Virus record (IMG/VR): IMGVR_UViG_3300037991_005364
Location: 1 to 54,308 of that record
Source of the DNA: a virus
Lineage: Duplodnaviria; Caudoviricetes
DNA length: 54,308 nt
Reading direction: 5' to 3' (one strand)
Part shown: positions 1 to 54,308 of the stretch, piece by piece
Layout of the letters: each line of letters starts with the position of its first letter
Numbering within the stretch: the first letter of the stretch is position 1
Program-made: the position numbers and the translations under genes
The notes under the pieces: generated by a model
Told to the model about the DNA's origin: nothing
Seen by the model: only the letters and a program-made list of their open reading frames with translations
The model's database searches: none

Positions 1-1
1 T

Positions 2-382
2 GCATTGGTGAAAGGATCGAAAGAGACGGTGCTGAAACCGACAACAAAACCAACGGTCAATAGGCAAACAACGTTCAAGGATTTCACACAAAAGTATCAA
101 CCTAATGTTCAAGGTCCAAAGAGATCTGAGTTACAAGTACAAGCAGATCATATATTGAGGACTACTAAGAAGAGGAGAAAGACGATAACAAAGTCACAAT
201 TAGATTCAATGCAAATATCAGATAAGGAGAAGCAGAAGTTAATTAGACAAGGATTAGTCACAGAGGATAATAAGAATAGAGATGCTAAACTCTATGGACA
301 ATATAAGCAATTACAGAATCCTAGTGATCCTAGAGAGCAACAGATAAGAGATGCAATTAAAGCAAGATTGAAGAAAGTTTAA
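2..382 (+). CDS. Basic hypothetical protein, probably the 3' part of a gene starting upstream of the window
   Basis: Frame is open from position 2 (GCA TTG GTG...) to TAA at 380-382; K/R/Q-rich; contains TTFKDF and LVTE|D motifs. Confidence 0.6.
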   Translation, partial: ALVKGSKETVLKPTTKPTVNRQTTFKDFTQKYQPNVQGPKRSELQVQADHILRTTKKRRKTITKSQLDSMQISDKEKQKLIRQGLVTEDNKNRDAKLYGQYKQLQNPSDPREQQIRDAIKARLKKV

Positions 383-405
383 TTTAATAATCATGAATCT
401 TACAA

Positions 406-600
406 ATGTGGAAGATTTGGTGTAAAGCATTAGGTACAAAAGAGGGTAAGAGTAACAGAGAAGCAGATGCAGTTGCTGTTATTCGTACCCTTATTTTGTT
501 GGGTTATATGATTACTAACTCCTTCATTATGGCAGGGGTGGTTAGACATTGGAACTCAGAGACAAATGTATTCGTTGATACAGTTATTATAGAGAAATAG
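406..600 (+). CDS. Small membrane protein typical of marine T4-like phages
   Basis: MWKIWCKALG...EADAVAVIRT followed by a hydrophobic stretch LILLGYMITNSFIMAGVV and RHWN. Confidence 0.75.
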   Translation: MWKIWCKALGTKEGKSNREADAVAVIRTLILLGYMITNSFIMAGVVRHWNSETNVFVDTVIIEK

Positions 601-790
601 GTTAAAAAAAGGTTTTTAATATGATAATAAATATAAAACTGTTTTTTATCTCTTAGATACTGTGTGGTTGCTTTAGGGTGTCTTCGGAGTATCTTTGAAG
701 CATTTTATGTGCTTTTAATGTCTTGTAAAGGTGTCCAGTTAAGTGCTCTAAAATCTTATAGAAAGGTGCTGAGGTGTTGTGAGTTTAGCG

Positions 791-819
791 AGCGTATCAT
801 AAGACGCGCAGTCTGTCAA
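791..819 (-). promoter_or_regulatory. Leftward sigma70-type promoter, TTGACA-17-TACGCT with TGn extension
   Basis: + strand AGCGTA (791-796), 17-nt spacer, TGTCAA (814-819); points into non-coding 600-785. Confidence 0.55.
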
Positions 820-871
820 CCCACGGGGACGGGCAAAAATCAGCATAACTTAACATTTTTATAATTCTTTG

Positions 872-879
872 TATAAATA
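872..879 (+). promoter_or_regulatory. T4-type late promoter TATAAATA
   Basis: Exact gp55 consensus in an intergenic position. Confidence 0.5.
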
Positions 880-890
880 ACCACTATGAA

Positions 891-1102
891 TCTCGACGAG
901 ACTCACTGGTTCTTCTAGTTGACTTCTCGACGAGTTATCTGTATAATACACAAGAATCTAGACGAAGACTATGTACGACGACTACGATCTCGACTATACT
1001 TATGCTCCACAGTATGAGTACGATCTCGACGAGATTTATGACTCTTGGATACAATCTAGTTCGTCTAGTCAGGTCTATCTAGATGAAGATCTTCATCTAG
1101 AT
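891..1102. repeat. Cluster of TCT(C/A)GA(C/T)GA palindromic repeats plus a 26-bp perfect palindrome
   Basis: TCTCGACGAGA 891-901, TCTCGACGAG 925-934, TCTAGACGAAGA 957-968, TCTCGACTA 988-996, ATCTCGACGAGAT 1023-1035, inverted TTCGTCTAG 1060-1068, ATCTAGATGAAGA|TCTTCATCTAGAT 1077-1102. Confidence 0.85.
919..947 (+). promoter_or_regulatory. Near-consensus sigma70 early promoter TTGACT-17-TATAAT
   Basis: TTGACT 919-924 and TATAAT 942-947; the spacer contains a TCTCGACGAG box. Confidence 0.85.
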
Positions 1103-1162
1103 GATGAATATGCTCGTGATACACAAGACTATGATGCGCTTGCGTATCGTCATTATGCGTGA
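971..1162 (+). CDS. Very acidic Tyr/Asp-rich small protein (63 aa)
   Basis: ATG just downstream of a strong promoter; about 18 D/E, 12 Y and no Lys. Confidence 0.65.
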   Translation: MYDDYDLDYTYAPQYEYDLDEIYDSWIQSSSSSQVYLDEDLHLDDEYARDTQDYDALAYRHYA

Positions 1163-1168
1163 TACAAT
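1140..1168 (+). promoter_or_regulatory. sigma70 promoter TTGCGT-17-TACAAT with TGn extension
   Basis: TTGCGT 1140-1145 and TACAAT 1163-1168, followed by an A/C-rich leader to ATG 1192. Confidence 0.7.
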
Positions 1169-1191
1169 ACATGCACACACGCACTAGACAC

Positions 1192-1347
1192 ATGCTTACA
1201 CACACAAAGCGTACCATCCGTGTTACACTTGATGTAGAGTGTTATGATGATCTAACCCTAGAAGACCTAGACTGGAATGAGGTTCTGGGATTAGAAGGTG
1301 ATGAATGTGTCGATGCCACAGTAAAGGAGATTGAACCTGTTTGGTGA
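1192..1347 (+). CDS. Small acidic hypothetical protein (51 aa; start moved from 1159 to the ATG at 1192)
   Basis: The track start at 1159 lies inside the promoter; MLTHTKRTIRVTLDVECYDDL...; about 14 D/E. Confidence 0.7.
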   Translation: MLTHTKRTIRVTLDVECYDDLTLEDLDWNEVLGLEGDECVDATVKEIEPVW

Positions 1348-1352
1348 GAACA

Positions 1353-1376
1353 GTGGACACTTTCTAAACTGGCACA
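1353..1376 (+). promoter_or_regulatory. Dyad early-promoter box 1 (GTGGACACTT-N4-AACTGGCACA), followed 7 nt later by TTGACA
   Basis: Matches four other copies at 1514, 1770, 2416 and 3980. Confidence 0.75.
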
Positions 1377-1377
1377 C

Positions 1378-1401
1378 GACCCCTTGACAGGGGTTTTTTT
1401 T
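1378..1401 (+). terminator. Intrinsic terminator ACCCCT-TGAC-AGGGGT plus T-run; TTGACA spans the loop
   Basis: 6-bp stem followed by a T-run, downstream of ORF 1192-1347. Confidence 0.75.
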
Positions 1402-1406
1402 ATGTT

Positions 1407-1473
1407 TACCGGACGGCAGGTTCGGTGGCGATGTATTGTCGTCCGCACGGTTACCCCACCGCTCCTCTGATTT
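1407..1473 (-). ncRNA. Putative structured small RNA, copy A
   Basis: About 49/67 identical to 2310-2375; compensatory hairpin; minus-strand -10 TATCTT (1484-1479) 5 nt upstream of the conserved AAATCA start; the strand is inferred from the promoter. Confidence 0.6.
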
Positions 1474-1513
1474 CCTATAAGATAACAGGGATTGGGACAC
1501 TATGGGAGGTTGC

Positions 1514-1537
1514 TGTGCCACTTTCTGAACTGTCTAC
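1514..1537. promoter_or_regulatory. Dyad box 2 (inverted orientation) between divergent promoters
   Basis: TGTGCCACTT-TCTG-AACTGTCTAC; -10-like hexamers 29 nt to the left (minus TATCTT) and 28 nt to the right (CATCAT 1566-1571). Confidence 0.7.
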
Positions 1538-1595
1538 TTTGGTGGCACAGGGTCTGATTTTGGGGCATCATTGTGTCAAGTCACACCGCAACCCG

Positions 1596-1772
1596 ATGAC
1601 CTACATTCAGCAACACCCCAACGCCCCGTATTTTGGGGAGACGGTTTCATTCACACCGATTGGCGATCAGGTTCTGGTGATCGCTGATTCTCAAATGCTG
1701 ATGATGACGCGGGAAGATGCTAGGGCAGAATGGCGACAGAATGCCGGACAAGGTTGGCAGCGTCTGGCATAG
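1596..1772 (+). CDS. Small early hypothetical protein (58 aa; start at 1596 rather than 1425)
   Basis: ATG follows the promoter cassette; ends in ARAEWRQNAGQGW; the upstream extension overlaps regulatory and ncRNA elements. Confidence 0.65.
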   Translation: MTYIQQHPNAPYFGETVSFTPIGDQVLVIADSQMLMMTREDARAEWRQNAGQGWQRLA

Positions 1773-1828
1773 GACAGTCAACCTAGTGGCACAAGGGAGT
1801 GGCACAGACCCGCTCCCTCCTGTATCTT
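1770..1828 (+). promoter_or_regulatory. Dyad box 3, stem-loop and -10 (promoter-early stem-loop cassette)
   Basis: TAGGACAGTC-AACC-TAGTGGCACA 1770-1793; hairpin AGGGAGTGG/CCGCTCCCT 1794-1818; TATCTT 1823-1828. Confidence 0.7.
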
Positions 1829-1855
1829 AAAAGAGTCAAACAAAGGCACCCAACC

Positions 1856-2188
1856 ATGCGTAAGATTGAATCCCTGATGAACGCCGCCATTCAGAACAAT
1901 CAGAACTGGCAATCTGGCAACACTTCTGTTCATTTTGACGAAGAATCTGGCGTCTCTACTGTTCATCTCCACGGAAACAAAATTGCTGAGGTTGGTGATA
2001 CTTTCATCCGATTGTTTGACGGCGGTTGGCAATCAGTGACCACAAAATCCCGCCTTAATGCTATTTTGGCAGAACATGGTGAAGATGGTGATTGTGTTTT
2101 TCAGAAAAACTTTGACTGGTTTGTGAACATTAACACAGTGCAAGGTATCAGCACTGTTCCTTTCTTTTCATCAATGCGCCTGGGTTGA
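1856..2188 (+). CDS. Conserved phage early hypothetical protein (110 aa; start at 1856)
   Basis: MRKIESLMNAAI...VHLHGNKIA...GGWQSVTTKSRLNAIL is a pattern I recognise from many phage early regions; function unknown. Confidence 0.8.
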   Translation: MRKIESLMNAAIQNNQNWQSGNTSVHFDEESGVSTVHLHGNKIAEVGDTFIRLFDGGWQSVTTKSRLNAILAEHGEDGDCVFQKNFDWFVNINTVQGISTVPFFSSMRLG

Positions 2189-2196
2189 TAACATTT

Positions 2197-2224
2197 AAGG
2201 GGGGATATTTTCTCCCCTTTTTTT
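2197..2224 (+). terminator. Intrinsic terminator
   Basis: AAGGGGGGA-TATTT-TCTCCCCTT followed by a T-run, directly after the ORF ending at 2188. Confidence 0.85.
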
Positions 2225-2309
2225 ACATTTAAGAATCCTACCGGAGGGTCTACCTCTATCCTAGCACACCATGGGACACCCTCTGGAAATTTAACATTCC
2301 TGAAACAAT

Positions 2310-2375
2310 TACCGGCAGGCAGGGGAGGTGACGACCTTTGGCGTCTGCAGTGCTACCCCGCACCTCCTTTGATTT
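2310..2375 (-). ncRNA. Putative structured small RNA, copy B
   Basis: Homologous to 1407-1473; minus-strand -10 TATGAT (2387-2382) 6 nt upstream of AAATCA. Confidence 0.6.
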
Positions 2376-2415
2376 GAACCTATCATACATCCGCACGACC
2401 ACCCGCCAACCAATT

Positions 2416-2439
2416 TTGGACAGTTCGCCAACTGGCACA
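2416..2439. promoter_or_regulatory. Dyad box 4 between divergent promoters
   Basis: TTGGACAGTT-CGCC-AACTGGCACA; -10 hexamers 28 nt away on both sides (minus TATGAT; plus TATCAT 2468-2473). Confidence 0.75.
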
Positions 2440-2495
2440 AGGCCGCGGCATAGGATAAAAAATGACCTATCATTCTCTTAGTTGCAATCCACCCC

Positions 2496-2783
2496 ATGGA
2501 CTTTCACAACTACTCCCTGGACCAATACGAAGCGCAACAGGCAGCGGACGACCGCAACCGCCAGGCGCTGGACACCGACACTTGCTGGGATGATTTTGGT
2601 TTCCGTACCTTCTGGGATGAGGTAGAACTGCTGAATGACCTTCCGGTGGACCTGGAGGACGGGTGGGCATTGGAGGAGATCCTGGCAGCGTATAAGGTAG
2701 AAGACACTGCACGGGATGCTGTCGCTGCGATTGAGGACGGATACGACCCGACGCCCGACACCGCTTACGATTCCTTCCATTGA
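2496..2783 (+). CDS. Highly acidic early protein (95 aa)
   Basis: About 26 D/E and 1 K; follows a promoter cassette. Confidence 0.75.
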   Translation: MDFHNYSLDQYEAQQAADDRNRQALDTDTCWDDFGFRTFWDEVELLNDLPVDLEDGWALEEILAAYKVEDTARDAVAAIEDGYDPTPDTAYDSFH

Positions 2784-2793
2784 ATTTAAGGTT

Positions 2794-2852
2794 TGGGCGG
2801 TTGACTCCGCCCATCCTGTGCTACCATTAACTCAAGTTCAAACAAACGAACC
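2794..2852 (+). promoter_or_regulatory. Stem-loop, extended -10 and A/C-rich leader cassette
   Basis: TGGGCGG-TTGACT-CCGCCCA hairpin 2794-2813; TG-C-TACCAT 2819-2827; leader AGTTCAAACAAACGAACC-ATG. Confidence 0.7.
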
Positions 2853-3347
2853 ATGATCACTGGCACCGCTCTCCTGGATACCTACAACGCTATGCGCGAA
2901 CAGGGTAAAAAACCCTCTGAGATTGCCATCGCTTGTGGTTACTCAACGGCAGAAGGATCTAACACTAAGATTAACTTCACCGATTTCTACACTGAGTTAT
3001 TGAAGTCTAAGGGCGCTCTTCTTCGCGTTCTTGATGATAACGAAGCGGTGGAAATTAAGGCAGAGGATAGTGACTATCAGGAGCAAATTAATGAACTCCT
3101 GGAAGATTATCCTGCTGATGCAATTCGCGCCTTTATTGAACTTTATGGAGAAGATGATCTGGACCGCTTCAGTGACTCCTATCAGGGTGAAATGTCAGGC
3201 GCTGAGTTCGCTGAGCAGTTGGTCACTGATTGCTACTGTCTGGATCTGCCTGGATTCGTAGAGGTTGACTGGCAGGAGACTTGGGAGAACCTGGAACGTC
3301 ATGACTACAGCGAACAGGATGGGTTCATTTTCTCAGAGTGCTGGTGA
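2853..3347 (+). CDS. Fusion of a cyanobacterial AbrB-like N-terminal helical domain and an ArdA-like antirestriction (DNA-mimic) domain
   Basis: N-terminal ITGTALL...AIACGY...INFTDFYTELLKSKG; C-terminal YQGEMSGAEFAEQLV..DLPGFVEVDWQETWENL..DYSEQDGFIF resembles ArdA domain 3; very acidic. Confidence 0.65.
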   Translation: MITGTALLDTYNAMREQGKKPSEIAIACGYSTAEGSNTKINFTDFYTELLKSKGALLRVLDDNEAVEIKAEDSDYQEQINELLEDYPADAIRAFIELYGEDDLDRFSDSYQGEMSGAEFAEQLVTDCYCLDLPGFVEVDWQETWENLERHDYSEQDGFIFSECW

Positions 3348-3432
3348 TGTGACGGATTGTTAAAAAAAGGGGAACCATCTACAGTTCCCCTTCCTGATCT
3401 CTTATTATTAGTTCAGTTCACACAAACGAACC
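3348..3432 (+). promoter_or_regulatory. Second-family promoter cassette, copy 1
   Basis: TGTGACGGATTGTTAA; hairpin AAGGGGAAC/GTTCCCCTT 3367-3392; TATTAT 3403-3408; CAGTTCACACAA 3414-3425. Confidence 0.75.
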
Positions 3433-3732
3433 ATGTTCACCTCCATCACCCGCCGCCAATCTTTCGGTGCCACCTATCAGTGGGCGGTGCTCTCAACGCT
3501 CCCTATGGACACTGATAAGCAACGCGGCGGACTGCGTGCCTGTGAGGTCAATCAGGCACTGGGGATGCCTAAGGAAGCACGCACAACGGTAACGCTCCTG
3601 CTCAAGGCGATGGCGTCTCAGGGCATGGTCCGCCGTTATGAGTACATGATGGGCAAACAGAAAATGATCACTTACAAGCGACTCCTGCCGCTGCGTAAGC
3701 GTGAGCGCATCGCCCGCCTGATGGGAGTGTGA
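3433..3732 (+). CDS. Basic winged-helix-like DNA-binding protein
   Basis: LRACEVNQALGM...TVTLLLKAMASQGMVRRY pattern (HTH followed by a wing). Confidence 0.6.
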   Translation: MFTSITRRQSFGATYQWAVLSTLPMDTDKQRGGLRACEVNQALGMPKEARTTVTLLLKAMASQGMVRRYEYMMGKQKMITYKRLLPLRKRERIARLMGV

Positions 3733-3810
3733 ACGATTGTTAAAGATAGGGCAGGCATCCACAGTCTGCCCTCTCCATCGCCTACAATTATCTCAGTTCA
3801 CACAAGGACC
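3728..3810 (+). promoter_or_regulatory. Second-family promoter cassette, copy 2
   Basis: TGTGAACGATTGTTAA; hairpin AGGGCAGGC/GTCTGCCCT 3748-3772; TACAAT 3783-3788; CAGTTCACACAA 3794-3805; the conserved motifs are exactly 380 nt from those of copy 1. Confidence 0.75.
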
Positions 3811-4014
3811 ATGCCTCTCTCATTCTCCGACGCTCTCCTGCAACTGCCCGCCTTTGTTGCTGATAACACTGCATCCCTGGACCTTGCCTATGATTGGGTG
3901 TCGGAGATGACAGAACTTAACATCGCAGACAGTAAGCAACTGTGGCATGAGTTCTGGGTAGCATATCACGACGCCGCCTGGTGGCAGAATGACAACTGGC
4001 ACACGGTCGCTTGA
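3811..4014 (+). CDS. Small early hypothetical protein (67 aa)
   Basis: ATG directly after the cassette; Trp/Asp-rich; its 3' end overlaps dyad box 5. Confidence 0.65.
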   Translation: MPLSFSDALLQLPAFVADNTASLDLAYDWVSEMTELNIADSKQLWHEFWVAYHDAAWWQNDNWHTVA

Positions 4015-4039
4015 CAGCAGCGTTAGTGCGTGATAGGCA
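3980..4039 (+). promoter_or_regulatory. Dyad box 5 and TTGACA promoter
   Basis: AACTGGCACA 3994-4003; TTGACA 4011-4016 (same 7-nt gap as box 1); weak -10 TAGGCA at 17-nt spacing. Confidence 0.55.
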
Positions 4040-4162
4040 GTGCCCCCGCCGTCGGGGGTGCCGCCGCGCCCCGTATATAAAACCACTAGGTACCATTAAT
4101 CTATAAAGTCTTGCTTTTGCGAGGTCTTTGTATAACTCTTCACTTTTCTATATAAACCAAGA

Positions 4163-4351
4163 ATGGAAAACGAAATACATCATATGCAAAAAAATCCCGG
4201 AGAAAATTTTACCAATGTAGAGGTTGATCCTGTAACTGGTGAATATGTTATGAAGATACCTGAATGGATTATATCTGAGTTTGGGTGGTATGAGGGTACA
4301 GAGATTAATATGGAGGTAGATAAGGATAGCATCGTAATAACCGAATGCTAG
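4163..4351 (+). CDS. AbrB/MazE/SpoVT-like swapped-hairpin DNA-binding protein
   Basis: GEYVMKIPEWIISEFGWYEGTEINMEVDKDSIVI matches the IP..I...lG...Gd.v.......I.I pattern; alternative start at 4184. Confidence 0.7.
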   Translation: MENEIHHMQKNPGENFTNVEVDPVTGEYVMKIPEWIISEFGWYEGTEINMEVDKDSIVITEC

Positions 4352-4353
4352 TA

Positions 4354-4382
4354 TTGACTATCACTTAAGTTACTAGTATAAT
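4354..4382 (+). promoter_or_regulatory. sigma70 promoter TTGACT-17-TATAAT
   Basis: TTGACT 4354-4359 and TATAAT 4377-4382. Confidence 0.85.
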
Positions 4383-4421
4383 TACTATTGAATCGATTCA
4401 CATTCAAAACTTGACCTAATT

Positions 4422-5183
4422 ATGGCAAAAGGATTTACAGTAAAAGCAAAAGCGCCCGCTAAACCAAAAGCAGCAGAGCAAGAGTGGGACTATAATAAAG
4501 CAAGAGAGATGCTTAAAGGAAAGACAGTAGTCTTCTGTCTTCCTGGTCGTGGAGTATCATATACGTATCTTAAAAACTTTGTGCAACTTTGTTTTGATCT
4601 AGTACAGTGTGGTGCTAGTATTCAAATTTCACAAGACTATAGTTCAATGGTGAACTTTGCACGTTGTAAGTGTCTTGGTGCAAATGTATTGCGTGGACCT
4701 CAGCAAAAACCATGGGATGGTAAATTGAAGTATGACTATCAGTTGTGGATTGATAGTGACATTGTGTTTAACACTGAGAAATTCTATCAACTGGTGTTAA
4801 TGGATAAGGATATTGCAAGTGGGTGGTACATGACCGAAGATGGTCAAACTACAAGTGTTGCACATTGGATGGAAGAAGATGATTTCCGTAATAATGGTGG
4901 AGTGATGAATCATGAAACTGGGGAGACTATTTCAAAGCGTCGTAAACCATTTACTGTAGACTATGCAGGATTTGGATGGTTGTTGATTAAGAATGGAGTC
5001 TTTGAACATGAGGGTATGCCTTATCCTTGGTTTGCACCAAAGATGCAAGTCTTTGAATCTGGTGAAGTACAGGACATGTGTGGAGAAGATGTATCATTCT
5101 GTCTTGATGCAAAAGAAGCAGGATTTGAGATTTGGTGTGATCCTCGCGTTCGCGTTGGTCACGAAAAGTCTCGCGTAATCTGA
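4422..5183 (+). CDS. GT-A fold glycosyltransferase-like protein
   Basis: LWIDSDIVF (DxD motif), GFGWLLI, GEDVSFC and VRVGHEK motifs. Confidence 0.75.
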   Translation: MAKGFTVKAKAPAKPKAAEQEWDYNKAREMLKGKTVVFCLPGRGVSYTYLKNFVQLCFDLVQCGASIQISQDYSSMVNFARCKCLGANVLRGPQQKPWDGKLKYDYQLWIDSDIVFNTEKFYQLVLMDKDIASGWYMTEDGQTTSVAHWMEEDDFRNNGGVMNHETGETISKRRKPFTVDYAGFGWLLIKNGVFEHEGMPYPWFAPKMQVFESGEVQDMCGEDVSFCLDAKEAGFEIWCDPRVRVGHEKSRVI

Positions 5184-5187
5184 TATT

Positions 5188-5346
5188 ATGGAGGAGAAGT
5201 ATACAATTCTCCATAAGGGGAAAGTACTTTATAAAAACTTGACTAAAGATAAGTACTTTGATATTATGGAAGACCTTTCAATTGAATTTTATCAGAAAGG
5301 TTCTCCACGTTCTCAAGACCTTGAGACAAAAATTACTAAGTTCTAG
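5188..5346 (+). CDS. Small hypothetical protein (52 aa, not in the ORF track)
   Basis: MEEKYTILHKGKVLYKNLTKDKYFDIMEDLSIEFYQKGSPRSQDLETKITKF; fills the gap between its neighbours. Confidence 0.7.
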   Translation: MEEKYTILHKGKVLYKNLTKDKYFDIMEDLSIEFYQKGSPRSQDLETKITKF

Positions 5347-5357
5347 GAGTTATTATT

Positions 5358-5510
5358 ATGGTAATGCGTTCAAAGATTGGTGCTCTTGGTAAAGAAGGGT
5401 TTATGCCTGGAAAACCAAAGAAGACTCGTCAAGGGTCCGGAAAAAACACGAAGTATGCCGCTTCTTCTCGCAATAACGCTAAGAAAGCATATCGTGGACA
5501 AGGGCGATGA
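5358..5510 (+). CDS. Small basic protein ending in YRGQGR (50 aa, not in the ORF track)
   Basis: AGGAG RBS at 5345-5349; ...KPKKTRQGSGKNTKYAASSRNNAKKAYRGQGR. Confidence 0.8.
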   Translation: MVMRSKIGALGKEGFMPGKPKKTRQGSGKNTKYAASSRNNAKKAYRGQGR

Positions 5511-5537
5511 TTAAATAGACCAGTTACATCGTTTTGA

Positions 5538-6212
5538 ATGGCTTGTCTTATTACTAATCTTCCGTCACAAGAAGTATGGGTACGTAAAGAATATTTGACT
5601 GACCATCAAAGTGGACATGGTGAATTTGTAAAAGGCGTTTGGGTATCGGCTAAGTCTATACCTGGACGCACTTTTTATTTTGAAACTTATTTACCAGAAT
5701 ATGCGGCAATTTATGATAAATTACCGATTTCCGCTTTCCTCTCAGAACCAGAAACTCCTGATCCTGATATGGATTTACCTAATTTACAATTCTGGAACTG
5801 TATGGACTATGGTGTCGTTAGTATAGATAAAAAATTCATTGGTTCAATGGACTTTGAATGCTATACACGCGACTTTGGTATTCAGAAAGGTACTTATGTT
5901 TGTACAATTGATAACTATCATCATGATCCAGACTACGTAGACTGGGCAACAAGTGAAAATCCTGCTGAACATAAGTCTCATAACCTTATTGAATTGAATA
6001 ATGGTCAATATGCACTCTATCCAAACAATAGATTGCGTATTTTTGACAATAGTTTGACACCTATGGAACCAAAAATGCCTGATTTTAAGGTTTCAACCGA
6101 ATATTATCAAGTAGAAAATGGATTTGAACGACTTGGTATGGGTCGTGAAGACGAATATCACTGGAAAACAGCAAAAGAACGCCAACAGGAGGAAGAAAAT
6201 GGAACCAACTAG
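5538..6212 (+). CDS. Conserved hypothetical protein of marine T4-like phages
   Basis: 224-aa ORF with VWVRKEYL, LQFWNC, EHKSHN and YALYPNNR motifs; late-promoter-like ATTAAATA upstream. Confidence 0.8.
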   Translation: MACLITNLPSQEVWVRKEYLTDHQSGHGEFVKGVWVSAKSIPGRTFYFETYLPEYAAIYDKLPISAFLSEPETPDPDMDLPNLQFWNCMDYGVVSIDKKFIGSMDFECYTRDFGIQKGTYVCTIDNYHHDPDYVDWATSENPAEHKSHNLIELNNGQYALYPNNRLRIFDNSLTPMEPKMPDFKVSTEYYQVENGFERLGMGREDEYHWKTAKERQQEEENGTN

Positions 6213-6330
6213 TGACTTTTTGGACAATTTAGCAGCAAAACAGCATGAAAAACTAATTCGTGAGGTCGTTGGTGATAATAAAAACACCGATAAAGACGAT
6301 GAACCTCAAAATTTGACTGAGGAAGCGTAA
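6199..6330 (+). CDS. Small hypothetical protein (43 aa; start at 6199)
   Basis: AGGAGG RBS at 6187-6192; MEPTSDFLDNLAAKQHEKLIREVV...LTEEA. Confidence 0.6.
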   Translation: MEPTSDFLDNLAAKQHEKLIREVVGDNKNTDKDDEPQNLTEEA

Positions 6331-6392
6331 AATAAATACTGATAGGGATAGCAACCCCTCAAAAAGTTCTGTTTTTATAAAACAGGAGCAAA

Positions 6393-6536
6393 ATGGCAAA
6401 GTATCATGTTGATAGAGATACTGAGTACATGTACAAAATGTGGGGAACCACTAGTTTGATAACAGATTATTGGTGTAAACCACATAAAACCAATGATATC
6501 CCTGAAGAATTGACTGAAAAGGAAAGAAAACAATAA
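6393..6536 (+). CDS. Small late protein (47 aa, not in the ORF track)
   Basis: AATAAATA at 6331-6338; AGGAG at 6384-6388; MAKYHVDRDTEYMYKMWGTTSLITDYW... Confidence 0.7.
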   Translation: MAKYHVDRDTEYMYKMWGTTSLITDYWCKPHKTNDIPEELTEKERKQ

Positions 6537-6551
6537 TTTTCTGATATAAGG

Positions 6552-6559
6552 TATAAATA
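6552..6559 (+). promoter_or_regulatory. T4 late promoter TATAAATA
   Basis: Exact consensus just upstream of gp25. Confidence 0.85.
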
Positions 6560-6582
6560 AATCTATAGAAAATACACGCTCA

Positions 6583-6984
6583 ATGCCTACTAAGAGGGTT
6601 TCTCGCGCTTTTAAGGATATTAGTTTTTCATTTGACCCACATCCGGTGACGAAGGATCTTCCTGTATTGATAAATGAGCGTTCAATCATCAGATCTATTC
6701 GTAATTTAGTTGAAACCATTCCAACTGAAAGGTTTTTTAACTCCAAATTGGGTTCCGATGTGCGTAAAAGTCTTTTTGACTTTGTTGATGTCGGTACTGC
6801 AAGTGCAATTCGTGTTCAAATATTGAATACAATCAATTTTTATGAAGATAGAGTAGAAAATACTCGTGTTCAAGTGGACCCAAGACCTGATGATAACAGT
6901 TTTGATGTCATAGTCTTCTTTGACATCGTGGGACAAGACCTCCCATCACAACAGTTTTCATTCATATTAGAATCGACAAGGTAA
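6583..6984 (+). CDS. g25: Baseplate wedge subunit gp25
   Basis: FKDISFSF..HPVT.D, SIRNLV.T...ER.F...LGS; precedes gp6. Confidence 0.93.
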   Translation: MPTKRVSRAFKDISFSFDPHPVTKDLPVLINERSIIRSIRNLVETIPTERFFNSKLGSDVRKSLFDFVDVGTASAIRVQILNTINFYEDRVENTRVQVDPRPDDNSFDVIVFFDIVGQDLPSQQFSFILESTR

Positions 6985-6987
6985 AAT

Positions 6988-8907
6988 ATGCCTTTTACAC
7001 AGTTTACTAATCTTGATTTCGATCAAATCAAGACTCAAATCAAAGATTATCTTCGTGCAAATTCAAATTTCACAGATTTTGACTTTGAAGGGTCTAATTT
7101 TTCTGTCTTGATTGATACTTTAGCATATAATACGTATATTAATGCGTTCAATGCTAATCTTGTCGTAAATGAATCATTTTTAGACGCAGCAACAGTACGT
7201 GAGAATGTTGTTTCTCTTGCTAGAAATATTGGTTATGTACCACGCTCTAAAACTGCCGCTACGGCGAGTGTAACGTTCTCTGTCCCTACTGATACTAACA
7301 GTAGTTTTATCACCCTTACAGCGGGTCTGGTGTGTACTGGAGCGTTTAATAACACAGCTTATCGCTTCTCAATCCCAGAAGACATAACTGCTCAGGTTAT
7401 TGACGGAAAAGCACAATTTGGTACTGCTGATAAACCAGTTAAAATTTATCAAGGTTCATCACTTTCAAGGCAGTTTTTAGTCAATACATCAACTGATCAA
7501 AGATTTATTATTGATAACCCCAATGTTGATTCTTCAACGATTAGAGTATATGTAAAGGGTATTAATGATAGTGGACTTGGAAGAGAATATCGTAGAGCAG
7601 ATAATATACTAGAAGTAGACAAAAATTCTGAAATCTATCTTATTCAAGAGATTCAGGATGAAAAATATGAACTCTTGTTTGGTGATGGTTACTTTGGAAG
7701 ACCATTAGAGAATAATGCTATCATTACCGTAAGGTATATTATTACTGAAGGTAAGGCAGGTAACGGTCCATCACAATTTAACTTCCAGGGTAATTTTGTA
7801 GAGACCGAAACAACCCAGTCAAATCAACCTAAAAGATTAATTCCAGACGATACAATTAACGTAACTACCATTCAGAAGGCGATAAACGGTGGCGATATTG
7901 AGAATGTATCTTCTATTAAGTACTTTGCTCCCAGACTCTATGCAGCACAGTCTAGGGCGGTTACAGCAAGGGATTATGAGGCAATCATTCAATCAATCTA
8001 TCCAACTACCGAATCTGTAGCAGTTGTTGGTGGTGAAGAATTAAGTCCACCAAAGTTTGGTACTGTTCAAATCAGCATCAAACCAAAAAATGGTACATAT
8101 ATTTCAGATTTTGATAAACAAAATATTTTAAATAAATTGAAACAATATGCTATTGCAGGTATCAATCAAAATATAATTGATCTTAAGGTTCTTTATGTTG
8201 AGATTGATTCTTCAATATATTATAACAACAATCAAATTTCTAATGTTGATGATTTGAGAACTAGCATAATAGATGCATTGTCACTCTATTCACAAGATGT
8301 TGATATTAATAAGTTTGGTGGAAGGTTTAAGTATAGCAAGATGCTTCAATTGATTGATAGAGTGGACTCTTCAATTACTTCTAATATAACAAAAGTAAAA
8401 ATTAGAAGAGACCTGAGAGCACTTACTAATCAATTTGCACAGTATGAATTATGTTTTGGTAATAGGTTCCATGTAAATCCAGAAGGTTTAAACATTAAGA
8501 GTACTGGATTTAAAATTGCAGGAAATTCTTCAACAGTATTTCTCACTGATACGCCTCAAACTACAAAAACTGGTATTCTTTCCATTGTAAAACAAATGGG
8601 CAATGGAGAAACAATAGTTGTTAGTAAAGATGCTGGAGTTGTTGATTATCAGAAGGGGGAAATTATTTTAAATACAATTAATATTGTAGAAACTTCTCTT
8701 CAAGATAATATTATTGAGATTCAGGCATTTCCAGAATCAAATGATATTGTTGGATTAAAAGACTTATATCTTAGTTTTGATGTTTCCAATAGTAGAATAA
8801 ATATGATTAAAGATGTTATTGCATCTGGTGAAGATATTTCTGGCGTTTCTTTCACAAGAGATTATTATACTTCAAGTTACTCAAACGGAGCATTAGAGAG
8901 GAAATAA
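6988..8907 (+). CDS. g6: Baseplate wedge subunit gp6
   Basis: LDFDQIK..FTDFDFEGS..LAYNTY..NESFLD.A..R.NVVSLA..IGYVP; RAVTARDY. Confidence 0.95.
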   Translation: MPFTQFTNLDFDQIKTQIKDYLRANSNFTDFDFEGSNFSVLIDTLAYNTYINAFNANLVVNESFLDAATVRENVVSLARNIGYVPRSKTAATASVTFSVPTDTNSSFITLTAGLVCTGAFNNTAYRFSIPEDITAQVIDGKAQFGTADKPVKIYQGSSLSRQFLVNTSTDQRFIIDNPNVDSSTIRVYVKGINDSGLGREYRRADNILEVDKNSEIYLIQEIQDEKYELLFGDGYFGRPLENNAIITVRYIITEGKAGNGPSQFNFQGNFVETETTQSNQPKRLIPDDTINVTTIQKAINGGDIENVSSIKYFAPRLYAAQSRAVTARDYEAIIQSIYPTTESVAVVGGEELSPPKFGTVQISIKPKNGTYISDFDKQNILNKLKQYAIAGINQNIIDLKVLYVEIDSSIYYNNNQISNVDDLRTSIIDALSLYSQDVDINKFGGRFKYSKMLQLIDRVDSSITSNITKVKIRRDLRALTNQFAQYELCFGNRFHVNPEGLNIKSTGFKIAGNSSTVFLTDTPQTTKTGILSIVKQMGNGETIVVSKDAGVVDYQKGEIILNTINIVETSLQDNIIEIQAFPESNDIVGLKDLYLSFDVSNSRINMIKDVIASGEDISGVSFTRDYYTSSYSNGALERK

Positions 8908-8910
8908 AAT

Positions 8911-11900
8911 ATGTCGCATTTTGAAAGAAAGTTGCAAATCAATAAAATTATTGAGAGTCAACTTCCAGAATTTTTAGTTGCCGAATTTCCAAAAGCGGTA
9001 GATTTTCTCAAGCAATATTATATTTCGCAAGAAAGTCAAGGTTCACCTGATGATTTAATTAGTAATCTTGACAGATATTTAAAATTAGATAATTTAATTC
9101 CAGAAGTTATTATTGGAAAGACCACTCTTTCTATTGCCATTCAACCTTCAGATACCACAATTACAGTATCTTCGACAAAAGGTTATCCAGAAGAGTATGG
9201 TCTTTTAAAGATTGATGATGAGATTATTACGTATACATCAAAAACTGATACTGAGTTTTTAGGATGTATTAGAGGATTTTCTGGAATTGATGGATATAAT
9301 AATAATATTGAGAAAGATTTTTCTAATGTAAACAAGCAGACAGTAAATTTTTCAGATACTAAATCAAGTTCTCATATTCAAGGGAGTAGTGTATCTAATT
9401 TAAGTTCACTATTTTTACAAGAATTTTATCGCAAAATTAAAACTGCATTTGCTCCAGGGTTTGAAAATCAAAAGTTTATTTCTGATTTAGATGTAGCAAA
9501 CTTCATCAGGCAAATTAAAGATTTTTATCAAAGTAAAGGTATTGCAGAATCTGTAAAAATTCTGTTTAAAGTTCTTTATGGTGTTCAAGCAGATGTTATA
9601 GATCTTGAAACACGACTGATTAAATCATCTGGTGCAGAATATATTAGAAGAGAAGTTGTTGTTGCTGAAATTATTTCTGGCAATCCATTTGAACTTGAGG
9701 GTCAAGCGATTTACAGATCTCTTGATGATTCTACAATTCCCATCGCTACAGCGTCTGTATCTAATGTAGAAGTTTTTACCAGAGACACAAAAACATATTA
9801 TAAACTTGAACTTTTTGTAGGATTTGATGACAACTCAAGTTTTGAAAATTCTTTCATTGTACCTGGATTCACTAAAGCAATAGAATCTGCTGCAATAGGT
9901 GCAGATATACTTACTGTAGATTCTACGATTGGTTTTAATGACTCTGGAACTATTGTTTCAGGAAATAATACTATTAACTTTACTTCTAAAAGTATAAACC
10001 AATTTTTTGGATGTACTGGTATTACTGAAGCAGTTAATGTAACTGATGAAGTTAGATCTGAAGTATTTGTTTATGGATATGGTAATGGAGATTTAGAAAG
10101 AAAAGTAAACATCCGTTTGACAGGTGTTTTAAATAATTTTGTGGAGATTGATGATGTCTCACTTCTAGAAGAGGGAGAAGAAATTAGAATATTATCTACT
10201 GGAGAAGTAATTCAAAATCCAGAAGTATATACTTCTTACAAAGAAATTTTTGCTAATTCCTGGATTTACAATACAAGTTCAAGATATAATGTTAAAAAGA
10301 TTGAAGGTTCAACATACACATTATATTCCAAAATTGATAAATCAAGTTTAAAGATTGGAGATATAATTGACATACTAGTTGGTAGTTCGGAAACGGTAGT
10401 TGCTAGTAATGCCACAATTTCATCAATTAATACTACACTTAATCAGGTTATAGTTAGTAATATAGACACTTCTTTTAATCCAAACCCTCTCGTTGAGTAT
10501 AGTATTAGAAGAAAAATTGAAAAAGTTACAAGCTCTAATGTTGACTTAGTTTTAGGGAACGATAAGTATTTTGCCAATATTCAAAATGTATATTGTGATG
10601 ACAATTCAACATTTGGATATGTTGCATCACTTTCTTTACCTGAATATGAAATTGAAGATTCTTTGATTGAATATGAACTTTCAGATGGTACAGTGGATAA
10701 TTTTGGAGGATACAGTGATTTTAGTAAATCCTATTCAATAATAAAATTTTCATCTACCATAAAATTTATTGATGGTGATAGAGTTAGATATACTTCAGAT
10801 AAACCGCTTAAAGGTCTTAAGTCTGGAGAATCATATATTGTTGATGTAATTCAACCCAATAAAATTAGACTTTACATTTCAAGTTCTTTATTATCATCTG
10901 GAACTGATTTTATTGAGTTTAGTCCAAATTTAGATACTGCAGCAACACATAGATTTACATTAATAACTCAGAAATCTAGAAAAATTTTACCATCACCAAT
11001 ACTGAGAAAATATCCCCTCAATAAAGTAATTACAAACTCGGATAGTTCAGACAGAGGAACTTTACATATTGGACAATTAATAGATGGTGTACAAATTTTA
11101 AGTCCAAAGTCCAATGATAAAATTTATTATGGACCGTTGACAGATTTTGAAGTTTTTAATGGTGGTATGAATTATGATATGATTAATCCACCACAGTTGA
11201 GAATTACTACTGGTGTAGGTTCATCTGCTCTTGTAGAACCAATTATTTCTGGTTCGGTTTCTGAAGTTTTAATTGACCCACAGGACTTTGATATCGATGG
11301 AATTTCTGCAATAACGTTACAAGGTGCGAATGGCAGTGGATGTATTTTAGAACCTATCATTGGAGATAGATTCAGAACATTGGAGTTTGATAGTAGAGCA
11401 CTCCAATTAGGTGGTGGTATTGATAGTAATGATGAAACAATAACCTTCCTCAAACCACATAATTTATCACAATTTCAAAAAGTATCCTACAATTCAAATG
11501 GAAATAATGAAATTGGTATCGGAGATTTTCAAGATCCTTCAAACAGTCTTGATAATAGACTTGTATCTGGAGATGAATACTTTGTTAGAATAGTAAACAC
11601 TTCAACAATTAAACTTTTTAATAATATCTCAGATGCCTCTTCAGGTATTAATACAATTGGATTTAGCACAGCAACTACAGAAAGTGGTATACACCAGTTC
11701 AGAACTATTCCTACACCAACTCTGAAAAAAGTAAAAGTCATAGAACCAGGTTCTGGATATCAACACAGGAAGTTAAGAATAAAATCCTCCGGAATATCCA
11801 CCCAGTATGATAGATTTACTTTTAAAAATCATGGATTTAACAATGGTGATATTGTTGAATATTCTACAGAAGAAACAACTGAGGGTAATCAATTAATTGA

Positions 11901-14900
11901 TGGACTTTCAACAAACGTTCAATATTCAATTCAAAAACTTGATGATGATAATTTTAGATTAATAAACGTTGGTGCAGGAGCAACTCTCACTAATGATTTA
12001 ACAAGATCTAGATATACAGAAATATCTGGTATTGGTTCTGGATATCATGTATTCCAATATCCACCAATTACAGTAACTGCAACAGTTTCTTTTGGTTCAA
12101 CATTAACTGGTAATCTTAATTTTACACCAATTATTACAGGACCAATTGTAGATGCTTACATGTATGAATCTGGTGCTGGATATGGTTCGACTGTATTGAA
12201 TTTACAGAAACAACCTATTGTTAGTATAAAGAATGGAAAACTTGCACAACTTAATCCAATAATATCAAATGGTAGAATTATTGAAGTACAAGTACTTGGT
12301 TCTGGAAAAGAATATTTTTCTACTCCAGAGTTAATTGTTGAAGATGAATTTAACGTTGGTTCTGGTGCAATTTTAAGACCAGTAATTGTTAATGGGAAAA
12401 TTAATGATGTAATCGTTATCAATGAAGGTATTGGTTATAATCCAGATAGCACAACTATCAGAGTAAAACCAAGAGGTTCTGGTGCAATTTTCAATACAAA
12501 GATTAGAAGTCTTTCTGTAAATGATGCGGAAAGATACGCTGAAAGTTCTATTCTCAAAAATCAAAAAATATTTGGAATTTTAAAAGAAAATAATACAGAA
12601 GATGGATTAGAATATTCTATTTTGGGATATTCTGAAGATTTGGCAGGTGTTTTTGATGATAAAATAAACAGCGAACACTCTAAAATTATTGGTTGGGCAT
12701 ATGATGGCAATCCAATCTATGGACCATATGGATACAAAGATGCTGATAATGTTCAGTCTGGTCCCACTTTACTTACTCCTGGATATTCTTTAGATTCAAA
12801 TTCTGTTTTTGATAGACCAAGCACATCTATATTTGCACCGGGATATTTCATTGAAGATTATAAGTTCGATAATAATGGAGATTTAGATGTTCATAATGGA
12901 AGATTTTGCAAAACTCCAGAGTTTCCAAATGGAATTTATGCATATTTTGCAGGTGTAACAACAAGTTTAGTCGTAAACAAACTTGTTCCACTTTATCCAT
13001 ATTTTGTTGGAAATACATTTAAATCAAAACTTGATCAAGATAATTTATACTTAGATCAGACATTTGACTTTAACAATTCAAATCTAGTTAGAAATGTATT
13101 CCCATATAAAATCGCTAGTGAAAACGCAGATTATGATTTTATTGATGAGGGGTATGAAACTTTTGCACAAAAAACTTTTGTTACCTCTGTCACTAGAGGT
13201 TCTGTAGAAAAAATTGATATTTTTTCTGGTGGTAAAGATTATCAGGTAGGTGATATAGTCAATTTTGATCAAACTGAAACTGGTGGGTCCGGACTATCGG
13301 TTGAAGTATCTGAACTCATTGGTAAAAATATTACAGAAATTGATACAGACTTAGATCAATACGCAAATTCAGTTTTTGTTAGAGACAGTCAATTCCAAGT
13401 ATCTGCATATTTTGAAAATGGATTTGATGTCAATAATAATGAAAATATTCTTATCAGTGGATTGACAACATCTATTGCAAATTTAAAAGGTACGCATAAA
13501 GCAGGTATTTCTTCAGATACTATTAGTCTTGCAGCAACAATGAGTTCTTATACCACAAATGGTGGTATAACTGAAGATATTTTTATTGATCAATTGGCAA
13601 ATATTTCCATTGGTAGTACTATTGTCATTCACTCTGATGATGGCAGTATTATAACTGATGAAACTGTAAGAGTTTTAAACAACTACAATAATGGCACTAT
13701 AAAAGTTAAGAGATTTGGAAACGCTGGTGTTGCTCATACTCTGAGTAGTGAAGTTAATTTAATTCCAGATAGAATTAAAATTCAAGCAAAAACTCCATCT
13801 TTTAAATCGTCGCGTTCTAAATTAGTTTATTTTAATGCGAATAATGCAGTTGGATTTGGAACCACTACTAATGGTGCTATTGAAAAAACTATCACTATTG
13901 GTGGTGTAGATAACCTGGTTAAAATTCCAACTAGAACAATCTATGTACCTAATCATGGATTTAAGACTGGTGAAGAACTTAGTTTCAGCATGAATGATAG
14001 TGCTGTTACTGCCGCTGATGTTCTCATTGTTTCAGACGAGTCAGATTCAACTCAGTTTAATCTACCAGAAAATAGAGCAACTGTAGCAACTGTATATGCA
14101 ATCAATAAGGGTCAAAATTATATTGGACTGACTACCACAGTAGGTCTTTCAACATTTACCGATGGACTTTATTTCCGTAGTGGTGGATCGAATAATGCAG
14201 AATACTTACTTAAAAATAATCCAACACAAATTACTGGCGATGTTGATAGACTTATCACTACTGTTAGTACTTCTTCAACACATGGATTGAGAAATAATGA
14301 TGTAATTACTCTTGATGTAAAACCAAATACTATTGTTGGAGTTGGAACAACTGCCGCAGCAACTGTAGTATTCAAAGAAGATACAAAATCATTATTAATC
14401 AATCCTATTGGCATCAATTCTGATGCTATCAATATAGCATCAAATACAATTACTCTAACCAATCACGGATTTGAAACTGGCGAAAAAGTTTATTATGAGA
14501 GTATAGAAGTTGCATCAGGATTAACTACAGGTTTATATTATACTATCAGAGACGGTAGAAACACATTTAGACTTGCAGAAACTTTATATGAATCAAATCC
14601 AAAAACAGAAAAAGTAGTTAATATTGTTGGAACAGGTGCAAGTATTCATAGTTTTGCTAAAGTAAATCCAAAGATTGATGTTATTAGAAATTCTGATATT
14701 CAATTCCTTTTAGGAGATCCTTCTCTGACTGAATATAATTTTAAGATTTTCTATGATGAAAATTTTGAAAATGAGTTTATAACTTCATATGATGACACCA
14801 ATTTTAATGTTGAAAATATTGGTGTTTCTGGAGTTGGAACTGCATCTATAACCTTAAGGTACTCGGAAAATATTCCATCAAAACTTTTCTATGCAGTAGA

Positions 14901-17900
14901 AAAAGCAGGATATATTAGTACTGCAGATATTGATGTTAAAAATTATTCAGAAATTAATTATGAAAAGAGTGAATATAATGGAACATATAATATTACTGGT
15001 GTAACTTCAACAAGTTTTAAAATTTCTCCATATAGATTACCATCAGTATTAAAATATAATGTTAGAGAAGAATGTGATGAAGCGACATATAAAACTAAAT
15101 CAAATACTGCAAGAAGTTCTATTGGATCGGTTAAAATTTTATCTTCTGGATTTAATTATAAAAAATTACCAAAGTTTACAGATGTTTCTTCTAAAAATGG
15201 TATAAATGCTAATTTAGTAGCAATTTCAACGTCAGTAGGTAAACTTAATAAAATTAGAATTGAGAATCTTGGATACGGATATCCATCAGATAAAACATTG
15301 AGACCAGAAGCGGCACTTCCTACAAAACTTAATATTGATAATTTAGATACTATTTCTGAATTTAATATCATTAGTGGTGGATTTAAATATATTACACCGC
15401 CAAATCTTTTATTGTGGAATCAAACAAATAACTTTGTTGTAGATAACTCTTCTTTATTACCAATTATACCAAATACAGCAATTTCTGATATTAAACAAAT
15501 TGCACCAATTCTTGGTATGGAATCGGAACCTCATAGAGTGGTTGCAATAAACAATTCAAATGGAGTTGGAATTAGTTCTATTGTTTCTGGTTCTAGTGGT
15601 GTTGCGACTTGCACATTGAAGACACCTATTTTAGGATTTACTACATCACTTTTTGCAGATGGTGATCAAATTTTTGTTGAAGGTATTGAATTAATTGGAA
15701 CTAATGGTCAAGGGTATAATTCTGAAAATTATAACTATAGATTCTTCAAAGTTGATAGTTTTGTTAACTCTAATCCAGCGCAACTTACATTTTCACTTGT
15801 GGATGAAGATGGTGTTGGTTTGACAACTAATCCTGGTATTGCAAAGACTAGTCAATCTGGATATGCCACTATTATAAACAAAAAAGATTATCCAGACATT
15901 GAAGTTATTCAATCTAGATCATCATTTACACTAAATGAAGGTTTATTTGTTAACAGTGGTTCTGGTTTTGTAGAGACTAAAGCAGTTGTTTCTTTAGTAA
16001 GACCAGACTTTATTAAAACAGTTGGACCTCAAGAGTTCAAATCTGGAGATAAAATTAAAGGTAAAATTACCGGAACTATTGCCGAAATTATATCAATTGG
16101 CAAAGATAGAGCTAAGTTTAATATTAATTATTCTTCTAAAAAGGAATTTGGATGGAAAGATGATAAGGGTAAATTAAGTGAAGACTATCAAGTAACTCCC
16201 GATAATGATTATTATCAGAATCTTTCATATTCTGTCAAGAGTCCAATACCTTGGTCAGTAATGTCTGGTCCATTGAACTCTATTGTTCATCCTGCAGGCA
16301 TGAAAAATTTTGCTGATGTTGGTATTACATCATCAGTAGATAGTGCATCTGAATTGTCAGGATCTACTACGGCAGTAGCTGTTCTTGATATTATTGATGA
16401 ATCTAAAGTTTGGACAATCAATAATTTTGATATAGCAGTTGATGATGATACTAGAGTAACTTCTCTTGGTGCTGAGCAATCTAAATTCCTTAGAATTGGT
16501 AATAGAAAACTAGCAAACTATACCGAATGTAAAACTAACAGAGTTCTTATTCATGATGATATTAGCGGTAAGTTTTCCAGTAAAGGATTTGAAGGCAATA
16601 TAATAGAAATTGAAGAGATTAACATCGCTGACACAAATGTTAGATATTTAATTCAAATTGTAAATCCAGATACCTTAGATGTTCAGATTTCTGAGTTGAT
16701 TGCTCAAACATCAAATATTGATACGTATCTTTTTGAAAAAAATAATGCATTTTCTGCAGGATTGACTACAAGTTTTGGAGAATTTAGTCTTGACATTCAA
16801 AATGAAAGGAAGATATTATTCTTCACACCAACAGATCCTTTTGATACTGATTTAGATATCAAAATTCTTAAGAGGAAATATTTAAATTCTTCTAGTGGAA
16901 CTGGATCTCATACAATTGGTTCAATCGATTTAGTCAATTCAAACGTTACTGGCATTACCAGTGTAGGAACTGCTTCTAGTGAAAAAGCATTGTATCAAAT
17001 TGACTCTGCAGATTTCAATGCTGCTTTTATAAGCATTGAAATGATTAACAGATTTGATAAAGGTGATTTTGCAAATATTGAAGCATTTGTTAATTTTGAT
17101 GGGACAAACACTTATCTTAGTGAATACTATTTTGATTCTGATACTCTTTCATATAGTTCTTCCAATGTTGGTATTGTTACCACAATATATGATGGTGTAG
17201 GAATTGTCACTGTTAGTATTAAAAATCCTGGCATTGATACCTCTACCTATGATGTTCGCTCAAGTATTATTGAATTTACACAATCTGGAACAGATGATAC
17301 TTATAGATTCTTAGAAAATAGTCAACCTCCAACATCCGAAAGAAGTGCGTTACTTGACTGTGTATCTGACACTCACACAGGTATTACAACTATTGCAGAA
17401 TATGATAAAACTCTTATATCTTCAGTTTCATCACTTGTTAGAGTTTCTGTTGGTTCAAGTTCAGCTCTGCATCAAGTAACTGCTTTGTGCAGTGGTTCAG
17501 AAGTTACTGTTATTCCTGGAATGTTTGTAGCAACTGCCGGTTCTGCAGGATTGGGTTCATTCGGTGCTAAGATTGTAGGCAACAATTTCTTTGTTAATTT
17601 CTATCCAGATGATATTTCTACAAACTATACAACTCAATCATTTAACGAAGTATTCTACACTATAAGTGATTTTGACAATATACCAAATACTCTGAAGTAT
17701 AATTCACTTGAGCAAAATTTATTCCTTTCCTCTTTTGATTCTTTAAATGGATTTAGAGCAAATAGAACTTCATTTGATCTAAATCATGAGGGTATTCCTA
17801 TCTATGAAAAAGTTTTTGATCCATCCAATACAAATGTTCTTAATCCAGTAACAGGTATTTTTACAATTAATAACCACTTCTTCAATACCGGAGAAGAATT

Positions 17901-20900
17901 GACTTACACTCCAGGATCTACTTTTGTTGGGGTTGGAAAATCTGAAGTTGGTATTGGAGAAACTTCAAACTACCTTGGCGTTGTTGTAGATCAACTCCCA
18001 GAAAAAGTATATCCAATTGTCATTAACGCAAATAGTTTCCGATTAGCAACAACCAAAGAGAGAGCAAATTCTGGAATTGGAGTAACTTTCACTAATCCTG
18101 GTGAGGGTAATGCACATAAATTGGAATTTACTAAGAAACTATCTAAGACAGTTATCAGTCTTGATGGTATTATTCAACAACCAATTACATTTACTCCAGT
18201 TTCACACACTCTTGAAAATAATGGATTCTATAATGTTGCTGGGGTTGGAACAATTCCTGTAGGTCTTTCAACTTTCAATGTTAGTGGTATTTCTTCTATT
18301 CAACCAAGAGATTTACTTAAGATTGATGATGAATATATGAAAGTTGTTGAAGTTGGTCTTAGCACTAATGTTGCAGGTGAACTTCTCGGTCCAATCAATG
18401 GAATTATTCAGGCAGGAACTGCAGCAACATTTAATACTATATCTGTTGTTAGAGCATCTGTTGGTTCTACTGCTGCTCCACACAATGATGGCGCAAATGT
18501 GCAGATATATAAAGGTTCATTTGATATTGTGGATTCTAAAGTACACTTTACCGATCCTCCTACTGGAAGTGCCAGAACACGAAGAGATAACAGCAATCTT
18601 CCGTTTGTAACTTCAGTCTTCTCTGGAAGAACTTTCTTAAGATCTAATTATGATACTAATATGATATTTGATGAAGTTTCAAATCAATTTACTGGAGTTG
18701 GTCAAACTTTCACAATGAAAGTTGGTGGTGCAAATACAACAGGTATTGATATTGGTAATGGAATTTTACTGTTGAATGGCGTTTTCCAGACTCCAACTAC
18801 CATTAACAATCTTGGTAATAATTATAAATTTGAAAACTCAGGTATTCTTGGTATTTCTAGTGTAGTATTCTCCGGCATTACATCAGAAAATGGTTCCTAT
18901 GTTCAATCTGACTTTGACATTAATCAAAATCAACTTCCTAGAGGCGGTCTGATTGTATCTCTTGGTTCAACACCAGGTCTTGGATATGCACCACTTTATG
19001 GTGCAAAAACAAAAGTTGATATTAATGCTAGTGGTCAGATCACTGATATTGTTGGTGTTAATACATTTAGAGACGCTGTTTCTATTTCAACTGCTGCATA
19101 TGATAAAGTAACAGGTATTATTGAATTAGAAACATCTACTAATCACAACTTAGTTGGTGGTGATAGAGTTCAACTTGTCGGACTTCACTTTACATGTACT
19201 CCTGCGTATAGTGGAGTTACAACTACCATCTTCCCAGATCATAATCGCTCATTTGATATTGTTAATATTCTTTCCGATACAAAATTAAATGTTCAAGTCG
19301 GAACTAGTACTATCACTCATAATTATGTTGGATTTGGTAATGTATTCAAACATTATAGTCTCAGTCATGGATCTGGTTATAGAGATCCAGTATCTATTGG
19401 AGTTAGTGATTTATCTGGAACCGGTTCTGGTGCAGTAGTTACTGCTCAGGTTGGTGTTGGTGGTACACTCATATTTTCTGTTGATAATCAGGGAACAGGA
19501 TATGGTAATCCAATATTAGATATACCAGAACCAATATACGAAAATATGGAAGTTGTTGGTGTATCAAGACTTGGAGTTGGTCCAACTACAGAAACAGGCG
19601 AAAATCTGTTACTCAATGTTACTATTGGTGCTGCAGGAACTAATGTTGGTATTGGATCAACTCTATTTGAAGTTGAATCTTTTAATGTCCGAAGAAATGG
19701 ATATGCGTTCCGACCTGGAGATGTTTTCAAGGTGTCTGGTCTTGTTACAGCATCACATCTGAGTGAACCAATTTCAGACTTTGAACTTGAAGTTGTTGAA
19801 ACTTTTAACGACTCCATGTCAGCATGGTCATTTGGTGAAATGAATTATATTGATAGTATCGGTGCATTTCAAAATGGTTCAAGAAAAAGATTCCCATTAA
19901 TTTATCAAGGTGAACTTTTGAGTTTTGAAATAGATCCTAATGCTGCACTTTCAACTGAAATTGATTTAAATGCAGTTTTACTAATTTTTGTCAACGGTGT
20001 TCTTCAACAACCTGGATCCTCCTATACATTTGAAGGGGGAACATCATTTATATTCCAACAAGCACCATCAGATTCTGATAAGATTGATATTTTCTTCTAT
20101 CTTGGACAGGATGGTGTTGATGTTATTCTTGTTGATGTTGATGAAACATTTAAGATTGGTGATGAAGTTCTTGTTAAGAAACATCCAAATTTTGCCCTAA
20201 CAAAAGATCAAGATAGGAATAGAACAATTCTTGATATTATATCTGCAGATACGATTGAAACTGACATCTACCTTGGTCCAGGAATTAATGAAAATGATTT
20301 CAAACCACTTAGTTGGACTAAGCAAAAACGTGATAAATTTGTTAAGGGTGATTTTGTTTATAAAACAAGAGATTCTATTGAACCAAGAATTCTTCCAACA
20401 TCAAAAATAATTGGTAATATTGATAAAGGCAGCAATCAAATTTTTGTTGATAATGCACAGTTCTTCAATTATGAAGAAAATAACTATTCTATTTCAATTA
20501 ACTCTTTAGAAGGATTAATTGTAGAAGGAGTAGATCCAGTTTCTGCTGCAATAACAGTAACTGTTGGTGCTTCTGGAACTATTAGTGCTCTTACAATTAA
20601 CAATGTTGGTTCTGGTTATTCTGGTTCTACACTTGATGTTAAATTTACAGCACCTTTAGACATTGGTGTTGGTGTTGGTACAACTGCAACTGCTACGGTA
20701 AGTATTGTTGACGGTTCTATCGATTCTACAACTATTACAAACATAGGTCTTGGTTATTCTATTACTAATCCCCCTCAAGCAATCGTTGAAATTCCAAAAG
20801 GAAGACATGAATTAGTTGAAAATATTACAAATATTGAAGGATTTACTGGTATTATTACTGGAATTAGCACAACTGCAGGTAGTGGTGATTGTGGAATGGC

Positions 20901-21429
20901 ACTTAACATTGACTATAACCGCATTGATTTCTCTAATAATTCCAGTTTTACTAATAGTTTAGTTGCAGGATATCCAGTTTACGTATATGACACTTCAGTA
21001 GGTCATGGAGTAACTACTGTTGATGGAAATGATAATTCTACCGTTGGTATTGGAACAACATTCTTAGATGCCGTTTATATGGTACATGCTGTTTCAAATA
21101 ATGGAAACAATGGCAGAATAACTTGCAATATTCATAGTAATACAAATATTGTTGGTATTGCAACAACAGGAAGTTATTTACCCAGTGATCCTGATGCTAC
21201 GATTTCTGCAGGTAAATTATCTTGGGGAAGATTATATAATGCTATTGACGGAGTGACTAGAACCAATCCAGTTTCAATAGGAGTAACTGGACTCACAGTT
21301 GATTCTGGATTATCTACATTCCCAACAATTCAAAGAAGAGATTTTGGATTTAAGAGTAGTGGTGCATTAAGGAAGACATCAAATGGTCCTGATGCGAGTG
21401 AAAATTCTTCTGGTTATCCTATATTATAA
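8911..21429 (+). CDS. g7: Giant baseplate wedge initiator, gp7-like (4172 aa), with a YHYH-type domain and repeated beta modules
   Basis: Lies between gp6 and gp8; IKDFYQSKG...ILFKVLYG; DNDYYQNLSYSVKS...VHPAGMKNF; HSKIIGWAYDGNPIYGPYG...DLDVHNGRF. Confidence 0.85.
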   Translation: MSHFERKLQINKIIESQLPEFLVAEFPKAVDFLKQYYISQESQGSPDDLISNLDRYLKLDNLIPEVIIGKTTLSIAIQPSDTTITVSSTKGYPEEYGLLKIDDEIITYTSKTDTEFLGCIRGFSGIDGYNNNIEKDFSNVNKQTVNFSDTKSSSHIQGSSVSNLSSLFLQEFYRKIKTAFAPGFENQKFISDLDVANFIRQIKDFYQSKGIAESVKILFKVLYGVQADVIDLETRLIKSSGAEYIRREVVVAEIISGNPFELEGQAIYRSLDDSTIPIATASVSNVEVFTRDTKTYYKLELFVGFDDNSSFENSFIVPGFTKAIESAAIGADILTVDSTIGFNDSGTIVSGNNTINFTSKSINQFFGCTGITEAVNVTDEVRSEVFVYGYGNGDLERKVNIRLTGVLNNFVEIDDVSLLEEGEEIRILSTGEVIQNPEVYTSYKEIFANSWIYNTSSRYNVKKIEGSTYTLYSKIDKSSLKIGDIIDILVGSSETVVASNATISSINTTLNQVIVSNIDTSFNPNPLVEYSIRRKIEKVTSSNVDLVLGNDKYFANIQNVYCDDNSTFGYVASLSLPEYEIEDSLIEYELSDGTVDNFGGYSDFSKSYSIIKFSSTIKFIDGDRVRYTSDKPLKGLKSGESYIVDVIQPNKIRLYISSSLLSSGTDFIEFSPNLDTAATHRFTLITQKSRKILPSPILRKYPLNKVITNSDSSDRGTLHIGQLIDGVQILSPKSNDKIYYGPLTDFEVFNGGMNYDMINPPQLRITTGVGSSALVEPIISGSVSEVLIDPQDFDIDGISAITLQGANGSGCILEPIIGDRFRTLEFDSRALQLGGGIDSNDETITFLKPHNLSQFQKVSYNSNGNNEIGIGDFQDPSNSLDNRLVSGDEYFVRIVNTSTIKLFNNISDASSGINTIGFSTATTESGIHQFRTIPTPTLKKVKVIEPGSGYQHRKLRIKSSGISTQYDRFTFKNHGFNNGDIVEYSTEETTEGNQLIDGLSTNVQYSIQKLDDDNFRLINVGAGATLTNDLTRSRYTEISGIGSGYHVFQYPPITVTATVSFGSTLTGNLNFTPIITGPIVDAYMYESGAGYGSTVLNLQKQPIVSIKNGKLAQLNPIISNGRIIEVQVLGSGKEYFSTPELIVEDEFNVGSGAILRPVIVNGKINDVIVINEGIGYNPDSTTIRVKPRGSGAIFNTKIRSLSVNDAERYAESSILKNQKIFGILKENNTEDGLEYSILGYSEDLAGVFDDKINSEHSKIIGWAYDGNPIYGPYGYKDADNVQSGPTLLTPGYSLDSNSVFDRPSTSIFAPGYFIEDYKFDNNGDLDVHNGRFCKTPEFPNGIYAYFAGVTTSLVVNKLVPLYPYFVGNTFKSKLDQDNLYLDQTFDFNNSNLVRNVFPYKIASENADYDFIDEGYETFAQKTFVTSVTRGSVEKIDIFSGGKDYQVGDIVNFDQTETGGSGLSVEVSELIGKNITEIDTDLDQYANSVFVRDSQFQVSAYFENGFDVNNNENILISGLTTSIANLKGTHKAGISSDTISLAATMSSYTTNGGITEDIFIDQLANISIGSTIVIHSDDGSIITDETVRVLNNYNNGTIKVKRFGNAGVAHTLSSEVNLIPDRIKIQAKTPSFKSSRSKLVYFNANNAVGFGTTTNGAIEKTITIGGVDNLVKIPTRTIYVPNHGFKTGEELSFSMNDSAVTAADVLIVSDESDSTQFNLPENRATVATVYAINKGQNYIGLTTTVGLSTFTDGLYFRSGGSNNAEYLLKNNPTQITGDVDRLITTVSTSSTHGLRNNDVITLDVKPNTIVGVGTTAAATVVFKEDTKSLLINPIGINSDAINIASNTITLTNHGFETGEKVYYESIEVASGLTTGLYYTIRDGRNTFRLAETLYESNPKTEKVVNIVGTGASIHSFAKVNPKIDVIRNSDIQFLLGDPSLTEYNFKIFYDENFENEFITSYDDTNFNVENIGVSGVGTASITLRYSENIPSKLFYAVEKAGYISTADIDVKNYSEINYEKSEYNGTYNITGVTSTSFKISPYRLPSVLKYNVREECDEATYKTKSNTARSSIGSVKILSSGFNYKKLPKFTDVSSKNGINANLVAISTSVGKLNKIRIENLGYGYPSDKTLRPEAALPTKLNIDNLDTISEFNIISGGFKYITPPNLLLWNQTNNFVVDNSSLLPIIPNTAISDIKQIAPILGMESEPHRVVAINNSNGVGISSIVSGSSGVATCTLKTPILGFTTSLFADGDQIFVEGIELIGTNGQGYNSENYNYRFFKVDSFVNSNPAQLTFSLVDEDGVGLTTNPGIAKTSQSGYATIINKKDYPDIEVIQSRSSFTLNEGLFVNSGSGFVETKAVVSLVRPDFIKTVGPQEFKSGDKIKGKITGTIAEIISIGKDRAKFNINYSSKKEFGWKDDKGKLSEDYQVTPDNDYYQNLSYSVKSPIPWSVMSGPLNSIVHPAGMKNFADVGITSSVDSASELSGSTTAVAVLDIIDESKVWTINNFDIAVDDDTRVTSLGAEQSKFLRIGNRKLANYTECKTNRVLIHDDISGKFSSKGFEGNIIEIEEINIADTNVRYLIQIVNPDTLDVQISELIAQTSNIDTYLFEKNNAFSAGLTTSFGEFSLDIQNERKILFFTPTDPFDTDLDIKILKRKYLNSSSGTGSHTIGSIDLVNSNVTGITSVGTASSEKALYQIDSADFNAAFISIEMINRFDKGDFANIEAFVNFDGTNTYLSEYYFDSDTLSYSSSNVGIVTTIYDGVGIVTVSIKNPGIDTSTYDVRSSIIEFTQSGTDDTYRFLENSQPPTSERSALLDCVSDTHTGITTIAEYDKTLISSVSSLVRVSVGSSSALHQVTALCSGSEVTVIPGMFVATAGSAGLGSFGAKIVGNNFFVNFYPDDISTNYTTQSFNEVFYTISDFDNIPNTLKYNSLEQNLFLSSFDSLNGFRANRTSFDLNHEGIPIYEKVFDPSNTNVLNPVTGIFTINNHFFNTGEELTYTPGSTFVGVGKSEVGIGETSNYLGVVVDQLPEKVYPIVINANSFRLATTKERANSGIGVTFTNPGEGNAHKLEFTKKLSKTVISLDGIIQQPITFTPVSHTLENNGFYNVAGVGTIPVGLSTFNVSGISSIQPRDLLKIDDEYMKVVEVGLSTNVAGELLGPINGIIQAGTAATFNTISVVRASVGSTAAPHNDGANVQIYKGSFDIVDSKVHFTDPPTGSARTRRDNSNLPFVTSVFSGRTFLRSNYDTNMIFDEVSNQFTGVGQTFTMKVGGANTTGIDIGNGILLLNGVFQTPTTINNLGNNYKFENSGILGISSVVFSGITSENGSYVQSDFDINQNQLPRGGLIVSLGSTPGLGYAPLYGAKTKVDINASGQITDIVGVNTFRDAVSISTAAYDKVTGIIELETSTNHNLVGGDRVQLVGLHFTCTPAYSGVTTTIFPDHNRSFDIVNILSDTKLNVQVGTSTITHNYVGFGNVFKHYSLSHGSGYRDPVSIGVSDLSGTGSGAVVTAQVGVGGTLIFSVDNQGTGYGNPILDIPEPIYENMEVVGVSRLGVGPTTETGENLLLNVTIGAAGTNVGIGSTLFEVESFNVRRNGYAFRPGDVFKVSGLVTASHLSEPISDFELEVVETFNDSMSAWSFGEMNYIDSIGAFQNGSRKRFPLIYQGELLSFEIDPNAALSTEIDLNAVLLIFVNGVLQQPGSSYTFEGGTSFIFQQAPSDSDKIDIFFYLGQDGVDVILVDVDETFKIGDEVLVKKHPNFALTKDQDRNRTILDIISADTIETDIYLGPGINENDFKPLSWTKQKRDKFVKGDFVYKTRDSIEPRILPTSKIIGNIDKGSNQIFVDNAQFFNYEENNYSISINSLEGLIVEGVDPVSAAITVTVGASGTISALTINNVGSGYSGSTLDVKFTAPLDIGVGVGTTATATVSIVDGSIDSTTITNIGLGYSITNPPQAIVEIPKGRHELVENITNIEGFTGIITGISTTAGSGDCGMALNIDYNRIDFSNNSSFTNSLVAGYPVYVYDTSVGHGVTTVDGNDNSTVGIGTTFLDAVYMVHAVSNNGNNGRITCNIHSNTNIVGIATTGSYLPSDPDATISAGKLSWGRLYNAIDGVTRTNPVSIGVTGLTVDSGLSTFPTIQRRDFGFKSSGALRKTSNGPDASENSSGYPIL

Positions 21430-21435
21430 ACCTCA

Positions 21436-21443
21436 TATAAATA
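21436..21443 (+). promoter_or_regulatory. T4 late promoter TATAAATA
   Basis: Exact consensus upstream of gp8. Confidence 0.85.
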
Positions 21444-21462
21444 TATAAAAAACATATAAACA

Positions 21463-23022
21463 ATGTCAGCTATTGTCACTGATCAATTTAGAATTCTAAA
21501 TTCGGGCAATTTTGTCGAATCTGTTGAAAATACTTCCAACTCTTATTATATTACTGTAGGTTTACCAAATCCAACAATTACTGGATATGGTAGAACTTCA
21601 GATTGGAATACTTCACCGCCAGCACCATTAGATAACCAAACTAATAGTGCACATGTTGGGGATGTTGTATTATTTGGAAAAAAAATATCTTCTGCAAATG
21701 TTAAGCGCATTGTTAGAAGAGTTAATTGGGTTGCTGGAAATAGATATGAAATGTATAGAGATGATTATAGTATTAAATCTCCTTCCGCTTTAAGTAATGC
21801 GGCAAGATTGTTTGATGCAAACTATTATGTAATGAATTCTGACTTTAGAGTTTACATTTGCATAGAGAATGGTTCTAATGGCACTAACCCAAAAGGAAAT
21901 ATATCAGAAGATGAACCAACGTTCACAGATTTAGAACCAACTAAAGCTGGCACTAGTGGTGATGGATATGTTTGGAAATATCTGTTTACAGTTTCTCCAA
22001 GTGATATTATTAAATTTGACTCTACAGATTACATTACACTACCAAGTAATTGGACAACAACATCTGACACTCAAATACAGGCAATAAGAGAATCTGCAAA
22101 TTCGCAAGTTAATCTCAATCAAATTAAAACAGTTTATATTGATAAATCTGGCGATGGTTATGCTAGTGGATTGAGTCAGGAGATGTCTATTATTGGTGAT
22201 GGAACTGGTGGAAAAGTTAGAATTGATGTTGAAAGCGGTAAAATTACAAATACTGTAGTTACTGCAGGTGGAAAAGATTATTCATATGCTCTTGTAGACC
22301 TTGGTCCAATTAACTCTGATACGACTGGTAGTAGTGCAAAACTAGTACCAATAATTCCTCCTGCTAGAGGACATGGTGATGATATCTACTTAGAGTTGGG
22401 TTCTGATAAAGTTCTAGTTTATGCTAGATTTGACGATTCGACTAAAGACTTTCCTGTTGACACAAGTTTTGCACAAGTTTCTATTATAAAAAATCCGACA
22501 GCAGTAGGAACAAATGATATTTTTGCAGGATCAACTTTCAGTGGACTGAATTCTATAAAATTTTCAGATATTACAGGAACTCCTAAAATTGGAGAAAAAA
22601 TTCAACAGACTCTTGCTGATAATGTAGGAAAAGCATATGGATATGTTGCTTCCTATGATGATGAAACAAAGGTTCTTAAATATATACAAGACCGTTCATT
22701 ATATTTCAATCAAACTACCCTAGATCATCAAGATTATGTTGGCATTTCTACTAATGGTAGAAATTATGCATTTGAGTCTAGTGCCAATGAAATTACTGGA
22801 CAATCATCTGGATTTAGTGGTTCTGTATCTATTGGATTTTCTGGCATTACTATGAATCCAACAGGAAGTAAACTTATTAATCTTGGTGTTAATTTTACAG
22901 ATGGCATGGCCGTTTCTGAAATAAATAAAGGGTCAGGGCAATTAATTTATCTTGATAATAGACCTAGTATTGCTAGGAATTTGAGACAAAAAGAAGACAT
23001 TAAAATTATACTGGAATTCTAA
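21463..23022 (+). CDS. g8: Baseplate wedge subunit gp8
   Basis: MSAIVTDQFRI, YYVMNSDFRVYICI.N, DGYVWKYLF and QKEDIKIILEF. Confidence 0.92.
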   Translation: MSAIVTDQFRILNSGNFVESVENTSNSYYITVGLPNPTITGYGRTSDWNTSPPAPLDNQTNSAHVGDVVLFGKKISSANVKRIVRRVNWVAGNRYEMYRDDYSIKSPSALSNAARLFDANYYVMNSDFRVYICIENGSNGTNPKGNISEDEPTFTDLEPTKAGTSGDGYVWKYLFTVSPSDIIKFDSTDYITLPSNWTTTSDTQIQAIRESANSQVNLNQIKTVYIDKSGDGYASGLSQEMSIIGDGTGGKVRIDVESGKITNTVVTAGGKDYSYALVDLGPINSDTTGSSAKLVPIIPPARGHGDDIYLELGSDKVLVYARFDDSTKDFPVDTSFAQVSIIKNPTAVGTNDIFAGSTFSGLNSIKFSDITGTPKIGEKIQQTLADNVGKAYGYVASYDDETKVLKYIQDRSLYFNQTTLDHQDYVGISTNGRNYAFESSANEITGQSSGFSGSVSIGFSGITMNPTGSKLINLGVNFTDGMAVSEINKGSGQLIYLDNRPSIARNLRQKEDIKIILEF

Positions 23023-23025
23023 AAA

Positions 23026-26000
23026 ATGCCACAGAAGACTAACTTAAACGTAAATCCTTATTATGATGATTTTGATAGGGATAATAATTTTTATAAGGTT
23101 CTTTTCAAACCTGGATATCCTGTCCAGGCAAGAGAATTAACGGGTCTTCAATCTATTCTGCAAAGTCAAGTAGAATCTTTTGGAACACACATGTTCAAAG
23201 AAGGTTCTATGGTAATTCCTGGCGGAATTACATGCGATAATGAATTTACTACTATTAAAGTAAATGAAACTCATTTAGGTCTAGATATTAGCATTTATCT
23301 TGATGCTCTTGTTAATGCTAATGATGGTAAAGGTGTTGAGGTAAGAGGTCAAGATACTGATATAACGGCCACAATTAACGGATATATTCTTCCACCAAAT
23401 GAAGATGCGGAAGAAATTACTCTCTTTGTAAAGTATGATTCATCAGCAGAAGATGGTGAAACTGAATTCTTTTCTGATTCTGAAGTATTACTTATTGAAG
23501 AAAATGTCACGTATGGAAATACAACTTTAAATGCAGGAGATACTATTCTTTCTTTGATTCCAAACGATGCTTCAAAGATTGGATATGCTGTAGGAGTTGC
23601 TTCTGGTGTTTATTTTATAAGAGGATATTTTGTCGATGTTCCAGATGCACAAATAGTTCTAGATTTATATAATAATGAACCATCATATAGAGTTGGTTTT
23701 GAGGTCATAGAGCAGGTAGTTAATTCAGATCAAGATTCATCCCTGAATGATAATGCAAAAGGATATACCAATTTTGCTGCACCAGGTGCTGATAGATTAA
23801 AAATTGAGACTAGATTAACTAAGAAAAATTTACAGGATTATAATGATACAAACTTCATTGAACTTGTAAGAATTGATAATGGTGAAATTAAAAAGTTAGA
23901 AGCAAAAACTCAATATAATTTTATTAAGGATTACTTTGCAAAAAGAACTTTTGAAGAATCCGGAAACTATGCTGTCGATAGTTTTACTGTAGATGTTTTA
24001 GATTCTTTAAATAATGAAACTGGTGGTGCTGGTCTTTTTGCGGAAAATCAACTTACTGATGAAGGAAATAGTCCTAATGAGGACTTGATGTGTGTTAAAG
24101 TTTCTGCAGGAACTGCATATGTAAAAGGATTTGATGTAGATTTAGTTGGATCAACTGTTATTGATGTTCCAAAACCAAGAACTACTAAATCTATTCCAGA
24201 AACTAGAGTTCCCTTCTCAATGGGAAGTCTTATCAAAGTTAATAATGTTACTGGTGTTCCATATATTTCTATTGGAACACAGGCAGGACAAAATACTTAT
24301 GATAATGTAATTGAATTATTTGATGAAAGAAGAAATACATCTACAAATAATGCAGGAACTGGTAGAAAGATTGGTGAAGGTAGAGTTTATTGGTATGGTG
24401 TAAGTGACGCAGCATATGAAGGCGCTACAACCGATTGGGATTTATATCTCTTTGATATTCAGACATATACTGATATTTACGTATCAAGTGAAATAAATGA
24501 TAATAATGTTATTCCTCTCGGTTCTTATGTGAGAGGTCTATCTAGTGGTGCGAAAGGATATATTGACAGTAAGAGAAGTCCTTTATGTATGAGTTTAACA
24601 CAAACTTCTGGTGTTTTCCAGAGGGGTGAGCAAATCATTGTTAATGAAATTGAAGAATATACTTTTGGTATAACTGCAGTTGAAGAGTTTACTATAGAAG
24701 ATATTAAGTCTGTTTATCAAAATTCAACAAATCTCGATTCGAGTATTCAAAAAGACTTTATTGCAGATACAATTTTGTATGAAAAGTCTTTACCAGATTT
24801 TAGTAAAAATGATAAATTACTTGTAACTGGTGGTAATACTGGTAAAGTTCCTGGAAGATTTTTTGCAGGCGTAACTGGAATTAAAACTGGTGCAATTTTA
24901 AAATATCAAAATGCAGCTGGAACAGATCCAAACTTTAATGTCATTAGTTCAATTAATTCTAATGGAGATACATTAACTTTAACAGCACCAGATAATTCTG
25001 TTACAGGTATTTGTAATAAAAGTGTAAGCAACGGCGAATCAAACTTCTCGCTGATGGTTCCAAAAATTCTTAATTCTCAGCAATCTGGTCTTTATTCAGA
25101 ACTTCCAAGATTTACCGTAGCTTCTGTTGATTTATCAGATGCGGAACTATTGATTACAAGACAGATTAGTGGAAAGTCTACTAACTCTAATGGTGAAATG
25201 ACTCTTACTGTTACAGACTTCTTAGGAAGTGCTGTCGGTATTACTAGTGTATTCTTTGAAGCATTTGATGCTGAAAGATATTCTATTCATTATTCTAATG
25301 GAGATACGGAGACTTTAACTTCTGACCAGTTTACATATGGTGCAACTGAAGTTACATTTAAAGGTCTGACTGCGAGTCAAAATAATGTTGTTGTCATCGG
25401 AACTTTAAGAAAAACTGATGTTACTCACAAAACAAATGATTATGTAAAGAGTAATATTGTTAGTGTTACAAGAACAAATGGAAAGTCACCAGCTACTGCA
25501 GGTTTGACTACAAGTAAGTTTTATGGATTAAGAATTGAAGATGAGGAGATTTCACTGAACACTGCAGATGTTGTTAACCTTGTTGCAGTATATGAATCAA
25601 CAAATGATGCTGCACCTATTTTAGATAGTTTAACTTTTGCAACTGGTCTTGCTTTAAATCAAAATGCAATTATAGGTGAAAAGATTGTAGGTCAAACAAG
25701 TAGAGCAATTGGTCAAGTTGTAGAAGTAACTGCGACCACTGTTACATATGTACCACTTAATGATAATGATTTTGCAGTTGGTGAAGAAGTTTCATTCAAG
25801 AGTTCATCTTTAAGTTTAGTGCTTCAAGAAACTACGCCTGGTAGTTATGTTGATAGAACTGATAATTATGTTCTTGATAAAGCACATACGAATCAAATTG
25901 TAGATTATTCGCGTATTAGAAGAAGAGATGGATTTGCAATTCCGACAAAGCAGTTGCAAATTATTCACAATCAATATAGAGTAAGTGCTGGTTCAACAAA

Positions 26001-29000
26001 TACTGGAGATATCTTCACAGTCAATTCTTATACTGCAGACAGATATAAGAGTGATATTCCAACAGTAGTAAATGGTACCAGAGTATCTGATCTTCTGGAC
26101 TTTAGACCAAGAGTAAGAGATTTTGATGCATCAACAGCAACAATGTCTCCATTTACTTATGATGCAAGAGAGTTCTCAACAAATTACAAATTTGTTGTTA
26201 CTCCTGATGAAACTACTAGAGTTGGTCTTAGTTACTATCTTCCTAGAGTTGACTTAGTATCAATTAATCGTCTTGGTCAGGTAAAAGTTATTCAAGGAGA
26301 ACCTTCAGAAGATCCTCAAGTACCAGATCTTGCAGATGATGCAATGGAAATTGCTCTTATTGCATATCCAGCATATCTCTATAATCCTACTAAAGATGCA
26401 GGAATTCTGTTAAGAGATAACAGAAGATTTACAATGAGAGATATTGGAAAACTTGAAGAACGAATTGAAAATCTTGAAGAGGTTACTTCTTTGAGTCTTC
26501 TTGAATTGAACACTGCTACAGTAGAAGTTACTGATGCTAACGGATTGAATAGATTCAAGTCAGGATTTATTGTTTCCGACTTTAAAGATAAATCTCTTTC
26601 AGATCCAAGATACACTAGGATAGATATCAATTCAGAACAAAATATGGGCATTTCACCCGTTGAGTTCTGGTCTATGAATGCAGAGCTTGCATGGGATGCT
26701 GCAGTTGATATTGAGAACGATCCTATTGAGGAACAAAATTTTCTTTTATCTGACAAGAATATTCAGAAAACTGGAGATTTGCTCACACTTAAATATGAAG
26801 AAGTTGATTGGTTAGATCAAGTTCAAGCAACTACAGTCGAAAATGTAAATCCATTTAAAGTCATTGTTTATGTTGGTGGTATTCAATTAACCCCGCCATC
26901 TGATAATTGGACTCGTACAATTTACATTAATCATAAGAGAACAGAATCTACTGGTGCTAAATGGGTACAAGAAGCATCTGTTCATACAGATGTTGATAGG
27001 AAAACTGAATATGTAACCTATAGAAAAGGTAGAGGTAGAAATGAGAGAAAAACTAGAGCATTTGTTACCACAACTACCACGAAGACAACAACATATAAAC
27101 CAAAACTTACAGGACCTTCTAGACAATTTGATTATGTTGAAAATGTTAAGGTTACTGGCACAGTAGATCCATTCATGCGTTCTAGGGAAGTATATTTCCT
27201 TGCAAATGGTCTGAAACCAGAGACAAAGCACTATCACTTCTTAGATAGTCAACAAGTCGATATTATTCCAAAATTGGTTAAGATTGACATGCAGTCTGGA
27301 ACTTTCAAGATAAACGAGAAAGTTGATATTTTCCAAGGTGGAAAGAAAATTGGTCATATGAAAATAAAAGAACCAAATCACAAGTTTGGTGATGAATCTA
27401 TTAAACCACTCGTTAGTAGTTCAATTTCTTATGAGAAGTATACTGTTAATCCATATGATAAAAAGAGTGTAGCACCACCATCAAATTATTCTGCAACTTC
27501 TAAAATTATTAATTTTGATCTTAAAAAGTTAGCAAATAATGAAGAATTTTATGGATATATTGCAAAAGGATGCAAAATTATAGGTAAAACAAGTGGAGCT
27601 GTCGCTAAGGTTAAAGAGTTTGAATTAATTAGTGATAATTGGGGAGATATTCAAGCATGTTTCCACTTCCGCGATCCAAATAAAAAACCAACACCAGCAG
27701 TAAAAGTTAAGAGTGGAACTAAAACATTAAAAATTACTGCTGTCCCCCCTGGTGTAACTCCACTCCCAGGTTCCACAACAAAAGCATCTGAAGCTATTGG
27801 TACTTATAGTGGTTCTGGCACCATTATTACACAAGAACAAACAAGGGTTAGTGTTAGGAATCCACCCAAACCAAAGGCAAAGAAAACTAACATTGAGGTT
27901 ACTGTTAAAGCACCACATAGAGATCCTCTTGCTCAATCTTTTCGTGTTGATAGTAATGGAATATTCCTTACTTCAATTGACTTGTTCTTTGCAAAGAAAG
28001 ATCCCAAGAAGAGTCTCTTTGTTGAACTTAGAACGGTAGAATTAGGAACTCCCACAAATCTTCTTGTACAAGATTTTGCACAGGCTGAATTATATCCTGA
28101 TCAAATCTCTACTTCTGATGATGCTTCTCTACCAACAACTGTTAAATTTAAATCACCAATATATCTTGAGGGAGATAAAGAATATGCAATTGTTCTTCTC
28201 TCACCTTCTTCTAATAAGTATGAAATGTGGACAGCGATTATGGGTGAGAAGACTGTTCAATCAGCAATTCTCCCAGATACAGAAAATATTATTGTTTCTA
28301 AGCAATACATTGGTGGATCTTTATTTAAGTCTCAAAATGGTACAATTTGGACTCCAAATCAGTATCAGGATTTAACATTTAAAATTAGAAAGGCAGAGTT
28401 TGTTGAAAAAGGCACACTGCTTGCATATAATAGTGGCATTGGACCCAAGGGATCTAATTCTTCAGATCTTCCTAAGAATCCAGTTGAACTTCTTCCAAGA
28501 AAATTAAAAGTAAGATGTTCAGGTTCTAATGCAGATGACACTACAAACTTCACTCCAGGAACAATGGTTGGAGTTACTGGTAATAATGATTTGTACGGAT
28601 TCATTGAGAGAGTCGGTGGTGGTCTTGTAACAGGTGTAAATTCTGGAGAAATTGCAAATCCTGGTATCGGATATAGTGCTAGTGTATCTCCAGATTTAGT
28701 AAGTCTTTATACCCTTACCGGTAAAGGTAGTGGAGCAACTGCTAAAGTAACTACAAATTCTAGTGGTGAAGTTACTGAGATTAATGTTCTTACTAGTGGT
28801 GAAGGATATTCTGTTGGTGATTTGTTGGGAATTACAACTGCAAATGTTCAGAAAGGATCTGGTGCAATTTTTGCAGTCAATAATATTGGTGTTACTAGTA
28901 CTTTGTATCTTAATAACGTACAAGGTGAGCATTTCCCAATAGGTGTACGTCTTGAAAGATTTGTTACAGATTATAATGTAAGTTCCAAAACGCAAGGTTC

Positions 29001-30402
29001 TGCAAACTTTGTTGTTGAAAATTCATTAATTATTGATGAAAAATTTGATGGCAATGTTATGAAGATTCTTCAATATAATCATGCACATCATGGTGCAAAT
29101 AATGATGTGGAAATTGTTGATGTAGAATCAGATAGAGAAAAAGTAAAACTTACTGCCAATTTGGACATAAATGGAACTGTTGTCTCTGTTGCAGATACTA
29201 CACCATTTGCCACCTATGAAGGCATTTCAACTGCCGGCGGATATGCAAAAATTGCAAATGAAATTATTGAATATAGTGGAATTAACAACACTTCAGGCAA
29301 TGCTGGTACTTTAACCATCGTCACTAGAGCAGTTGATTCAACTACACAATCGGCACATACCACTGATGACTTTATTCAACCATATGAAGTTGGAGGAGTT
29401 AATCTGAGAAGAATTAATACAACTCATGATTTACCTGCAACTTATTATACTGATGAAAATGATAATTTCGATCATTATCATTTAAGATTTGATAGAAGTA
29501 CTCCTTACTCTAGCAGAGATACTGGTGGAAGTATGTTAAACTTCAGTGGACAGAAAGCAGTTGGTGGAAATAGTGTTGGTATTTCGCAAAACTATCAATT
29601 TAGTTCTCTTGTTCCACAATTTAACTATATTACTCCAGGAAAAGACACTAAAATTAATGCATTAGTAAGAACCATTTCTGGAACTAGTGCTGGTGGAAAT
29701 GAAGTTTCATTTATCGATCAAGGTTATGAACCAATTACTATCAATAAAGTGAAGCATTTTGATACTCCAAGATTAGTTGCATCTAAAGTAAATGAAAAAG
29801 AGCATCTCACATCTTTACCTAAAAATAAATCATTGACTTTGCGCGTTGATTTTTCAAGAGGCGAAGATAAGAATCTCTCTCCGGTAATGGATATTCAGAA
29901 TGCAACTTGGATTCTTGGTAGAAATAAGGTTAATAATCCGATTAACAATTATATTATGGATGCTAGAACAAATACTATAGAACATGATCCTCATAGCACT
30001 GTTTTTGTTACAAGAATGACATCTATTGAACAACCAGCAACTAGTTTGAAAGTTCTTATTGCAGCGTGTGTACAAGAATCTGCAGATATTAGAGTTCTGT
30101 ATAGACTTCATAGAGCAGATTCTGCTGAAATTGATCAATCATTTACTCCATTCCCTGGATATGACAATACTAAAGACACTGATGGTGATGGATTTGGTGA
30201 TCAAATTATCGATGTAACTAAAAATAGCGGAAGACCAGATGCCAAAATGCCAGCAAATAATCCAGAAACTTTCTCAGAATATCAATTCTCTGTAAATAAT
30301 TTGGAACAGTTTGATGGATTTAGTATCAAAATTGTTACTTCTTCCACTAATGAGTCAACACCAGTAAAACTGAAAGACTTTAGATGTATTGCACTTGCAT
30401 AA
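23026..30402 (+). CDS. Large virion structural protein, DUF4815/VrlC-like (2458 aa)
   Basis: PYYDDFD...VLFKPG.PVQARELT.LQSILQ; APGADRLK; RTFEESGNY; DPLAQSF; GSLFKSQNG. Confidence 0.85.
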   Translation: MPQKTNLNVNPYYDDFDRDNNFYKVLFKPGYPVQARELTGLQSILQSQVESFGTHMFKEGSMVIPGGITCDNEFTTIKVNETHLGLDISIYLDALVNANDGKGVEVRGQDTDITATINGYILPPNEDAEEITLFVKYDSSAEDGETEFFSDSEVLLIEENVTYGNTTLNAGDTILSLIPNDASKIGYAVGVASGVYFIRGYFVDVPDAQIVLDLYNNEPSYRVGFEVIEQVVNSDQDSSLNDNAKGYTNFAAPGADRLKIETRLTKKNLQDYNDTNFIELVRIDNGEIKKLEAKTQYNFIKDYFAKRTFEESGNYAVDSFTVDVLDSLNNETGGAGLFAENQLTDEGNSPNEDLMCVKVSAGTAYVKGFDVDLVGSTVIDVPKPRTTKSIPETRVPFSMGSLIKVNNVTGVPYISIGTQAGQNTYDNVIELFDERRNTSTNNAGTGRKIGEGRVYWYGVSDAAYEGATTDWDLYLFDIQTYTDIYVSSEINDNNVIPLGSYVRGLSSGAKGYIDSKRSPLCMSLTQTSGVFQRGEQIIVNEIEEYTFGITAVEEFTIEDIKSVYQNSTNLDSSIQKDFIADTILYEKSLPDFSKNDKLLVTGGNTGKVPGRFFAGVTGIKTGAILKYQNAAGTDPNFNVISSINSNGDTLTLTAPDNSVTGICNKSVSNGESNFSLMVPKILNSQQSGLYSELPRFTVASVDLSDAELLITRQISGKSTNSNGEMTLTVTDFLGSAVGITSVFFEAFDAERYSIHYSNGDTETLTSDQFTYGATEVTFKGLTASQNNVVVIGTLRKTDVTHKTNDYVKSNIVSVTRTNGKSPATAGLTTSKFYGLRIEDEEISLNTADVVNLVAVYESTNDAAPILDSLTFATGLALNQNAIIGEKIVGQTSRAIGQVVEVTATTVTYVPLNDNDFAVGEEVSFKSSSLSLVLQETTPGSYVDRTDNYVLDKAHTNQIVDYSRIRRRDGFAIPTKQLQIIHNQYRVSAGSTNTGDIFTVNSYTADRYKSDIPTVVNGTRVSDLLDFRPRVRDFDASTATMSPFTYDAREFSTNYKFVVTPDETTRVGLSYYLPRVDLVSINRLGQVKVIQGEPSEDPQVPDLADDAMEIALIAYPAYLYNPTKDAGILLRDNRRFTMRDIGKLEERIENLEEVTSLSLLELNTATVEVTDANGLNRFKSGFIVSDFKDKSLSDPRYTRIDINSEQNMGISPVEFWSMNAELAWDAAVDIENDPIEEQNFLLSDKNIQKTGDLLTLKYEEVDWLDQVQATTVENVNPFKVIVYVGGIQLTPPSDNWTRTIYINHKRTESTGAKWVQEASVHTDVDRKTEYVTYRKGRGRNERKTRAFVTTTTTKTTTYKPKLTGPSRQFDYVENVKVTGTVDPFMRSREVYFLANGLKPETKHYHFLDSQQVDIIPKLVKIDMQSGTFKINEKVDIFQGGKKIGHMKIKEPNHKFGDESIKPLVSSSISYEKYTVNPYDKKSVAPPSNYSATSKIINFDLKKLANNEEFYGYIAKGCKIIGKTSGAVAKVKEFELISDNWGDIQACFHFRDPNKKPTPAVKVKSGTKTLKITAVPPGVTPLPGSTTKASEAIGTYSGSGTIITQEQTRVSVRNPPKPKAKKTNIEVTVKAPHRDPLAQSFRVDSNGIFLTSIDLFFAKKDPKKSLFVELRTVELGTPTNLLVQDFAQAELYPDQISTSDDASLPTTVKFKSPIYLEGDKEYAIVLLSPSSNKYEMWTAIMGEKTVQSAILPDTENIIVSKQYIGGSLFKSQNGTIWTPNQYQDLTFKIRKAEFVEKGTLLAYNSGIGPKGSNSSDLPKNPVELLPRKLKVRCSGSNADDTTNFTPGTMVGVTGNNDLYGFIERVGGGLVTGVNSGEIANPGIGYSASVSPDLVSLYTLTGKGSGATAKVTTNSSGEVTEINVLTSGEGYSVGDLLGITTANVQKGSGAIFAVNNIGVTSTLYLNNVQGEHFPIGVRLERFVTDYNVSSKTQGSANFVVENSLIIDEKFDGNVMKILQYNHAHHGANNDVEIVDVESDREKVKLTANLDINGTVVSVADTTPFATYEGISTAGGYAKIANEIIEYSGINNTSGNAGTLTIVTRAVDSTTQSAHTTDDFIQPYEVGGVNLRRINTTHDLPATYYTDENDNFDHYHLRFDRSTPYSSRDTGGSMLNFSGQKAVGGNSVGISQNYQFSSLVPQFNYITPGKDTKINALVRTISGTSAGGNEVSFIDQGYEPITINKVKHFDTPRLVASKVNEKEHLTSLPKNKSLTLRVDFSRGEDKNLSPVMDIQNATWILGRNKVNNPINNYIMDARTNTIEHDPHSTVFVTRMTSIEQPATSLKVLIAACVQESADIRVLYRLHRADSAEIDQSFTPFPGYDNTKDTDGDGFGDQIIDVTKNSGRPDAKMPANNPETFSEYQFSVNNLEQFDGFSIKIVTSSTNESTPVKLKDFRCIALA

Positions 30403-30403
30403 T

Positions 30404-30628
30404 ATGGCACACCCAGAATATCCAGATTTAATTCCTGTTGAGGGACATAAAAACTTGTACCGAGACAGGAATACTGGTTCTATTGTTAATACTGATAAAA
30501 ATAATTATGATAACTATATGAAAGTGAAACGAATGAAACAGAATGAAAGGAATGAACTTGATACAATTAAGTCGGACATAGAAGAAATTAAATCTTTATT
30601 GAGGGAGCTTACTAATGGATCCAAATGA
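30404..30628 (+). CDS. Small conserved protein with a C-terminal coiled coil (start at 30404)
   Basis: IPVEGHKNLYRD..TGSIVN.D...Y; LDTIKSDIEEIKSLLREL. Confidence 0.8.
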   Translation: MAHPEYPDLIPVEGHKNLYRDRNTGSIVNTDKNNYDNYMKVKRMKQNERNELDTIKSDIEEIKSLLRELTNGSK

Positions 30629-30794
30629 AATTAAATTGACAGCACTTTCTAAGGAATTTGCATATCAAAAAATAGCAAATGAATTGGATAGTTGTGATAG
30701 TGTTTCTGTAATGAGAGATATTGCAAAATCTTATGCAAAACTTTATTTGAAACAACAAGAAGTAGTTGCTGGACTAGGACTTGAAGGCATATAA
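30615..30794 (+). CDS. 59-aa helical protein, NblA-like candidate (not in the ORF track)
   Basis: MDPNEIKLTALSKEFAYQKIANELDSCDSVSVMRDIAKSYAKLYLKQQEVVAGLGLEGI; GGGAG upstream. The gene is well supported; the function is tentative. Confidence 0.6.
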   Translation: MDPNEIKLTALSKEFAYQKIANELDSCDSVSVMRDIAKSYAKLYLKQQEVVAGLGLEGI

Positions 30795-30797
30795 ATA
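30790..30797 (+). promoter_or_regulatory. T4 late promoter TATAAATA
   Basis: Exact consensus upstream of ORF 30824. Confidence 0.85.
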
Positions 30798-30823
30798 TTT
30801 CTACAATCCAGAACTGTACATAA

Positions 30824-31051
30824 ATGGCCGACATTAAAGTCAGAGTGGGAGCAAAACCAGCAACAAAAATTATCTCTTCATTTACTGGTGCTAATACTGG
30901 ATCTTTGGCCGATTTGTCTGATGTTAATATTCAGAATTTGTCTAATGGTATGGTTCTCGTCTATAATAGCGCCACAGGAAAATGGGATGCGACATTAGCA
31001 CTCACCCCAGGTGATACGCAGAATTTAGACATTAACGGGGGAGTCTTCTAA
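30824..31051 (+). CDS. Small fibre-associated protein
   Basis: LADLSDVNI....NG.VLVYN...GKW motif typical of phage fibre proteins; ends INGGVF. Confidence 0.75.
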   Translation: MADIKVRVGAKPATKIISSFTGANTGSLADLSDVNIQNLSNGMVLVYNSATGKWDATLALTPGDTQNLDINGGVF

Positions 31052-31052
31052 A

Positions 31053-32762
31053 ATGGCAAGTATTATTAGGATCAAAAGATCCTTAGGTACATCTAAACCA
31101 TCAAGTTTGCAGTGGGGTGAATACGGATATGTAACTGGTATTGGTAGTTACGGGGGAACAAATCAATACAAAGATAGAATTTTTTTGGGAGATGATGGCA
31201 ATAATGTAAATCCAATAGGTGGATATTATTACACCTCAATGATGGAACATACCCCAGGTTCCATTCAGGGTGTTGAAAATACAAGAAATTCAGATAAGGG
31301 TGTTGTTGCTGTTCTTGCTCCAGCAACAAATACTGGTTTGAGTGGAGTCGAGTCACTTAAAGTTGATCAGTGGAACGTAGATAATATTAGAATTGATGGA
31401 AATATAATTTCATCAACAGACACTGATGGTGATATTGATCTTGTTCCCAATGGTTCTGGTGAAGTTCATATTCCAGATGATACTTTTTTATCATTTGGTA
31501 ATGATAAGGATGCAAAAATTGAATATGATGAAGATGGTCTTAATCAGTTATCTTTTACTGGTGCCGACATAAGAATTAATGTTGCAACAGAATCTAATTC
31601 TAAAGACACTGGTGCTCTAATTGTTGAGGGTGGTGTTGGTATTGAGAAAAATCTCAATATTGGAGGACAACTTGATGTTGAAGGAAGCCTCAATCTTGAA
31701 GGTGCCGCTATCATTGATAGTATTAAAATTCAAGACAATATTATATCTTCATTATCTGGTAGTAGTAATATTTTATACTTAGATCCACATCCCGACGGAT
31801 TAAGTAGTGAGGGCACAGTTATTATTAAAGGTAGTCTTCAAGTTGATGGCACAACAACATCAGTTAATTCTACTACTTCAACACTAAATAATCCAATTTT
31901 TCATATTGGGGATTTAACTACCAAAAAAACCGTAATGACAACGGTTGTTTCTGGTGTTAGCACCATTAGATTAGATTCTATTGTTGGTATCAATACTGGC
32001 GATATTGTATCTGGTAATGCAGGTCTAAATGTAGGTGCTGCAAACACAGTATTATCATATGACACTACAAATAAAATTGTTACCTTGACTGATGCCACTA
32101 TTTCTGGTATCGCAACTACAACTGAATTAACTATCACTCACGCATATGATACTGATACTGACAGAGGTATTTCGTTTGCGTATAATGATGGCATTGGTAG
32201 TGGAACTTCTGGCAATAAAACAGGTTTCTTTGGGTATATCGATCAAGGAAATGTCGGAAGTGCAGCAACAAATCGATCTTGGACTTATATTCCAGATGCT
32301 ACTGTTTCAAATAGTCTTGTAAGTGGAACACGAGGATACTTAGACATAAAAGGTATCTACTATCAAAACGGTGATTTTAATCATAATGGATTGGTTTATT
32401 TTGATGTTGATGGTTTACAAACCTCGACAGGTTCTCCATCATCACCTCTAAATGCTTCAAAACAGATAATGACTGCAGTAACAAAGAGAATTCTCAATCT
32501 CCCCAGTAATGTTACTTTAACAAAAGGTGATATTGTTAAGCAAGATACTTCGGATGCTTATGGAGTGGTTGAAAGTAATGTAAATAATAGTACAGAAATT
32601 CCACTTATTGGTGTTGAAGGTACATTTAACACATCAAATAATTTAAGAATGGAGGGTTCAAATGGGTCTATATCTAACCTATCATTATCTCCCGATAGTG
32701 TTGGTGTAATATATACTGATAGACCACAATGGACTGATAGTTTCGATGGAGGCATTTTTTAA
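31053..32762 (+). CDS. Fibre-like structural protein
   Basis: N-terminal MASIIRIKRS; VDNIRIDGN.IS; TGALIVEGGVGI.KNLNIGG; LQVDGTTTSVNST; DRGISF; ends FDGGIF. Confidence 0.8.
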   Translation: MASIIRIKRSLGTSKPSSLQWGEYGYVTGIGSYGGTNQYKDRIFLGDDGNNVNPIGGYYYTSMMEHTPGSIQGVENTRNSDKGVVAVLAPATNTGLSGVESLKVDQWNVDNIRIDGNIISSTDTDGDIDLVPNGSGEVHIPDDTFLSFGNDKDAKIEYDEDGLNQLSFTGADIRINVATESNSKDTGALIVEGGVGIEKNLNIGGQLDVEGSLNLEGAAIIDSIKIQDNIISSLSGSSNILYLDPHPDGLSSEGTVIIKGSLQVDGTTTSVNSTTSTLNNPIFHIGDLTTKKTVMTTVVSGVSTIRLDSIVGINTGDIVSGNAGLNVGAANTVLSYDTTNKIVTLTDATISGIATTTELTITHAYDTDTDRGISFAYNDGIGSGTSGNKTGFFGYIDQGNVGSAATNRSWTYIPDATVSNSLVSGTRGYLDIKGIYYQNGDFNHNGLVYFDVDGLQTSTGSPSSPLNASKQIMTAVTKRILNLPSNVTLTKGDIVKQDTSDAYGVVESNVNNSTEIPLIGVEGTFNTSNNLRMEGSNGSISNLSLSPDSVGVIYTDRPQWTDSFDGGIF

Positions 32763-32766
32763 TACT

Positions 32767-32958
32767 ATGGACAATCAAGGTGAAGTGGATATAAATGTTC
32801 TTGTTAAACTTTATAATTCAAAATTAGCAGTATTAACAAATCAAAATGTTCTTCTTGAAGCAAAACTTACTACTTTATCTCAAGACTTTCATCAAAAATA
32901 TGAGGAATTGAAACAAGAAAATGCACAATTAAAATCAAAATTAGAAGTACAGGAGTAA
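32767..32958 (+). CDS. Small coiled-coil protein (start at 32767)
   Basis: VDINVLVKLYNSKLAVLTNQNVLLEAKL heptads; lies just before gp13. Confidence 0.75.
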   Translation: MDNQGEVDINVLVKLYNSKLAVLTNQNVLLEAKLTTLSQDFHQKYEELKQENAQLKSKLEVQE

Positions 32959-32959
32959 T

Positions 32960-33805
32960 ATGGCAAAACCATCAACTAGACAAGGTTTAATTGACTATTG
33001 CTTACGTCAACTCGGTGCTCCCGTTTTAGAAATTAACGTGGATGATGACCAGATTGATGATTTAGTTGATGATGCCATTCAATATTTCAATGAACGTCAT
33101 TATGACGGCGTTGAGAAAATGTATTTGAAATATCAAATAACACAAGATGATGTCGATCGTGGTCAGGCAAAAGGTACCACTGGTGTTGGTATTGTAACTA
33201 CCACTGCCACATCCACATCTATCAGTGGATATGGTACAACAACATCAAATTTTTACGAAACATCAAACTTCATTCAAGTACCAGATTCTGTTATCGGTAT
33301 TGAAAGAATTTTTAAATTTGATACTAATAGCATTTCTGGAGGAATGTTTAGTATTAAATATCAACTTTTCTTAAACGATTTATATTATTTCAATTCAGTT
33401 GAACTCTTGCAATATGCAATGACGAAGACTTATCTTGAAGATATTGATTTCTTATTGACCCCAGATAAACAGATTAGATTCAATAAAAGACAAGATAGAT
33501 TATATCTCGATATTGATTGGGGATCTCAAGAAGTAGGGGAGTTTATGGTATTAGAATGCTATAGAGCATTAGATCCTGATTCATTTACTCAAATTTATAA
33601 TGATAGTTGGATGAAACAATATCTTACTGCACTCATCAAGAGACAGTGGGGAAGGAATTTGAGTAAATTTAGAGGAGTAAAACTTCCTGGTGGAATTGAA
33701 CTAAATGGGGGAGAAATCCTTCAGCAAGCAGAATCCGAACTATCGGATATCAAATCAAGAATGATGTCTGAATATGAATTACCACCCTTAGACTTTATTG
33801 GATAA
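32960..33805 (+). CDS. g13: Neck protein gp13
   Basis: LIDYCLRQLGAPVLEINVDDDQIDD; QWGRNLSKF.GV.LPGG..LNG. Confidence 0.95.
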   Translation: MAKPSTRQGLIDYCLRQLGAPVLEINVDDDQIDDLVDDAIQYFNERHYDGVEKMYLKYQITQDDVDRGQAKGTTGVGIVTTTATSTSISGYGTTTSNFYETSNFIQVPDSVIGIERIFKFDTNSISGGMFSIKYQLFLNDLYYFNSVELLQYAMTKTYLEDIDFLLTPDKQIRFNKRQDRLYLDIDWGSQEVGEFMVLECYRALDPDSFTQIYNDSWMKQYLTALIKRQWGRNLSKFRGVKLPGGIELNGGEILQQAESELSDIKSRMMSEYELPPLDFIG

Positions 33806-35235
33806 TGGCTCTTAATCCCTTTTTTCTTCAAGGTACACAGTCTGAGCAAAGACTTGTTCAGGATATAATCAATGAACACCTGAGATTTCATGGTGTAGAA
33901 ATAACATATATTCCAAGAAAATTTGTAAATAAAAAAAATATTATTGAAGAGGTTCAGTCATCTAAATTTGATGATAATTTTGCAATCGAAGCTTATCTTA
34001 ATACATATGATGGATATGGTGGTGCAGGAGATATTTTAACAAAATTTGGTGTAAGTATAAGAGATGAGTTAATAATAACAATTTCAAAAGAAAGATTTGA
34101 AGATTTCATTGCTACATTCATGTCAAGTGTTGATGATGGTGAATTATTAACAGCAACAAGACCTAGAGAAGGTGATTTAGTTTATTTTCCCTTAGGACAA
34201 AGATTATTTGAAGTAAAATTTGTAGAGCATGAAGATCCTTTCTTTCAATTAGGAAAGAACTATGTTTATCAATTGAAGTGTGAACTCTTTGAATATGAAG
34301 ATGAAGTTATCGATACATCCATTACAGAAATTGATACTCAAGTTCAGGAGGAGGGTATTATTTCTACCCTTAAATTGATTGGTGTTGGAAGAACTGCTTC
34401 TGCATCCCCCGTCTTAAATGGATCAGTAACTGGTGGATATATTGAAGAAATATTCTTAAATAATGATGGTTCTGGATATACCTCTTTACCAAATATAGAA
34501 ATTACTTCATCTCCAACTGGTGAAGTTGGAGATAATGCTGAAGCAGTTGGTTTCTTAACCACCAGAGGTGGTGTCACATCTCTTGAAAAGATTTTACTCA
34601 TCAATGCTGGCGCTGGATATACTGTTGCACCTACAATTACAATTACTGGAGGTGGTGGAACTGGTGCTGCGGCAACTTGTAATATTGTAACTGATGCTAT
34701 AGGTATAATTAAGTATAATATTGTAGACGGAGGTGTTGGATATGGTACAGCACCTACAGTTACAATAACTACTGGAGGTAGTGGAACTGGTGCTGTTGGT
34801 ATTGCATCTATTGGTTTGAATTCTTTTGGGGATAATGTATTAAAATTAATTTATGTCAGTAATCCAGGTAAAGGATACAGTCAAGTATTTCCATCTCCAA
34901 TAGTTACGATTTCGGCTCCAGAATCAATTAGTGGTATTGGAACATATATTTTTAATGAAATTATTATTGGAGAAAGATCTAAGACTGAGGCGAGAGTTAA
35001 AGAATGGGATCAGGATACAAACATACTTAAAGTATCCAATGTCAGTATTGGTTCCACTCAACTTGGATTTTTTCCAGGAGAAATTATTAGAGGAAAAGAA
35101 TCTGGAGCAAAATATTTAATACAGTCATTTAGTCAAGATGATATATACAATGAGTATACTGAAAATGATATCTTTGAATCTGAAGCAGATGATATCTTAG
35201 ACTTCAGTGAATCTAATCCCTTTGGAACATTCTAA
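33805..35235 (+). CDS. g14: Neck protein gp14 with an internal repeat insertion
   Basis: EQ.LVQD...E.LRFHG....YIPR; RPREGDLVYFP; LFEVKFVEHEDPFFQLGK; DFSESNPFG. Confidence 0.92.
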   Translation: MALNPFFLQGTQSEQRLVQDIINEHLRFHGVEITYIPRKFVNKKNIIEEVQSSKFDDNFAIEAYLNTYDGYGGAGDILTKFGVSIRDELIITISKERFEDFIATFMSSVDDGELLTATRPREGDLVYFPLGQRLFEVKFVEHEDPFFQLGKNYVYQLKCELFEYEDEVIDTSITEIDTQVQEEGIISTLKLIGVGRTASASPVLNGSVTGGYIEEIFLNNDGSGYTSLPNIEITSSPTGEVGDNAEAVGFLTTRGGVTSLEKILLINAGAGYTVAPTITITGGGGTGAAATCNIVTDAIGIIKYNIVDGGVGYGTAPTVTITTGGSGTGAVGIASIGLNSFGDNVLKLIYVSNPGKGYSQVFPSPIVTISAPESISGIGTYIFNEIIIGERSKTEARVKEWDQDTNILKVSNVSIGSTQLGFFPGEIIRGKESGAKYLIQSFSQDDIYNEYTENDIFESEADDILDFSESNPFGTF

Positions 35236-36080
35236 TGTTAGGAACTTATTACTATCACGAAATTGTTAGAAAGACAATTATATCTTTCGGAACATTATTT
35301 AACGATATTCATGTACGTCACCAGGACAAAAGTGGCAATGATATTAGTGACTTAAAAGTTCCTCTCGCATATGGCCCAGTTCAGAAGTTTTTAGCAAGAT
35401 TAGAGCAGCAGGCAGAATTAAATAAAGCAGTTCAAATTAATTTGCCAAGAATGTCATTTGAAATGACATCTATTGCATATGATTCTACTAGAAAATCAAG
35501 TCTGGTACAAACATTTAAAACTTGTGATGATGGGAGTAAGGTAAAAAAAGTTTTCATGCCTGTTCCATATAATATTGGATTTCAACTGAATATTCTTTCT
35601 AAATTGAACGATGACTCTCTTCAAATTTTAGAGCAAATATTACCTGTTTTTCAACCACATTTTAATCTTACTATAGACTTAGTAGAATCAATTGGAGAAA
35701 AAAGAGATATTCCGATTATCTTAGAGTCTGTAAGTTTTCAAGATGATTATGAAGGTTCTTTTGATACCAGAAGAGCATTAATTCATACATTGAATTTTAC
35801 TGCAAAAACATATCTATTTGGTCCTATCGCAGATAGCAGTGACGGTCTTATTCGTAAGGTTCAGGTTGATATGTATGCTGATACTAACAGAGCAACTGCT
35901 AAACGTGAAATGAGATATACAGTCGAACCTATTGCAAAGGTTGATAAGAATAATGACGGTGTTATTGATGCAGCAGATAAACCATTACTCATGCCAGGCG
36001 ATAATTTTGGATTTGATGAAGAATGGGAATTCTTAGGAGATGGTAAAACTTATAGTCCAACTCGTCAAACTGATATTTAA
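35235..36080 (+). CDS. g15: Tail sheath stabilizer / tail terminator gp15
   Basis: YYYHEIVRKTIISFGTLFNDI; VPLAYGP..KFLARL; LPRMSFEM; EQILP.FQP. Confidence 0.95.
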   Translation: MLGTYYYHEIVRKTIISFGTLFNDIHVRHQDKSGNDISDLKVPLAYGPVQKFLARLEQQAELNKAVQINLPRMSFEMTSIAYDSTRKSSLVQTFKTCDDGSKVKKVFMPVPYNIGFQLNILSKLNDDSLQILEQILPVFQPHFNLTIDLVESIGEKRDIPIILESVSFQDDYEGSFDTRRALIHTLNFTAKTYLFGPIADSSDGLIRKVQVDMYADTNRATAKREMRYTVEPIAKVDKNNDGVIDAADKPLLMPGDNFGFDEEWEFLGDGKTYSPTRQTDI

Positions 36081-36085
36081 TAATC

Positions 36086-36517
36086 ATGAAAGATAGTTAT
36101 GAGTCCATTGACAAAGCACTTGATGTTGAAAGTAGCATTGTTGAATCAAAACCAATAAAACCAATTCCACCAAAAGTGGATAAGAATGATATTACAAAAG
36201 ATTATGAATATACTCGTGCAAACTTATACTCTTTAATTGAAAAAGGTCAAGAAGCAATTAATGGAATCATGGAACTTGCAGGTGAAAGTGCAAGTCCAAG
36301 AGCATACGAAGTTGCTGGACAGTTGATTAAGAGTGTTGCTGATACTACAGATAAATTAGCAGATCTTCAAAAGAAATTGAAAGATTTAGAAGAAGATAAT
36401 TCTAATAAAGGACCAAGTAACGTTACAAATAATGCTTTATTTGTTGGTTCAACTTCAGAATTATCAAAACTGCTGAAACAAGGTTTTCTAAATAATAATG
36501 AGTCCGATTCCAAATAA
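36086..36517 (+). CDS. g16: Terminase small subunit gp16
   Basis: DYEYTRANLY.LI..GQEA; SPRAYEVAGQLIK; NNALFVGSTSEL. Confidence 0.92.
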   Translation: MKDSYESIDKALDVESSIVESKPIKPIPPKVDKNDITKDYEYTRANLYSLIEKGQEAINGIMELAGESASPRAYEVAGQLIKSVADTTDKLADLQKKLKDLEEDNSNKGPSNVTNNALFVGSTSELSKLLKQGFLNNNESDSK

Positions 36518-39327
36518 TGGCAAAAAAATCCTGTAAAAAAGGATATTACTACTGTTACTCTTCTAAGAAGTGTAAGAGAATTCCTATGGGATATTATATT
36601 GGCGGAGGCGGATGGCTTCGTAAAGAAGAAGAAAAGTCTGAAGATACTGAAAAGAAAAAAAATGGCAATGGAAATGGTGCAAATGGCAATGGAAATGGGA
36701 ATGGGGAGTCTGATGGGGGCTCTAATGGCGGAGGAGTATCAGAGGCGTGGAGTGCAAAATACAAAAAGTCAATCGATTGCGATAATCCAAAAGGATTCTC
36801 TCAGCGAGCACACTGTCGGGGTAGAAAGAAAGTAAGCGAAGAAGCAGTTTCTAAAAAACAGCAAAAATTCTTTGGTATCGTTCGTGCTATCCAAAAAGGT
36901 GAAATAAAACCTACAACTCCCGAAACTGCAAAAGCAGCGAAGGATATGAAAAAGTCCGATGTAAAGAAATTTGCATCTACTAAACATAAAGGATTGCCAG
37001 AAAAGAAAGAAGTGAAAGAGGAGTCAAATCCTCGTATTTCTAGAAAAGAGGGACAACCCGCTAATTCTAAGAAGCACTCTGATCTTTATACTGATGAAAA
37101 TCCAAAGGGAACTATTCATGGTTTAGGATTTAAAGATGTAGCAACTGCAAAAGCAAGCGTTGCAAAAATCAAAAAATCAAGTCGTTCTCATGCTCATAAA
37201 ATTCAAGCAGCAATTGCTATGGAACAAAGAGCAAGAGTTATGGGCAAAACCTCTGAAGCAGCAGTATTCAGAAAGTTCATTAATTCAATGAAGAAGAAAA
37301 CTAAGCAAATGAACGAAGCAAAAGGTGGTGATCATGAGGTCGCTATGGCACAAAGTCAACTTAAAAAATCTGCTAGAAATATTGCAAAGTTGAGAAAAGC
37401 ATTAGGCAAAAAGGAAAAAGATATTCCTGCCTGGATGCAAGCAAAGATTACTGATACTGCACACGACACTGATGCTGCTGCTGGTTATGTTGATAAGATG
37501 GATGAAGAAGTCATTGCTGAAAAGCGTGATGGTAAGTCTTCAAAAGACAAAGGGTATTCTCTCCGCGACTGGTTCAGGGGTGGTGGTTGGAAACAGACTG
37601 GTGGTAAGTACGACGGAAAACCTTGTGCAAAACAACCTGGACAGAAGACTAAACCCTACTGTCGTGACGCTGATGATCGTGCAGCAATGAGTAAAGAGGA
37701 GAGAAATAAGAGAGCACGCAAAAAACGCAAAGAAGATCCAAATCCAAATAGAAAAGGGAGAGCAAAAAACGTGACTCAAGAATCTTATTCAGACTGGAGA
37801 CAAGACCTTGATGAGGGTAAGAAAGATGCTTGTTATCATAAGGTCAAGTCTCGTTATTCTGTGTGGCCTTCTGCTTATGCTTCAGGTGCTCTCGTAAAAT
37901 GTCGTAAGGTTGGTGCTGCTAACTGGGGCAATAAGACTAAGAAAGAAAGTTTCTCTAACTGGAGAGAAGATATGCTTCTTGAAGGTCTTGAGGATAAACT
38001 CAAAGGAATGACTGCATCGCAGATAGAGGACCTTATTAAGGCAAATAAGGGTGCAGAAGATAAGATTAGAGAAACTCTCGCAAAAATGAAGAGTGCTACT
38101 CCAAAACCTCAAGGAAAAGGTGCACAACTTCCTAATATACCAAAAACTACCGAAACTTATAAAAGAGGTGGTGGTGAAGGTCGCACAACCTATCAAAGAG
38201 GTGGTAGTGATCGTGTAAGTTATCAAAGAAGACAAACTGTTACTAGAGCAGATGTTCAGGGAGGGACAGAGGCAGCGAAACGCGCCGCTTCGGGTCAAGG
38301 TAGATATAGACCAGGAACTGGAGTTACTCCAGATTTCAAATTAGACCCTAAATTCAAACCACCAGGTTCTCGTGGTATGAGTGGTAGAGTTCGTGGTCGT
38401 GGAAAATTGGGTCTTGCAATAGGTGCAGCAACTTTAGCAGCACCCTTTGTTGTTGGTGCAATTAAAAAAGCATTCAATAAAGAAGATTATAACTATTCAA
38501 ATTGGAGAGATGATTTCCACGCAACTGAAATAGAATCTGTTGATATCATCAAACCAAAATCACTTCAACCCACTCAAGGTCTTGGAAGTGATATGCTTGG
38601 TGAAAAAAAAGATATACCAGCAGATGTAAAGGGTATCGCTAAGGAATTAGATAAAGCAGTTGAAATGCATAAGAGTCAAGCAAAGAGACTTAGAAAAGCA
38701 GGTATTTCTGAGGAAAATATCAATGAGAAGTGTTGGAAAGGTTATGAAAAGAAAGGTATGAAAACAATGTTTGGTAAAAGATATCCAAACTGTGTTAAAA
38801 AGAAAAAAACCAGAAAGGAAGAAGTAGAACTTGATGAAAAGAAGGATCCTTGTTGGGATACTCACGAAATGAAGGGGATGAAGAAGAAAGGCAACCGTAT
38901 GGTTCCTAATTGTGTTCCCAAAGAGCAAGTTTCTGATTGGAGAGCAGATGTGAGTCTCCAAGAGAAGAAAGCAAAAAAAGATTATGATGGTGATGGTAAA
39001 ATTGAAACTGGTGAAGAAGAGTATAAAGGTTCTAGAGATAAGGCGATTAAAAAAGCAATTGCAATGAAAGAGGACTGGCAGAAGTCAAACCGCAAAGACG
39101 GTGTTGATGGTATGAGTCAAAAATCTGTTGATGCTTACAAGCGCGAAAATCCAGGTTCCAAACTCAAAACTGCGGTAACTGGTAAAGTCAAGAAAGGAAG
39201 CAAAGATGCAAAGAGACGTAAGTCTTTCTGCTCCCGATCTAAGGGTCAAAAAGATATGCATAATATCGATTGTACCAAAACCCCAGATAAAAAAATCTGT
39301 AAAGCACGTAAACGTTGGAGATGTTGA
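36517..39327 (+). CDS. 936-aa Lys-rich modular protein; putative prohead-protease-processed internal head polyprotein
   Basis: Basic modules separated by [VILM]xE sites and S-[DN]-W-R-x-D linkers; late-promoter-like TCTAAATA at 36487-36494. Confidence 0.7.
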   Translation: MAKKSCKKGYYYCYSSKKCKRIPMGYYIGGGGWLRKEEEKSEDTEKKKNGNGNGANGNGNGNGESDGGSNGGGVSEAWSAKYKKSIDCDNPKGFSQRAHCRGRKKVSEEAVSKKQQKFFGIVRAIQKGEIKPTTPETAKAAKDMKKSDVKKFASTKHKGLPEKKEVKEESNPRISRKEGQPANSKKHSDLYTDENPKGTIHGLGFKDVATAKASVAKIKKSSRSHAHKIQAAIAMEQRARVMGKTSEAAVFRKFINSMKKKTKQMNEAKGGDHEVAMAQSQLKKSARNIAKLRKALGKKEKDIPAWMQAKITDTAHDTDAAAGYVDKMDEEVIAEKRDGKSSKDKGYSLRDWFRGGGWKQTGGKYDGKPCAKQPGQKTKPYCRDADDRAAMSKEERNKRARKKRKEDPNPNRKGRAKNVTQESYSDWRQDLDEGKKDACYHKVKSRYSVWPSAYASGALVKCRKVGAANWGNKTKKESFSNWREDMLLEGLEDKLKGMTASQIEDLIKANKGAEDKIRETLAKMKSATPKPQGKGAQLPNIPKTTETYKRGGGEGRTTYQRGGSDRVSYQRRQTVTRADVQGGTEAAKRAASGQGRYRPGTGVTPDFKLDPKFKPPGSRGMSGRVRGRGKLGLAIGAATLAAPFVVGAIKKAFNKEDYNYSNWRDDFHATEIESVDIIKPKSLQPTQGLGSDMLGEKKDIPADVKGIAKELDKAVEMHKSQAKRLRKAGISEENINEKCWKGYEKKGMKTMFGKRYPNCVKKKKTRKEEVELDEKKDPCWDTHEMKGMKKKGNRMVPNCVPKEQVSDWRADVSLQEKKAKKDYDGDGKIETGEEEYKGSRDKAIKKAIAMKEDWQKSNRKDGVDGMSQKSVDAYKRENPGSKLKTAVTGKVKKGSKDAKRRKSFCSRSKGQKDMHNIDCTKTPDKKICKARKRWRC

Positions 39328-39341
39328 ATTAGGTTTTTATT

Positions 39342-40988
39342 ATGAGTGAACAGTATCTTGGTAATCCCAATCTAAAAAAAGCAAATACGGAGATTGAATT
39401 TACAGAGGAACAAATTATTGAGTTTCTCAAGTGTAAAGAAGACCCCGTTTATTTTGCAAACAATTATATTAAAATTGTTTCTCTTGATGAGGGATTAACA
39501 CAATTCCATCCATATCATTTTCAGGAAAAATTAATTAACAATTTCCATGCGAATAGATTCAATATTTGCAAAATGCCAAGACAGACTGGTAAATCCACTA
39601 CTGTGGTATCTTACCTTCTACATTACGCTGTTTTTAACGATAGCGTTAATATTGGCATCTTAGCAAACAAGGCAGCAACTGCAAGAGAACTTCTTAGTAG
39701 ATTACAGACTGCATACGAAAACTTGCCTAAATGGATGCAACAGGGTATTATATCCTGGAACAAAGGATCTATGGAGTTAGAAAATGGCAGTAAGATACTG
39801 GCAGCTTCTACGTCTGCGAGTGCTGTCCGAGGTATGTCTTTCAACATCCTCTTTCTCGACGAGTTCGCGTTCGTCCCAAATCACGTTGCTGACTCGTTCT
39901 TTGCATCTGTTTATCCTACTATTACTTCTGGTAAAAACACCAAAGTAATCATTGTATCCACGCCACACGGTATGAATCATTTCTACCGTATGTGGCACGA
40001 CTCCGAGAAAGGTAAAAATGAATACATTCCAACTGATGTTCATTGGTCCGAGGTTCCTGGAAGAGATGATGTATGGAAAGAACAGACGATTGCTAACACA
40101 TCTGAACAGCAATTCAAAGTTGAGTTCGAGTGTGAGTTTCTTGGTTCTGTCAATACCCTTATAAATCCATCAATTCTTAAGAATTTAATCTATGAAGATC
40201 CTATTCAAAAAAGTGCAGGTCTAGATGTCTACGAGAAGAAGCAAGAGGAACACAACTACCTTATTACTGTCGATGTTGCTCGTGGGTTGGGCAACGATTA
40301 TTCTGCATTTATCGTTGTTGATATTACAGAGTTCCCATATAAGATAGTTGCAAAATATAGGAACAATGAAATTAAACCAATGTTGTTCCCAAATATTATT
40401 CAACAGACAGCAAAAGCATATAATGATGCTTGGGTGCTAGTAGAAGTCAATGACATTGGAGAGCAAGTAGCAAGTATTCTCCATTATGACTTAGAATATG
40501 AAAATATGTTGATGGCGGCAATGAGGGGGCGTGCTGGACAAGTTGTCGGGCACGGTTTCTCTGGTAAGAAATCGCAGATGGGAGTTAGAACAACAGCACA
40601 AGTTAAGAAACTTGGTTGTTCTAACCTGAAGACACTTATTGAAGATTTTAAACTTCTTACACTTGATTATGAAATAATTTCTGAGTTAACCACATTCGCT
40701 CAGAGACATAATTCTTTTGAAGCAGAGGAAGGATGCAATGATGACTTAGCAATGTGTCTGGTTATCTTTGCTTGGTTGGTAGCACAAGACTACTTCAAAG
40801 AAATGACTGACAATGATGTTCGTAAAAGAATCTATGAAGAACAAAAAAATCAAATTGAACAAGATATGGCACCATTTGGATTCTTAGATGATGGAATAAA
40901 TGATACACAATCATTTACTGATGATAATGGTGATAGATGGCATACTGATGAATATGGTGATAGGGCATATATGTGGGAGTATTATTAA
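39342..40988 (+). CDS. g17: Terminase large subunit gp17
   Basis: YLGNPNLK; Walker A PRQTGKST; Walker B ILFLDEFAF; nuclease motifs DVARG and DDLAM. Confidence 0.98.
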   Translation: MSEQYLGNPNLKKANTEIEFTEEQIIEFLKCKEDPVYFANNYIKIVSLDEGLTQFHPYHFQEKLINNFHANRFNICKMPRQTGKSTTVVSYLLHYAVFNDSVNIGILANKAATARELLSRLQTAYENLPKWMQQGIISWNKGSMELENGSKILAASTSASAVRGMSFNILFLDEFAFVPNHVADSFFASVYPTITSGKNTKVIIVSTPHGMNHFYRMWHDSEKGKNEYIPTDVHWSEVPGRDDVWKEQTIANTSEQQFKVEFECEFLGSVNTLINPSILKNLIYEDPIQKSAGLDVYEKKQEEHNYLITVDVARGLGNDYSAFIVVDITEFPYKIVAKYRNNEIKPMLFPNIIQQTAKAYNDAWVLVEVNDIGEQVASILHYDLEYENMLMAAMRGRAGQVVGHGFSGKKSQMGVRTTAQVKKLGCSNLKTLIEDFKLLTLDYEIISELTTFAQRHNSFEAEEGCNDDLAMCLVIFAWLVAQDYFKEMTDNDVRKRIYEEQKNQIEQDMAPFGFLDDGINDTQSFTDDNGDRWHTDEYGDRAYMWEYY

Positions 40989-41200
40989 TGGACTTAGATG
41001 ACCAATTACAACTAGGTCATCTACTCCTGTATGAACGGGAGTGTAAAAAATGTGGTATAACTAAAAACTTGGTTGATGGATTTTATAGAACAAGAAAGGA
41101 CAGAGGTCCAGTAGCATCTTCATATTCTTATGAATGTAAAGAGTGTGCTAAAAAGAGAGTTAAAAAAAGTAGTAATATGTGGGAATATCCTGATTGGTAA
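40988..41200 (+). CDS. Small zinc-ribbon protein (70 aa; start at 40988)
   Basis: RECKKCG..K....FY...SYECKEC; resembles the N-terminal Zn module of endoVII/HNH-type proteins. Confidence 0.75.
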   Translation: MDLDDQLQLGHLLLYERECKKCGITKNLVDGFYRTRKDRGPVASSYSYECKECAKKRVKKSSNMWEYPDW

Positions 41201-41281
41201 GTATCACGTCAGGATTCCCCATTCAAAATACCCCTTTTAATAAATAATTTCAGATAATTCTGGACCAAGGAGACCAAAAAG

Positions 41282-43729
41282 ATGCCTCTAAATTTAGCAT
41301 CTCCTGGAATTGTAGTAAGAGAAGTTGACTTAACTATTGGAAGAGTCGATCCAGTCTCTGGTGGCATCGGGGCGCTTGTTGCTCCATTCACCAAAGGACC
41401 TGTTGACCTTCCTCAATTGATCGAATCTGAGGATGATCTCTTAAACACTTTCGGCAGACCTTACTCAACCGACAAGCACTATGAGCACTGGATGGTAGCT
41501 TCATCCTACCTTGCTTATGGTGGTGTGATGCTTATTTCAAGAGCAGACGATTATAATGTATCAACAGGAGCAGGACTTAAGAACGCTTTTGTTGGTGCTG
41601 CTAATAGCGTAAGAATCAAGAGCACAGAGCATTACGAACAACTCGGTTACGATGAGAATGCAATTAATAACATAACTGTTGCTGCAAGAAATCCTGGTTC
41701 TTGGGCAAATGATATTAAGGTAGCAATTATTGATAGTAAGGCAGACCAAATTCTGTCTGGTATTAGCACCACAACACAGGCAACTTTTAGTACTTCACAA
41801 TCTGCAGGCGGCACGATTGGTGCAACCTCAACTGATATCACAGGTATTAATACTACTGGTATTAACGTCAATGATGCGGTTAAAGCAATTGATGGTGTTG
41901 TCGCTGCTGCATCTTCTGTTGCTTCTATTGGTATTGGAACAGTCACCTTAAATAATACTTCACTCAATACAGTATCAAGTACTCAAACGTTTGAATTTGG
42001 TTCTAGAGGATCTTCTGGAATTGGACTTTCTGTTGGACATGGTGTTAAAGTTGATGTTCCTGTAAACACAGTTATTGCTGGTTCTGGTTCTACCTCAGTT
42101 CTGACAGGCACTCTCCGAGGCATTATTAGTGAAATTGGAGAAAGTCAAATCAGCGTTAAGTTGATTGGTCATGTCTCCACAGGAAATACATTCACTGCTG
42201 TAGATTATCAGCAAAATGGTGTTTATGCATTCCCAGAGAGTGGAACTGTAACTGTTACTAATAACAACAACAATACAGAACTTGGTAGTGCTTCATACAC
42301 TAGAGAGCAAGACTGGTTTGAAAATCAAGCAATTCCTCTTTCTGTAGGTCAACTTGAATGGGATCAATTAGCAGATAGACCAGGTACTTCAGATTATGCT
42401 GCTGCAAGAGGTGGTAGATTTGACGAAGTTCACGTCGTTGTCATTGATGACAAAGGAACAATTAGTGGAAATGCAGGCACTATCCTTGAGAAGCACTTAA
42501 GTCTTTCTAAAGCAAAAGACGCAACATATTCTGTTGGTTCCCCATCTTATTGGAGAAAGTATCTTTATACCAACTCTCAGTATATCTTCGGTGGTTCTGC
42601 ACCTGCTGGTATAACAACCATTGCATTTGGAAATTCTCCACTGACTTATGAGTTGGATGATGATACTGCTTGGGATCAGGACGCAAAGAATGTAAACTTT
42701 GCTGGTTGCGGTGCATTCACTGGAACACTTGACGGTGGTACAAACTATGCTGCTACTACTGGTGACGATACCACAGATTACACAACTGCTGGTTCACTGT
42801 CATCTGGTCTTGACGATATTGTTTCTGGTCTGACCAAGTTTGAGAATACTGAAGAGTATGAAGTAGACTTCATTCTCATGGGTTCTGCAAACTACAGTAA
42901 GGAACAAGCACAAGCACTTGGTAATAAGTGTATTGCAGTTGCTGAAGCAAGAAAAGATGCTGTTGCATTCATCTCTCCATATAGAGGTGCATTCATTAGC
43001 GATAATGAAGTTGGAACTGTAACAGTTAATGGCATTGATACAATCACCGATAATGTATTAAGTTTCTTCTCTGCTGCAACTTCAACTACATATGGAGTCT
43101 TTGATAGTGGTTATAAGTACATGTATGACCGCTTCAATGACACCTTCCGTTATGTTCCTCTGAACGGAGATATCGCTGGTACTTGTGCCAGAACTGATAT
43201 TGAACAGTTCCCCTGGTTCTCACCTGCTGGAACTTCTAGAGGTGCTATTCTGAATGCAGTCAAACTTGCATACAATCCTGGTAAGAAGCAAAGAGACCTT
43301 CTGTACTCTAGTAGAGTCAATCCAGTTATCCTTTCACCTGGAGCAGGCATTATTCTCTTCGGTGACAAGACTGGATTTGGTAAGTCTTCTGCGTTTGATA
43401 GAATTAACGTTCGTCGTTTGTTTATCTTCCTTGAAGACGCAATCTCCGCTGCTGCTAAGGACTTCCTCTTTGAGTTCAACGACGAAATTACTAGAACTAA
43501 CTTCGTCAATATCGTAGAACCATTCCTTCGCGATGTACAATCTAAGAGAGGCATTCAGGACTTTGTAGTTGTTTGTGATGAGACAAACAATACAGCAGCA
43601 GTTATTGATGCCAATGAATTTGTTGCTGACATCTTCATCAAACCCGCACGTTCTATCAACTTCATCGGTCTTACCTTTGTTGCTACAAGAACTGGAGTCG
43701 CGTTTGAAGAAGTTATTGGTTCAGTTTAA
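41282..43729 (+). CDS. g18: Tail sheath protein gp18
   Basis: SPGIVVREVDLT; PWFSPAG..RG; FDRINVRRLF; FIKPARSINFI; AATAAATA upstream at 41239. Confidence 0.98.
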   Translation: MPLNLASPGIVVREVDLTIGRVDPVSGGIGALVAPFTKGPVDLPQLIESEDDLLNTFGRPYSTDKHYEHWMVASSYLAYGGVMLISRADDYNVSTGAGLKNAFVGAANSVRIKSTEHYEQLGYDENAINNITVAARNPGSWANDIKVAIIDSKADQILSGISTTTQATFSTSQSAGGTIGATSTDITGINTTGINVNDAVKAIDGVVAAASSVASIGIGTVTLNNTSLNTVSSTQTFEFGSRGSSGIGLSVGHGVKVDVPVNTVIAGSGSTSVLTGTLRGIISEIGESQISVKLIGHVSTGNTFTAVDYQQNGVYAFPESGTVTVTNNNNNTELGSASYTREQDWFENQAIPLSVGQLEWDQLADRPGTSDYAAARGGRFDEVHVVVIDDKGTISGNAGTILEKHLSLSKAKDATYSVGSPSYWRKYLYTNSQYIFGGSAPAGITTIAFGNSPLTYELDDDTAWDQDAKNVNFAGCGAFTGTLDGGTNYAATTGDDTTDYTTAGSLSSGLDDIVSGLTKFENTEEYEVDFILMGSANYSKEQAQALGNKCIAVAEARKDAVAFISPYRGAFISDNEVGTVTVNGIDTITDNVLSFFSAATSTTYGVFDSGYKYMYDRFNDTFRYVPLNGDIAGTCARTDIEQFPWFSPAGTSRGAILNAVKLAYNPGKKQRDLLYSSRVNPVILSPGAGIILFGDKTGFGKSSAFDRINVRRLFIFLEDAISAAAKDFLFEFNDEITRTNFVNIVEPFLRDVQSKRGIQDFVVVCDETNNTAAVIDANEFVADIFIKPARSINFIGLTFVATRTGVAFEEVIGSV

Positions 43730-43753
43730 TTTTTCTTCTAAAGGTCAAAACTA

Positions 43754-44344
43754 ATGGCAACCAGAAATCAAATCAATCCACCCCCACTAAGGAAGATTAC
43801 TGACTTCAAGAGTAAATTAACGGGTGGTGGCGCTCGCGCCAATCTCTTTGAAGTCGTTCTGAACTTCCCAGATGCCGCACAACCAGATTCTGACACTCTG
43901 GAAAAAACAAGATTCATGGTTAAGGGTGCTAACATGCCAGCATCCAATATCCAGCAAATTGAAGTTCCTTTCAGAGGTCGTGTTCTGAAAATCGCAGGTG
44001 ATAGAACCTTCGATTCCTGGACAGTTACTGTTATTAACGATACTGACTTTGCAATTCGTTCCGCTATGGAGCGTTGGATGAACACCATCAATAGAGTATC
44101 TGATAACACTGGATTAACTGATCCAGCAACCTATCAGGCAGATGCATATGTTATGCAACTTGATCGCGATGGTTCTGTTCTGAGAACATATCGTTTCTAC
44201 GATGTATTCCCAACTCAGGTCTCGCCAATTGAACTTGGTTATGACGCTCAGGGCATTCAAGAATTCACCGTTGAACTTCAAGTTCAGTGGTGGCAAGCTA
44301 CTAAGGGCACTGGTGAAAATGCTGGCGGTGAAGATATTAACTAA
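43754..44344 (+). CDS. g19: Tail tube protein gp19
   Basis: GGARANLFEV; VPFRGRVLKIAGDRTFDSWTVTVINDTDF. Confidence 0.97.
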   Translation: MATRNQINPPPLRKITDFKSKLTGGGARANLFEVVLNFPDAAQPDSDTLEKTRFMVKGANMPASNIQQIEVPFRGRVLKIAGDRTFDSWTVTVINDTDFAIRSAMERWMNTINRVSDNTGLTDPATYQADAYVMQLDRDGSVLRTYRFYDVFPTQVSPIELGYDAQGIQEFTVELQVQWWQATKGTGENAGGEDIN

Positions 44345-44376
44345 ATAGTTAAATAACGAGACCACCAGAAATTATT

Positions 44377-46104
44377 ATGGCCAAACTTTTTGGTTTTTCA
44401 ATTGACGACAATCAAAATAAATCACCTTCAGTTGTCTCCCCCGTTCCTGAAACTAATCAGGACGGGGTTGATAATTATATCAGTAGTGGATTTTATGGTC
44501 AATATGTTGATATTGAAGGTGTTTATAAGACAGAGCATGATTTAATAAGAAGATACAGAGAAATGTCGCTACATCCTGAAGCGGATGGTGCGATTGAAGA
44601 TGTAGTTAACGAAGCAATTGTTAGTGATTTGTACGACTCTCCTGTAGAGATTGAGTTATCAAATCTAAACGCTAGCGAAGGACTTAAGAAAAAGATTAGA
44701 GAAGAATTTAAATATCTCAAAGAAATTTTAGATTTTGATAGAAAGTCTCATGAAATCTTTCGCAACTGGTACGTTGACGGTAGACTTTACTATCTAAAAG
44801 TTATTGACTTAAAATCACCTCAAGAAGGTATTAAAGAACTGAGGTATATTGATCCTCTCAAGATGAAGTATATTCGTCAAGAGAAAAAAGATCCTAATGG
44901 TAAATATGACACTGGTGCCGTTAGAGTCAGTGGAAATAATAAAAATCCTTTAGAATATCAAAACGGTCCAGAATTTGAGGAGTTTTTTCAATATACACCA
45001 TCACCAAACTATCCGACGAGTAGTCTTGGTGGGAGAGGAAAATCAATCAAAATTGCAAAAGATGCAGTAACATATTGTACTTCTGGTCTTGTAGACAGAA
45101 ATAAAAATACTGTTCTTTCATATCTCCACAAAGCAATCAAGGCACTCAATCAACTTAGAATGATTGAGGATTCTTTGGTCATTTATAGGTTATCAAGAGC
45201 ACCAGAACGTAGAATATTTTATATTGACGTTGGCAATCTTCCAAAGGTAAAGGCAGAGCAATACCTACGTGAGGTTATGTCTCGCTATAGAAATAAACTT
45301 GCATATAATGCACAGACTGGTGAAGTTCGTGATGACAAGAAGTTTATGTCTATGATGGAAGATTTCTGGTTGCCACGCAGAGAAGGTGGTCGTGGTACAG
45401 AAATTACCACACTTCCTGGTGGACAGAATCTTGGTGAACTCTCTGATATTGAATATTTTCAAAAGAAACTCTACAGAGCACTTGGAGTTCCCGAATCCAG
45501 AATCGCTGCTGATGGTGGATTCAACCTTGGTCGTTCTTCAGAAATCTTGAGAGATGAACTTAAATTTTCTAAGTTTGTTGGTCGTCTGAGAAAGCGTTTT
45601 GCCCAGATGTTCAACGATATGTTGAAAACTCAATTGATTCTTAAGAACATTGTTTCTCCAGATGATTGGGAAATAATGAGAGATCATATTCAATATGATT
45701 TCTTGTATGATAACCAGTTTGCAGAATTGAAAGAATCTGAAATGATTCAAGGTAGACTCGGAAATCTTGCTCAGATTGAACCATTTATTGGCAAGTATTA
45801 TTCTACTGAATATGTAAGAAAGAGAATCCTTCGTCAAACTGATCAAGAAATCATTGAGATTGATGAGCAAATTGAGGACGAAATTCAAAAAGGTATCATT
45901 CCAGATCCATCCACAATTGATCCAGTAACTGGTCAACCACTTCCACAACCAGCAGAAGGAATTCCTGGTGAAGGTTCTGGAATGGAAGGAATGGGTGCAG
46001 ACCCGATGTCAATGGGCGAAATTCCCATGGAACCAGATGCCGAAGCAATGGCAAGAGAAGTAGATGCCAACTATCAAAAAGACACTAGAAAGGCTGAGTT
46101 ATAA
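44377..46104 (+). CDS. g20: Portal protein gp20
   Basis: WYVDGR; RAPERRIFYIDVGNLPKVKAEQYL; EDFWLPRREGGRGTEITTLPGG. Confidence 0.98.
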   Translation: MAKLFGFSIDDNQNKSPSVVSPVPETNQDGVDNYISSGFYGQYVDIEGVYKTEHDLIRRYREMSLHPEADGAIEDVVNEAIVSDLYDSPVEIELSNLNASEGLKKKIREEFKYLKEILDFDRKSHEIFRNWYVDGRLYYLKVIDLKSPQEGIKELRYIDPLKMKYIRQEKKDPNGKYDTGAVRVSGNNKNPLEYQNGPEFEEFFQYTPSPNYPTSSLGGRGKSIKIAKDAVTYCTSGLVDRNKNTVLSYLHKAIKALNQLRMIEDSLVIYRLSRAPERRIFYIDVGNLPKVKAEQYLREVMSRYRNKLAYNAQTGEVRDDKKFMSMMEDFWLPRREGGRGTEITTLPGGQNLGELSDIEYFQKKLYRALGVPESRIAADGGFNLGRSSEILRDELKFSKFVGRLRKRFAQMFNDMLKTQLILKNIVSPDDWEIMRDHIQYDFLYDNQFAELKESEMIQGRLGNLAQIEPFIGKYYSTEYVRKRILRQTDQEIIEIDEQIEDEIQKGIIPDPSTIDPVTGQPLPQPAEGIPGEGSGMEGMGADPMSMGEIPMEPDAEAMAREVDANYQKDTRKAEL

Positions 46105-46107
46105 ATA
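46100..46107 (+). promoter_or_regulatory. T4 late promoter TATAAATA
   Basis: Exact consensus overlapping the gp20 stop codon. Confidence 0.8.
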
Positions 46108-46132
46108 GATTATATTAACATATTGATTTTTC

Positions 46133-46402
46133 ATGGAAGATGTTATCGATTTGATCGCTACAGACGCTTCTCCGTCTAATGTTAGCGACAAAATGAAAGA
46201 AATTCTGTATGCGAAGGCAGCAGAACGAATTGATATTGCAAGACCTTACGTTTCTAATGCAATGTTTGGTCAGGAATTTGAGTATCCTGAAGTTGAAGAT
46301 GAAATTGAAACTGATGAAACTGACGTTGAAGCGGAAGCAGAAACTGAAGTTGGTGATGAAGTGGAGATAGAAACTGAAACAGAAGAGGAATCAGAAGAAT
46401 GA
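46133..46402 (+). CDS. Acidic prohead core protein (gp67-like by position)
   Basis: Between gp20 and gp21; long Glu-rich tail. Confidence 0.65.
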   Translation: MEDVIDLIATDASPSNVSDKMKEILYAKAAERIDIARPYVSNAMFGQEFEYPEVEDEIETDETDVEAEAETEVGDEVEIETETEEESEE

Positions 46403-46659
46403 TTATCAAAGTTCTAGCTGCGGAGGGAAATTTAAATGCCGCATCTAATGTTGATACTGCAACCGTAGTTAGACTTTTTAATGGTCATACTGCTGCACTC
46501 GTTATCACAAGAAAAACCTCCGGTGGATCTACAGTTGGCAGTTTAACTGTCAATACCAAAGAATCCGTCGTACTGGAGAAAGATTCAACCGATACTTTGG
46601 AAGCAGCCAGTAATGGTTCTTCGGTAAAAGTAGTAAAAGTAGCCTACAACATTTCATAA
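46399..46659 (+). CDS. Conserved hypothetical head-region protein
   Basis: 86 aa, beta-rich (ATVVRLFN, SVVLEK..TDTL); overlaps or abuts its neighbours. Confidence 0.75.
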   Translation: MIIKVLAAEGNLNAASNVDTATVVRLFNGHTAALVITRKTSGGSTVGSLTVNTKESVVLEKDSTDTLEAASNGSSVKVVKVAYNIS

Positions 46660-46663
46660 GAAA

Positions 46664-47314
46664 ATGAAACTTATCACAGAAGAAGTAACAAACGTAAAGA
46701 TTCTTACCGAAGGTAAGGGTGCAAACAAGAAGTTATACATTGAAGGTGTATTTCTTCAAGGCGAAATTAAAAATCGCAATGGGAGAATGTATCCCATGTC
46801 AACCCTTGCTCGTGAAGTAGATCGTTACAACGAAACATTCGTCAATAAGGGTCGTGCCCTTGGCGAACTCGGTCACCCTGATGGTCCTACCGTTAATCTT
46901 GATCGTGTTTCTCACAAAATTACTTCTCTGGTACAAGAAGGTAATAACTTTAGAGGAAAGGCACAAATCCTTTCTACACCTATGGGTAAAATCGCATCTT
47001 CACTTCTTGATGAAGGTGTAATGCTTGGTGTTTCTTCTCGTGGTGTTGGTTCACTCCAAACTACAAGTGAAGGACATAAAGTTGTCGGTGAAGATTTCCA
47101 GTTAGCAACTGCTGCTGATATTGTCGCTGACCCTTCCGCTCCTGACGCTTTTGTTAATGGAATCATGGAAGGAAAAGAGTGGGTTTGGGAAGGAGGAATC
47201 CTTCGTGAACAACTTGCAGAACAAACTAAGAAGAGAATTAATACTCTTGTTGATCAAAGAGCACTTGAGGAGCATAAGTTGAATTTATTCAACAATTTCC
47301 TCTCAAATCTTTGA
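46664..47314 (+). CDS. g21: Prohead protease gp21
   Basis: MKLITE; NRNGRMYP; GELGHP; GVSSRGVGS; DIVADPSAPDA. Confidence 0.97.
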   Translation: MKLITEEVTNVKILTEGKGANKKLYIEGVFLQGEIKNRNGRMYPMSTLAREVDRYNETFVNKGRALGELGHPDGPTVNLDRVSHKITSLVQEGNNFRGKAQILSTPMGKIASSLLDEGVMLGVSSRGVGSLQTTSEGHKVVGEDFQLATAADIVADPSAPDAFVNGIMEGKEWVWEGGILREQLAEQTKKRINTLVDQRALEEHKLNLFNNFLSNL

Positions 47315-47316
47315 TT

Positions 47317-47324
47317 TATAAATA
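47317..47324 (+). promoter_or_regulatory. T4 late promoter TATAAATA
   Basis: Exact consensus upstream of gp22. Confidence 0.85.
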
Positions 47325-47362
47325 AATACATGTAATTAATCAAACATTAAGTACATATTCAC

Positions 47363-48457
47363 ATGTCCGTTGGTAACAATTTACAAGAAATGGAAAACGT
47401 AGTAACCAAAGGGGCTGCACCTGCCGAACCAATGAATGCTGCTGGCATTCCAGTTGAAGATCTCGGCGGTCCTACTCCTGAAAATTCAAGACCAGATGAC
47501 GACAGCAATAAGCTGAAGGATCCTGCTGGTACCCTTGCACAAGTCAAGGATGTTGTTAATTCCAGAGCCGCTAAGGCGGAAGAGGTTGAGGTCGATGAGG
47601 ACCAGGAAGTAGTTTCCGAAGCAGAAGCGACCGAAGAAGAGGTTGTTTCCGAAGAGGAAGTAGCAGCTGAAGAAGTTGTTGCCGAAGCGGAAGAAACCGA
47701 AGAAGAACTTGTTGAGGAAGAAGGTATTGACATCGAAGCAGATGTTCAAGCACTGTTTGAGGGTGAAGAACTCTCCGAAGAATTCCAAGACAAAGCACGC
47801 ACCATTTTTGAAGCAGCAGTTACTTCAAAAGTTGCTGAGATGCAAGAGTCTCTGACCGAAGCATATCAAGAAGCACTTGTTGAAGAAGTTGTTGCAATCA
47901 AAGAAGAACTGACTGAAAGACTTGACTCCTATCTGGAGTACGTTGCTGATGAGTGGTTCCAAGAGAATGCACTTGCAGTTGAAGCAGGTCTTAAGTCTGA
48001 AGTGACCGAATCGTTCCTTGACGGAATGAAGGCACTTTTTGAAGATCATTATGTAACTATCCCTGAAGACAAATATGATGTTCTTGAGAGCATGGTAGAT
48101 AAACTAGATGAAATGGAGTCTAAACTCAACGAGCAAATCGCTAATAACGTTGCTCTGAATAAGAGATTAGCAGAGTCCACCGCTGATGCAGTTTTTTCAG
48201 AGGTAACTGAAGGTCTTGCACTTTCACAAAAGGACAAACTTGCTTCTCTCGTAGAAAAAGTTGAGTTTGAAAGTGAGACAGACTATCGTGAGAAACTGGC
48301 AACTCTGAGAAATTCTTATTTCCCTGAGAATGTCGGAACTCCAAGCACCTCCGAGAATCTTTCAGAAGAGGTTTCTACCGATGAGGTTATTTCCGAGGAA
48401 GTATCCCCAATGATGCAAGCCTATCTGCAAACTCTCTCTAGAGCTGCTAAAAAGTGA
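47363..48457 (+). CDS. g22: Prohead core scaffolding protein gp22
   Basis: LSEEFQDKARTIFEAAV; LDSYLEYVADEW..EN.LAVE.G; very acidic. Confidence 0.95.
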   Translation: MSVGNNLQEMENVVTKGAAPAEPMNAAGIPVEDLGGPTPENSRPDDDSNKLKDPAGTLAQVKDVVNSRAAKAEEVEVDEDQEVVSEAEATEEEVVSEEEVAAEEVVAEAEETEEELVEEEGIDIEADVQALFEGEELSEEFQDKARTIFEAAVTSKVAEMQESLTEAYQEALVEEVVAIKEELTERLDSYLEYVADEWFQENALAVEAGLKSEVTESFLDGMKALFEDHYVTIPEDKYDVLESMVDKLDEMESKLNEQIANNVALNKRLAESTADAVFSEVTEGLALSQKDKLASLVEKVEFESETDYREKLATLRNSYFPENVGTPSTSENLSEEVSTDEVISEEVSPMMQAYLQTLSRAAKK

Positions 48458-48497
48458 TTTTTAAATCATAAACGTTCAAACTAACTTTTCAAAAAAA

Positions 48498-49892
48498 ATG
48501 CAAATGCCTAATACTGAGGCTCTGCAGGAAAAGTGGGCACCCATTCTCGACTATGAGGGAATGGATCCGATTAAGGATTCCCACCGCAGAGCTGTTACCG
48601 CAGTCCTCCTGGAAAACCAGGAACAAACTCTTGCTGAAGAAAGAGCATTCCTTTCCGAAGCACCTACCGTTTCCACCAACTCTGGCGCTAATGCAGGTTT
48701 CTCTGCTGGTGCTTCCTCCCCAGTTGCTGGTTTCGATCCTGTTCTGATCTCCTTGATTAGACGCGCAATGCCTAACTTGGTCGCATATGACCTCGCAGGC
48801 GTTCAACCAATGTCTGGTCCTACTGGACTTATCTTCGCAATGCGTTCCCGCTTCAGCGGAATGACTGGCGACGAGGCACTGTTCAACGAAGCAGATACCG
48901 CATTCTCCGGTCAGGATACCGACTTCGATAGAACTAACGGATTCACCAATGGTTCCGTCGGTATGGGTACCACTGGTCAAACTGGTTCTAACCCTGGTCT
49001 CCTCAATCCAGAATCTGGTCAAACTGGTTCCACATACTCTGTTGGTCAGGGTATGCGTACAGACGATGCTGAAGGTCTGGGAGAGACTGGAAGTGCTTTC
49101 AACGAAATGGCATTCTCGATCGAGAAGGTCACCGTTACTGCGAAGTCCAGAGCACTGAAAGCTGAGTACTCACTGGAACTGGCACAAGACCTCAAGGCAA
49201 TTCACGGTCTGAATGCCGAAGCAGAATTGGCAAACATTCTCTCCACTGAGATTCTTGCCGAAATCAACCGTGAAGTCATCCGTACCATCTATCGTGTTGC
49301 TGAGTCTGGTGCTCAACAGAACGTTGCTAACGGTGGTACTTTCGACCTCGACACCGATTCCAACGGACGTTGGAGTGTTGAGAAGTTCAAGGGTCTTATC
49401 TTCCAAATCGAGCGTGACGCTAACGCAATTGCACAGCGCACTCGTAGAGGAAAGGGCAACATGATTCTGTGTTCCGCAGACGTTGCTTCCGCACTGACCA
49501 TGGCAGGCGTACTCGACTACACCCCTGCCCTCAACGCTGGTCTCAATGTTGATGACACTGGCAACACCTTCGCTGGTGTGCTACAAGGTAAGTATCGTGT
49601 ATACATCGATCCTTATTCTGCAAACCTGCCTAACAGCACTGGTTCCCAGTACTACGTTGCAGGTTATAAGGGTTCTTCCCCTTACGACGCAGGTCTCTTC
49701 TACTGCCCATATGTCCCCCTCCAGATGGTTCGTGCCGTCGGTCAGGACACCTTCCAACCAAAGATTGGATTCAAGACTCGCTACGGCATCGTCGCGAACC
49801 CATTCGCAGAAGGAACAACAGCAGGCGGTGGCGCACTTACCGTCAACTCCAACCGCTACTACAGAAGAGTCAAGGTCGCAAACCTCATGTGA
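48498..49892 (+). CDS. g23: Major capsid protein gp23
   Basis: LQEKWAPIL; GVQPMSGPTGLIFAMR; SRALKAEYSLELAQDLKAIHGL; FQPKIGFKTRYG; likely maturation site FLSE|A (E54). Confidence 0.99.
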   Translation: MQMPNTEALQEKWAPILDYEGMDPIKDSHRRAVTAVLLENQEQTLAEERAFLSEAPTVSTNSGANAGFSAGASSPVAGFDPVLISLIRRAMPNLVAYDLAGVQPMSGPTGLIFAMRSRFSGMTGDEALFNEADTAFSGQDTDFDRTNGFTNGSVGMGTTGQTGSNPGLLNPESGQTGSTYSVGQGMRTDDAEGLGETGSAFNEMAFSIEKVTVTAKSRALKAEYSLELAQDLKAIHGLNAEAELANILSTEILAEINREVIRTIYRVAESGAQQNVANGGTFDLDTDSNGRWSVEKFKGLIFQIERDANAIAQRTRRGKGNMILCSADVASALTMAGVLDYTPALNAGLNVDDTGNTFAGVLQGKYRVYIDPYSANLPNSTGSQYYVAGYKGSSPYDAGLFYCPYVPLQMVRAVGQDTFQPKIGFKTRYGIVANPFAEGTTAGGGALTVNSNRYYRRVKVANLM

Positions 49893-49914
49893 TTCTTTCT
49901 CACATATCTTCTTC

Positions 49915-49940
49915 AGAGGGTCTTCGGACCCTCTTTTTTT
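49915..49940 (+). terminator. Intrinsic terminator with a C(UUCG)G tetraloop
   Basis: AGAGGGTC-TTCG-GACCCTCT followed by a T-run, after gp23. Confidence 0.95.
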
Positions 49941-49971
49941 ATCTAAATACAAATAAAACTTATGAAGACTG

Positions 49972-50532
49972 ATGTCATATAGTTCATCATCATCTAGTAA
50001 TAATTGTAGTTGGCCAACTCAACTTAACAATAGAAATTTTCTTTCTGGTATTGGATTTAAATTTAATCTTGGAAAATATCCTAAGGTTGATTTTTTCTGT
50101 AACACTGCTAAGATTCCAGAGGTACGATTAGCAACAGCAACTCAACCATCATATTTGAAAGATATTGATGTTCCAGAGACTAAATTAACATTTGGAGATT
50201 TAACTCTTCAGTTTTTAGTTGATGAGAATATGGAGAACTATAAAATAGTTCATGATTGGATTACTGGTCTTGGTTTTCCAGAAACTACACAACAATTCAA
50301 AACTCTAACTACAGATAAAGATGGTGTTAGAGAAATGAATGAGCAGTTTGCTGACGGCACATTGCGTATTTTAAATAGTAACTTTAATGAGGTTGCTAAG
50401 GTAAAATTCTTAGATTTGTTTCCAGTGTCTCTCAGTTCACTTGACTTTGATGCAACATCAACTGATGTGAATTACTTTACAGCACAGGTATCTTTCAAGT
50501 ATACTGTATATCAACTGATTTCTTCTGTTTAA
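49972..50532 (+). CDS. g3: Tail tube terminator / completion protein gp3
   Basis: NFLSGIGFKF; FLVDENMENY..VHDWI; F.DLFPVSLS.LDFD. Confidence 0.9.
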   Translation: MSYSSSSSSNNCSWPTQLNNRNFLSGIGFKFNLGKYPKVDFFCNTAKIPEVRLATATQPSYLKDIDVPETKLTFGDLTLQFLVDENMENYKIVHDWITGLGFPETTQQFKTLTTDKDGVREMNEQFADGTLRILNSNFNEVAKVKFLDLFPVSLSSLDFDATSTDVNYFTAQVSFKYTVYQLISSV

Positions 50533-50960
50533 TGGATCTTGACAAAATTCAGGAGATGTGGCGGAAAGATGCTGTCATAGATCCTGATAATCTGCATGAT
50601 GAATCTCTAAAGATTCCACAACTTCACTCTAAGTATTATACTTTGTACAATACTATTACTTTGTTGCGAGAAAAAGCAAGAGAACAATATAATAAAGTAA
50701 AGTTAGAAAGACATAACTTTTACACAGGTAAGGCAGAACCATCCGTATATGAGGAAGAACCATTTCCATATAAAGTGAGGGAAAAGGATGCCATACAGCG
50801 TTATCTAGATGCTGATGAGAGGTTAAATAAGATTGATATGAAGATACGATATTATGATACCACTCTGAAGTTTCTAGAGGAAATCATTAAAACGGTTGCT
50901 AATAGAACTTTTCAGATTAAGAATGCTATTGAATGGCAGAAGTTCCAAGCAGGATTCTAA
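50532..50960 (+). CDS. uvsY: Recombination mediator UvsY
   Basis: ESLKIPQLHSKY; YLDADE; RTFQIKNAIEWQKFQAG. Confidence 0.93.
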   Translation: MDLDKIQEMWRKDAVIDPDNLHDESLKIPQLHSKYYTLYNTITLLREKAREQYNKVKLERHNFYTGKAEPSVYEEEPFPYKVREKDAIQRYLDADERLNKIDMKIRYYDTTLKFLEEIIKTVANRTFQIKNAIEWQKFQAGF

Positions 50961-51181
50961 TGGACGACGACGATTGGATTTATCAAGATGATAATTTTGA
51001 TGAGAATCTTCCCTACATTGAACTACAATTTGGTGCTGAAGACTTGTATGCACTATACGAATCTGTAAAGTATCGTTGGGAGAACTGGCCAGGTGGTCAT
51101 CCAGATGAACAAAAAAGACTTGAGAACTTGAAAAATTTTTTATATAGAGTTGTCTTAGAATATAAGTTCAAGATGCCTTAA
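50960..51181 (+). CDS. Small hypothetical protein (73 aa; start at 50960)
   Basis: ATG overlaps the uvsY stop; WPGGHPDEQ motif. Confidence 0.75.
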   Translation: MDDDDWIYQDDNFDENLPYIELQFGAEDLYALYESVKYRWENWPGGHPDEQKRLENLKNFLYRVVLEYKFKMP

Positions 51182-51210
51182 TAAATATTCATAGGTGAAT
51201 CCTGTGAATT

Positions 51211-52674
51211 ATGTCTCACTTGATTATATCGAAGAAGAACGAAGTTTTTCTTCAGATTAAAGCGGATCCTCATGTATATTATGAACTGGCGGACCAGTTT
51301 ACGTTTGAGGTTCCAGGTGCCAAATTTATGCCTCAGTATCGTAATAAGTACTGGGATGGAAAAATTCGCCTGTTTAACACTCAGAATGGAGAGATATACG
51401 TTGGGTTGTTAGATAAGGTTATACAGTTCTGTAAGGATCACGGATACACTTATGAGTTCGTGGAGAACAAGTTTTATGGTCTTCCTTTCGAAGTCAATGA
51501 AATGATCTCCAAGGAAGGTGTGAAAGACTATATGACTGCTGTTAGTAAGTATGCCCCTAGAGATTACCAAATTGAAGGGGTATACGACGCTCTAAGACAT
51601 AATAGAAGGTTGTTGATAAGCCCAACTGCTTCTGGAAAGTCTCTGATGATATATTCTCTTGTGAGATATCACGTTGAGCGCGGACAAAATACTCTGATAG
51701 TTGTTCCGACGACTTCCTTAGTAGAGCAGATGTATAAAGATTTTGCAGACTATGGCTGGGACGTAGGTTCATATTGTCACAAGATATACGCTGGTAGGGA
51801 GAGGGAAACTGATTCCCAAGTTATCATCACTACCTGGCAGTCCATCTATAAACTCCCCCGAAAATATTTTGCTCGCTTTAGCGTAGTTGTTGGGGATGAG
51901 GCACACCAGTTTAAATCCAAGTCATTAATATCTATAATGACAAAACTTGGAGATGCAAAATTCCGTTACGGTTTCACTGGAACACTTGATGGAACTCAAA
52001 CTCATAAATGGGTGCTGGAAGGATTATTTGGTCCATCTTATAAAATCATCAGAACAGAAGAACTGATGAAGAAGGGTCATGTTGCTAAGTTAGATATTAA
52101 CGTTCTTCTATTGAAACACCCTGCACATAAGTTTGAAACTTTTGAGGATGAAGTTCAATATATTATTAATCATGAAAAGCGTAACAAGTTCATTCGTAAT
52201 CTGGCACTCGATCTGAAAGGCAATACTCTTATTCTATTTGCCAGAGTAGAAGGACATGGGCAACCACTTTACGATTTAATAAATAACGGTAGTGTAGAAG
52301 AACGCCATGTATTCTTCGTCCACGGTGGTGTGGCAACGGAAGACAGAGAAAAAGTAAGGGAGATTACAGAGCAAGAAAACAACGCGATTATTATTGCTTC
52401 ATACGGAACATTTAGTACAGGTATCAATATTAAGAACCTCCATAATGTTATTTTTGCTTCTCCATCCAAATCTAGAATACGGAATCTCCAATCTATTGGT
52501 CGTGTGCTCAGAAAAGGCAATAACAAGACAAAGGCAACTCTCTATGACATTGCTGACGACATTTCCTACAAGGCACGGAGAAACTATACACTTAATCATT
52601 TAATTGAAAGAATCAAAGTTTATAACGAGGAGAACTTCAATTACGACATTGTAAACATTCCATTAAAAAATTAA
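51211..52674 (+). CDS. uvsW: UvsW DNA/RNA helicase
   Basis: WDGKIRLF; SPTASGKS; DEAH; GFTGT; QSIGRVLR. Confidence 0.97.
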   Translation: MSHLIISKKNEVFLQIKADPHVYYELADQFTFEVPGAKFMPQYRNKYWDGKIRLFNTQNGEIYVGLLDKVIQFCKDHGYTYEFVENKFYGLPFEVNEMISKEGVKDYMTAVSKYAPRDYQIEGVYDALRHNRRLLISPTASGKSLMIYSLVRYHVERGQNTLIVVPTTSLVEQMYKDFADYGWDVGSYCHKIYAGRERETDSQVIITTWQSIYKLPRKYFARFSVVVGDEAHQFKSKSLISIMTKLGDAKFRYGFTGTLDGTQTHKWVLEGLFGPSYKIIRTEELMKKGHVAKLDINVLLLKHPAHKFETFEDEVQYIINHEKRNKFIRNLALDLKGNTLILFARVEGHGQPLYDLINNGSVEERHVFFVHGGVATEDREKVREITEQENNAIIIASYGTFSTGINIKNLHNVIFASPSKSRIRNLQSIGRVLRKGNNKTKATLYDIADDISYKARRNYTLNHLIERIKVYNEENFNYDIVNIPLKN

Positions 52675-52675
52675 T

Positions 52676-53083
52676 ATGGGCGAAGAATTCCATGCAGTAT
52701 TAAAACTAGTTACAGGAGAAGAAGTATTTGCACTAGTTAGTGTAGAGGAAAATGATGGTGATCCAATAATTCTACTGATGAACCCAGTGATTATGAAAGT
52801 GATGAAGAATCAAACTGGTCAATACGTCAAAGTAAAACCATGGATGGAAATCTCTACCGATGATCTTTATGTAATTAAATACGATAAGATTGTTACTATG
52901 ACTGAAGTAAAAGAATCTAAGATAATAGAGTTTTACGATAGATATATTAATGAAGATGATTGTGATTGGGATGAAGATGGTAAAACAAAAATATCTAATG
53001 ATATGGGGTATGTCTCTACAGTAGATGATGCTAGACAGATGCTAGAGAATCTCTACAAACTTAAAGATAATAAAGAAAATTAA
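52676..53083 (+). CDS. Conserved Sm-like-fold hypothetical protein preceding gp55
   Basis: LKLVTGEEVFA...LMNPV...VKPWM pattern. Confidence 0.7.
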   Translation: MGEEFHAVLKLVTGEEVFALVSVEENDGDPIILLMNPVIMKVMKNQTGQYVKVKPWMEISTDDLYVIKYDKIVTMTEVKESKIIEFYDRYINEDDCDWDEDGKTKISNDMGYVSTVDDARQMLENLYKLKDNKEN

Positions 53084-53115
53084 GCTATAGCTGTCTCTTC
53101 AAACCTAACAAAGGT

Positions 53116-53144
53116 ATTCTACTTATTACTCAGCATGTTGTCAA
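53116..53144 (-). promoter_or_regulatory. Leftward sigma70 promoter TTGACA-17-TAGAAT
   Basis: + strand ATTCTA 53116-53121, 17-nt spacer, TGTCAA 53139-53144. Confidence 0.7.
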
Positions 53145-53165
53145 GCCCTGATAGTATGCTATAAT
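53138..53165 (+). promoter_or_regulatory. sigma70 promoter for gp55 (TTGTCA-16-TATAAT, extended -10)
   Basis: TTGTCA 53138-53143; TG-C-TATAAT ending at 53165. Confidence 0.75.
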
Positions 53166-53200
53166 GTATATAATAAAAGTTTATCTAAAATTATAATGTT

Positions 53201-53722
53201 ATGTCAAAAAAGAAATCGGAACATTATGTTAATAACAAGGAGTTGCTTGAAGCACTGATTGTTTATCGTTCTAAAGTAGAAGAAAGTTTCTTTAGTATCA
53301 ACGGTAGAGAACCCACCAAGGCAGACAGATCGCAGCGTTGGGAAGGAAAACCACCAATCAGTAATTACTTGGGTGAATGTTTTCTAAAGATTGCAACGCA
53401 CTTGTCATATAAACCAAACTTTGTGAATTATATGTTTAGGGATGATATGATCTCTGATGGTATTGAAAACTGTGTTCAGTATATTCATAACTTCGACCCT
53501 GAGAAATCTAAAAATCCTTTTGCTTACTTCACGCAGATTATTCACTACGCCTTTCTACGTCGAATTCAGAAAGAGAAGAAGCAACTGGAAATCAAAACTA
53601 AAATTATCGAACGCACTGGTTACGATGAAGTTATGATGGTTGATGATAGCTTGCTTTCTAGCAGTAGTTCGGACTATAATAGCATTAAGGATAACATTGC
53701 CTATAAGACGAATCGTCAATGA
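53201..53722 (+). CDS. g55: Late-transcription sigma factor gp55
   Basis: HYVNNKEL; NFVNYMFRDDMISDGIENC; NPFAYFTQIIHYAFLRRIQKEK. Confidence 0.96.
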   Translation: MSKKKSEHYVNNKELLEALIVYRSKVEESFFSINGREPTKADRSQRWEGKPPISNYLGECFLKIATHLSYKPNFVNYMFRDDMISDGIENCVQYIHNFDPEKSKNPFAYFTQIIHYAFLRRIQKEKKQLEIKTKIIERTGYDEVMMVDDSLLSSSSSDYNSIKDNIAYKTNRQ

Positions 53723-54308
53723 AGATTGCAATTATTACTGATCAACACTTTGGCGCTCGTAAGGGTTCCAAGTTCCTTCATGAATACTTTAAAAAGTTTT
53801 ATGATGACGTATTTTTTCCATATTTGAAAGAACACAATATTACCACTGTTGTGGATATGGGAGATACCTTTGACAATCGTCGAAGTATCGATTTATGGTC
53901 TTTGGAATGGGCAAAAGAAAATTATTACGATAAACTAGAAAAGATGGGTGTGACCGTTCACACCATTGTTGGCAATCACACTGCATACTATAAAGATACG
54001 AACTCCATTAATTCTGTAGATTTGTTGCTTAAACAATATAAGAATGTTGAAGTTTACTCAGAATGCACTGAGGTTGTGTTAGATAAACTTAATGTACTGT
54101 TTATTCCATGGATCAATGCGGAAAACTATCAGGATTCTGTCAACGCTATCAAAGTTTCTGATAGCATATGTGCGATGGGGCACCTTGAGCTCAACGGATT
54201 TAGAGCGCATCGCGGACACGTCATGGAAGAAGGTATGGCGTGCGACGTATTTGAGAAGTTCGACAAAGTGTTTTCAGGACACTACCATACACGGAGCGAC
54301 AACGGAAA
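53719..54308 (+). CDS. g47: Recombination endonuclease gp47 (SbcD/Mre11-like), truncated by the window end
   Basis: MKIAIITDQHFGARK; MGDTFDNR; VGNHTAYY; FSGHYH metallophosphoesterase motifs. Confidence 0.95.
   Translation, partial: MKIAIITDQHFGARKGSKFLHEYFKKFYDDVFFPYLKEHNITTVVDMGDTFDNRRSIDLWSLEWAKENYYDKLEKMGVTVHTIVGNHTAYYKDTNSINSVDLLLKQYKNVEVYSECTEVVLDKLNVLFIPWINAENYQDSVNAIKVSDSICAMGHLELNGFRAHRGHVMEEGMACDVFEKFDKVFSGHYHTRSDNG

What the first reader, a model, noticed from the sequence alone, without database searches (positions are those of the whole stretch)
1407..2375. Two homologous structured non-coding elements with compensatory base pairs and their own leftward promoters
Seen: 1407-1473 and 2310-2375 align at about 49/67 positions (blocks TACCGG, GGCAGG, GGTG.CGA, TG.CGTC.GCA, TACCCC, CTCCT.TGATTT). 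A 1-nt indel breaks any shared reading frame. A hairpin around the invariant TACCCC loop (GGGGUA on the minus strand) covaries at 3 of 4 pairs: CGGT/ACCG (1448-1461) versus GTGC/GCAC (2350-2363). Both copies can also form two crossing helices (A: 1410-1418/1437-1445 and 1423-1428/1456-1461; B: 2315-2320/2343-2348 and 2324-2330/2361-2367). This H-type pseudoknot is mutually exclusive with the hairpin. Each copy has a minus-strand -10 (TATCTT, TATGAT) 5-6 nt before an identical AAATCA start, and 28-29 nt from a dyad box shared with a divergent early ORF. I cannot match it to a riboswitch, ribozyme or tRNA that I know. Caveat: several pairs are G-U only on the + strand, so the functional strand is uncertain. 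Inference: an undescribed family of immediate-early phage small RNAs, possibly a decoy, an antitoxin mimic or a replication primer.
Basis: partly seen in the sequence, partly recalled or inferred. Interest (0 to 1): 0.85.

Follow-up and report, generated by a model that had tools for sequence, protein, structure and literature searches.

The report
Cyanophage small RNA family, leftward promoter
Two copies of a conserved, structured non-coding element sit between early genes of a T4-like cyanophage; relatives occur in many uncultured cyanophages, and each copy keeps its own leftward promoter, so it is probably a new phage small RNA of unknown function.

Summary
Copies A (1407-1473) and B (2310-2375) share 49 of 67 positions. 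They belong to a large family: 152 nhmmer hits, 98 unique sequences, in viral and metagenome contigs and in two cultured freshwater Kyanoviridae phages. Nothing in Rfam 15 matches.

One hairpin is proven by covariation: a 4-bp stem around the loop TACCCC (GGGGUA on the minus strand). It is 99% paired, with 59 double-sided and 0 one-sided changes and at least 21 stem switches on a tree.

The strand question leans leftward. A minus-strand TAnnnT box lies at a fixed distance in 98 of 98 sequences, against 82 of 98 on the plus strand. The base 7 nt downstream on the minus strand is A in 96 of 98. The box is the symmetric TAnnnTA bidirectional type in 77 of 98.

Best reading (about 0.55): an early small RNA transcribed leftward from 1472 and 2375, divergent from the rightward early ORF. 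Its function is untested, and no strand-specific RNA data were available.

The parts
1354..1375 (.). Upstream dyad half-sites (TGGACA 1354-1359, TGGCAC 1370-1375), between the stop codon of ORF 1159-1347 and its terminator.
   Evidence: families D3, D11. The same half-site family lies downstream of each copy.
1378..1402 (+). Intrinsic terminator of the upstream gene (stem 1378-1395, then a T run). It is the left border of module A.
   Evidence: Its left flank is not A-rich, so termination of a leftward RNA here is doubtful (one search lists it).
1407..1473 (-). Copy A of the conserved element. The predicted RNA is read leftward from about 1472.
   Evidence: (82.3 bits).
1426..1444 (.). P1 of copy A: an imperfect inverted repeat, TGGCGA / TCGTCC, with a 7-nt loop.
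   Evidence: Family-wide it is 80% paired on the plus strand and 76% on the minus strand, with only 1 compensatory change. It is conserved in sequence but not proven as a helix.
1447..1462 (-). P2 of copy A: stem 1448-1451/1458-1461, loop 1452-1457 (GGGGUA on the minus strand), closing 1447/1462 (U.G on the minus strand, A.C on the plus strand).
1472..1472 (-). Predicted leftward transcription start of copy A (A, 7 nt after the hexamer).
   Evidence: A in 96 of 98 homologues and G in 2. This is an inference; no 5'-end data exist.
1478..1484 (.). Symmetric -10 box TAAGATA: minus-strand TATCTT (1484->1479) and plus-strand TAAGAT (1478-1483).
   Evidence: The bidirectional-promoter geometry is taken from passages of bioRxiv 10.1101/2020.01.31.928960.
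1515..1537 (.). Downstream dyad of module A (GTGCCA 1515-1520 ... TGTCTAC 1531-1537). It overlaps the GTG start of ORF 1515-1772.
   Evidence: I4, I6; fixed distance in the family.
1856..2188 (+). Kyano_Gp96-family gene lying between the two copies. This family is the commonest neighbour of the element.
   Evidence: PF23790, E 2.9e-48; phrog_554; its BLAST cluster is present in 71 of 98 neighbourhoods.
2197..2221 (+). Intrinsic terminator of the Gp96 gene. Its left flank is A/T-rich.
2222..2305 (.). Conserved upstream extension of copy B, shared with L005, L007, L009, L012 and L209. It would be part of a longer leftward RNA or hold another rightward promoter.
   Evidence: read by eye.
2310..2375 (-). 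Copy B of the conserved element. The predicted RNA is read leftward from 2375.
   Evidence: (73.9 bits).
2329..2346 (.). P1 of copy B: GACG (2330-2333) / CGTC (2342-2345).
2349..2364 (-). P2 of copy B: stem 2350-2353/2360-2363, loop 2354-2359, closing 2349/2364.
2381..2387 (.). Symmetric -10 box TATCATA: minus-strand TATGAT (2387->2382) and plus-strand TATCAT (2381-2386).
   Evidence: (the scan lists TTGGCG-16-TATGAT on the minus strand).
2417..2438 (.). Downstream dyad of module B (TGGACA 2417-2422 ... TGGCAC 2433-2438).
   Evidence: (D4, D11, I4).

Best explanation
Each copy is the 5' domain of a small non-coding RNA transcribed leftward (minus strand).

Promoter. Transcription starts from a conserved -10 box that is symmetric (TAnnnTA), so the same box probably also fires rightward into the neighbouring early ORF. 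Predicted starts are A1472 (copy A) and A2375 (copy B).

RNA layout. It opens with a single-stranded AGGAG box. Next comes a 5-bp hairpin with the near-invariant hexaloop GGGGUA (P2), then a second imperfect hairpin (P1), a CCUGCC/GCAGCC motif and an A/U-rich stretch. In most family members the RNA then runs into the terminator of the upstream gene, which there has A-rich and T-rich flanks and so could stop both directions. That would give roughly 130-145 nt.

Context. The whole unit (terminator, element, -10 box, about 30 nt, dyad operator) is a portable regulatory module at the borders of small early-gene cassettes in Kyanoviridae.

Shown: the family, the hairpin, the conserved minus-strand promoter geometry and the fixed dyad.

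Inferred: that the RNA is made, where it ends, and what it does. My guess at function is that the loop-specific hairpin is a protein or RNA recognition site, and that the 5' AGGAG box binds the anti-Shine-Dalgarno region of 30S subunits. That would stabilise the RNA or give it its activity.
For: Family. A 22-nt pattern found 10 viral loci, all full-length homologues by eye. Wider patterns plus nhmmer gave 152 hits; 147 were extractable and 98 unique. The covariance model gave 101 matches in 77 sources, 99 distinct.

Hairpin P2.
- 99.0% of cells are paired. All 4 pairs change on both sides (11, 21, 2 and 25 cells), none on one side only, and 0 of 500 shuffles reach the score.
- The top complementary mutual-information pairs are P2 pairs only.
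- There are 14 stem types and at least 21 switches on a tree built without those columns; shuffled labels give 42-51.

Strand.
- Minus-strand TAnnnT is present in 98 of 98, at offset 27 (26 sequences) or 29 (65 sequences) from the loop. Plus-strand TAnnnT is present in 82 of 98, and TAnnnTA in 77 of 98.
- The minus-strand base 7 nt downstream is A in 96 and G in 2. On the plus side the same position is G 34, C 29, T 27, A 8.
- The pair closing P2 is A.C on the plus strand, which is U.G on the minus strand, in 95 of 99; it is G-C in 4.
- RNAalifold gives a 5-bp hairpin at -8.87 on the minus strand against 4 bp at -6.7 on the plus strand.

Terminators. Those within 60 nt of the element have 5 or more A in the 8-nt left flank in 24 of 50, against 7 of 104 other terminators in the same loci.

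Promoter geometry. It matches published bidirectional promoters, in which positions 2 and 6 of opposite -10 hexamers pair (passages).

Non-coding. A 6- or 7-nt P1 loop breaks frames, and there is no tRNA.

RNA libraries. Contigs from metatranscriptome runs cover both copies, including one contig 100% identical over 1279-1457.
Against: - No strand-specific or 5'-end data exist. The RNA-run contigs carry no strand, may include DNA, and also span the flanking genes.
- P1 favours the plus strand. Its third pair is G.U on the plus strand, which is A.C on the minus strand, in 54 of 99. P1 is 80% paired on the plus strand against 76% on the minus strand.
- In the window's copy A, and in the roughly 12 family members whose upstream hairpin has an A/T-rich stem, that hairpin is not followed by U on the minus strand. 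The 3' end there is undefined.
- Many adjacent terminators are homologous (same upstream gene family), so the 24/50 against 7/104 contrast overstates independent support.
- AT-rich -10-like boxes also lie upstream on the plus strand: best hexamer at least 4 bits in 92 of 98, though at variable positions (scored with a weight matrix I recalled only approximately).
- Single-sequence folds of either strand are not unusually stable. Z-scores are -0.89, -0.70, +0.05 and -1.01 for the window copies.
- The loop and its CTCC flank were part of the search patterns, so their invariance is partly due to how the sequences were collected.
Confidence: 0.55

Rival explanations
1. Rightward 5' leader. The element is transcribed on the plus strand, from an AT-rich -10-only promoter between the upstream terminator and the GGCAGG motif. 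It then acts in cis on the downstream early gene, through mRNA stability, translation via its CUCC anti-SD-like box, or read-through of the next terminator in the manner of nut/put sites.
For: - The layout terminator, AT-rich stretch, element, ORF is constant, with a typical gap of 41-55 nt from the upstream stop codon.
- Good -10 hexamers lie upstream in many members: TGTTATAAT in DSL-LC03 and TGATATAAT in L011. The best upstream hexamer scores at least 6 bits in 67 of 98.
- P1 has G.U on the plus strand in 54 of 99.
- In the window, CUCC of copy A could pair with the GGGAGG Shine-Dalgarno of ORF 1515 (by eye).
Against: - The upstream hexamers sit at very variable distances, -69 to -37 from the loop. 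They are poor or absent in some members: L123, L232, L059 and L046.
- This reading leaves the 98-of-98 minus-strand hexamer and the 96-of-98 A unexplained.
- Most downstream regions have no Shine-Dalgarno to sequester (by eye).
- The downstream genes belong to many unrelated families.
Confidence: 0.2
2. DNA-level module. The conserved block is a promoter-upstream or recombination cassette of the PeSL type. The hairpin forms in single-stranded or supercoiled DNA, or is only a by-product, and the module's role is to shuffle early-gene cassettes and to carry a regulated bidirectional promoter.
For: - It sits at cassette borders in a GC-rich island of small ORFs inside an AT-rich genome.
- There are 1-4 copies per contig.
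- An RNA-run contig joins 1439 to 2342, a hybrid of copies A and B lacking the 902 nt between them (one contig, 25 nt on the shorter side).
- Related contigs diverge right after the module, at 1568.
- The P2 stems show Watson-Crick pairs only, with no wobble intermediates.
- Dyad half-sites lie at a fixed distance.
- PeSLs are described as terminator-plus-promoter cassettes that mediate such shuffling (PMC2839356, abstract and section 14).
Against: - Complementarity is kept through at least 21 stem switches while the loop stays constant. That points to a folded single strand read by its loop, which recombination homology alone does not require.
- A 4-5 bp palindrome is too short to extrude as a cruciform (general knowledge).
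- PeSLs have -35 and -10 boxes and no such extra 70-nt block.
Confidence: 0.13
3. Sense-antisense pair. Both strands are transcribed, rightward from the box after the terminator and leftward from the symmetric box. The convergent promoters or the resulting duplex regulate each other by transcriptional interference, loop-loop kissing or RNase III processing.
For: - TATACT follows directly after the T run in 35 of 98, facing the minus-strand hexamer about 80-90 nt away.
- Both strands can form P2.
- The strand evidence from base pairs is mixed: P1 favours the plus strand and the closing pair of P2 favours the minus strand.
Against: The TATACT box is confined to one subgroup and is absent from both window copies. 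There is no data on transcripts.
Confidence: 0.09
4. A short peptide gene on either strand.
For: ORFs cross both copies on both strands. About 10 of 99 members have ATG in place of the AGG of the minus-strand AGGAG box.
Against: The 1-nt length difference in the P1 loop shifts the frame between copies. Stops and starts are not conserved. Substitutions in P2 preserve pairing, not codons.
Confidence: 0.02

Closest known systems
PeSL cassettes (promoter-early stem-loops) of T4-type phages (Arbiol et al. 2010, PMC2839356, abstract and section 14 read; Comeau et al. 2014, PMC4122927, passages read)
   Same: Repeated intergenic regulatory units in the variable regions of T4-like phages, between small ORFs of unknown function. 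Each combines a terminator stem-loop with an early promoter. There are hints of recombination between copies.
   Different: - PeSLs are about 50 bp, with sigma-70 -35 and -10 boxes, and drive the downstream gene only.
- This module has no -35 box, is about 135 nt long, and contains an extra conserved block of about 70 nt with a covarying hairpin.
- It also has a symmetric -10 box whose better-conserved side points away from the gene, and a dyad operator at a fixed distance.
- The two PeSL papers do not mention cyanophages (0 occurrences).
Bacterial bidirectional promoters with overlapping -10 elements (Warman et al., bioRxiv 10.1101/2020.01.31.928960, passages read)
   Same: The -10 hexamers on opposite strands are offset by one base, so that positions 2 and 6 pair (TAnnnTA). 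This is the 18-bp class and is described as frequent in horizontally acquired DNA. It is present in 77 of 98 family members.
   Different: Here the leftward product is itself conserved and structured, and the leftward hexamer and start base are better kept than the rightward ones. Divergent starts have not been measured.
Lambda nut (boxA + boxB) and HK022 put antiterminator RNAs (recalled, not read here)
   Same: Two copies per genome next to early promoters. A short hairpin whose stem varies while the loop is kept, beside a conserved linear motif. Terminators are nearby.
   Different: No sequence likeness and no N-like gene found. If the RNA is leftward it does not precede any terminator-gene series. 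Each cassette has its own promoter, so read-through is not needed.
Known cyanophage and cyanobacterial RNA motifs: CfrI, PhotoRC-II, wcaG, manA, glnA riboswitch and abiF (listed in PMC9964418, passages read); Yfr1 (recalled)
   Same: Non-coding RNA elements carried by T4-like cyanophages. Yfr1 likewise presents a short conserved single-stranded motif next to hairpins.
   Different: None matches. Rfam 15 gives 0 hits at gathering score over the whole window. In 1200-4200 it gives only chance-level hits elsewhere, the best being a CD-box snoRNA at E 0.0057.
5' Shine-Dalgarno-like stabilisers (STAB-SD of Bacillus cryIIIA mRNA; recalled, not read here)
   Same: An SD-like box near the 5' end of an RNA with no start codon behind it. 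It is thought to bind 30S subunits and protect the RNA.
   Different: A different phylum. Not tested here, and relevant only if the minus strand is the RNA.

Membership tests
Any Rfam 15 family | Score at or above the family's gathering threshold | tested here: not met
   0 matches in the whole window. (E up to 10, region 1200-4200): 5 weak matches, none on 1407-1473 or 2310-2375.
tRNA / tmRNA | Cloverleaf or tmRNA detected by ARAGORN | tested here: not met
   0 genes in 1-6000.
PeSL cassette | Lies between small ORFs in a variable region of a T4-like phage | tested here: met
   The island 1350-4080 holds small plus-strand ORFs in a Synechococcus myovirus. The two isolate records with a copy are classified in Kyanoviridae.
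PeSL cassette | Sigma-70-like promoter with both -35 and -10 boxes | tested here: not met
   One search finds full promoters at 919-947 and 4354-4382, but at the elements only a 9/12 minus-strand match for copy B. Family-wide only the -10 is kept.
PeSL cassette | Stem-loop that terminates upstream transcription | tested here: met
   (1378-1402, 2197-2221); 50 distinct terminators within 60 nt upstream of elements.
PeSL cassette | Recombination between copies (shuffling, mini-circles) | tested here: inconclusive
   one contig joins 1439 to 2342, and related contigs break at 1568. This rests on a single contig, at 90% likeness, with 25 nt on the shorter side.
Bidirectional promoter (18-bp class) | -10 hexamers on opposite strands offset by one base (TAnnnTA) | tested here: met
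   77 of 98. Both window copies have it (TAAGATA, TATCATA).
Bidirectional promoter (18-bp class) | Divergent transcription starts about 18 bp apart | not testable with these tools
   Only contigs of RNA runs were available.
Small RNA gene with its own promoter and intrinsic terminator | Conserved promoter at a fixed distance from the conserved RNA | tested here: met
   98 of 98 hexamers; 91 of 98 at offsets 27 or 29; A at +1 in 96 of 98.
Small RNA gene with its own promoter and intrinsic terminator | Terminator on the same strand | tested here: inconclusive
   an A-rich left flank, which gives a U-rich tail on the minus strand, in 24 of 50 adjacent terminators. It is not present at window copy A or in the subgroup with A/T-rich stems.
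   60.0% and 57.0% paired, against 60.0% and 56.9% in shuffles. A register-free duplex test gives -11.7 against -11.4 kcal/mol.
Lambda nut / HK022 put antiterminators | Lies in the transcript between an early promoter and downstream terminators, and suppresses them | not testable with these tools
   The transcribed strand is unknown and there is no functional assay. The resemblance is recalled only.

The most novel reading that the evidence does not exclude
The leftward RNA is an immediate-early, trans-acting phage riboregulator. Its invariant 5' AGGAG box, set against a hairpin with the GGGGUA loop, captures the anti-Shine-Dalgarno end of host 30S subunits, or a host RNA-binding or defence protein. 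This tilts translation toward the phage's own early mRNAs, which in this island mostly lack a Shine-Dalgarno sequence (leaders such as those before 2853, 3433 and 3811). Several paralogous copies per genome would raise the dose.
Probability: 0.1. Interest if true: 0.85.

Novelty: new variant of a known kind. Interest (0 to 1): 0.62.

Why it matters
Cyanomyoviruses control a large share of marine and freshwater picocyanobacterial mortality, yet their early gene regulation is barely known. Their non-coding RNAs are limited to a handful of Rfam motifs (listed in PMC9964418, passages read).

This is a widespread family with a well-supported hairpin: 98 distinct sequences, in two cultured phages and many uncultured ones. 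It has a clear, testable prediction: a minus-strand RNA starting at a defined A, divergent from an early gene.

It also shows that the variable early-gene islands of cyanophages are built from portable modules more elaborate than the PeSLs of coliphages: terminator, structured RNA, symmetric promoter and operator. One such module has moved between GC-rich (freshwater-type) and AT-rich (marine) phages.

If the RNA is made, it is a candidate for host takeover or counter-defence at the RNA level.

Tried and rejected
Rejected readings
- Rfam: no match. tRNA: none.
- The pseudoknot, and a register-free 'anti-P2' pairing of the variable 5' segment, are not conserved. Mutual information found no helix beyond P2.
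- P3, a hairpin I drew around the -10 box, is not conserved by eye, so I dropped it.
- The dyad as an RNA hairpin: half-sites occur as inverted or direct repeats without compensation (by eye), so I read it as a DNA site.
- Likeness of copy B's CACCTCCTTT, and of the TACCGGAAGG seen in L007, L009 and L012, to the 3' end of 16S rRNA (recalled). The second string is replaced by AT-rich sequence in most members, so I treat it as chance.
- Host origin: the genome-contig scan gave 7 hits, none with homologous flanks and none cyanobacterial. That pattern was strict, so a host homologue is not excluded.

Analyses that gave no answer
- Coding-strand assignment by ORF length (23 same, 6 opposite, 69 unclear of 98) and by protein-level conservation of both strands was uninformative in GC-rich DNA. 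Co-orientation with genes therefore rests on the window, on the two annotated isolates and on same-strand Gp96 homologues (where only same-strand ORFs were examined).
- RNA-run contigs give no strand and no ends. Contigs ending at 1457 (X20) and 1475 (X17) lie near the predicted start, but other contigs of X17 cover 1470-1583, so I draw no conclusion from them. Parts without cover mean nothing.
- Single-sequence folds: no significant z-scores.

Literature
- Five searches found no description of this element. The Syn9 transcriptome paper that I recalled did not appear in the library.
- Supplementary files were not consulted. Supplements of cyanophage transcriptome papers might list such an RNA.

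Rows dropped
- L001 and L002, which are copies of the window.
- 5 of 152 nhmmer hits at locus ends.
- Duplicates (147 collapsed to 98).
- The chance loci L013-L019 and L026, excluded by eye before the first alignment.
Full report
WHAT THE WINDOW IS

The window is a 54-kb fragment of a T4-like Synechococcus myovirus. It is an IMG/VR record that CheckV estimates at 25% complete. The nearest isolates by DNA are S-SKS1, S-SRM01 and other Synechococcus phages.

Positions about 1350-4080 form an island of 46-57% G+C inside flanks of 32-40%. The island holds small plus-strand ORFs:
- a Kyano_Gp96 protein at 1856-2188 (PF23790, E 2.9e-48);
- an anti-restriction-like protein at 2853-3347 (phrog_36653);
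- a weak winged-helix candidate at 3433-3732, below Pfam cut-offs.

Full sigma-70-type early promoters (11 of 12 matches) lie just outside the island, at 919-947 and 4354-4382.

THE OBSERVATION

Copies A (1407-1473) and B (2310-2375) share 49 identical positions with one 1-nt gap. A pattern from their 3' half occurs exactly twice in the window, where 0.04 is expected.

A REAL FAMILY

- The first pattern found 10 viral contigs, each with the whole element.
- The same pattern in 185,579 prokaryote genomes gave 7 hits without homologous flanks.
- nhmmer over all fetched loci (1.81 Mb) gave 152 hits. Of these, 147 were full-length extractable and 98 unique.
- A covariance model gave 101 matches in 77 sources, 99 of them distinct.
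- Contigs carry 1-4 copies.
- Two cultured freshwater Kyanoviridae phages carry one copy each, in unannotated intergenic DNA: DSL-LC03 (85 bits) and S-SRM01 (a diverged copy without the 3' arm of P1, 32.8 bits).
- The commonest neighbour is the Gp96 family (its BLAST cluster is present in 71 of 98 neighbourhoods).
- Rfam 15 has nothing like it. The cyanophage RNAs listed in PMC9964418 (passages) are all different families.

Caveat: the loop and its CTCC flank were in the search patterns. Extra copies found only by the profile show that the loop does vary slightly (TACCCT, TACCTC, TACCCA, TGCCCC).

STRUCTURE

The only helix proven by covariation is P2, a 4-bp stem around the hexaloop.
- It is 99.0% paired. 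All four pairs have double-sided changes (59 cells), none has a one-sided change, and 0 of 500 shuffles reach the score. Slid controls give 36-73% paired.
- There are fourteen stem types, and at least 21 switches on a tree built without the stem columns, against 42-51 for shuffled labels.
- Mutual information finds no other complementary pair, and RNAalifold predicts only P2 on either strand.

P1 (TGGCGA ... TCGTCA) is a conserved imperfect inverted repeat with one compensatory change.

A register-free test of pairing between the variable 5' segment and P2 gives -11.7 against -11.4 kcal/mol. The pseudoknot is therefore rejected.

WHICH STRAND

Base pairs are ambiguous.
- P1 has G.U on the plus strand in 54 of 99, and C.A (U.G on the minus strand) in 28.
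- The pair closing P2 is A.C on the plus strand, which is U.G on the minus strand, in 95 of 99, and G-C in 4.

The promoter evidence is clearer.
- Just right of the element lies a box whose minus-strand reading is TAnnnT in 98 of 98 unique sequences. It sits at offset 27 or 29 from the loop in 91 of them.
- The plus-strand reading is TAnnnT in 82 of 98. All 21 sequences that lack the symmetric form keep the minus-strand hexamer.
- Seven bases downstream on the minus strand stands A in 96 and G in 2, preceded by C in 61. The matching plus-strand position is unconserved.
- For 65 or more freshwater-type sequences this A lay outside every search pattern.
- The box is TAnnnTA in 77 of 98. That is the geometry of bidirectional promoters, in which positions 2 and 6 of opposite hexamers pair and starts lie 18 bp apart (bioRxiv 10.1101/2020.01.31.928960, passages).
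- By contrast, -10-like hexamers between the upstream terminator and the element lie at variable distances and are missing in some members.
- Terminators next to the element have A-rich left flanks more often than other terminators of the same contigs: 24 of 50 against 7 of 104. Many of them are homologous, so these are not independent cases. In those members a leftward RNA of about 130-145 nt could end there.
- This does not hold for copy A of the window.

RNA data do not decide. Contigs of metatranscriptome runs cover both copies and their neighbours, without strand.

THE MODULE

Dyad half-sites (GTGCCA/TGGCAC, or TGGACA/TGTCCA) start 63-66 nt after the loop in 72 sequences. Two or more half-sites lie there in 64 of 97, against 28 of 980 random windows. 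Some members, including copy A, also have a dyad before the upstream terminator.

The unit is therefore: terminator, A/T-rich linker, element, symmetric -10 box, about 30 nt, dyad.

It resembles the PeSL cassettes of coliphage-type T4 relatives (PMC2839356, abstract and section 14; PMC4122927, passages). It differs in lacking a -35 box and in carrying the structured block and the operator.

One RNA-run contig joins 1439 to 2342, a hybrid of A and B. Relatives diverge at 1568. These are weak hints of shuffling at these modules.

VERDICT

- Most likely (0.55): a leftward early small RNA starting at 1472 and 2375, divergent from the early ORF. Its recognition features are the GGGGUA hairpin and the AGGAG box.
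- Rivals: a rightward leader (0.20), a DNA-level cassette (0.13), a sense-antisense pair (0.09), a peptide gene (0.02).
- Function is inferred only.
Host genomes could not be searched with the model.

Noticed in passing
window 1350-4080: Island of 46-57% G+C inside a 32-40% G+C phage genome. It is made of small plus-strand ORFs whose relatives and regulatory modules occur mainly in GC-rich viral contigs and in freshwater isolates. This suggests transfer between freshwater-type and marine cyanomyoviruses.
   Followed up: partly
window 3339-3425 and 3719-3805 (also before 2853); L045 3555-3640: A second kind of repeated intergenic unit. After the stop codon comes CGGATTGTTA, then a hairpin with compensatory changes between copies, a -10 box and a conserved SD-less leader (AGTTCACACAA..CCATG). 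It is shared with phage DSL-LC03. The first hairpin (3368-3392) reads as a good intrinsic terminator on the minus strand.
   Followed up: partly
window 1354-1375, 1515-1548, 1773-1805, 2417-2438, 3985-4003: Recurrent TGGCAC/GTGCCA and TGGACA/TGTCCA half-sites, as inverted or direct repeats. A 37-nt stretch holding this dyad matches intergenic DNA of S-CAM3, S-CAM4, ACG-2014j, S-SZBM1 and Sf-CH11 at 92%. This looks like an operator for an unidentified DNA-binding protein.
   Followed up: partly
window 3433-3732: A 99-aa ORF with weak, sub-threshold likeness to winged-helix repressors (Penicillinase_R E 0.027, HTH_IclR E 0.067). It is a candidate binder of the dyads.
   Followed up: no
window 2853-3347: A 164-aa ORF matching anti-restriction PHROGs (phrog_36653, E 2.6e-14). 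This fits an early host-takeover island.
   Followed up: no
L011 7986-8079 (+), next to 7965-7870 (-): A truncated copy of the element, inverted and back-to-back with a full copy. It lacks the -10 box region and has one P2 mismatch (40.9 bits). It is probably a decaying relic of a rearrangement.
   Followed up: partly
L045 3234-3563 (OR003938.1, about 82460-82789): An unannotated 109-aa GC-rich ORF in the 818-bp 'empty' gap of phage DSL-LC03, downstream of its copy of the element.
   Followed up: no
window 1439/2342 and 1568 (run X15/X16 contigs): One contig joins copy A to copy B, skipping 902 nt. Two contigs of related phages leave the window's sequence at 1568 and continue with a different cassette leader. 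This is consistent with cassette shuffling at these modules.
   Followed up: no
window 2222-2305: An extension of about 85 nt upstream of copy B (containing CTACCTCTATCCTAGCAC) is conserved in L005, L007, L009, L012 and L209. Similar CCTAGCA motifs precede other copies. Its role is unknown; it may be another promoter.
   Followed up: no
window 871-886 and 4073-4088: GTATAAATAACCACTA and GTATATAAAACCACTA repeats flank the island (D17). They resemble the T4-type late promoter TATAAATA (recalled).
   Followed up: no
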